A DNA stretch of 38,769 nucleotides from a virus (IMGVR_UViG_2778261204_000005:1-38769); one strand, 5' to 3'. Counted from the first letter of the stretch, positions 1 to 38,769 are shown. Program-made: numbers and translations. The notes: generated by a model from the sequence alone, not told the origin.

Positions 1-1248
1 ATGGCACTGAATATTCCATTCAGAAATGCGTACTATCGTTTTGCATCCAGTTACTCATTTCTCTTTTTTATTTCCTGGTCGCTGTGGTGGTCGTTATACG
101 CTATTTGGCTGAAAGGACATCTAGGGTTGACAGGGACGGAATTAGGTACACTTTATTCGGTCAACCAGTTTACCAGCATTCTATTTATGATGTTCTACGG
201 CATCGTTCAGGATAAACTCGGTCTGAAGAAACCGCTCATCTGGTGTATGAGTTTCATCCTGGTCTTGACCGGACCGTTTATGATTTACGTTTATGAACCG
301 TTACTGCAAAGCAATTTTTCTGTAGGTCTAATTCTGGGGGCGCTATTTTTTGGCTTGGGGTATCTGGCGGGATGCGGTTTGCTTGATAGCTTCACCGAAA
401 AAATGGCGCGAAATTTTCATTTCGAATATGGAACAGCGCGCGCCTGGGGATCTTTTGGCTATGCTATTGGCGCGTTCTTTGCCGGCATATTTTTTAGTAT
501 CAGTCCCCATATCAACTTCTGGTTGGTCTCGCTATTTGGCGCTGTATTTATGATGATCAACATGCGTTTTAAAGATAAGGATCACCAGTGCGTAGCGGCA
601 GATGCGGGAGGGGTAAAAAAAGAGGATTTTATCGCAGTTTTCAAGGATCGAAACTTCTGGGTTTTCGTCATATTTATTGTGGGGACGTGGTCTTTCTATA
701 ACATTTTTGATCAACAACTTTTTCCTGTCTTTTATGCAGGTTTATTCGAATCACACGATGTAGGAACGCGCCTGTATGGTTATCTCAACTCATTCCAGGT
801 GGTACTCGAAGCGCTGTGCATGGCGATTATTCCTTTCTTTGTGAATCGGGTAGGGCCAAAAAATGCATTACTTATCGGAGTTGTGATTATGGCGTTGCGT
901 ATCCTTTCCTGCGCGCTGTTCGTTAACCCCTGGATTATTTCATTAGTGAAGTTGTTACATGCCATTGAGGTTCCACTTTGTGTCATATCCGTCTTCAAAT
1001 ACAGCGTGGCAAACTTTGATAAGCGCCTGTCGTCGACGATCTTTCTGATTGGTTTTCAAATTGCCAGTTCGCTTGGGATTGTGCTGCTTTCAACGCCGAC
1101 TGGGATACTCTTTGACCACGCAGGCTACCAGACAGTTTTCTTCGCAATTTCGGGTATTGTCTGCCTGATGTTGCTATTTGGCATTTTCTTCTTGAGTAAA
1201 AAACGCGAGCAAATAGTTATGGAAACGCCTGTACCTTCAGCAATATAG
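1..1248 (+). CDS. cscB: sucrose permease, LacY-family oligosaccharide:H+ symporter (MFS)
   Basis: 415-aa ORF with about 12 hydrophobic segments and LacY-type motifs; recognised as CscB-like, and csc genes are known to lie beside argW in sucrose-positive E. coli. Confidence 0.8.
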   Translation: MALNIPFRNAYYRFASSYSFLFFISWSLWWSLYAIWLKGHLGLTGTELGTLYSVNQFTSILFMMFYGIVQDKLGLKKPLIWCMSFILVLTGPFMIYVYEPLLQSNFSVGLILGALFFGLGYLAGCGLLDSFTEKMARNFHFEYGTARAWGSFGYAIGAFFAGIFFSISPHINFWLVSLFGAVFMMINMRFKDKDHQCVAADAGGVKKEDFIAVFKDRNFWVFVIFIVGTWSFYNIFDQQLFPVFYAGLFESHDVGTRLYGYLNSFQVVLEALCMAIIPFFVNRVGPKNALLIGVVIMALRILSCALFVNPWIISLVKLLHAIEVPLCVISVFKYSVANFDKRLSSTIFLIGFQIASSLGIVLLSTPTGILFDHAGYQTVFFAISGIVCLMLLFGIFFLSKKREQIVMETPVPSAI

Positions 1249-1689
1249 ACGTAAACTTTTTCCGGTTGTTGTCGATAGCTCTATATCCCTCAACCGGAAA
1301 ATAATAATAGTAAAATGCTTAGCCCTGCTAATAATCGCCTAATCCAAACGCCTCATTCATGTTCTGGTACAGTCGCTCAAATGTACTTCAGATGCGCGGT
1401 TCGCTGATTTCCAGGACATTGTCGTCATTCAGTGACCTGTCCCGTGTATCACGGTCCTGCGAATTCATCAAGGAATGCATTGCGGAGTGAAGTATCGAGT
1501 CACGCCATATTTCGCTATCAGGATTCTGTGTGATGGTTACATCGCCCGGCTCAGGGCTGTTTAGTCATCAGCGCTTTCTGACAGTGCTGAGATTTCAACC
1601 TGTTGCAGTAAAAATGAGTAGATATAAGGCAAGTGTGCTGCCAAACCCATCTTTTACGGGGTGAAGGTAGATTTCGTTTGAAGGGTATC

Positions 1690-1704
1690 TGGTGTCCCCT
1701 GCAG
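1690..1704. repeat. attL core, direct repeat of the last 15 nt of tRNA-Arg (tggtgtcccctgcag)
   Basis: Exact 15-bp match to 37687..37701; position computed from torI stop codon. Confidence 0.75.
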
Positions 1705-1777
1705 ACATCGACTTGAGGCGGCAGGGGATTGATTGGAATGGTGTTTTTTAGATGTGAGAAATATTTTACCCGCTATT

Positions 1778-1978
1778 TTACCCATTGGCGCGGCTTAAGA
1801 GCTTATTTTTGAATTCACAATGGTCACGATATAACCATCTTGCTCGACCGTGGATAACTTTGGCTTTAGGCAGGTCGCCGGACTTAATCCGGTCGTAGAT
1901 GAAGGTTTTACCAAAGCCAGTATCAGCCATGATGAATTTCAAATCAACCAGTGAATCAGGTTGTAGTTCGTGTTGCAT
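1778..1978 (-). CDS. torI: excisionase / recombination directionality factor, TorI (AlpA/Xis family)
   Basis: 66-aa ORF recognised as TorI of the KplE1 prophage; sits at the attL end. Confidence 0.85.
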   Translation of the reverse strand: MQHELQPDSLVDLKFIMADTGFGKTFIYDRIKSGDLPKAKVIHGRARWLYRDHCEFKNKLLSRANG

Positions 1979-1997
1979 GAGTGCTATCTCCGAATAG

Positions 1998-2013
1998 GGA
2001 ATCGAACCTGCAA
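1998..2013 (-). repeat. second tRNA-Arg-derived fragment (ggaatcgaacctgcaa, T-arm segment) inside the prophage, just upstream of torI
   Basis: 16-nt identity to the tRNA segment immediately 5' of the attL core portion. Confidence 0.55.
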
Positions 2014-2020
2014 ATCAGGC

Positions 2021-2043
2021 AATAAAAAACCGCCATCAGGCGG
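2021..2043 (-). terminator. rho-independent terminator (CCGCC-ATCA-GGCGG plus U-run on minus strand)
   Basis: GC hairpin followed by TTTTTTATT on the minus strand, between orf103 and torI. Confidence 0.6.
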
Positions 2044-2086
2044 CTTGGTGTTCTTTCAGTTCTTCAATTCGAATATCGGTTATGTC

Positions 2087-2398
2087 TTATTCGATGCGTA
2101 CTCCTGGTATTTCGCCTTTTGATATTGCTAAGTCATAAATTTGCGCAGCACTATACCCATCTCGCATCCATGAATCTAAGGCGCGAATAGCCTCGCTACG
2201 CTTTTTATCTTCTCTCTCATTTTTGATATCAACGAGGACATCAACGCAATTAAGGCAAATGTGGATTTTGTCATTACATTCGATCATGGCGGCTTTACCA
2301 TGATTTCCGCCACACAGTGAGCATAAATCTTCAGGGTCTGGCTGGTATTTCTGTAACGTTAGATGGTTGAATGTTGAACAGACCATAATCATCTCCAT
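2087..2398 (-). CDS. hypothetical protein with Cys-rich zinc-ribbon-like motif
   Basis: 103-aa ORF with CSLCGG...CLNC motif; followed by terminator. Confidence 0.5.
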   Translation of the reverse strand: MEMIMVCSTFNHLTLQKYQPDPEDLCSLCGGNHGKAAMIECNDKIHICLNCVDVLVDIKNEREDKKRSEAIRALDSWMRDGYSAAQIYDLAISKGEIPGVRIE

Positions 2399-2572
2399 AA
2401 AACAAAACTCGCCGTAGCGAGTTCAGATAAAAGAAATCCCCGCGAGTGCGAGGATTGTTAGTTGCGCTCTGCTGCTGCCTTAGCCATTACCATATCCACC
2501 AAACTTCACCAGACATGATTCTCGCAATCACTATCATCACCAAAGTGATAATCACAACTTTAACTGGCGGCA

Positions 2573-3094
2573 TCATTCACCATCCTGCTGCGGTGCTGCT
2601 GGATATGCTTTTCTCATCCAATGCGTGGCGTCATGAATAACGAACTGATATTCATCATCAGTAAACATCGAGCCATCCCACTGTAGCCCGTCAAGAACGC
2701 CTCTGGATGGAGAGAATACCCAGATATCGAAATCGTATTTCTCCGGCATTCGCTCACTACAGCTTATCCAACCATCCGGAGTTACCGGAGAGTTGCCATT
2801 CACAAGGTCAGCTCGAACAAATAGCGTGTCATCATGGTGCTGATTGTGGCTGCACCACGTTAATTCGCTTAACTCGCCATCTTCTGGCCATACTCCAGCC
2901 GTTTGCAGCCAGATATGGGCTGGCGCATCCTGGCAAGGTGTATTAACTGGAAACTTGTAAGTTTGGCTTACAGGTTCGGCTTCCAGCGATGCCAGTGCAA
3001 TCCGTGCCAGTTCCATTTGTTCGCCACGGGTAAGTCCGTTTTCAAGCGGATTTTTAATGAACAATTCGATACGTTCTTTAGTGATAGTGCTCAT
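2573..3094 (-). CDS. DUF551-like phage protein
   Basis: Start moved to internal ATG (MSTITKER...) which has an AGGAG RBS and abuts the upstream gene stop; C-terminal region resembles DUF551. Confidence 0.6.
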   Translation of the reverse strand: MSTITKERIELFIKNPLENGLTRGEQMELARIALASLEAEPVSQTYKFPVNTPCQDAPAHIWLQTAGVWPEDGELSELTWCSHNQHHDDTLFVRADLVNGNSPVTPDGWISCSERMPEKYDFDIWVFSPSRGVLDGLQWDGSMFTDDEYQFVIHDATHWMRKAYPAAPQQDGE

Positions 3095-3095
3095 A

Positions 3096-3758
3096 TCACT
3101 CTCCTTTGATGCGAATGCCAGCGGCGCGCTCGGCTTTACTTTGTTCCCAAAACCACTTGTGAAGCTCCATAAGCTTTTCGTCAATCGGTGCATATTTGCG
3201 ATTAAAGTAGGCCTGAGCATCTTTCTCAGATTCGTCCGGCAATTCGCCTGGGCCAAACAGTGTGTTATAAATCCATGCCAGTCCGCTCTTAGCGTCGCCA
3301 GTTGCCTGCCATTCTATAATGGCAGCCTGCATGACCAGAATGTTTTTCCCGATTAACAGGTCCAGTTCTTTGAACCGGTTGCGGATGTATGCATTCTCGC
3401 TTTGTAATTTTGCGTTGCGCTTCTCTGCGGCTTCCAGCTCAACACGCAGCTTCCCTACCGTTAGCGCAATTTCCTCGTTCTCCTGGTCGCGTGATTTGAT
3501 GTATTGCTGGTTTCTTTCCCGTTCATCCAGCAGCGCCTGCACTACTTCAGGGTTGAAAGCTGCGATATAACGAGCGTTGTTCTCTGCGTTTTTCTGTTCG
3601 TCGAATCCTGGCCAGTCGACAATATCTCCGTGATGATTATCACCTGGTGTGTGTACGGCGTACGTGCCGTATTTGCCCGGCGAAATAAATGCGACCCATT
3701 CACCCTGTGTTGCCTTTTCTGCCGCATCACGTAGTGCCTGATAGTTAATCTTGCTCAC
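3096..3758 (-). CDS. Ead/Ea22-like early protein
   Basis: 220-aa ORF with coiled-coil centre, resembles lambdoid Ea22 family. Confidence 0.55.
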   Translation of the reverse strand: MSKINYQALRDAAEKATQGEWVAFISPGKYGTYAVHTPGDNHHGDIVDWPGFDEQKNAENNARYIAAFNPEVVQALLDERERNQQYIKSRDQENEEIALTVGKLRVELEAAEKRNAKLQSENAYIRNRFKELDLLIGKNILVMQAAIIEWQATGDAKSGLAWIYNTLFGPGELPDESEKDAQAYFNRKYAPIDEKLMELHKWFWEQSKAERAAGIRIKGE

Positions 3759-4225
3759 TGGTTGCCTCCTTTGCGAAGCTTCGCCGCAAAATCAGCCGCA
3801 ACCTCTTTGACCATATTGGATAGCGGAGTGCCACCTCCGAATTTTTCTGAGAACATCTCCACACCCTGTGCCCTCACTTCAGCCAGGAAAGCATCGGTGG
3901 CTGGGGTTTGTGGCATTCCTCCGTCCGTTGCGCAGATATACGCATCAGATATTTCATCCTGCTCGCCATCAAACACGTAGCAACTCTGTGCGATAAATTT
4001 ATTCAGCCCCGCATTCTCTGCCGCCAGCGCCGCGCACTTGGCCTCAAGGTTATCAATCGTGATTCCAGCAGAACGACACTCCCGCAACGCCGTTTCCAGT
4101 TTTGATTCAAGTTCACCGAACTTACGCACCAGATATTCAGCGTTTGTTTCGTTAACCTTTAAATCTCGGGGGATGCATTTACCTTTCAGGAATCCATCCA
4201 TCTCAATTAGTGACATTTGTTTCAT
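3755..4225 (-). CDS. Ead/Ea22-like early protein (second copy)
   Basis: 156-aa ORF, stop/start overlap with downstream gene. Confidence 0.5.
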
Positions 4226-4395
4226 TTCTTCCCACTCCGCAACATCGCATTCAGATATTTGTTGTCATTAACAGAACCGAAACTATTTCTCTTAAGCAAT
4301 TCCTCTCTCGATGGCATTGGCTTTACGCGTTGGCGAATAATCATTTCTGCCGGAAGAATGCCGGATTGTATGCAAGTCCTCTCATGGTAAATTCC

Positions 4396-4689
4396 TCAGT
4401 CATTACTGATAGCGCCATAGCGTGAGCGGTAATTACGCAGGCGCGGGTCAATTTCAGGGAAGTGGGTATATGTGGCTTTACGGAATGGTCGGATTGATGT
4501 CTGGTAAATTTGCTCGCGCTCTTCTTTCTCTGCAAGCCATATACAGTGGCGAAATTCCTTTTCCTCTTTCGTTTCCTGCGGTAGAGACATTATCCGGTCG
4601 TAGTTTTTTCTGAATTTATCCAGCACCTCCGATACGGAATTGCCGGAACAGCGGCGCACGTCGTCCGCACCATATAGAGGCGCTGGCAT
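4396..4689 (-). CDS. hypothetical early protein
   Basis: 97-aa ORF in early-left operon. Confidence 0.45.
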   Translation of the reverse strand: MPAPLYGADDVRRCSGNSVSEVLDKFRKNYDRIMSLPQETKEEKEFRHCIWLAEKEEREQIYQTSIRPFRKATYTHFPEIDPRLRNYRSRYGAISND

Positions 4690-4712
4690 AATGGGAGCCT
4701 TATTTTCAGTAA

Positions 4713-5300
4713 TCAGAAAGGAGGGTAATCGTTCTGGCTGTAACCATAATCATCTGCATGATTCTGGCTTACGTTTTTAGAGCGATTGTCTTTATCTTTG
4801 AGATTGGCAACCATGTTGGTGATAGTTTCTGGTTGCTTGCCTTCTGCCTTTTCTTTAAGGGTTTGACCTGTTTGTGCAATAAACGGGATGCGTATTTCCA
4901 TCTGGTAGCTGTCTGCGCCAGTCTTTTTGTTTGTGGTTAATACTTTCTGGAGCACTAACCCGATTTTCTTTCCATGAAATTCAGGTGCAACAAATTTACT
5001 GGCGGAAACCATATGCTGCGTTAATTGTCCAATCCCGGCACACCCCATCATGGCGTGAACGACATTTGCGCCAAATTTGTTTTCCGTTCCGTCATTTTTC
5101 TGAACACAGACGTTAAGATATTGGATTTTACGTCCGTCGTCGGATTCGCCAGAAAACTCAATAAATTTTGCTCCTTTTTCTGATTGCTTTAGTTCTGCTT
5201 CAGTAATGGTAATGATATGAGCGCCAGTTTCGTTAATAAAACCACCTTGCCCTGCGGTCAGTGCTGCTTCTTCGTTATAAGTAAAAATCACGTTGCTCAT
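4713..5300 (-). CDS. phage ssDNA-binding protein (DUF669-like partner of Sak4)
   Basis: 195-aa ORF overlapping the upstream Sak4-like gene by 4 nt; family assignment from recollection. Confidence 0.55.
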   Translation of the reverse strand: MSNVIFTYNEEAALTAGQGGFINETGAHIITITEAELKQSEKGAKFIEFSGESDDGRKIQYLNVCVQKNDGTENKFGANVVHAMMGCAGIGQLTQHMVSASKFVAPEFHGKKIGLVLQKVLTTNKKTGADSYQMEIRIPFIAQTGQTLKEKAEGKQPETITNMVANLKDKDNRSKNVSQNHADDYGYSQNDYPPF

Positions 5301-5977
5301 GCGGCGTTTTCCTTAATTTGATGAACATTATTGATGCCGTAGTAATCACAAACAGTGGCATCGACGAAAGAGAGATCGTTATCAATCTCATTGGAATCAA
5401 ACATTCCCATTGGGGATTTAACAGTGTCTGCACCGTTGTTTTTCGTGGTGAAAAAGAACTGGTCATCGTGGGTAAGAGTGCGAAGAACTATAGTAAACAT
5501 GCCTTCGACAGTGATTTTCTCGTCCAGCATTTTGCCGATAGTTTTCATTTTCACACGCCCCATAGGGGTTTCTTCGGTGTGCGCAAGAAAATAGACTCTC
5601 AGGTCATCAGGCGCATCCTGTGCAGCCTTAATGACCTCCCATGCGTGACGGCCTATCTCAGTGAATTTATCAAACGATTTTTCTTCTGAGCGGCGCATAA
5701 ACTCATTGCTCATCACATACTGGAAGTCATCAACAATAACGATTCTTTTCCCGTATTCGTGAGCACGCTTAATTACGGCAACTATTACGTCCCATTTGTC
5801 AGTGGTAACTACGGTTCCTTTTTTTTCTCTGGCGTCCCATGCAAGCCAGTCTTTTGATTTAAATGGTAGCGGCTTGCCTATTGGTTTTATAAGTATTGCT
5901 TCCTCTGGATTGATATTTCTCATGCTGGTTGATTTTCCGGTGCCAGACTCACCTAGTATTAATGTCGCAGTTCCCAT
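5297..5977 (-). CDS. Sak4-like RecA/Rad51-family recombination ATPase
   Basis: N-terminal Walker A GESGTGKST and overall Sak4-like pattern. Confidence 0.65.
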   Translation of the reverse strand: MGTATLILGESGTGKSTSMRNINPEEAILIKPIGKPLPFKSKDWLAWDAREKKGTVVTTDKWDVIVAVIKRAHEYGKRIVIVDDFQYVMSNEFMRRSEEKSFDKFTEIGRHAWEVIKAAQDAPDDLRVYFLAHTEETPMGRVKMKTIGKMLDEKITVEGMFTIVLRTLTHDDQFFFTTKNNGADTVKSPMGMFDSNEIDNDLSFVDATVCDYYGINNVHQIKENAA

Positions 5978-5985
5978 AATTCACC

Positions 5986-6186
5986 TCAGAATGGTAATTC
6001 GGATTGGGAGGAAAGAAACTCTCGCTCATTCATGCGCTCTCTTTGCGCCTGCCATAAGCAAAGTTGTTTCTTTGATTTATCTCCCGCTTTACGCCAGTAA
6101 CGAGCCTCAGCAATGTGATATTCTCTTTTTAATCGACTTAACTCTGGAGTTTTCGCCAGTTCTACCGGAATCATTTTGACCTCCAT
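5986..6186 (-). CDS. hypothetical small protein
   Basis: 66-aa ORF between kil and sak4. Confidence 0.4.
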   Translation of the reverse strand: MEVKMIPVELAKTPELSRLKREYHIAEARYWRKAGDKSKKQLCLWQAQRERMNEREFLSSQSELPF

Positions 6187-6284
6187 TTTCTGTAGGCTTC
6201 AACGGCCTCACGAAACATCTTTTCATCGCCAATAAAAGTGGCGATAGTGAATTTAGTCTGGATAGCCATAAGTGTTTTATCCAT
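6171..6284 (-). CDS. kil: host-killing protein Kil (FtsZ inhibitor), lambda-type
   Basis: Internal start MDKTLMAIQTKFTIATFIGDEKMFREAV matches lambda Kil; AGGAG RBS. Confidence 0.75.
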   Translation of the reverse strand: MDKTLMAIQTKFTIATFIGDEKMFREAVEAYRKWRSK

Positions 6285-6417
6285 TTTTGGGGACTCCTGG
6301 CTGATTAAGTATATCGATAAGGCGTTTCCATCCGTCACGTAATTTACGGGTGATTCGTTCAAGTAAAGATTCGGAAGGGCAGCCAGCAACAGGCCACCCT
6401 GCAATGGCATATTGCAT
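6277..6417 (-). CDS. cIII: CIII, FtsH protease inhibitor, lambda-type
   Basis: Hand translation gives MQYAIAGWPVAGCPSESLLERITRKLRDGWKRLIDILNQPGVPKNG (46 aa), matching lambda CIII; AAGGAG RBS; overlaps kil start as in lambda; not in the supplied ORF track because under 60 aa. Confidence 0.75.
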   Translation of the reverse strand: MQYAIAGWPVAGCPSESLLERITRKLRDGWKRLIDILNQPGVPKNG

Positions 6418-6489
6418 GGTGTGCTCCTTATTTATACATAACGAAAAACGCCTCGAGTGAAGCGTTATTGGTATGCGGTAACGCCGCGC

Positions 6490-6858
6490 TCAGGCGGCTT
6501 TGATAGTCATATCATCTGAATCAAATATTCCTGATGTATCGATATCGGTAATTCTTATTCCTTCGCTACCATCCATTGGAGGCCATCCTTCCTGACCATT
6601 TCCATCATTCCAGTCGAACTCACACACAACACCATATGCATTTAAGTCGCTTGAAATTGCTATAAGCAGAGCATGTTGCGCCAGCATGATTAATACAGCA
6701 TTTAATACAGAGCCGTGTTTATTGAGTCGGTATTCAGAGTCTGACCAGAAATTATTAATCTGGTGAAGTTTTTCCTCTGTCATTACGTCATGGTCGATTT
6801 CAATTTCTATTGATGCTTTCCAGTCGTAATCAATGATGTATTTTTTGATGTTTGACAT
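6490..6858 (-). CDS. hypothetical acidic phage protein (possibly DUF2528-like)
   Basis: 122-aa ORF; family guess from memory only. Confidence 0.45.
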   Translation of the reverse strand: MSNIKKYIIDYDWKASIEIEIDHDVMTEEKLHQINNFWSDSEYRLNKHGSVLNAVLIMLAQHALLIAISSDLNAYGVVCEFDWNDGNGQEGWPPMDGSEGIRITDIDTSGIFDSDDMTIKAA

Positions 6859-6876
6859 CTGTTCATATCCTCATAG

Positions 6877-6904
6877 ATAAAAAATCGCCCTCACACTGGA
6901 GGGC
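6877..6904 (-). terminator. rho-independent terminator (GCCCTC-loop-GAGGGC plus U-run)
   Basis: Hairpin followed by TTTTTT on minus strand upstream of the 122-aa gene. Confidence 0.55.
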
Positions 6905-7023
6905 AAAGAAGATTTCCAATAATCAGAACAAGTCGGCTCCTGTTTAGTTACGAGCGACATTGCTCCGTGTATTCACTCGTTGGAATGAATACACAGTGCA
7001 GTGTTTATTCTGTTGTTTATGCC

Positions 7024-7048
7024 AAAAATAAAGGCCGACTATGCGGCC
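7024..7048 (-). terminator. rho-independent terminator (tL1-like) immediately after the 140-aa membrane ORF
   Basis: GGCCG-loop-CGGCC hairpin followed by TTTATTTTT on minus strand. Confidence 0.6.
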
Positions 7049-7053
7049 TGAAA

Positions 7054-7476
7054 TTACTTAACCAATGATGCCGCATATTCAATTAGGAATAACTTAGGTG
7101 CAAGCAAAATCTTCAACCATTCGAAATTGAAGGCGATAATTAAAACACCCATAATTGAGCCAAATATAGGAACAAATACAGTGCATATATCGTAATAAAC
7201 CGAAGATATAAAATGTCCATCATTTGGACGTCCATCGAAAGACGTCCATCTCTCGCCATTATTTCTTGCCGTTCTTGCAAAACTAGGAAGTTTAATTGCT
7301 GCAATTAAAAGCAACAATCCAGCCACTTGGAAAAGTGCGCTATGGACAAAACTCCATATTAGCAACTGATGAACAACATCAGGAATCTGTGCCTGGCTAA
7401 ATGAAACAGCCGCGTCTATTCCATTGCTGGCTTTTTGCAGTAGTTCTACGAGAATCTTGTTTGCTTGTTCTTCCAT
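7054..7476 (-). CDS. small inner-membrane protein, candidate superinfection-exclusion/abortive-infection factor (SieB-position)
   Basis: 140-aa ORF with 2-3 hydrophobic helices, AT-rich, 9 nt downstream of N. Confidence 0.5.
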   Translation of the reverse strand: MEEQANKILVELLQKASNGIDAAVSFSQAQIPDVVHQLLIWSFVHSALFQVAGLLLLIAAIKLPSFARTARNNGERWTSFDGRPNDGHFISSVYYDICTVFVPIFGSIMGVLIIAFNFEWLKILLAPKLFLIEYAASLVK

Positions 7477-7484
7477 ATATCACC

Positions 7485-7784
7485 TCAAATAAGTGGTTTG
7501 CTGCCTAATTTCATTTTCTGGCGCCCAACACAAGTCACACCCATTTCGCTGCGTGGCTTGCGGTAGTAAATACGGTTCTGTTTACGCTCGACTTCTTCTG
7601 CCTTCTTGCAGCGAAGGCTTCCGAGTGATGCTGCTTTATCTGCTCTGACGCAACCAGAGAGCTTTAGCGCAATTTTTCGCGCCAGTCGCTGTTCTTGCAT
7701 TGCCTGTTCACGTTGAGCCTGTCTGCGTGCTCTGCGGCGATTTCTGGCGTTATCGTCAGCCAGATATGTAATTACTACTGTCAT
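7485..7784 (-). CDS. N: antitermination protein N (arginine-rich motif)
   Basis: Start moved to internal ATG with GGAGG RBS; N-terminal NARNRRRARRQAQRE arginine-rich motif; C-terminal half recognised as similar to N of phage 21/933W-type. Confidence 0.7.
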   Translation of the reverse strand: MTVVITYLADDNARNRRRARRQAQREQAMQEQRLARKIALKLSGCVRADKAASLGSLRCKKAEEVERKQNRIYYRKPRSEMGVTCVGRQKMKLGSKPLI

Positions 7785-7839
7785 GTTGACCTCCGATGAA
7801 ACAACTTTGGAATTGATAGTGATTGCAAAGTGGTTTCTG

Positions 7840-7869
7840 GCCCCTCGAACTGAGGGGCAGAAAGAGCAT
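7840..7869 (-). promoter_or_regulatory. nut-like element: boxA-like ATGCTCTTTCT followed by 7-bp-stem hairpin GCCCCTC-AGTTC-GAGGGGC, about 55 nt upstream of N
   Basis: Read on minus strand; no U-run so not a terminator. Confidence 0.4.
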
Positions 7870-8345
7870 CTCGCCACCTAATAGGTCAATGCTCGGATCG
7901 AGAGATTTAATTAACCTCGGTTTTGAAGTTATGCATTCACATAAATCCTCCTGTTGCATGTGCAGCATTGGCTGTGTTTGGCGGCTGCATTTCGCCTATG
8001 GAATTGACTTTGGCGGTGACGCGCCGGGTGCTTATCTTCCGGTTGCCGTCGTGCAGCTGCACTTCACGTCACCCCAAAGCCAACTACTCTTTGACTCACA
8101 CTCTCGCAGTGAGCGCGCCCATGCCATTGAGTCTCTGCCGCTTCATCGCCGCTGATAACCGGTGCGCGTCTGGCATTCGTGCTGCTTTACCGGAGCTACT
8201 TTTAATATATTGACCTTAACCCGATGCTAAGCAGGCTCGCTCAATGACGACTCAGGGCAGTATCATTACTGCTGCATTGCCTTTCGGCTGCGGTCTAACC
8301 GCGTTAGTGCACCATTACGGCACCTCCTGTTTGGTTAAACTCAGT

Positions 8346-8387
8346 TCCCGCATTTCGGCGGGACAATCCCATCAATGTTAAAGAGCC
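8346..8387 (-). promoter_or_regulatory. nutL: boxA (GGCTCTTTAA) and boxB hairpin (TCCCGC-CGAAAT-GCGGGA)
   Basis: boxB is the same 18 nt as at nutR. Confidence 0.65.
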
Positions 8388-8436
8388 TGCCAATCTGTTC
8401 CGTTTGGCTACCAGCGTCCTGCTGATGGCTTAAAGA

Positions 8437-8519
8437 TAACTTAGGTTATAGGTGCGGTCAATAACCTAATTTATATTTTATGGTAAATAAGTTATAAGTG
8501 ATGGATAACAAAGGTATTT
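8437..8519. promoter_or_regulatory. OL/PL region with three ATAAC-N4-GTTAT-type operator sites
   Basis: One perfect site ATAACTTAGGTTAT and two variants at about 25-bp and 44-bp spacing. Confidence 0.6.
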
Positions 8520-8644
8520 TATTTTTGTAAATGTTGCTGATTGATTGGTGTTTGAGGGCTTACGTGCGGGGTGAAGGTGTTACCTTTGGCTTGATGCTTG
8601 TCTATGATGAGGATGGTTGATTGGGTGGTGAACGGCAGGAAAAG

Positions 8645-8672
8645 AAAACCCGGCGCTGAGGCCGGGTGTTTT
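8645..8672. terminator. bidirectional rho-independent terminator (CCCGGC-GCTGAG-GCCGGG flanked by U/A runs)
   Basis: Ends the cI-orf98 transcript (minus strand) and insulates from plus-strand read-in. Confidence 0.6.
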
Positions 8673-8968
8673 TAGTCTTTTCTTTTGCTTAGCATTTCGT
8701 CGATTTCTAAGTCAATACGATATTGATCTATTGCTTTTCTCTCGTTTGGGGTTGGTATTTTATACTGTTCAATTAGATCTGTTGTGTATTTTATTTCATC
8801 TAATGTGATTTTTATATCAGAGAGAATCTCTTTTATATCAATTAGATGCTCTTCTTCTTTTGCGCGATTAGAGCTATGTTCAATCATTTGAGATAGCTTT
8901 TTGCTAATGCTTAGCAAAACAAAAAGAATGATGACCAAAACAACAACAAAAACTATCAGAAATTCCAT
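8672..8968 (-). CDS. AT-rich single-pass membrane protein co-transcribed with cI (rex-position moron)
   Basis: 98-aa ORF with N-terminal hydrophobic helix and charged coiled-coil-like tail; 40 bp downstream of cI. Confidence 0.55.
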   Translation of the reverse strand: MEFLIVFVVVLVIILFVLLSISKKLSQMIEHSSNRAKEEEHLIDIKEILSDIKITLDEIKYTTDLIEQYKIPTPNERKAIDQYRIDLEIDEMLSKRKD

Positions 8969-9008
8969 TATCCCTCCGCACTTCCGTAAGTCTTCTTCTG
9001 ATTATCGG

Positions 9009-9716
9009 TTACCAACTATGAGACGACCAGAATACTCTGCCAATAATCCTTACGGTTTCATGAAATTCATCTCTATCCATTACTTCATCCGGGTACTCTT
9101 CGCGATTTATTGATCTGATTATCACCGATGTAGGGGTGGCGATTAATGTTTTTACTCGTAACAAATCAGACTGGCAAATAGCGTAGGTTTTACCATCTCT
9201 GATTGTGGTATCTTGCGTGTTAACACCAACAACATCGCCATCGTGAAGCGTTGGTTCCATGCTTTGCCCTACAACCCTAACTAGCTTGGCTGATCTTTCT
9301 GATACTCCCATCTTTTTCAGATAGTGCTTTCTGAAAACCAAAGAGAACTCCGATGATTCCTCTAGCTCGCAGCTACCGCTTCCAGCTGAAAGCGAAACGT
9401 TAAGAAGAGGCAACGCAACAAACTCGTCATCGTTTCTTTTAATGTCTTCCCATACCACAGCTTTTAAAGATGACTCACGGACATTGGATGGTTCTTCATG
9501 TGCACCATCCCTCATTTCACCAATACCAGAACTAAGCCATTCAGGACGCACTTTTAAAGCATTGGCTAATTCAACCATCTTGCGAGATCCGTTTGTTTTA
9601 CCGGACGACATCTTCTGTATGGCTGGCTGAGATATTCCAACCATGTCAGCAAGCTGTGATTGTGATACCCCTGCTGAGCTCATGGCTGCATTTAGTCTTT
9701 CTGCGAATGTTTTCAT
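9009..9716 (-). CDS. cI: CI-type prophage repressor (HTH plus LexA-like S24 peptidase domain)
   Basis: HTH (QSQLADMVGISQPAIQKM) and S24 motif GQSMEPTL with downstream Lys; start set at ATG MKTFAERL; the track ORF extends to 9746 from a non-ATG start. Confidence 0.8.
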   Translation of the reverse strand: MKTFAERLNAAMSSAGVSQSQLADMVGISQPAIQKMSSGKTNGSRKMVELANALKVRPEWLSSGIGEMRDGAHEEPSNVRESSLKAVVWEDIKRNDDEFVALPLLNVSLSAGSGSCELEESSEFSLVFRKHYLKKMGVSERSAKLVRVVGQSMEPTLHDGDVVGVNTQDTTIRDGKTYAICQSDLLRVKTLIATPTSVIIRSINREEYPDEVMDRDEFHETVRIIGRVFWSSHSW

Positions 9717-9728
9717 ACCCACAAATCT

Positions 9729-9791
9729 ATAACTACGGTTATCCAAAGTAAAATAACAAAGGTTATTGCTATTTTTTATAACTTGAGTTAT
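9729..9791. promoter_or_regulatory. OR operators (three 14-bp ATAAC-N4-GTTAT sites at ~24-25-bp spacing) with divergent PRM/PR
   Basis: ATAACTACGGTTAT, ATAACAAAGGTTAT, ATAACTTGAGTTAT between cI and cro. Confidence 0.7.
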
Positions 9792-9827
9792 CTTTGGTTA
9801 TAAGTAATGACCACAAGAGGTATGCTC

Positions 9828-10052
9828 ATGAATTTAGTAATTCAACGAGCCTTGAAAATTGTCGGTAGCCAAAAGCGCCTTGCCGACAAGTGTGGTGTAA
9901 CGCAGCCAGCAGTACACAAATGGCTGAAAGGCGGGTTGGTCTCTCCAGAGAAAGTTACCGCCATCGTTAACGCCACTGGAGGGCAGATCAAGGCTTACGA
10001 AATTCGCCCCGATTTGCCACACCTGTTTCCAAAACCGAATCAGGCAGCATAA
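9828..10052 (+). CDS. cro: Cro-like HTH repressor
   Basis: HTH GSQKRLADKCGVTQPAVHKW; start chosen at third in-frame ATG which has an AAGAGG RBS (track ORF starts at 9807). Confidence 0.65.
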   Translation: MNLVIQRALKIVGSQKRLADKCGVTQPAVHKWLKGGLVSPEKVTAIVNATGGQIKAYEIRPDLPHLFPKPNQAA

Positions 10053-10059
10053 GTAACAC

Positions 10060-10104
10060 CGCTCTTTAACAGTCATGGTCCTCATTCCCGCCGAAATGCG
10101 GGAA
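10060..10104 (+). promoter_or_regulatory. nutR: boxA CGCTCTTTA and boxB hairpin TTCCCGC-CGAAAT-GCGGGAA
   Basis: Canonical boxA followed ~16 nt later by the hairpin, between cro and cII. Confidence 0.7.
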
Positions 10105-10161
10105 TACAACGCGCATAAGTTGATGCGCATAACTTCTTATTTGTTAAGGAAATACTTACAT

Positions 10162-10458
10162 ATGGTTCGTGCAAACAAACGCAACGAGGCTCTAAGAATC
10201 GAGAGTGCGTTGCTTAACAAAATCGCAATGCTTGGAACTGAGAAGACAGCGGAAGCTGTGGGAGTTGATAAGTCGCAGATCAGCAGGTGGAAGAGGGATT
10301 GGATTCCAAAGTTCTCAATGCTGCTTGCTGTTCTTGAATGGGGTGTCGTCGACGACGACATGGCTCGATTGGCACGACAAGTTGCTTCGATTCTCACCAA
10401 TAAAAAACGCCCGGTGTGCAAGACCGAGCGTTCTGATCAAATACAAATGGAATTTTAA
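10162..10458 (+). CDS. cII: transcriptional activator CII, essentially lambda CII
   Basis: MVRANKRNEALRIESALLNKIAMLGTEKTAEAVGVDKSQISRWKRDW... recognised as lambda CII; track ORF has a spurious N-terminal extension. Confidence 0.9.
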   Translation: MVRANKRNEALRIESALLNKIAMLGTEKTAEAVGVDKSQISRWKRDWIPKFSMLLAVLEWGVVDDDMARLARQVASILTNKKRPVCKTERSDQIQMEF

Positions 10459-10480
10459 CAACATCCAACGAGGTAATTAT

Positions 10481-10753
10481 ATGCGAAACAAAGGCTTTAA
10501 TCCACCTGATACACACAAAGAAGCTAAGCGTTTGCGCTTCCTTCGTTCCATTGATGAAAGAACTCAAATCTCTTTTGTGAAAGTTGCCAGAACTGAGCTT
10601 CTGAAGGCTGAGGCGAGGGCGTTGCTCCCGTCTCTACCAAAAGAGGAGGGATATACGTTCATTCCAAACGCATTTCTGGAAAAGCTGCTCAAAGAAGACA
10701 TATCCGTAAGTCAGTTTAACGATGTTCTTAAGGTCTTTCGTCAAGGCAGGTAG
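10481..10753 (+). CDS. hypothetical 90-aa protein between cII and the replication initiator
   Basis: Internal ATG with GAGG RBS just after cII stop. Confidence 0.5.
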   Translation: MRNKGFNPPDTHKEAKRLRFLRSIDERTQISFVKVARTELLKAEARALLPSLPKEEGYTFIPNAFLEKLLKEDISVSQFNDVLKVFRQGR

Positions 10754-10755
10754 TT

Positions 10756-11703
10756 ATGAGCAATACAGCAAAAATCTACGATTTCAGCGCCGCACACGAG
10801 CGCAGGAGCAACAGGATGGAGAACCAGAAAACTGGTTACATTCCGTTGTACCGGAGCATTCTGAAACAGTCATGGGCGAAAGATGTTTATCTTCGCACCC
10901 TGTGGGAAAACCTTCTCCTGAATGCCGCCAGAAAGCCATACAAAGCGAATTTCAAAGGTCATGAATGGCATCTGCAACCCGGTCAACTGGTTGTGACAGC
11001 AGCTGATTTAGGTCTTCAGTTATGCGACAGGCATGGCAAGCCAGCAAGCCGTGATCAGGTTGAGCGGATGCTTCAGGTTTTTGTGAAAGAGGGGATGATC
11101 TCCATTGATGGAGAGAAGCAAAAAGGTCGTGTGATAACCATCACAAATTACCATGAATATGCTCAAAAAATGGACAATTTACCCGCACATGAAGCCGCAC
11201 AAACAACCGCACATGATGCCGCACATGACGAAGACAGTAATGGCGCGGCTTTCAGCGCACATGCCGCACATGAAAGCGCACATGAAGCCGCACAAACAAC
11301 CGCACATCATGAACAAGAAGGTATTAACAAGAATATAAATAATACCCCCCTACCCCCCAATGGGGGAGGCGATGGGCAGGTTAAACCTGAACGTCGCAAG
11401 GCAGAACGAATCGACTACGAATCCTTCCTGAACGCCTACAACACCGAAGTCGGTGACAGACTGCCACACGCTGTTGCGGTCAACGAGAAACGCAAACGCC
11501 GCCTGAAGAAAATCATCCCACAACTGAAAACGCCAAACGTGGACGGTTTCAGAGCGTATGTCAGGGCGTTTGTGCATCAGGCCAAGCCGTTTTACTTCGG
11601 AGACAACGACACTGGCTGGACGGCAGATTTTGATTACCTGCTGAGGGAAGATTCGTTAACGGGAGTACGGGAAGGGAAGTTTGCAGACAGGGGGATTGCA
11701 TGA
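10756..11703 (+). CDS. replication initiator, O-like (ori iterons inside the gene)
   Basis: N-terminus [10 protein letters not shown] resembles lambda O MTNTAKILNF; internal repeated HEAAQTTAH peptide encoded by DNA iterons. Confidence 0.7.
11183..11345. repeat. origin of replication: tandem iterons (CCGCACATGA-type units) followed by an AT-rich stretch
   Basis: At least five directly repeated ~10-12-bp units inside the O-like gene, then a ~35-bp AT-rich segment. Confidence 0.65.
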
Positions 11704-13076
11704 GACAGGATATCGAAGCGAGCGTTATCGGTGGCCTGCTGATTGGTGGATTAACTCCAACCGCCAGCGACGTTCTGGCAACGCTGGAGCCGGAAGCGTT
11801 TTCAATTCCGCTCTACCGGAAAGCCTTCGAGGTTATCCGCAAGCAGGCGAGAAACAGAAACCTAATCGATGCGCTGATGGTTGCCGAGGCGTGCGGAGAG
11901 GAGCATTTCACGTCAATCCTGATGACCAGCAAAAACTGCCCGAGTGCCGCAAACCTGAAGGGATATGCCGGAATGGTCGCGGATAACTATCACCGCCGTC
12001 TGGTGCTGGAAATCATGGATGAAATGCGTGAACCAATTCAGAGCGGAACCATCGACGCATCGAGTCAGGCGATGGATGAGCTTGTAAAGCGTCTTTCAGC
12101 CATCAGAAAGCCCCGTGACGAGGTTAAGCCGGTACGGTTAGGGGAAATCATCACCGACTACACTGACACGCTTGACAGGCGTCTGAGGAACGGAGAAGAG
12201 TCCGATACCCTGAAGACCGGAATCGAAGAACTTGATGCCATCACCGGAGGGATGAACTCGGAAGACCTGGTGATAATCGCTGCTCGTCCTGGTATGGGGA
12301 AAACCGAACTGGCGCTGAAGATTGCCGAAGGCGTTGCAAGCCGCGTTATTCCTGGTTCTGACGTCCGGCGCGGAGTGTTGATTTTCTCAATGGAAATGAG
12401 CGCATTGCAGATTGCAGAGCGAAGCATTGCCAACGCCGGGAGGATGTCGGTTAGCGTACTGCGAAATCCTGCATCGATGGATGACGAAGGCTGGGCGCGT
12501 GTTGCTAACGGCATGAGTCAGCTTGCAGATTTGGATGTATGGGTAGTCGATGCCTCGCGGTTATCGGTCGAAGAAATACGCTCAATCGCAGAACGGCACA
12601 AACAGGAAAATCCAAACCTCTCACTCATCATGGCGGATTATCTTGGTCTGATTGAGAAGCCGAAAGCAGATCGCAACGACCTCGCAATTGCTCACATCTC
12701 CGGAAGCCTGAAGGCGATGGCGAAAGACCTGAAAACGCCAGTTATATCCCTAAGTCAGCTTTCGCGCGATGTTGAGAAGCGACCAAACAAACGCCCGACA
12801 AACGCAGATTTGCGTGATTCAGGAAGCATTGAGCAGGACGCAGACTCAATCATCATGCTCTATCGGGAAGCGGTATATGACGAGAACAGTAGCGCCGCGC
12901 CATTTGCTGAAATCATCGTGACGAAAAACCGTTTTGGCTCACTTGGTACGGTTTACCAGCGGTTCTGCAACGGACACTTTGTTGCATGCGACCAGGATGA
13001 AGCCAGGCAGATTTGCACAGCATCAAATGCACCCGCTGCACGTGGCAGACGATATGCACAAGGGGCTGACGTATGA
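11700..13076 (+). CDS. DnaB-like replicative helicase (P22 gene 12-type)
   Basis: 458 aa, Walker A GMGKT, DnaB N-terminal signature. Confidence 0.85.
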
Positions 13077-13157
13077 CCGTCTACATCACTGAGATAATAA
13101 CAGGGGCTATTTACACAGTAGCCCTTTTTTATTGGATTAAGAACGAGGGGGATCCTG

Positions 13158-13370
13158 ATGGACACCGTTAACGGAATGTGTTCAGACGCACCGCGTGCCA
13201 AAAAATGTAAATGCGGAAAATCACCGACAATATTCGACATGGAGAACGGGTGCCAAATCTACTGCGCTAACCACGCCGCTGTGGCGGCCGCGAATTATCG
13301 CAGTGCGGTAACGGAGTGGAATAACCTGAAATCTGTTAGAGAGGGAAGTCATGAAAAAACTAACCTTTGA
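13158..13370 (+). CDS. hypothetical Cys-rich small protein
   Basis: 70-aa ORF with CKCG...C..YC pattern. Confidence 0.4.
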   Translation: MDTVNGMCSDAPRAKKCKCGKSPTIFDMENGCQIYCANHAAVAAANYRSAVTEWNNLKSVREGSHEKTNL

Positions 13371-13791
13371 AATTCGATCTCCAGCACATCAGCAAAACGC
13401 TATTCACGCAGTACAGCAAATCCTTCCAGACCCAACCAAACCAATCGTAGTAACCATTCAGGAACGCAACCGCAGCTTAGACCAAAACAGGAAGCTATGG
13501 GCCTGCTTAGGTGACGTCTCTCGTCAGGTTGAATGGCATGGTCGCTGGCTGGATGCAGAAAGCTGGAAGTGTGTGTTTACCGCAGCATTAAAGCAGCAGG
13601 ACGTTGTTCCTAACCTTGCCGGGAATGGCTTTGTGGTAATAGGCCAGTCAACCAGCAGGATGCGTGTAGGCGAATTTGCGGAGCTATTAGAGCTTATACA
13701 GGCATTCGGTACAGAGCGTGGCGTTAAGTGGTCAGACGAAGCGCGACTGGCTCTGGAGTGGAAAGCGAGATGGGGAGATCGGGCAGCATGA
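13351..13791 (+). CDS. ninB: NinB recombination protein
   Basis: Recognised as lambda NinB-like, 146 aa. Confidence 0.85.
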
Positions 13792-13961
13792 TGCGATGTT
13801 ATCGGTGCGGTGAATGCAAAGAAGATAACCGCTTCCGACCAAATCAACCTTACTGGAATCGATGGTGTCTCCGGTGTGAAAGAACACCAACAGGGGTGTT
13901 ACCACTACCGCAGGAAAAGGAGGACGTGTGGCGAGACAGCGACGAAGCATTACTCAAATAG
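13788..13961 (+). CDS. ninD: NinD-like small zinc-ribbon protein
   Basis: 57-aa [19 protein letters not shown]... starting at an ATGA overlap with ninB stop. Confidence 0.65.
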
Positions 13962-14059
13962 CGTTAGACAACCTGATTTTTACTCCTACCAAACGCACCA
14001 AATCCCGCAAGAAACCAATCCCCACAGAAAGCCAGGTAAAGACATTCGATTATGTCTAA
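13928..14059 (+). CDS. ninE: NinE-like small basic protein (start uncertain, possibly GTG)
   Basis: Frame encodes ...RQRRSIT...[24 protein letters not shown], resembling lambda NinE; no clear ATG; coordinates approximate. Confidence 0.3.
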
Positions 14060-14100
14060 GGGCTGTTACAGGCCAAATGGAACCGCATGAGGAAAACAAG

Positions 14101-14271
14101 GTGATTGACCCAAATCGAAGTTACGAACAAGAAAGCGTCGAGCGGGCTTTAACGTGCGCTAACTGCGGTCAGAAGCTGCATGTGCTGGAAGTTCATGTGT
14201 GTGAGCACTGCTGCGCAGAACTGATGAGCGATCCGAATAGCTCAATGTACGAGGAAGAAGACGATGAATGA
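14101..14271 (+). CDS. ninF: NinF-like small Cys-rich protein
   Basis: VIDPNRSYEQESVERALTCANCGQKLHVLEVHVCEHCC...; GTG start with GAGGA RBS preferred over upstream ATG at 14077. Confidence 0.55.
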   Translation: MIDPNRSYEQESVERALTCANCGQKLHVLEVHVCEHCCAELMSDPNSSMYEEEDDE

Positions 14272-14986
14272 GTTAATAAATGGCAATGCCATCAAAATGA
14301 CAAGCATTGAAATTGCTGAGTTGGTTGGTAAGCGTCATGACAATGTGAAACGTACCATCGAAACGCTGGCTAAAAATGGTGTTATCCGGCTTCCTCAAAT
14401 TGAGGTTTCCGAAAGAATCAATAACTTAGGGTTCAATGTTCAGTACGAGCATTACGTCTTCGAAGGCGAACAAGGTAAGCGAGATAGTATTGTTGTTGTT
14501 GCCCAGTTGTCACCAGAGTTCACCGCTCGCCTTGTTGACCGCTGGCGAGAGCTTGAAGAAGCTGCGGTTAATATCCCCAAAACGCTACCGGAAGCGTTGC
14601 GCCTTGCTGCTGACCTTGCTGAGCAGAAAATGCAACTGGAAAACCAGCTCGCAATTGCCGCACCTAAAGTTGAGTTTGCCGATCGCGTTGGCGAGGCCAG
14701 CGGAATTTTGATTGGAAACTTTGCAAAGGTTGTTGGAATTGGTCCAAACAAACTGTTTGCGTGGATGCGCGATCACAAAATCCTTATTGCTTCAGGTTCC
14801 CGGCGCAATGTGCCAATGCAGGAATATATGGATCGCGGCTATTTCACAGTGAAAGAAACAGCGGTCAACACAAATCACGGAATACAGATATCGTTCACCA
14901 CAAAAATCACCGGGCGTGGTCAACAGTGGCTGACCAGAAAGCTGCTCGATAACGGAATGCTGAAAGTAACAGGGGAGGCTGCTTAA
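14264..14986 (+). CDS. Rha-family phage regulatory protein / antirepressor with KilA-C-type C-terminal domain
   Basis: N-terminal Rha-like motif (TSIEIAELVGKRHDNVKRTIETL). Confidence 0.65.
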   Translation: MNELINGNAIKMTSIEIAELVGKRHDNVKRTIETLAKNGVIRLPQIEVSERINNLGFNVQYEHYVFEGEQGKRDSIVVVAQLSPEFTARLVDRWRELEEAAVNIPKTLPEALRLAADLAEQKMQLENQLAIAAPKVEFADRVGEASGILIGNFAKVVGIGPNKLFAWMRDHKILIASGSRRNVPMQEYMDRGYFTVKETAVNTNHGIQISFTTKITGRGQQWLTRKLLDNGMLKVTGEAA

Positions 14987-15276
14987 TGGCTAACCTACGT
15001 AAAGAAGCGCGCGGCAGAGAATGCCAGGTACGTATTTACGGCGTATGCAATGGCAATCCTGAAACTACAGTTCTGGCACATTACCGGATGGCTGGAATTT
15101 GCGGAACTGGAATGAAGCCTGACGACCTGATCGGTGCATGGGCTTGTAGTGCGTGTCACGATGAAATAGACCGACGCACCCATAATCTCGACAACAAAGA
15201 CGCCAGACTTTACCACCTCGAAGGCGTGATCAGGACGCAGGCGATACTGCTGAAGGAGGGGAAGATTAAGTCATGA
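14986..15276 (+). CDS. DUF1364 (YbcO-like) protein
   Basis: RGRECQVRIYGVCNGNPETTVLAH...CSACHDEIDRR pattern as in DLP12 YbcO. Confidence 0.65.
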   Translation: MANLRKEARGRECQVRIYGVCNGNPETTVLAHYRMAGICGTGMKPDDLIGAWACSACHDEIDRRTHNLDNKDARLYHLEGVIRTQAILLKEGKIKS

Positions 15277-15635
15277 ACGAATATCAGTTTGTGCTTCCAT
15301 ACCCGCCGTCGGTGAACACCTACTGGCGAAGACGGGGAAACCAATACTACATCAGCGATAAAGGCCAGAAATACCGAAAAGACGTTCAGCAAATCATCCG
15401 CCAACTCAAGTTAGACATTTTCACCAAATCACGACTCCGCATCAAAGTCATCGCAGACGTTCCAGACTCCCGCCGCCGCGACCTCGATAACATCCTGAAG
15501 GGTTTACTCGACTCCCTTATCCACGCCGGATTTGCGGAAGACGACGAGCAATTCGATGACATTCGTGTAATTCGTGGTGTGAAAGTACCAGGCGGAAGGC
15601 TTGGAATAAAAATCACCGAACTGGAGAACGCATGA
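15273..15635 (+). CDS. rusA: Holliday-junction resolvase RusA
   Basis: RusA family pattern incl. RRRDLDN. Confidence 0.8.
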   Translation: MNEYQFVLPYPPSVNTYWRRRGNQYYISDKGQKYRKDVQQIIRQLKLDIFTKSRLRIKVIADVPDSRRRDLDNILKGLLDSLIHAGFAEDDEQFDDIRVIRGVKVPGGRLGIKITELENA

Positions 15636-15820
15636 ACGCCACAATTCAAACGATACCAGATCTTCTTATCCAGACACGAGGCAATCAGACCGAAGTGGCA
15701 AGGATGCTTTCCTGCGCAAGAGGAACAGTGCTCAAGTACAACCGAGACAGCAAAGGCGAGCGTCACGTAATAGTTAACGGCGTCCTGATGGTCAAACAGG
15801 GCAAGAGGGGAAGACGATGA
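15632..15820 (+). CDS. ninH: NinH-like protein
   Basis: IPDLLIQTRGNQTEVARMLSCARGTVLKY resembles lambda NinH. Confidence 0.7.
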   Translation: MNATIQTIPDLLIQTRGNQTEVARMLSCARGTVLKYNRDSKGERHVIVNGVLMVKQGKRGRR

Positions 15821-16335
15821 GCATAAGAGAACTAAACCTCACCAAAGAACAGCACGATTGGCTGAATGGCTGGCTTGAACTGTGGGGCGCATGGGTTTAT
15901 TCAGGCCGCCTGGAAAAGCGCATGAGCAGCGTAATAGCGAAGTTCATGGAGAGCGTAGAGCCGGGAAGAGTTATGACAAGGCCAATGTGTAATGATGATG
16001 ATGGAATGTTGATTTCTCAGGTCGTCGATTCCGTCATGTACATTGACAAGAGAGCCTTTGGCATCCTCCTCAGCTACTACGCTCATGGTTCATCTAAGCG
16101 AGCAATTGCATCCTACTATCACGCGACTGCAAAGCCACGCAAGATGTGTGGGCGTGGTGGCGAGGGATGGAGAAAACCTTCACTGGCAACCTGTAGAAAC
16201 GAAATTGACGACATCCTGAAAGCGTCGTTATTTGTTTTGTACCAACCAATGCAAAATGCTTTCAAAATGCGTAAACGTGTTGAGAAAGTTAAGCATGTTG
16301 CTGTTAAAAGCCTTGACATGCAATTATCCATTTAG
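15817..16335 (+). CDS. Q: late-gene antiterminator Q (P22 gp23 / QuuD-type)
   Basis: LELWGAW and PMCNDDDGMLI motifs as recalled for QuuD-type Q; followed by PR'. Confidence 0.7.
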   Translation: MSIRELNLTKEQHDWLNGWLELWGAWVYSGRLEKRMSSVIAKFMESVEPGRVMTRPMCNDDDGMLISQVVDSVMYIDKRAFGILLSYYAHGSSKRAIASYYHATAKPRKMCGRGGEGWRKPSLATCRNEIDDILKASLFVLYQPMQNAFKMRKRVEKVKHVAVKSLDMQLSI

Positions 16336-16342
16336 CCATAAT
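16313..16342 (+). promoter_or_regulatory. late promoter PR' (TTGACA -18 bp- CATAAT) overlapping the end of Q; qut expected here
   Basis: Consensus -35 and near-consensus -10 read directly. Confidence 0.6.
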
Positions 16343-16355
16343 TAGAAGGTAAGCT

Positions 16356-16394
16356 GCCGTTAGTGACTCTTAAGTTGCAACGGTGGCTTTTTTT
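16356..16394 (+). terminator. tR'-like terminator (hairpin plus T7 run) just downstream of PR'
   Basis: CCGTT...AACGG stem followed by TTTTTTT. Confidence 0.5.
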
Positions 16395-16932
16395 GTTTGC
16401 ACAACAGGTAAGAGCATTGAACCCGCAGACCTCGCGGAATTGGTGAAAGGTGCCGCGCAGTGCTCTTATCGTTGTGGTGAATACGCAGGCTGATGCGTTA
16501 ATCAGGTGAACGAGATACCCGCCGGTCCGTGATATGGCACACCGTGCCGGTCATATCTGCCGCGGTTAGGTTTACGATGATTTCGTAAAGCTGGTCTAGG
16601 GTGAAGCCGTGAAAGCGGAGGAAGTAAAACGAGGCGTCGGTACACGCCTATCGTCATTAAGTCGGAGTTCAGCACCGACCGCCACAACCCAAACTGAGCC
16701 GTAGCCACTGGCTATCCTGAATTCATCAGTGATAGTTATGCTGCGGCCTTCTACACATGATCTTCGTGAAAGCGGGTGGCAAGAGGCTGCGCTAACAACC
16801 TCCTGCCGTTTTGCCCGTGCATATTGGTCACGAACAAATCTGATTACTAAACACAGTAGCCTGGATTTGTTCTATCAGTAATCGACCTTATTCCTAATTA
16901 AATAGAGCAAATCCCCTTATTGGGGGTAAGAC

Positions 16933-17256
16933 ATGAAGATGCCAGAAAAACATGACCTGTTAGCCGCCATTCTCGCGGCAAAGGAACAAGGCATCGGGGC
17001 AATCCTTGCGTTTGCAATGGCGTACCTTCGCGGCAGATATAATGGCGGTGCGTTTACAAAAACAGTAATCGACGCAACGATGTGCGCCATTATCGCCTGG
17101 TTCATTCGTGACCTTCTCGACTTCGCCGGACTAAGTAGCAATCTCGCTTATATAACGAGCGTGTTCATCGGCTACATCGGTACTGACACGATTGGTTCGC
17201 TTATCAAACGCTTCGCTGCTAAAAAAGCCGGAGTAGAAGATGGTGGAAATCAATAA
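16933..17256 (+). CDS. S: holin S (lambda-type, dual-start MKM)
   Basis: Recognised as essentially identical to lambda S. Confidence 0.95.
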
Positions 17257-17716
17257 TCAACGTAAGGCGTTCCTCGATATGCTGGCGTGGTCAGAGGGAA
17301 CTGATAACGGACGTCAGAAAACCAGAAATCATGGTTATGACGTCATTGTAGGCGGAGAGCTATTCACTGATTACTCCGATCACCCTCGCAAACTTGTCAC
17401 GCTAAACCAAAAACTCAAATCAACAGCAGCCGGACGTTACCAGCTTCTTTCCCGTTGGTGGGATGCCTACCGTAAGCAGCTTGGCCTGAAAGATTTCTCT
17501 CCGAAAAGCCAGGACGCTGTGGCATTGCAGCAGATTAAGGAACGTGGCGCTTTACCGATGATTGATCGCGGTGATATTCGTCAGGCTATCGACCGTTGCA
17601 GCAATATCTGGGCTTCACTTCCGGGGGCTGGTTATGGCCAGTTCGAGCATAAGGCTGACAGCCTGATTGCAAAATTCAAAGAAGCTGGCGGAACAGTCAG
17701 AGAGATTGAGGTATGA
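17240..17716 (+). CDS. R: endolysin R (lytic transglycosylase)
   Basis: Recognised as essentially identical to lambda R, 158 aa. Confidence 0.95.
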
Positions 17717-18150
17717 GCAGAGTAACCGCGATTATCTCCGCTCTGGTTATCTGCATCATCGTCTGTCTGTCATGGGCTGTTAATCATTACCGTGATAACG
17801 CCATGACCTACAAAGAGCAGCGCGATAAAGCCACATCCATCATCGCTGACATGCAGAAGCGTCAACGTGATGTAGCAGAACTCGACGCCAGATACACAAA
17901 GGAGCTTGCTGATGCTAACGCGACTATCGAAAGTCTCCGTGCTGATGTTTCTGCTGGGCGTAAGCGCCTGCAAGTCGCCGCCACCTGTGCAAAGTCAACG
18001 ACCGGAGCCAGCAGCATGGGCGATGGAGAAAGCCCAAGACTTACAGCAGATGCTGAACTCAATTATTACCGTCTCCGAAGTGGAATCGACAGGATAACCG
18101 CACAGGTTAACTACTTGCAGGAGTACATCAGGACGCAGTGCCTTCGATGA
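17713..18150 (+). CDS. Rz: i-spanin Rz
   Basis: N-terminal TM, coiled-coil periplasmic domain; follows R. Confidence 0.85.
17906..18097 (+). CDS. Rz1: o-spanin Rz1 lipoprotein, embedded in +1 frame of Rz
   Basis: Signal peptide with lipobox (LGVSAC), proline-rich mature part, wholly inside Rz. Confidence 0.75.
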
Positions 18151-18324
18151 TAGCGATAATTTTACTCATCATCCTTCACATCTGGCTCTGTAGACAGGAT
18201 GGTGATCACTTCTGGAGTGAATCCAGATTAAACATCTCATTGCTGATGCTTGAAGTTGAGCATCTGGCGCGCGGTAAGGGGCTGCGTTGAGATAAGAGCC
18301 AGTCATTACAAATACCAGGATTTA

Positions 18325-18350
18325 GCCTCGCATTCGCGGGGCTTTTTATT
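18325..18350 (+). terminator. rho-independent terminator after the lysis cassette
   Basis: GCCTCGC-ATTC-GCGGGGC followed by TTTTTATT. Confidence 0.6.
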
Positions 18351-18371
18351 CCCAACTCTATAGGTAATTTT

Positions 18372-18893
18372 ATGACCCAGCATATTGGCGTAAAACTGAT
18401 TAACGCCTTTCCGATGACGAGACAGGCATATAACGATTTTCGTGGCTGGCAGCTTCCTGCCGGAGAAAACGGCGAGGATGAAGGCTATCTGGTTGAATAT
18501 CTTGATGGCGGAAAACCTAACACCGATCGCTTTGATGGCTACGTTAGCTGGAGTCCAAAAGAAGTATTCGAAAAGGCTTATCGTCCGGTATCAGGGCTAA
18601 GTTTCGGCCTTGCCATTGAAGCGCTCAAGTTGGGGAATAAAGTTTCCCGTGCTGGCTGGAATGGTAAGGGTATGTGGCTGGCATACGTTAAACCGTACAC
18701 TGAGGCTGTTCATACTGGCAGTACGCCTTGCTTTTGCAGTCGCGTCTTTGAGTTGCCTGAAGGTACGCATGGAGAATCGAAACGATCTCCGAAACAACTT
18801 CCGTATATCGCCATGAAAACAGCGGACGATAAATTAGTGCCGTGGCTGGCTAGTCAGACTGATGTTCTAGCAGAAGACTGGCAAATCATTTAA
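18372..18893 (+). CDS. two-domain accessory protein; C-terminal half resembles DUF2829 (family recalled to include Tad2 anti-Thoeris sponges)
   Basis: C-terminal GWNGKGMW ... PW.ASQTD.LAEDW signature; family assignment from memory, unverified. Confidence 0.45.
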   Translation: MTQHIGVKLINAFPMTRQAYNDFRGWQLPAGENGEDEGYLVEYLDGGKPNTDRFDGYVSWSPKEVFEKAYRPVSGLSFGLAIEALKLGNKVSRAGWNGKGMWLAYVKPYTEAVHTGSTPCFCSRVFELPEGTHGESKRSPKQLPYIAMKTADDKLVPWLASQTDVLAEDWQII

Positions 18894-19124
18894 CCATGTA
18901 GCCATTACAAAGCCCATCTACTGGTGGGCTTGATAATGAAACCGGAATTTATTCTGGGCAACCAGTTACGGCAGTACCACGAAACAACCCAAGCCAGTAA
19001 GTGGGGAAATAACACTGGCAGCCACTGAAAGATGAACCTCCTGCCTTATGGCAAAAAAGATTCTTTGTGGTGGCGGACTGATGGAAAGACATCCTAATTT
19101 CAGCCAAACATTGAAGGAGTTGTT

Positions 19125-19196
19125 ATGTCAGCAGAAGGTTTCAATAACCCATCAAAATTCCGGGATGAGTGGGATAGCAGCGTAAAGAGTAAGTGA
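19125..19196 (+). CDS. 23-aa small ORF (MSAEGFNNPSKFRDEWDSSVKSK), paralog of 19544..19615
   Basis: AAGGAG RBS; peptide conserved with the second copy; found by hand translation. Confidence 0.45.
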   Translation: MSAEGFNNPSKFRDEWDSSVKSK

Positions 19197-19298
19197 TGCC
19201 ATCACAAAAGCCATTCCCTACAGAGTGGCTTTGATGGCTTATACCCTACACGGGATAGCTTAACTGATATCCCTTTTAACGGATAAACGGAGCCAACA

Positions 19299-19541
19299 AT
19301 GGCAGAGATTATTCCCATGACTGAAGAACAGAAATTCCAGTTAGAGATTTACAAACTGGTCATGAACCAGAACGCAGCCGCAGAGGAAGCATTTCAGTTC
19401 ATTGGCACTGACGAGCTGAAGCTTGAGCTATTTAAAATTCACTTCCAGTCAGGCGGCGCTAACTCAGATATCACGACCCGCACTATCGAAGCGGTACGTA
19501 AATCGAAGGAAGCGTTAGACCTGTTCACTACGGGAGCGTAA
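19299..19541 (+). CDS. hypothetical 80-aa acidic protein
   Basis: ORF with GGAG RBS, flanked by the two small paralogous ORFs. Confidence 0.5.
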   Translation: MAEIIPMTEEQKFQLEIYKLVMNQNAAAEEAFQFIGTDELKLELFKIHFQSGGANSDITTRTIEAVRKSKEALDLFTTGA

Positions 19542-19543
19542 AC

Positions 19544-19615
19544 ATGGCAACTCAAGGTTTCGACAACCCATCCAAATTCCGCGATGAATGGGATAAGCAA
19601 GCAGAAGGGAAATAA
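19544..19615 (+). CDS. 23-aa small ORF (MATQGFDNPSKFRDEWDKQAEGK), paralog of 19125..19196
   Basis: Starts 2 nt after orf80 stop, ends 5 nt before terS ATG; GGGAG RBS. Confidence 0.45.
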   Translation: MATQGFDNPSKFRDEWDKQAEGK

Positions 19616-19620
19616 TCAAT

Positions 19621-20046
19621 ATGGCGACTGAGAAAAAGAAAGGTGGTCGCCCCTCTGATTATATGCCGGAGGTGGCTAATGACATTTGCGCATTGCTTTC
19701 CTCCGGTGAGAGTCTGCGCAAAGTTTGCGAACGCCCAGGAATGCCGAGCAAAACATCAGTTTTTCGCTGGCTGGCTGAACATCAGGAGTTTCGTGACCAG
19801 TACGCGAAGGCAACAGAGACTCGGGCCGACTCTATTTTCGAAGAGATATTCGAAATTGCTGACGACGTAATCCCTGATGCCGCCGAGGTGGCAAAGGCAA
19901 GACTTCGCGTTGATACCCGCAAATGGGCGCTGGCCAGAATGAATCCCCGTAAGTATGGCGACAAGGTAACTAATGAGCTTGTCGGCAAAGACGGCGGCGC
20001 AATCCAGATTGAAACATCACCGATGAGCACTCTGTTCGGAAAATGA
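19621..20046 (+). CDS. terminase small subunit (Sf6 gp1-type)
   Basis: Recognised as Sf6 gp1-like TerS; precedes large terminase with 4-nt overlap. Confidence 0.85.
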   Translation: MATEKKKGGRPSDYMPEVANDICALLSSGESLRKVCERPGMPSKTSVFRWLAEHQEFRDQYAKATETRADSIFEEIFEIADDVIPDAAEVAKARLRVDTRKWALARMNPRKYGDKVTNELVGKDGGAIQIETSPMSTLFGK

Positions 20047-21455
20047 CCTCGATTAATCCTATCTTTGAACCGTTCATTGAGGCGCATCGCTACAAAGTCG
20101 CCAAAGGCGGTCGAGGTAGCGGTAAGTCATGGGCAATCGCGAGACTGCTTGTTGAAGCGGCGCGTCGGCAGCCAGTGCGTATTCTCTGCGCTCGTGAACT
20201 GCAAAACAGTATCAGCGATTCGGTAATCCGGTTGCTTGAAGACACTATCGAGCGTGAAGGGTATTCGGCTGAGTTTGAAATTCAGCGTTCCATGATTCGT
20301 CATCTCGGAACGAATGCTGAGTTCATGTTCTACGGCATCAAAAACAACCCGACGAAGATTAAATCGCTAGAAGGCATTGATATCTGCTGGGTGGAAGAAG
20401 CGGAAGCGGTAACGAAGGAATCATGGGATATCCTGATCCCAACCATCCGTAAGCCGTTCTCTGAAATATGGGTGAGCTTTAACCCGAAGAACATACTCGA
20501 CGATACCTATCAGCGGTTCGTTGTAAATCCTCCCGATGATATTTGCCTGCTGACGGTGAACTACACCGACAACCCGCATTTTCCTGAAGTTCTCCGTCTG
20601 GAGATGGAAGAGTGTAAACGCAGAAATCCGACACTGTATCGTCACATCTGGCTTGGTGAGCCAGTAAGCGCAAGTGATATGGCAATCATCAAACGTGAAT
20701 GGCTTGAAGCCGCAACCGATGCGCACAAGAAACTCGGATGGAAAGCGAAAGGCGCGGTTGTTTCTGCACATGACCCGTCAGATACAGGGCCGGATGCTAA
20801 AGGTTACGCATCGCGTCACGGTTCGGTGGTTAAGCGCATTGCCGAAGGTCTGCTGATGGACATCAACGAGGGTGCTGACTGGGCTACTTCGCTGGCGATT
20901 GAAGACGGCGCTGACCATTACCTGTGGGATGGTGATGGTGTTGGTGCGGGGCTACGCAGACAGACAACGGAAGCGTTCTCCGGCAAGAAAATCACCGCCA
21001 CGATGTTCAAGGGCAGCGAATCGCCATTCGATGAAGATGCACCATATCAGGCCGGAGCATGGGCCGATGAAGTCGTACAGGGCGACAACGTTCGTACTAT
21101 TGGCGATGTATTCCGCAATAAGCGAGCGCAATTCTATTACGCGCTGGCTGACAGGCTGTATCTGACATATCGGGCGGTTGTCCACGGTGAGTATGCAGAC
21201 CCCGACGACATGCTGAGTTTCGACAAAGAAGCAATAGGCGAGAAGATGCTGGAGAAGCTGTTTGCAGAACTTACGCAGATTCAGCGCAAATTCAATAACA
21301 ACGGGAAGCTGGAGCTAATGACTAAGGTCGAAATGAAGCAGAAGCTCGGTATTCCATCTCCTAACCTGGCTGATGCGCTGATGATGTGTATGCATTGCCC
21401 GGCATTGGTTCGCGAAGAAACAGAAATATACGTTCCCTCATCCTCCGGTTGGTAA
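20043..21455 (+). CDS. terminase large subunit (ATPase/nuclease)
   Basis: 470 aa, Walker A GGRGSGKS. Confidence 0.9.
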   Translation: MTSINPIFEPFIEAHRYKVAKGGRGSGKSWAIARLLVEAARRQPVRILCARELQNSISDSVIRLLEDTIEREGYSAEFEIQRSMIRHLGTNAEFMFYGIKNNPTKIKSLEGIDICWVEEAEAVTKESWDILIPTIRKPFSEIWVSFNPKNILDDTYQRFVVNPPDDICLLTVNYTDNPHFPEVLRLEMEECKRRNPTLYRHIWLGEPVSASDMAIIKREWLEAATDAHKKLGWKAKGAVVSAHDPSDTGPDAKGYASRHGSVVKRIAEGLLMDINEGADWATSLAIEDGADHYLWDGDGVGAGLRRQTTEAFSGKKITATMFKGSESPFDEDAPYQAGAWADEVVQGDNVRTIGDVFRNKRAQFYYALADRLYLTYRAVVHGEYADPDDMLSFDKEAIGEKMLEKLFAELTQIQRKFNNNGKLELMTKVEMKQKLGIPSPNLADALMMCMHCPALVREETEIYVPSSSGW

Positions 21456-21457
21456 AC

Positions 21458-23584
21458 ATGGCAGAGACATTAGAGAAAAAACATGAGCGGATCATGCTCA
21501 GGTTTGACCGCGCCTATTCTCCACAGCAGGAAGTGCGCGAAAAGTGCATTGAAGCTACGAGGTTTGCTCGTGTCCCCGGAGGTCAATGGGAAGGAGCAAC
21601 GGCGGCTGGAACTAAGCTTGATGAGCAGTTCGAGAAGTATCCTAAGTTTGAAATCAATAAGGTAGCAACTGAACTTAACCGCATCATTGCAGAATACCGC
21701 AATAACAGAATCACCGTTAAGTTTCGTCCTGGTGACAGAGAGGCAAGCGAAGAGTTAGCCAATAAATTAAATGGTCTGTTCCGTGCTGACTACGAAGAAA
21801 CTGATGGCGGTGAGGCTTGCGATAATGCATTTGACGACGCTGCTACTGGTGGTTTCGGTTGCTTCCGTTTGACGTCGATGCTGGTCAATGAATACGACCC
21901 CATGGACGATCGTCAGCGTATTGCTATTGAACCAATATACGACCCGTCGCGCTCTGTGTGGTTTGACCCTGACGCTAAGAAGTACGACAAATCTGACGCG
22001 TTGTGGGCGTTCTGCATGTATTCGTTGTCACCTGAAAAATATGAGGCTGAATACGGAAAGAAACCTCCTGCTTCTCTGGATGTAACGTCTATGAACAGTT
22101 GGGAATATGACTGGTTTGATGCAGATGTTATTTACATAGCGAAGTATTACGAAGTTCGTAAAGAGTCTGTTGACGTCATCAGTTATCGACATCCAATCAC
22201 TGGAGAGATTGCAACATACGACAGTGATCAGGTTGAAGATATTGAAGATGAACTGGCAATAGCTGGATTTCAGGAAGTGGCAAGGCGCTCAGTGAAGCGC
22301 CGTCGTGTGTATGTATCCGTAGTGGATGGTGATGGTTTCCTTGAGAAACCTCGACGTATTCCTGGTGAGCATATCCCCCTCATCCCGGTTTATGGAAAAC
22401 GCTGGTTCATTGATGACATTGAGCGTGTCGAAGGGCACATTGCAAAAGCAATGGATCCGCAGCGTTTGTACAACCTTCAGGTTTCAATGCTGGCTGATAC
22501 TGCAGCGCAAGACCCCGGTCAGATCCCTATAGTTGGCATGGAGCAAATTCGTGGACTTGAGAAGCACTGGGAGGCTCGCAACAAGAAACGCCCAGCGTTC
22601 TTGCCGTTGCGCGAAGTGAGAGATAAATCTGGCAACATTATCGCTGGAGCTACCCCGGCAGGATATACACAGCCTGCGGTTATGAATCAGGCATTGGCTG
22701 CATTACTACAGCAAACCAGTGCTGATATTCAGGAGGTTACAGGCGGCAGTCAGGCCATGCAGCAGATGCCAAGTAATATTGCTCAGGAAACGGTTAACAA
22801 CTTGATGAACAGAGCAGATATGGCTTCGTTTATCTATCTGGACAATATGGCGAAAAGTCTTAAACGCGCTGGTGAAGTATGGCTGTCAATGGCGCGTGAA
22901 GTGTACGGTTCAGAACGTGAAGTGCGCATCGTTAACGAAGATGGAAGTGATGATATCGCAGTCCTGAGCGCACAGGTTGTTGACAGGCAAACAGGGGCTG
23001 TTGTTGCGTTAAATGACCTTTCTGTCGGTCGATACGATGTGACGGTTGATGTTGGACCAAGCTACACAGCACGACGTGATGCAACGGTTTCTGTACTGAC
23101 AAATGTCCTTAGCTCTATGCTTCCAACAGACCCAATGCGCCCGGCAATTCAGGGTATTATTCTGGACAATATCGATGGCGAAGGCCTTGATGACTTCAAA
23201 GAGTACAACCGAAACCAACTGCTGATATCTGGTATTGCAAAACCACGCAATGAGAAAGAGCAGCAGATTGTTCAACAGGCGCAAATGGCAGCACAAAGCC
23301 AGCCAAATCCTGAAATGGTTCTCGCTCAGGCGCAAATGGTAGCAGCGCAGGCAGAAGCGCAAAAAGCAACTAACGAAACTGCTCAAACTCAAATCAAAGC
23401 ATTTACTGCCCAGCAGGATGCGATGGAGAGTCAGGCAAACACTGTCTATAAACTGGCTCAAGCCAGAAACATCGATGACAAAGCAGTGATGGAGGCAATA
23501 CGCCTTCTGAAAGATGTCGCCGAGTCACAACAACAGCAATTCCAGTCACCACCACAGTCACCGGCAGACTTAATGCCGAGTTAA
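21458..23584 (+). CDS. portal protein (P22 gp1-type)
   Basis: Start set at ATG 2 nt after terL stop (MAETLEKKHERIMLRFD); track ORF has an upstream extension. Confidence 0.85.
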   Translation: MAETLEKKHERIMLRFDRAYSPQQEVREKCIEATRFARVPGGQWEGATAAGTKLDEQFEKYPKFEINKVATELNRIIAEYRNNRITVKFRPGDREASEELANKLNGLFRADYEETDGGEACDNAFDDAATGGFGCFRLTSMLVNEYDPMDDRQRIAIEPIYDPSRSVWFDPDAKKYDKSDALWAFCMYSLSPEKYEAEYGKKPPASLDVTSMNSWEYDWFDADVIYIAKYYEVRKESVDVISYRHPITGEIATYDSDQVEDIEDELAIAGFQEVARRSVKRRRVYVSVVDGDGFLEKPRRIPGEHIPLIPVYGKRWFIDDIERVEGHIAKAMDPQRLYNLQVSMLADTAAQDPGQIPIVGMEQIRGLEKHWEARNKKRPAFLPLREVRDKSGNIIAGATPAGYTQPAVMNQALAALLQQTSADIQEVTGGSQAMQQMPSNIAQETVNNLMNRADMASFIYLDNMAKSLKRAGEVWLSMAREVYGSEREVRIVNEDGSDDIAVLSAQVVDRQTGAVVALNDLSVGRYDVTVDVGPSYTARRDATVSVLTNVLSSMLPTDPMRPAIQGIILDNIDGEGLDDFKEYNRNQLLISGIAKPRNEKEQQIVQQAQMAAQSQPNPEMVLAQAQMVAAQAEAQKATNETAQTQIKAFTAQQDAMESQANTVYKLAQARNIDDKAVMEAIRLLKDVAESQQQQFQSPPQSPADLMPS

Positions 23585-23597
23585 CCAGGAGTAATCA

Positions 23598-24482
23598 ATG
23601 GAAAACGAACTGATCATCGACGGTCAGGTTATTGACCTGTCTGAAACACAGGAAAATGCAGAAGAAACCATCATCCAAACAGAGTCACAGCCTGAGAATG
23701 AAAGCCAGGATGACAACGGTAAAGAGGTGGCAACTGAGCCTGAAAAAACCGAAGAGACACCAGAAGATTACGCCTTGCGTATTGGTGATGAAGAAATTCA
23801 GCTTAACGCTGACGATGATGATCACATTGACGGGCAACCTGCACCGCAATGGGTGAAAGATCTTCGCAAAGGCTTCAAAGAAACACAGAAAGAAAACCGT
23901 GAGTTGCGACGCCAGCTTGAGGAAGCATTAGCCAAGCCTGCGGAACATCAGCAACCACAACCAGACGCTATTCCACCAAAACCGACTCTTGAGTCGTGTG
24001 ATTATGACGAACAGGCGTTTGAACAGGCATTGACTGATTGGCATGAGAAAAAAGGCCGTGTCGAACAGCAGCAGCAACAAAAACTACGTCAGCAACAGGA
24101 ATACCAACAGCGTTTCCAGCAAAGGGTAGAAGCGCATAAACAACGGGCAGCCAAACTTCCTGTGAAAGATTATCAGGAAATGGAGGCCATTGTTCTTAGT
24201 GAGCTACCACCAATTCAGCAGGAAATCATCATTCACTGTGCAGACGAAGGCTCTGAACTACTCGCCTATGGCTTAGGTAAGAGCCAGCAATTACGCCAGC
24301 GTGTAGCCGCTGAGACAGATCCAATTCGCGCAGCATTCCTCTTGGGGCAGATTAGCAAACAGGTAAGCCTTGCTCCAAAACCAAAGAAAGCCATCAAGCC
24401 AGAGCCGGAAGTACGTGGTGGCGGTGCTGATGCGAAACAAGACGAATTCAACAAATTATGCCCCGGCGCAAAAATCGAATAA
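23598..24482 (+). CDS. scaffolding protein
   Basis: Acidic, Q-rich helical protein between portal and coat. Confidence 0.75.
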   Translation: MENELIIDGQVIDLSETQENAEETIIQTESQPENESQDDNGKEVATEPEKTEETPEDYALRIGDEEIQLNADDDDHIDGQPAPQWVKDLRKGFKETQKENRELRRQLEEALAKPAEHQQPQPDAIPPKPTLESCDYDEQAFEQALTDWHEKKGRVEQQQQQKLRQQQEYQQRFQQRVEAHKQRAAKLPVKDYQEMEAIVLSELPPIQQEIIIHCADEGSELLAYGLGKSQQLRQRVAAETDPIRAAFLLGQISKQVSLAPKPKKAIKPEPEVRGGGADAKQDEFNKLCPGAKIE

Positions 24483-24493
24483 GGAAAAGATAA

Positions 24494-25765
24494 ATGCCTA
24501 ACAATCTCGACAGTAACGTCAGTCAAATCGTTCTGAAAAAATTCCTTCCGGGTTTTATGTCAGATTTAGTTCTGGCGAAAACCGTAGACCGTCAGTTGCT
24601 GGCAGGTGAAATCAACTCCAGCACTGGCGATAGCGTTAGCTTTAAACGTCAGCATCAATTCTCATCCCTCCGTACTCCCACTGGTGATATTTCAGGGCAA
24701 AATAAAAACAACCTGATCTCAGGTAAAGCTACGGGGCGTGTAGGTAACTACATCACTGTTGCTGTTGAATATCAGCAACTGGAGGAAGCGATCAAGCTTA
24801 ACCAACTGGAAGAAATTCTCGCGCCGGTTCGCCAGCGAATCGTTACCGACCTTGAAACAGAGCTTGCTCACTTCATGATGAATAACGGTGCGTTGTCACT
24901 TGGTAGCCCCAATACTCCAATCACCAAATGGTCTGATGTTGCGCAGACGGCATCTTTCCTGAAAGACCTCGGCGTTAATGAAGGTGAAAACTATGCTGTA
25001 ATGGATCCATGGTCTGCACAGCGACTTGCTGATGCGCAGACTGGTTTGCATGCTTCAGATCAATTGGTTCGTACTGCATGGGAGAACGCACAGATCCCAA
25101 CCAATTTTGGCGGCATTCGCGCACTGATGTCTAATGGGCTTGCCTCTCGTACGCAGGGGGCATTTGGCGGAACACTGACAGTCAAAACACAGCCAACTGT
25201 TACCTATAACGCAGTTAAAGACTCATACCAGTTCACTGTAACATTGACCGGAGCGACAGCCAGCGTTACAGGTTTTCTGAAAGCTGGTGATCAGGTTAAA
25301 TTCACCAATACCTACTGGCTGCAACAGCAGACCAAACAGGCGTTGTATAACGGAGCCACACCAATTAGCTTCACTGCAACGGTTACTGCTGATGCTAATT
25401 CAGACAGCAGTGGCGATGTGACGGTTACGCTTTCTGGTGTTCCGATTTATGACACTACAAACCCGCAGTACAACTCTGTAAGTCGTCAGGTAGCGGCAGG
25501 CGATGCCGTATCTGTAGTAGGCACTGCTAGCCAGACAATGAAGCCAAACCTGTTCTATAACAAGTTCTTCTGTGGACTTGGCTCTATCCCACTGCCGAAA
25601 CTGCACAGTATTGATTCTGCTGTTGCAACATATGAAGGTTTCTCCATCCGCGTACATAAATACGCAGATGGCGATGCCAACGTGCAAAAAATGCGCTTTG
25701 ACTTACTGCCTGCATATGTGTGCTTTAACCCTCACATGGGCGGTCAGTTCTTCGGTAATCCGTAA
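24494..25765 (+). CDS. major capsid (coat) protein, P22/Sf6-type
   Basis: 423 aa, position and size as Sf6 coat; followed by strong terminator. Confidence 0.85.
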   Translation: MPNNLDSNVSQIVLKKFLPGFMSDLVLAKTVDRQLLAGEINSSTGDSVSFKRQHQFSSLRTPTGDISGQNKNNLISGKATGRVGNYITVAVEYQQLEEAIKLNQLEEILAPVRQRIVTDLETELAHFMMNNGALSLGSPNTPITKWSDVAQTASFLKDLGVNEGENYAVMDPWSAQRLADAQTGLHASDQLVRTAWENAQIPTNFGGIRALMSNGLASRTQGAFGGTLTVKTQPTVTYNAVKDSYQFTVTLTGATASVTGFLKAGDQVKFTNTYWLQQQTKQALYNGATPISFTATVTADANSDSSGDVTVTLSGVPIYDTTNPQYNSVSRQVAAGDAVSVVGTASQTMKPNLFYNKFFCGLGSIPLPKLHSIDSAVATYEGFSIRVHKYADGDANVQKMRFDLLPAYVCFNPHMGGQFFGNP

Positions 25766-25769
25766 TAAC

Positions 25770-25796
25770 AAGGGGCTTACGCCCCTTTTATGTTTT
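25770..25796 (+). terminator. rho-independent terminator after coat gene
   Basis: AAGGGGC-TTAC-GCCCCTT followed by TTATGTTTT. Confidence 0.65.
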
Positions 25797-25807
25797 AAGG
25801 AAACAAT

Positions 25808-25993
25808 ATGGATCGCATGAGTGTATTCCTTGCCGCAGATAACGAATCCGGGCATGTACAGGCCGTTATCGCAGAAAAAGACTTCCAGCTTTTCGAAAAG
25901 TTGGGCTTTGTTGCCTCAGTTGATGAATTGAAACCGACCAGTAAGCGAGGTCGTAAGGCGGCAGACAATGGCAACAGTACTGACAAAGGGTGA
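25808..25993 (+). CDS. hypothetical small protein between coat and gp4
   Basis: 61-aa ORF with GGA RBS. Confidence 0.4.
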   Translation: MDRMSVFLAADNESGHVQAVIAEKDFQLFEKLGFVASVDELKPTSKRGRKAADNGNSTDKG

Positions 25994-26450
25994 GATCGTC
26001 CTTTTTGCGCTTCGTAAGTTTGCTATTGCTTCTAATGCATCGCTGACTGATGTTGAGCCGCAATCAATTGAAGATGGTGTAAATGATCTGGAAGATATGA
26101 TGTCCGAGTGGATGATTAACCCAGGCGACATTGGTTACGCTTTCGCAACTGGAGATGAGCAGCCATTACCAGATGATGAGTCAGGTCTTCCAAGAAAATA
26201 CAAACACGCAGTAGGCTATCAGTTATTGCTGAGAATGCTATCTGATTACAGTCTTGAGCCAACTCCGCAAGTTCTCAGTAACGCCCAACGCTCATATGAT
26301 GCCTTGATGACCGACACTCTGGTTGTTCCTTCAATGCGACGACGTGGAGATTTTCCTGTAGGACAGGGTAATAAATATGACGTGTTCACATCTGACCGAT
26401 ATTATCCAGGCGATCTCCATCTGATTGATGGCGATATCCCAAACGCATAG
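25968..26450 (+). CDS. head completion / tail adaptor protein (P22 gp4-type)
   Basis: LTDVEPQS and overall similarity to P22 gp4. Confidence 0.75.
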   Translation: MATVLTKGEIVLFALRKFAIASNASLTDVEPQSIEDGVNDLEDMMSEWMINPGDIGYAFATGDEQPLPDDESGLPRKYKHAVGYQLLLRMLSDYSLEPTPQVLSNAQRSYDALMTDTLVVPSMRRRGDFPVGQGNKYDVFTSDRYYPGDLHLIDGDIPNA

Positions 26451-26458
26451 GTGAATAA

Positions 26459-27877
26459 ATGCCTATTCAGCAACTTCCGCTTATGAAAGGTGTCGGCAAA
26501 GACTTCCGAAACGCCGACTATATCGACTATCTGCCAGTGAATATGTTGGCTACACCCAAAGAAATCCTGAACAGCAGCGGATATCTTCGCTCATTCCCGG
26601 GCATTGCCAAACGTTCTGATGTGAACGGTATATCGCGCGGCGTCGAGTACAACATGGCGCAGAATGCTGTCTATCGCGTATGTGGTGGCAAGCTGTACAA
26701 AGGAGAAAGCGAGGTCGGTGATGTTGCCGGAAGTGGTCGCGTATCAATGGCGCATGGTCGGACATCACAGGCGGTAGGCGTTAACGGTCAACTGGTCGAG
26801 TATCGCTATGATGGCACGGTTAAAACCGTCTCAAACTGGCCTACAGACAGCGGATTCACGCAGTATGAGTTAGGTTCGGTTCGCGACATTACGCGTTTAC
26901 GTGGGCGTTATGCGTGGTCAAAAGACGGCACTGATTCATGGTTTATCACTGACCTTGAAGACGAATCGCATCCTGACCGTTACAGCGCACAATATCGTGC
27001 CGAGTCTCAGCCGGACGGCATCATCGGTATCGGGACATGGCGAGACTTCATCGTCTGCTTTGGTTCATCGACTATTGAATATTTCTCCCTGACTGGCGCA
27101 ACCACCGTTGGTGCTGCTTTGTATGTCGCACAGCCATCACTGATGGTGCAAAAAGGCATCGCCGGGACTTACTGCAAAACGCCGTTTGCTGATTCGTATG
27201 CGTTCATCAGCAATCCGGCAACGGGTGCGCCGTCTGTGTATATCATCGGCTCCGGTCAGGTGTCACCAATTGCCAGCGCGAGCATTGAGAAAATCCTCCG
27301 CTCCTACACTGCTGATGAACTGGCTGATGGTGTGATGGAATCGCTGCGGTTTGATGCTCATGAGTTGCTGATTATCCACCTTCCTCGCCATGTTCTCGTG
27401 TACGACGCATCTTCAAGCGCCAATGGTCCGCAATGGTGTGTACTGAAAACAGGCTTGTATGACGATGTGTACCGCGCTATCGACTTCATTTACGAAGGAA
27501 ATCAGATAACGTGCGGCGATAAGCTGGAATCGGTGACCGGGAAATTGCAGTTCGATATCAGCAGTCAGTATGGGCTTCAACAGGAACACCTGCTGTTTAC
27601 TCCACTGTTCAAAGCGGATAACGCCAGATGCTTCGATCTGGAGGTGGAATCATCCACTGGCGTAGCTCAGTACGCCGACCGCCTGTTCCTCTCTGCAACC
27701 ACTGACGGCATCAATTACGGGCGTGAGCAGATGATTGAGCAGAATGAACCGTTCGTTTATGACAAACGTGTTTTGTGGAAGCGAGTCGGGCGCATCAGGA
27801 AAAATGTCGGCTTCAAATTGCGCGTTATCACGAAGTCACCTGTCACTCTGTCTGGCTGCCAGATAAGGATTGAGTAA
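26459..27877 (+). CDS. tail hub protein (P22 gp10-type)
   Basis: 472 aa, position after gp4. Confidence 0.75.
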
Positions 27878-28725
27878 TGGCGGATTCGAATCTCAATGTG
27901 CCGGTAATCATTCAGGCTACACGACTCGACACATCAGTCCTTCCGCGTAATATCTTCTCGCAGTCATATCTGCTGTACGTTATTGCACAGGGTACTGATG
28001 TTGGTAATGTGGCTAACAAGGCCAACGAGGCCGGACAGGGCGCTTATGACGCACAAGTCAGGAACGATGAGCAGGATGTGATTCTCGCTGACCATGAGCA
28101 GCGAATTTCTGCTGCGGAAGCAACGCTTGTTAATCATGAGGAGCGAATCAGCCAGGCAGAATCAACTCTTCAGGAACATGAAACGCGAATCGCTCAGAAT
28201 GAAAGCGATATTGCGTCGCTTGATACCAGAGTTCAGTCGCTGGAATCGCAGGTTTCAGACCATGAAACGCGCATCGATGCTCTTGAGTATGCCACTACGC
28301 GCAAGAAGTCAGAGGTTGTTTACTCTGGCGTATCTGTAACCATCCCGACAGCGCCGACCAACCTTGTTAGCCTGCTGAAAACGCTCACGCCGTCATCCGG
28401 CACGTTGGCACCATTCTTCGACACTGTTAACAACAAGATGGTTGTGTTCAACGAGAACAAAACCTTGTTCTTCAAGCTGTCGATTGTCGGGACGTGGCCC
28501 AGTGGAACCGCAAACAGGTCAATGCAGCTAACCTTTTCCGGCTCTGTTCCTGACACACTTGTGAGCAGTCGTAATGCGGCGACAACAACCGATAACATCC
28601 TGTTAGCTACGTTCTTCAGCGTGGATAAAGACGGCTTTCTTGCCACAAATGGCAGTACGTTAACCATTCAGTCAAATGGTGCGGCGTTTACTGCCACAAC
28701 CATCAAAATCATTGCGGAGCAGTGA
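27877..28725 (+). CDS. tail needle protein (gp26-type, Sf6-like knob)
   Basis: N-terminal gp26-like region, trimeric coiled-coil heptads, C-terminal knob-length extension (282 aa). Confidence 0.75.
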
Positions 28726-29204
28726 TGGAAATAAAGCTCATCGATAATCCGGTGAAGCTTGCAGAATTCCTCAACAACCCGGCAAACACGGGAAATATCG
28801 TAGACAGTGGAGATAAATACTACATCAAGCCTGATGCGGTATACCTCGGCATCTACGAAGGATTAGTGCTGGCTGGCGTTCATGAAGTGCGTAACTTCTG
28901 GCATAGCGTTGTTGAATGCCATGCGGTGTACGACCCCGGATTCCGTGGTGAATATGCACTGCAAGGTCATCGATTATTCTGCAAATGGCTTCTCGAAAAC
29001 TCACCATTCCTTAACAGCATCACCATGGTTCCTGACACCACCAAATACGGACGGGCAATTATCCGTTTGCTTGGCGCTACCCGTGTTGGTCACCTTGATG
29101 ATGCTTATACCAGCAATGGAAAGCCTGTAGGCATCACGATTTATCAGTTACCGCGCTCAAAATACGAGGAGCTAAAGAATGTTAATTTTCCAGATTGCCA
29201 ATAA
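28722..29204 (+). CDS. head assembly protein (P22 gp14-type)
   Basis: Position and size. Confidence 0.55.
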
Positions 29205-29832
29205 GCACCTCAGCAAAACTGTTTACTGCAAAGGTGGCAGTGATGGCGGTTCAAAAGCCCAGGCACGCGCAACTGAAAAGGGCATCGAACTGCAGCGTGA
29301 AATGTGGCAAACGAACATGCAGAACCTTGCACCGTTCACACCACTCGCTCAGCAGTATGTATCACAGTTGCAAAATCTTTCCTCTCTTCAGGGGCAAGGT
29401 CAGGCGCTTAACCAGTATTACAACTCCCAGCAGTACAAAGACCTTGCAGGTCAGGCTCGCTATCAGAGTCTGGCGGCAGCAGAGGCAACGGGTGGATTAG
29501 GCTCTACAGCAACAGGAAACCAGTTAGCAGCAATCGCGCCTACACTCGGTCAAAACTGGCTGTCAGGTCAGATGAATAACTACAACAATCTGGCAAATAT
29601 CGGCCTTGGCGCTCTTACAGGTCAGGCAAACGCCGGGCAGAACTATGCCAACAACGTCAGCCAATTGTATCAACAGCAAGCGGCAGCATCTGCGGCTAAT
29701 GCGAATAAACCTTCAGGATTTCAGAGCGCCCTTGGTGGAGCGGCAGCAGGTGCAGCTGCAGGTACTGCAATCATGCCTGGTTGGGGTACAGCAATTGGTG
29801 CTGGCGTCGGTCTTCTTGGTTCACTTTTTTAA
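29179..29832 (+). CDS. ejection (internal) protein gp7-type
   Basis: Q/A/G-rich 217-aa protein, first of three ejection-protein genes. Confidence 0.65.
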   Translation: MLIFQIANKHLSKTVYCKGGSDGGSKAQARATEKGIELQREMWQTNMQNLAPFTPLAQQYVSQLQNLSSLQGQGQALNQYYNSQQYKDLAGQARYQSLAAAEATGGLGSTATGNQLAAIAPTLGQNWLSGQMNNYNNLANIGLGALTGQANAGQNYANNVSQLYQQQAAASAANANKPSGFQSALGGAAAGAAAGTAIMPGWGTAIGAGVGLLGSLF

Positions 29833-29844
29833 TGGAGGTGTCTC

Positions 29845-31239
29845 TTGGCTACATGGCAACAGGCTGGTAATTCAGGCGCGCTTCTTGCCGGGTTAGGCGG
29901 CATGAACTCCAACGCTCCAAGAGCAAGTGATGCAGACGCCACGCTTGCATACATTCGACAGAATAACGAGATGGAGCGTTCAGGACGTAATAACGTTGGC
30001 TTGCAGGCTTTGCAGGGCATTTCATCTGTCATGGATATGTATAAGCAGATGGATCAGCAGAAGCGACAGCAAGAGTTTCAGCAGGCTTATGCTGATGCAT
30101 ATACATCTGGTGACCGCGATGCAATGCGAAAACTGGCATCACAGTATCCTGAGCAGTTTGACGCTGTAAGAAACGGCATGAAATTTGTCGATGAAGACCA
30201 GCGTTCCACTGTCGGCACACTGGCAGCAAGTGCCAGACTGGCAGCTTCATCTCCAGAAGCCATGATGTCATGGTTGCAGAACAACTCATCTGAGCTTACT
30301 CGTGCCGGAGTAGATCCTCTGGATGTGGCGAAAATGTATCAGCAAAATCCACAAGGTTTCACAGAGTTTGTTGATCACCTTGGAATGGCTGCGCTTGGTC
30401 CAGAACAATATTTTCAGGCGCAAGACAGAATCGTTGGGCGTGAGATTGATCGCGGAAAACTTGCAGAGACAATCCGCAGCAATCAGGCTGGCGAGGCGCT
30501 AACAGCACGAGGTCAGAACATCACGATGCGCGGTCAGGATTTATCTGCTTCTACTGCGCGACGCGGGCAGGATTTGGCAATGCAGCGAGCGTCAACAAGA
30601 GGAACCACTGGGAGTGATGAGCGTACAGTTCAGTTATCAGATGGCAGAACTGTAACGGTTGGCGGGAAACTTCACGGCGCTGGGGCAAATGCGTTCTACG
30701 AAGGCATCGACAACGAGGGGAATATGGTTCGCGTTCCTGCCAGTTCAATCGCAGCGCCTGCAACATCGTCTGCATCAGCACAAAACTATGCCATGAAGAA
30801 GGATATCGACGCGATCGCAAATGCAGACGCTTCTGCTCTCGATTTCATGACAGGAATGACCGGCGGCGCAGGTAACCCGGCAATTGGTGCTGATGTTCGC
30901 AGCCGATTAACAGGAAAAGAGCAGCGCCAGTTATATAACTCAGCACAACGTATTCAGGGCAGAATGCAGAATCAGGGTGTGGCGGCAGCAAGGGACATGG
31001 GGGCCAGTGGTATTAACACCGTTGCAGAAGCGAAGATGTATTTTCAGGGGATGCCGCAGGTTGACTATTCAAGCCCGGAGGCTATGCAGCAGTCGATTCG
31101 TGAGATTCAGGAATACACCAACAATTACAACCAACAATATAACGTTAATGTTGGTAAATCTCAGCGGCAGCAATCTCAACCTGCACAGGTATCACAGCCA
31201 GCAGCCAGCAGTAACTTTTCTTCACTATGGGGTGATTAA
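29845..31239 (+). CDS. ejection protein gp20-type
   Basis: 464 aa, position. Confidence 0.65.
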
Positions 31240-33236
31240 TGGCTAAAGCATGGAAAGATGTTATCGCCTCTCCACAGTATCAGGCGTTAGCACCAGAACA
31301 AAAAGCGCAGGCTCAGGAGCAATACTTCAATGAAGTCGTGGCCCCGCAAGCCGGAGAAAATGCAGAGCAGGCTAAGCAAGCTTTCTATGCAGCCTATCCA
31401 TTGCCATCCGTGCAGCCAGTGGAGACACAGCAACCAGTAGCACAGCAACAACCACAGCAAAGTGGATTTATGTCTGATCTTGGCGAAGCAGTAAAAGAGA
31501 CTGGTCGCGGACTGGTGCAGGCTGGCGTGAACGTGGCAAACATACCTGCATCAGTTGCCGATGCTGTAACAAGCGCGGCGGCTTGGGCTGGCGGTAAACT
31601 CGGCATTGGCGATGGGACATATCAACCAGCGCCACGAGTAACAACGCAGGGATTAGAGCAGGACTTTGGCCTTCAGCAAGGCGCGCTGACTCCACAAACT
31701 ACAGAGGGCAGGGTATTTGCTGAGGCATTGCCTTACCTCACTCCTGCTGGCATTGAGAGAGCGGCAACACAGGCACCAACACTCGCTGGTAGAATCGCTC
31801 AGGGTGCAACTCGCCTTCTCGCTGAAAACGCAGTCGGGTCACTTGCTGCAAATAGTGCGAAAGATGATGCGGAAGCACTCGCTACCGATTTAGGCGTTGG
31901 CGTTCTGGCTGGCGGCGCTATTAACGCTGCCGGACGTGGATTAGGCGCTGCTTATCGTGGCGTTCGTGGTGCTATTGCACCAGAAGCGCAGCAGGCTATC
32001 AGATTTGCAGAGCGTGAAGGAATTCCTCTGCACACCACAGACCTGTTACAACCAACTTCCCGCGTCGGAAAAATGGCGCAGACTACAGCAGAAAATATCC
32101 CTCTGGCTGGCACAAGCGGAATGAGAGCAACGCAACAGGAAGCGAGAAGCCAGCTGGTGCAGAGATTTGCCGATAAATTCGGTGAGTATGATCCAGCGGT
32201 TGTTATTGACAGCCTTAAAGCGAAAACATCAGGAATTCGTCGTGCCGCCGGTAATCGACTGGAGCAGGTTCAGAATGCTATGGCTGGAGTAAACATTCAG
32301 CCTGCGCGAGCAATTCAGCAGATTGATACAGAAATATCTAATCTGCAGAAGCTTGGTAAGGTCGCTGATAACGAGACTATTTCAAAACTTCAGTCATATC
32401 GTGATGAGCTTGTTCGCAATGCTGGTCCTGATGGTCCGGTAAATCTGGACTTGAAGCAATTAAGCGATCTGCGCAGCCAGTTCAGAATGGACGTGAAGGG
32501 TGAGCGACCAGTGTTACCAAACCGTTCCGATGCCGCCATTCAGCGCGTTTACAAGGCGATGACCGACGATATCAATGGTGCCATTGGTCAGAATCTTGGC
32601 AACGATACTCTCCGTAAATATCAGCAGGCCAATGCCGTCTACGCTGACGAAGCGGCGAAACTCAAGAATACCAGGCTGAAGAATGTTCTCATGAAAGGCG
32701 ATCTGACGCCGGAAGTTGTCAACAACATGCTATTCAGCAAGAACAAATCTGAAATTAAGACGCTGTATAACTCAGTTGGTCGTGTTGGCAGGGCGCAAAT
32801 GCGCAATGGCATCATTGGAAAGGCGATGGAGAAATCTGGCGGATCCCCTGACCAGTTCCTTCGGCAGCTTAACATCCTGCAAAACCAGACTGGCATCACA
32901 TTTAAAGGTCAGGAAGCCGCTTATCTGAAAGGATTGAAAAACTACCTGCAATCCACGCAGCAGGCTGCAAAAGCGGCAGTAACAACACCAACAGGGCAGC
33001 AAACCATCCCGTTCATTATCGGATATGGGACAGCAATGAACCCTGCGACAACTGGCGCAGCGGTAAGCTACGGACTTCTTACTCGCGCCTATGAGAGCGA
33101 GCCATTCAGAAATGCAATGCTCCGAATGGCAAACACACCACGCGGATCAACAGCGTTTGAGAAAGCCATGCAGCATGCGCAAAAGGCCATTAACGCTCTG
33201 ACTCAGGGTGCCAAGTCTGATGCGTTGTCAGAATAG
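31239..33236 (+). CDS. ejection protein gp16-type
   Basis: 665 aa, position. Confidence 0.65.
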   Translation: MAKAWKDVIASPQYQALAPEQKAQAQEQYFNEVVAPQAGENAEQAKQAFYAAYPLPSVQPVETQQPVAQQQPQQSGFMSDLGEAVKETGRGLVQAGVNVANIPASVADAVTSAAAWAGGKLGIGDGTYQPAPRVTTQGLEQDFGLQQGALTPQTTEGRVFAEALPYLTPAGIERAATQAPTLAGRIAQGATRLLAENAVGSLAANSAKDDAEALATDLGVGVLAGGAINAAGRGLGAAYRGVRGAIAPEAQQAIRFAEREGIPLHTTDLLQPTSRVGKMAQTTAENIPLAGTSGMRATQQEARSQLVQRFADKFGEYDPAVVIDSLKAKTSGIRRAAGNRLEQVQNAMAGVNIQPARAIQQIDTEISNLQKLGKVADNETISKLQSYRDELVRNAGPDGPVNLDLKQLSDLRSQFRMDVKGERPVLPNRSDAAIQRVYKAMTDDINGAIGQNLGNDTLRKYQQANAVYADEAAKLKNTRLKNVLMKGDLTPEVVNNMLFSKNKSEIKTLYNSVGRVGRAQMRNGIIGKAMEKSGGSPDQFLRQLNILQNQTGITFKGQEAAYLKGLKNYLQSTQQAAKAAVTTPTGQQTIPFIIGYGTAMNPATTGAAVSYGLLTRAYESEPFRNAMLRMANTPRGSTAFEKAMQHAQKAINALTQGAKSDALSE

Positions 33237-33325
33237 CTTCGCAAACACCAGGAACGTGCAAAAACCAAATATGTAGAACGCAATATTCAGCATATCTCTT
33301 TGCATAAATCCTCCGTAACTGATGG

Positions 33326-33586
33326 TTAGCTGCTGTCTTTTTTATATAGCTCTTTGAGCGTATCAAAGACAATTTTCTTAACCATATCAGATTGTTGTTC
33401 TGCCATACGCTCTGCATCGTCAATGTAAACGGATGCAGAGCTTTGTTTAGCCAACGATTCTTCAATCGCTGCAATTATCTCTGAGTTCAGCGACCTGTTA
33501 TTCATCTTCGCACGCTGTTTAATTTTCGCGTGGAGTTCATGCGGAAGTCTCAAGTGAAACTGCGCCTCGTCGTATTTGCTGTACAT
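33326..33586 (-). CDS. mnt: Mnt-like ribbon-helix-helix repressor (Arc/MetJ family)
   Basis: FHLRLPHELHAKIKQRAKMNNRSLNSEIIAAIEESL and C-terminal DAERMAEQQSDMVKKIVFDTLKELYKK resemble P22 Mnt; start at internal ATG. Confidence 0.7.
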   Translation of the reverse strand: MYSKYDEAQFHLRLPHELHAKIKQRAKMNNRSLNSEIIAAIEESLAKQSSASVYIDDAERMAEQQSDMVKKIVFDTLKELYKKDSS

Positions 33587-33707
33587 CCTTGATGCCTCAC
33601 CAGTTGGGTGGAATGGCATCGTAACCTACTGGATAAATACTCAATAGTACCATTTCGGTATGCAATCACATCATGGTTGCATCATATCATTCGTCTGGAG
33701 CAATGAA

Positions 33708-35924
33708 ATGTCAGATATCACCGCCAATGTTGTGGTCAGCATGCCTTCGCAACTCTTCACTATGGCTCGTTCTTTTAAAGCCGTAGCCAATGGCAAAATT
33801 TATATCGGTAAAATTGACACTGACCCGGTAAATCCTGAAAACCAGATTCAGGTTTATGTGGAAAACGAAGACGGCTCTCACGTTCCTGTTTCGCAACCAA
33901 TCATCATTAACGCTGCTGGTTACCCTGTATATAATGGACAGATTACCAAGTTCGTAACTGAGCAAGGCCATTCTATGGCTGTTTATGATGCGTATGGGGC
34001 GCAGCAGTTTTATTTCCCTAATGTGCTGAAGTATGACCCTGATCAGTTCAGTCAGCAATTAGCTTCATTTGACCCTCCAGGAACAAACCTGATTGGTACC
34101 AAGGGCGGTGTTAATCTCACGCAATACCTTGATCGTGTATTCATGTTTATCGACGATCTGCCTGGCGTAGATAAGACGGGCGTTCTTGATAGCTCTGCAG
34201 CGCTAAACACCGCCATCACCACCTACAGCGGCGTGGGTGTGGAGTTTATTGGCAATCCATCCAGTACGTATCTCCTTACCGGCACCGTACAATGCATTGG
34301 AGTCAGTAATATCACGCTGAACTTCAATGGCGCGAAGATAATGGATAACGTCCAGGGTTTTATCCCAACTTCTGGTAACCGCGCAAACCACACTTTTGTA
34401 GTTTACAACGCTAAAAAAATTCGTATCACAAACTTTGTTTATGATGTAGCCCCCACCCGCGCCGACGCCACGTTAAGCAACCCGTCCGCACCGTCAACGG
34501 TAATGCTTTGGGTGGGGGGGCAATACCTTGGCAGTGCAATGACAAGTGATGTTGAAATAGATCGCATCTACAACGTGGAAAATAAGGGGCTCAATAACGG
34601 GTTCGTTATCTGCGGGATGGGTGAGCTCGACGGCATCCACGTACATGACTGCCTGATAAAAGGTGGCGCGTGGAAATTTGGTTGTAACTTCGAATACGGT
34701 CTTGCACCTGTAGACCCAGCAACTAATTCAACACTAACTAACGGCCTTCACCCGTACAATATCTACGTAGAGCGATTTAACGTTGAGAATGTTCCTACTT
34801 GCGACGGTTGGTGGCGTACAGCATCTTGTTATAATGCTAAGTTCATAAACTGCACCGCGTATAACACACGCTCTCCGATTTATGTCTATTCGGGGGATAG
34901 GGGGATAACACGATACTCGCAGAACGTAACATTTGAAAACGTAAAGACTAAATATAGTGATGATGTCACATACACCAATGCCAGTGTACAGGTTATTATC
35001 ACGGATAAAGATGGCTCTACGGGGGACACGCTGCCGTCATGGTCAAACTTCGACCATACGTTTATGTTTATAAACTGTGAAATCGGCTCCACTAGAGGAG
35101 CAAACTCCAGTTCATATCGTGTATTCGGCAACATGGGTAAGGTGCATGTCATAGGGGGTATTGTAGAGAACTCCTACTTTGGGGCGCACTGTCAACCATC
35201 GCTCAATCCGACATTCCTGTCTGATGGGGCTATTATTTTCGAAGGAGTAGTATTCAAAAATTGCTTCCAGTTCCTACGCATGGGCGGGGTAAAAGGCTGG
35301 CGTGTCGAAAATTGTACATTTAAACGACATTTATGGGGTTCCACTAGCGCGGCGCAAGTAGACCCAGCCGTATTTTTCAACGGTACAACTGGTCTTCTTA
35401 GGGGTAATACCTGGAACGCACTATCAACTGGTAGTGGGGCGACATGGTATCTTAATTGCCAATCTAGTACCATTCGCATGCGGGATAATGACTTCACGTG
35501 TCCGTCTGTTTATAACTTCCCGGTTATATGGTCGTCTGTGCTGCCGGTGTTAATCGGTAATGGTAACTTGTCCAATACCACATACCTTATTAGCCCCGAT
35601 GTTAACTCCCCGGCCATCTACGGTGAACCTTGTCCGTCCAAAACACTGGAGTCGATAACCGGGTCCGCAATTAACTTCAATATATCAAGTATTTGGACCG
35701 CTAGCGGGACTAAGACCATTAACTCCATCACCGGCGGCAAGCCAGGAGATAAAGTTATCATAAACCCGACGACGGGAGCGGCAAACGTCACATTTGAGTT
35801 TGGTACGGTCACCGGTGAAAACCGCATAGTTCCTCGTACCGTAGCCACCGAGGTAAAAACAGGCACGGGATGGTCAAAAACATTTATCAAGATGTCAGGA
35901 GCACAAGGATGGTGGGAAGTGTAG
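33708..35924 (+). CDS. tailspike protein: P22-type N-terminal head-binding domain fused to a distinct beta-helix receptor-binding domain
   Basis: [47 protein letters not shown] matches P22 gp9 N-terminus; remainder is G/N/T-rich; GGAG RBS. Confidence 0.85.
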
Positions 35925-35929
35925 AGCGT

Positions 35930-35953
35930 AAGGGGTGGGCACCCCTTATATTT
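35930..35953 (+). terminator. terminator-like hairpin after tailspike
   Basis: AAGGGG-loop-CCCCTT followed by AT-rich tract. Confidence 0.5.
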
Positions 35954-35998
35954 ACTTAGCCTGATACAAATCACCACCGTATCCGAACCACCATATAA

Positions 35999-36334
<336 letters not shown>

Positions 36335-36367
36335 CTCGGTGGCCAGTTTTTGTTGACCACTTCAGGA

Positions 36368-37525
36368 TCACTCTACCTTCCCATCAAGACAGTCTGCCCA
36401 CCACTGCATCATTTCTCTGCGTTTATCGAGATACTGAGCATGGTTGTAAATCCCGCGCACAGATCCGCCGTTGGCATGTGCCAGTTGCACTTCAATAGCA
36501 TCAGCAGGCCATTCGTGCTCGTTCATAATTGTGCTGAATTCATGCCTGAATCCGTGACCGCTTTCCAGACCCTCATAGCCGATTTGTTTGATCACAAGCA
36601 GCACCGCGTTCTCGCAGATCGGCTTCTTCTTATCGTTGCGCCCGGCAAAAACAAACTCTGATACTGGTTTGGTGATTGAGCTTAGCGTAGTGAGAAGTTC
36701 AACCACCTGGTCTGACATCGGGACCACATGAATTTTGCGTCCCTTCATCACACTGGCGTCAATGGTGATAATCCTGTTTTCAAAATCGACGTTCTTCCAT
36801 AGCATGGAACGAAGCTCTTTTGTTCTGAGGGCTGTGTAGCGTAAAACTTTGGTCGCAATGAGCGATACGATGCTTCCTGAAAATGTTGCCAGTGCTTTGT
36901 TGAATGCCGGGATCTGGTCTGCAGGAAGAAACGGGAAGTTCTTCTTGCGGTATCCCTTCATGGCGTCAGCAAGGTCAGGTGCCGGGTTATATTTAGCCCT
37001 ACCAGTAACAATAGCGTAACGGAAAACCTCGCCGCATCTTCTGCGTGCTTTGTTGGCTCGCTCCATTGCGCCGCGATCTTCAAATCTGCGGATTACTTCC
37101 AGCAGTTGCATCGGCTCAATATCCTGAATTTCAAGACCGCCGATGATGGGTAAAATGTCGTCATCAAACATTTTGGCAAGTTCAGTTGCATAGCCTACTG
37201 ACCAGACTTGCTTCTTGTGCTCGTACCATTCCTTGTAAATCGCACTAAATGAATTGTTGTTAGACGAAGCCTTTTTCGCCTTTACCGGATCGATGCCAAC
37301 CGAGATGTCTTTCCTCGCAGTCCATGCCTTATCCCTTGCTTCCTGCAAAGTCATAAGCGGATATTTTCCGACAGTCAGGATTTTCTCCTTACCGTCAATC
37401 TTGTAGCGAAGCTGCCATACCTTTTTCCCTGACACAGGGACATAAAGGTACAGGCCATTACCATCGAGAAGGCGGTATGGTTTTTCTTTCGGCTTTGCTG
37501 CTTCAATCTGCTTAACGGTGAGCAT
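36368..37525 (-). CDS. intS: tyrosine integrase, IntS (KplE1/CPS-53-type)
   Basis: Catalytic C-terminal region (HGFRHEF, HANGGSVRGIY); start set at ATG (MLTVKQIEAAKPKEKPYRL) to give the 385-aa length recalled for K-12 IntS; track ORF extends to 37561 from a GTG. Confidence 0.9.
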   Translation of the reverse strand: MLTVKQIEAAKPKEKPYRLLDGNGLYLYVPVSGKKVWQLRYKIDGKEKILTVGKYPLMTLQEARDKAWTARKDISVGIDPVKAKKASSNNNSFSAIYKEWYEHKKQVWSVGYATELAKMFDDDILPIIGGLEIQDIEPMQLLEVIRRFEDRGAMERANKARRRCGEVFRYAIVTGRAKYNPAPDLADAMKGYRKKNFPFLPADQIPAFNKALATFSGSIVSLIATKVLRYTALRTKELRSMLWKNVDFENRIITIDASVMKGRKIHVVPMSDQVVELLTTLSSITKPVSEFVFAGRNDKKKPICENAVLLVIKQIGYEGLESGHGFRHEFSTIMNEHEWPADAIEVQLAHANGGSVRGIYNHAQYLDKRREMMQWWADCLDGKVE

Positions 37526-37686
37526 GGGTAAAAATCCGGTGGGTAAAATTATTTTATCCACTTTTTACCCGTCATGGAGTGCGGCTGTCAACGATCTGAC
37601 GCGAACCATGACGAACTGTGAATCTACGGGAGGCTTGATATCCAGGGGATTTTGCGGACTGGTACGGATGGGAGCGAACTGATAAA

Positions 37687-37761
37687 TGGTGTCCCCTGCA
37701 GGAATCGAACCTGCAATTAGCCCTTAGGAGGGGCTCGTTATATCCATTTAACTAAGAGGAC
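37687..37761 (-). tRNA. argW: tRNA-Arg (anticodon CCU), argW-type; its 3' end is attR
   Basis: 75-nt cloverleaf read on minus strand: acceptor stem GTCCTCT/AGGGGAC, anticodon loop CT-CCT-AA, T-arm GGTTCGATTCC, 3' ACCA. Confidence 0.9.
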
Positions 37762-37836
37762 AATGCGGCATGAGTATACCCGCTAATGGACTGCGGGGTA
37801 AGTACGCTGCCGCTCGATTGCTTAAACCCTCGCCAT

Positions 37837-38769
37837 TTATGCTGGGTTTTTATCATTTTTCTTAATGTTTTCCGCACGTTCTGCTTTTTGGCGTGCTTCT
37901 GCTTTACGCTTGTTGCTCATGTCGTTACGAATCTGTGCATGACTCATTAACGCGAAGATAAAGGTGCCGCCGCAGATGTTCCCCGCTAAAGTAGGTAGTG
38001 CGAAGGGCCAGATGAAATCGCTCCAGTGCAGCGTGCCGTTAAACACCAGATAGAGGATTTCAACAGAACCGACAACGATGTGGGTGGTGTCACCCAGTGC
38101 AATAAGCCAGGTCATCAATATAATCACCACAATCTTTGCCGCACCCGCAGCAGGAAACATCCAAACCATAGTGGCGATCAGCCAGCCGGAAATGATCGCG
38201 TTGGCAAACATCTCGCTGGGGGTGTTCTTCATCACATCCATGCCGATTTTGACAAATGCATCGCGAGTTTCTTCATTGAAGATAGGCATATATTCAAATG
38301 CCCATGCAGCAATACCTGTCCCGAGAATATTACCCAGCAGCACGACGCCCCATAATCGCATAAGTAAGCCGACGTTGCTCATTGTCGGTTTTTGCATGAC
38401 GGGTAGTACCGCAGTCACGGTGTTTTCGGTAAATAATTGCTGGCGGGCCATAATGACGATAATAAAACCAAAGGTATAACCGAGATTCTCCAGTAAGAAG
38501 CTGCCTGGCACTCCTTCCAGTTCGACATGAAATATCCCTTTTGCCAGTAGCGAAGCGCCCATCGACAGACCCGCCGCAATGGCTGACCACAGTAGCGCCA
38601 TTGCGTCGCGTTCCAGCTCTTTTTCACCATCCTGGCGGATATGCTCATGAATTGCCATCGCCCGGGAGGGGAGTCGGTCTTCATCTATTTCTATTTTTTT
38701 GCCGCGCTCTTTTTCTTCGCTCTCAACTTCAATTTCGTCGCTGTGTTGATCAATTTTGTCGTTGTCCAT
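37837..38769 (-). CDS. yfdC: FNT (formate/nitrite transporter) family inner-membrane protein YfdC
   Basis: 310-aa ORF recognised as YfdC; neighbour of argW in E. coli K-12. Confidence 0.85.
   Translation of the reverse strand: MDNDKIDQHSDEIEVESEEKERGKKIEIDEDRLPSRAMAIHEHIRQDGEKELERDAMALLWSAIAAGLSMGASLLAKGIFHVELEGVPGSFLLENLGYTFGFIIVIMARQQLFTENTVTAVLPVMQKPTMSNVGLLMRLWGVVLLGNILGTGIAAWAFEYMPIFNEETRDAFVKIGMDVMKNTPSEMFANAIISGWLIATMVWMFPAAGAAKIVVIILMTWLIALGDTTHIVVGSVEILYLVFNGTLHWSDFIWPFALPTLAGNICGGTFIFALMSHAQIRNDMSNKRKAEARQKAERAENIKKNDKNPA

Follow-up and report, generated by a model that had tools for sequence, protein, structure and literature searches.

A probable Mnt operator in the mnt-only junction upstream of the tailspike gene of a P22-like prophage

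The interval between gene 16 and gene 9 of the P22-like phages was named the "ant moron" by Villafane et al. 2008 (PMC2629481). These authors listed ST64T, ST104 and Para1 as having mnt-only ant morons and noted a possible influence of Mnt/Arc on the amount of tailspike (PMC2629481). Ant morons of the mnt-only kind are also described in the genome paper of phage L, which asks the same question, what purpose mnt serves (10.1101/2020.10.05.325894). The mnt-only layout is already known from this work, and the locus described here adds one more copy (PMC2629481; 10.1101/2020.10.05.325894). In P22 the immI region has mnt, read leftward between gene 16 and gene 9, together with arc, ant, sar, sieA and orf59a. 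The annotated P22 record places Omnt directly after the −10 of Pant, with Pmnt overlapping Pant on the opposite strand. The P22 sequence at Omnt is TTGACA-17-TATATT-ctcaATAGGTCCACGGTGGACCT. In phages L, ST64T and ST104 mnt is the only remaining immI gene and is divergent from the tailspike gene across ~135 bp. These phages have an extra small ORF (orf62) and flanking terminators. Their Mnt is of the QFNLR type, their operator AGACCAC-N-GTGGTCT is a perfect palindrome, and their Pmnt has a spacer of 17 bp.

Gally (E. coli LF82) also has an orphan mnt that is divergent from the tailspike gene, and it is the only orphan-mnt cassette with expression and deletion data (PMC9928086). In LB, neither mnt nor the tailspike gene of Gally is expressed above background (Misson et al. 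2023, PMC9928086). In macrophages mnt is up 40-fold (log2FC 5.31) and the tailspike gene ~21-fold (log2FC 4.42), and the injection gene just upstream stays at background (PMC9928086). A lysogen with a deletion of mnt displayed normal survival in one assay (PMC9928086). The macrophage data show that the tailspike end of such prophages can be transcribed independently of the late operon. They do not show Mnt repressing the tailspike gene: the two genes rise together and not reciprocally. Gally has two extra expressed moron genes upstream of mnt, and these could read through into the tailspike gene.

A different element is described at the same junction in phage BTP1. STnc6030 is a leftward antisense RNA of ~500–786 nt, expressed by the prophage, which extends from the tailspike 5′ end into the 3′ end of the injection gene and makes the host exclude superinfecting phages (Owen et al. 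2020, PMC7067206).

The DNA analyzed here (IMGVR_UViG_2778261204_000005, the whole stretch of 38,769 nt, termed the window) is a prophage of the P22-like group (Lederbergvirus), integrated at the tRNA-Arg(CCU) gene argW (37687–37761) and flanked by a cscB-like permease gene and yfdC. The late operon is read rightward and its last gene is the tailspike gene. The gp16-like product has 33% identity to P22 gp16 over 573 aa (tblastn, E 1e-73). The features of the junction and its surroundings are as follows.

29845–31239, rightward: gp20-like ejection gene (Pfam Inj_translocase)
31239–33236, + strand: gp16-like DNA ejection gene, the last late gene before the mnt cassette (tblastn with P22 gp16)
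33237–33325: spacer of 89 bp from the gp16-like stop to the mnt stop codon
33326–33586, − strand: mnt, encoding an 86-aa ribbon-helix-helix repressor with a C-terminal tetramerisation domain
33613–33641, + strand: weak candidate for a rightward promoter, ATGGCA-17-AATACT, where P22 has Pant (predicted)
33618–33644, − strand: candidate leftward mnt promoter, homologue of P22 Pmnt (from alignment)
33648–33660: probable Mnt operator TACCAtttCGGTA, within ATAGTACCATTTCGGTATG (from position and covariation)
33660–33682, + strand: inverted repeat ATGCAA-N11-TTGCAT, in full ATGCAATCA-CATCA-TGGTTGCAT
33681–33714, − strand: alternative leftward promoter candidates at the tailspike leader and start (PWM, speculative)
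33697–33700, + strand: GGAG, Shine-Dalgarno sequence of the tailspike gene; the conserved leader around it reads TTGCATC...TGGAGCAA
33708–35924, + strand: tailspike gene, 738 aa, with a P22-type head-binding N-terminal domain
36368–37561: integrase, P4-type, IntS-like

Judged by its sequence, the leftward gene is a true Mnt homologue that is without neighbouring arc, ant or sieA genes. The product has 49% identity to P22 Mnt. It displays an N-terminal Arc-like ribbon-helix-helix domain (Pfam Arc PF03869, E 1e-14, residues 18–60 of the long ORF) and a C-terminal tetramerisation (coiled-coil) domain (Pfam Repressor_Mnt PF11423, E 3e-14). The PDB matches are to 1MNT, the N-terminal dimer of P22 Mnt (E 3e-19), and to 1QEY, the P22 Mnt tetramerisation domain (E 2e-8). 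Its location, leftward between the homologues of gene 16 and gene 9, is that expected of the P22 Mnt family. The original prediction of an Mnt-like leftward gene directly before the tailspike gene is borne out by these matches to both Mnt domains and by the length of the spacer.

The long open reading frame that contains mnt spans 33326–33619, leftward, with a chain length of 97 aa. However the real start of mnt is most likely the ATG at 33586, which gives 86 aa. The homologues start at MYSKY, with the first Met of the VSe13, JEP4 and Gally proteins at the corresponding place. Among 42 related loci, none of the 6 variable sites in the 33-nt upstream extension is at codon position 3, compared with 25 of the 41 within mnt. 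The 97-aa form was dropped on account of this missing codon-position-3 variation upstream of ATG 33586. With the start at 33586 the spacer to the tailspike ATG (33708) is 121 bp, which agrees with the 120-bp interval given originally. The mnt gene is intact in 79 of 80 relatives (the best 80 for the window query). Over 43 distinct alleles of 86 codons the pN/pS is 0.17 overall; it is 0.036 in codons 1–45 (the DNA-binding domain) and 0.36 in the C-terminal part. The overall value denotes purifying selection, thus the gene appears to be kept for some use and is not decaying. By this evidence from sequence mnt is functional.

The first 113 residues of the tailspike protein are the P22 head-binding domain (Pfam Head_binding, E 5e-66), and residues 1–115 have 75% identity to P22 gp9 (tblastn). 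The leader with its Shine-Dalgarno sequence is common to P22, Sf6, Gally, VSe13 and L. A longer, 754-aa reading frame from the ATG at 33660 was rejected as an artefact of an upstream in-frame ATG, as the P22-type start MSDIT is at 33708 behind the GGAG.

Unlike P22, the window junction is without arc, ant, sar, sieA and orf59a. P22 Arc, Ant, SieA and Orf59a gave no significant tblastn match anywhere in the 38.8-kb window, and CUS-3 Ant and JEP4 Rha/KilA were likewise without a significant match across the whole window. No sar RNA or other Rfam family was found in 32800–34200, and the arc-ant junction, which encodes sar, is missing from the window. The 121-bp spacer is too short for arc and ant downstream of the operator, and the 89-bp interval on the other side of mnt has no room for another gene. 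Thus mnt is the sole immI gene in the 16–9 interval and is divergent from the tailspike gene, as in an mnt-only ant moron, and the other elements of a complete immI (mnt-arc-ant-sar), i.e. arc/ant, a strong Pant and sar, are all missing here. The original statement that arc/ant and sieA are absent is therefore true for the immI position and for Ant of the P22 type, for which the tblastn searches were empty. It does not extend to the antirepressor family in general. A gene of the Rha + ANT/KilAC antirepressor family is present in the nin region at 14264–14986 (ANT E 8e-33), so the prophage is not free of antirepressor-like genes.

Alignment of the spacer shows that its mnt-proximal half is homologous to the Pmnt/Pant/Omnt region of P22, and the sequence ctcaATAGTACCATTTCGGTATG occupies the Omnt position. 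The probable operator is thus at the same position as in P22, and in the window it runs directly into the tailspike leader. The operator core TACCAtttCGGTA is present as a single copy in the 38.8-kb window. A search of the window for further Mnt targets with TACCNTTTNGGTA, with ≤1 mismatch allowed, gave 1 occurrence only.

Ribbon-helix-helix proteins read DNA with a beta-strand. In P22 Mnt the DNA-reading residues are reportedly Arg2, His6, Asn8 and Arg10 (Knight and Sauer). The DNA-reading strand of the window Mnt is predicted to be QFHLR, where that of P22 is HFNFR. Three Mnt classes were compared in IMG/VR, with the best 80 loci per query (3 x 80, ~240 in total); these are close relatives of the three queries and not independent samples. 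The classes and their operators are as follows.

HFNFR (P22): operator GGTCCAC-N-GTGGACC
QFNLR (L, Gally): operator AGACCAC-N-GTGGTC
QFHLR (window, VSe13, JEP4): operator TACCnTTTnGGTA; GTACC(A/G)TTTC(G/T)GTAT

The QFNLR operators have invariant arms, and the centre base (A/C/G/T) and the flanks vary. In the QFHLR class, JEP4 has a perfect TACCG-TTT-CGGTA. The window palindrome is imperfect (TACCA/CGGTA, 4/5 per arm), where a palindrome of ~17 bp is usual for the family, and the right half-site is altered in 6 of 80 related loci. The palindrome is preserved amid diverged flanks. Across the related loci there is 1 variant in the 13-bp operator compared with 8 in the 23-bp inverted repeat next to it. 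The covariation of operator and beta-strand in the three classes is the main evidence that the site at 33648–33660, and not the inverted repeat, is the Mnt operator. The Mnt operator is therefore probably TACCAtttCGGTA. This covariation also provides ready-made specificity variants for functional tests.

The inverted repeat ATGCAA-N11-TTGCAT, which the original prediction placed over the tailspike leader, is found at 33660–33682. It extends to arms of 9 nt with one mismatch (ATGCAATCA/TGGTTGCAT) and a 5-nt loop. A reading built on the original prediction takes this repeat as the site by which Mnt would control the tailspike gene in the lysogen. The repeat does overlap the leader, abuts the probable operator by 1 nt and is carried by every junction of the 121-bp type, but a role as operator is highly improbable. 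The repeat lies away from the position that corresponds to Omnt and lacks half-sites of the TACC/GGTA type. When the 121-bp spacer is shuffled with its dinucleotides kept, 41% of the shuffles contain a perfect repeat with arms of ≥6 bp and a loop of 3–20 nt, i.e. the repeat is at chance level, and 18% contain a 9-nt repeat with one mismatch. No other part of the spacer varies as much. The repeat was not found in the junctions of VSe13, JEP4, Gally, L and Brookers, although the Mnt proteins of VSe13 and JEP4 have the same DNA-binding domain as the window Mnt. The repeat was ruled out as the operator on these four grounds: position, shuffles, variability and absence from other junction types.

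The repeat might instead form an RNA hairpin in the tailspike 5′ leader that acts on stability, processing or translation independently of Mnt. The 9-bp stem has a predicted energy of −9.4 kcal/mol on the + strand compared with −6.6 on the − strand. Pairing (U-G or Watson-Crick) on the + strand is kept in 5 of 6 natural stem substitutions, which include U-G to C-G and U-G to U-A changes. In Sf6 the same leader motif, GGTTGCATC, is surrounded by another hairpin of 7 bp (CCGGACA/TGTCCGG), immediately 5′ of the Shine-Dalgarno sequence. However the fold of 33645–33720 has a z-score of only −1.16, about half of all transitions keep pairing by chance (p~0.1 for the substitution pattern), no hairpin is evident in leaders of the L, VSe13 or Gally type and no Rfam family matches. 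A leader hairpin with such a function is thus rather doubtful.

The candidate Pmnt has a −35 TTGAGT (33644–33639) and a −10 TACGAT (33623–33618) with a 15-bp spacer between them, and its counterpart in the P22 alignment is Pmnt, TTGAGA-17-TATCAT. Across 42 related loci neither hexamer shows a change, while 5 positions of the intervening spacer do. The PWM score is only 5.3 bits, due to the 15-bp spacer. The Pmnt hexamers also persist in the L/Gally class, as TTGAGG/TTGTGG-17-TAAGAT/TATGAT.

On the opposite strand, the −35 and −10 at the place of Pant are degenerate in the window, with a best rightward PWM score of 7.7 bits, compared with 16.4 bits for P22 Pant (71 of 71 P22-type loci). The Pant of the HFNFR class is near consensus (TTGACA-17-TATATT, 16.4 bits), and the rightward candidates of the Q types score 6.5 and 7.7 bits. 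The predicted start of the rightward candidate is at ~33648, on the operator. In the consensus scan this candidate was below threshold, and a strong promoter directed at the tailspike gene was not found. With so weak and sub-threshold a candidate there is perhaps nothing for Mnt to repress.

The spacer of the window type has lost 2 bp (AA) relative to the VSe13 type. This loss reduced the Pmnt spacer from 17 to 15 bp, and the distance between ATGGCA and AATACT became 17 bp. The promoter balance may thereby be tilted rightward.

Two leftward candidates with better scores are located on the tailspike side of the operator, ATTTCA-17-TATGAT with an upstream TG (10.7 bits) and CTGACA-17-AATGAT (9.3 bits); the latter was also picked up by the consensus scan. 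If these promoters are real, the operator is downstream of the transcription start and Mnt would be a plain autorepressor. A scan of 33100–33900 showed no terminator between the gp16-like and tailspike genes, and the 89-bp spacer behind mnt has an intrinsic terminator in neither strand.

The E. coli/Shigella Lederbergvirus phages Sf101 and IME10 match the window junction at 98% identity, with its inverted repeat and its operator. Of 5426 complete E. coli genomes, at least 160 carry this junction (≥80% coverage). Among the best 80 IMG/VR loci for each query, all 79 with a QFHLR Mnt have a tailspike head-binding domain upstream in divergent orientation and all 80 with a QFNLR Mnt have the tailspike gene directly next to mnt, while the HFNFR Mnt adjoins arc/ant in 79 of 79 informative loci. 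As these loci are close relatives of the three queries, this class pattern could stem from one or a few old deletions. Independent versions of the junction are seen in Gally, VSe13, JEP4, L/ST64T and the Proteus phage Brookers, and the mnt-tailspike layout spans phages of Escherichia, Shigella, Salmonella and Proteus. Of the 79 QFHLR loci, 66 have the 121-bp spacer and 4 have the VSe13-type spacer of 135 bp. In a CUS-3-like locus (L149) the order is a pair of leftward mnt-like genes, rightward arc, ant and kilA, a leftward QFHLR mnt, the operator and the rightward tailspike gene. The unit of QFHLR mnt, operator and tailspike gene is thus kept even where a complete immI lies next to it.

Phage Sf6 does not have an ant moron, and a comparison with it had been suggested with the original prediction. 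The 3′ end of its gp16-like gene and the next 72 nt are ~95% identical to the window, and the tailspike leader and start are also shared. In place of the ~0.38-kb mnt cassette of the window, Sf6 has ~75 nt with a GC-rich hairpin. The Sf6 junction is without mnt.

The locus is fairly likely to be a minimal mnt-only ant moron, with a functional mnt, a divergent promoter region and one cognate operator, fused to the tailspike leader. In the proposed mechanism, the Mnt tetramer made by the prophage would bind the operator at 33648–33660, as homology and covariation suggest. By analogy with P22, the operator would overlap the start of the weak Pant-derived promoter ATGGCA-17-AATACT and abut the −35 of the leftward mnt promoter. 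With this overlap, binding would bar residual rightward transcription from the tailspike gene in the lysogen and would set the level of mnt. As there is no terminator between the gp16-like and tailspike genes, tailspike expression in lytic growth would come from late-operon read-through across the antisense mnt. The inverted repeat would be at most a small hairpin in the tailspike leader RNA. The operator and the weak rightward promoter candidate face the tailspike gene, so that an effect on tailspike transcription is conceivable, and control of tailspike expression by Mnt is possible on this arrangement. Against this mechanism are the better-scoring leftward candidates to the right of the operator, which would shift the logic to simple autorepression. 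The original prediction that mnt was retained for a regulatory use, possibly tailspike expression, thus stands with respect to retention (pN/pS 0.17); for the tailspike part, a strong rightward promoter is missing.

Other explanations place the use of mnt elsewhere. Mnt from the prophage could act in trans and silence the antirepressor promoters of superinfecting or co-resident P22-like phages that have the same operator. This is the established job of Mnt in P22 (PMC2629481), and it would account for the selection seen on mnt and on the DNA-binding domain in a prophage that has no ant next to mnt. However no target is seen: the operator faces the tailspike gene, and never an ant promoter, in 79 of 79 loci and in all pattern matches linked to mnt. 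These matches come from an IMG/VR search for trans targets with the pattern GTACCNTTTNGGTATG, which gave 120 stretches; 39 of the 120 are linked to mnt, all facing the tailspike gene, and the others are mostly in unrelated contigs. Where arc/ant/kilA are present, as in the CUS-3-like locus, they lie beyond mnt as seen from the operator and are placed under different Mnt-like repressors. Moreover the operator is found once in the window, and the nin-region Rha-ANT gene is without such a site. Immunity in trans is therefore considered unlikely. It is similarly improbable that the leftward mnt mRNA itself, by extending into the 3′ end of the gp16-like gene, blocks the late genes of relatives in the manner of STnc6030, with Mnt mainly autoregulating it. 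The BTP1 leftward RNA at the same junction does exclude superinfecting phages (PMC7067206). The place (the ejection-gene/tailspike junction) and the leftward orientation match here, a likeness of geometry alone; in addition there is no terminator behind mnt, and leftward promoter candidates are located at the tailspike start. But STnc6030 is non-coding and the leftward gene of the window codes for Mnt. BTP1 is not among the matches of the window junction search, i.e. no sequence similarity to it was found, and phages L and epsilon34 carry annotated terminators right after mnt. The strong purifying selection on the Mnt DNA-binding domain also argues against this explanation, as it means that the protein matters and not the RNA alone.

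At the other extreme, the cassette may be a functionless remnant of an arc-ant deletion, in decay and carried along with the often exchanged head-binding region of the tailspike gene. Pant is degenerate, the authors of the phage L paper held this to be possible (10.1101/2020.10.05.325894), and deletion of mnt in Gally was without phenotype (PMC9928086). Nevertheless a remnant is very unlikely, given the pN/pS of 0.036 in the DNA-binding domain, the 79 of 80 intact genes, the operator palindrome kept among diverged flanks and the presence of the layout in phages of Escherichia, Shigella, Salmonella and Proteus. A broader proposal is that the tailspike-adjacent Mnt proteins (QFHLR and QFNLR) form a distinct conserved module for transcription in the prophage state at the late-operon/tailspike junction, and are not a decayed immI. 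We regard this as tentative and not very likely. Such a module could gate condition-dependent expression of the tailspike (O-antigen depolymerase) in lysogens, to which the macrophage induction in Gally gives a hint. Alternatively, by analogy with STnc6030 of BTP1, it could produce an antisense transcript that excludes superinfecting relatives.

This particular window is of little consequence by itself, as the junction has already been sequenced in Sf101 and IME10. Mnt is a classic model repressor, however, and strong purifying selection maintains it in many P22-like prophages that are without its only known target and that keep a matching candidate operator beside the tailspike gene. A role for the orphan Mnt would answer the question left by the phage L and epsilon34 genome papers. 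The candidate roles are gating of the tailspike gene in lysogens, autoregulated antisense exclusion and immunity against other phages, and the answer could reveal a new prophage-expressed function.

Several minor observations concern the related sequences. In four contigs of another phage type the operator palindrome occurs twice, behind −10-like boxes; no ribbon-helix-helix gene was found in the retrieved flanks of these contigs. The Gally cassette differs from that of the window in its Mnt class, QFNLR, as well as in its extra moron genes, and the L/ST64T/ST104 junctions differ in orf62 and the flanking terminators, which the window does not have. The Sf101 record names the long 97-aa ORF "partition protein ATPase", and the mnt gene is not discussed in the Sf101 paper. 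Sf101 has an O-acetyltransferase gene after the tailspike gene where the window has an IS3 remnant 3′ of it. In 9 of the 79 QFHLR loci an HNH-AP2 homing-endonuclease gene is inserted after codon 5 of the tailspike gene.

The 72 nt that follow the stop codon of the gp16-like ejection gene (window positions 33237–33308) are about 95% identical to the comparable Sf6 sequence (record L372, positions 301–372), a conservation equal to that of the coding sequence. Homology with Sf6 ends exactly at the start of the mnt cassette. RefSeq phage records, e.g. NC_027398 (Sf101), NC_002371 (P22), NC_011976 (epsilon34) and others, name mnt "partition protein ATPase". This is evidently an annotation error that has spread over many Lederbergvirus genomes.

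The mnt 5′ region is spanned by a second palindrome, which is located at the position of the P22 Pant −35:
33591–33620, imperfect palindrome GATGCC-N18-GGCATC with inner CACC-N5-GGTG

It is kept at the junctions of VSe13, JEP4, Gally and L, though not in P22, and could be a hairpin of the mnt leader or a site for another factor.

The palindrome of the probable Mnt operator type, TACCGAAACGGTA, is also found in four loci of an unrelated phage type (GC 0.53–0.54, with a DNA methyltransferase and terminase close by). Each locus has two copies 515 bp apart, and each copy is directly 3′ of a TATATA −10-like box and 5′ of a small gene. The retrieved flanks of these loci yielded no ribbon-helix-helix gene. 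The copies are at:
L100, 7579 and 8094
L107, 2522 and 3037
L145, 1016 and 1531
L161, 2615 and 3130

L149 is a CUS-3-like phage whose tailspike is a K1 endosialidase. A single ant moron (7309–10420), the variable interval between genes 16 and 9, holds three Mnt-like genes, two of which precede arc-ant-kilA. The third is a QFHLR-type mnt with its operator, directly 5′ of the gene for the tailspike.

The nin region of the window, between NinF-like and YbcO-like genes, displays a further open reading frame:
14264–14986 (+), 240 aa protein with Rha and ANT/KilAC domain matches

Rha is N-terminal and the phage antirepressor ANT/KilAC domain is C-terminal (E-value = 8e-33). The prophage is therefore not without antirepressor-family genes. 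No Mnt-type operator was detected near this gene.

In 9 of the 79 related loci with a window-type Mnt abutting the tailspike, a homing-endonuclease-type gene (HNH and AP2-like; about 180 aa, leftward) is inserted immediately past tailspike codon 5, and the first tailspike codons (MSDIT...) are present twice. Two inserts of unrelated types share this insertion point:
654 bp insert, L031, L040, L048, L051, L054 and L061
728 bp insert, L012, L045 and L074
further cases, JEP4 (L004 3200–3457) and Kapi1 (L089 743–1243)

The sole content of the tailspike–integrase gap (35925–36367) is an IS remnant:
36011–36334, truncated IS3-family transposase with rve domains

The O-antigen modification genes of relatives occupy this position, i.e. 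an O-acetyltransferase in Sf101 and gtr in VSe13 and L, whereas the window has the IS3-family fragment. The prophage seems to have lost a former serotype-conversion module.
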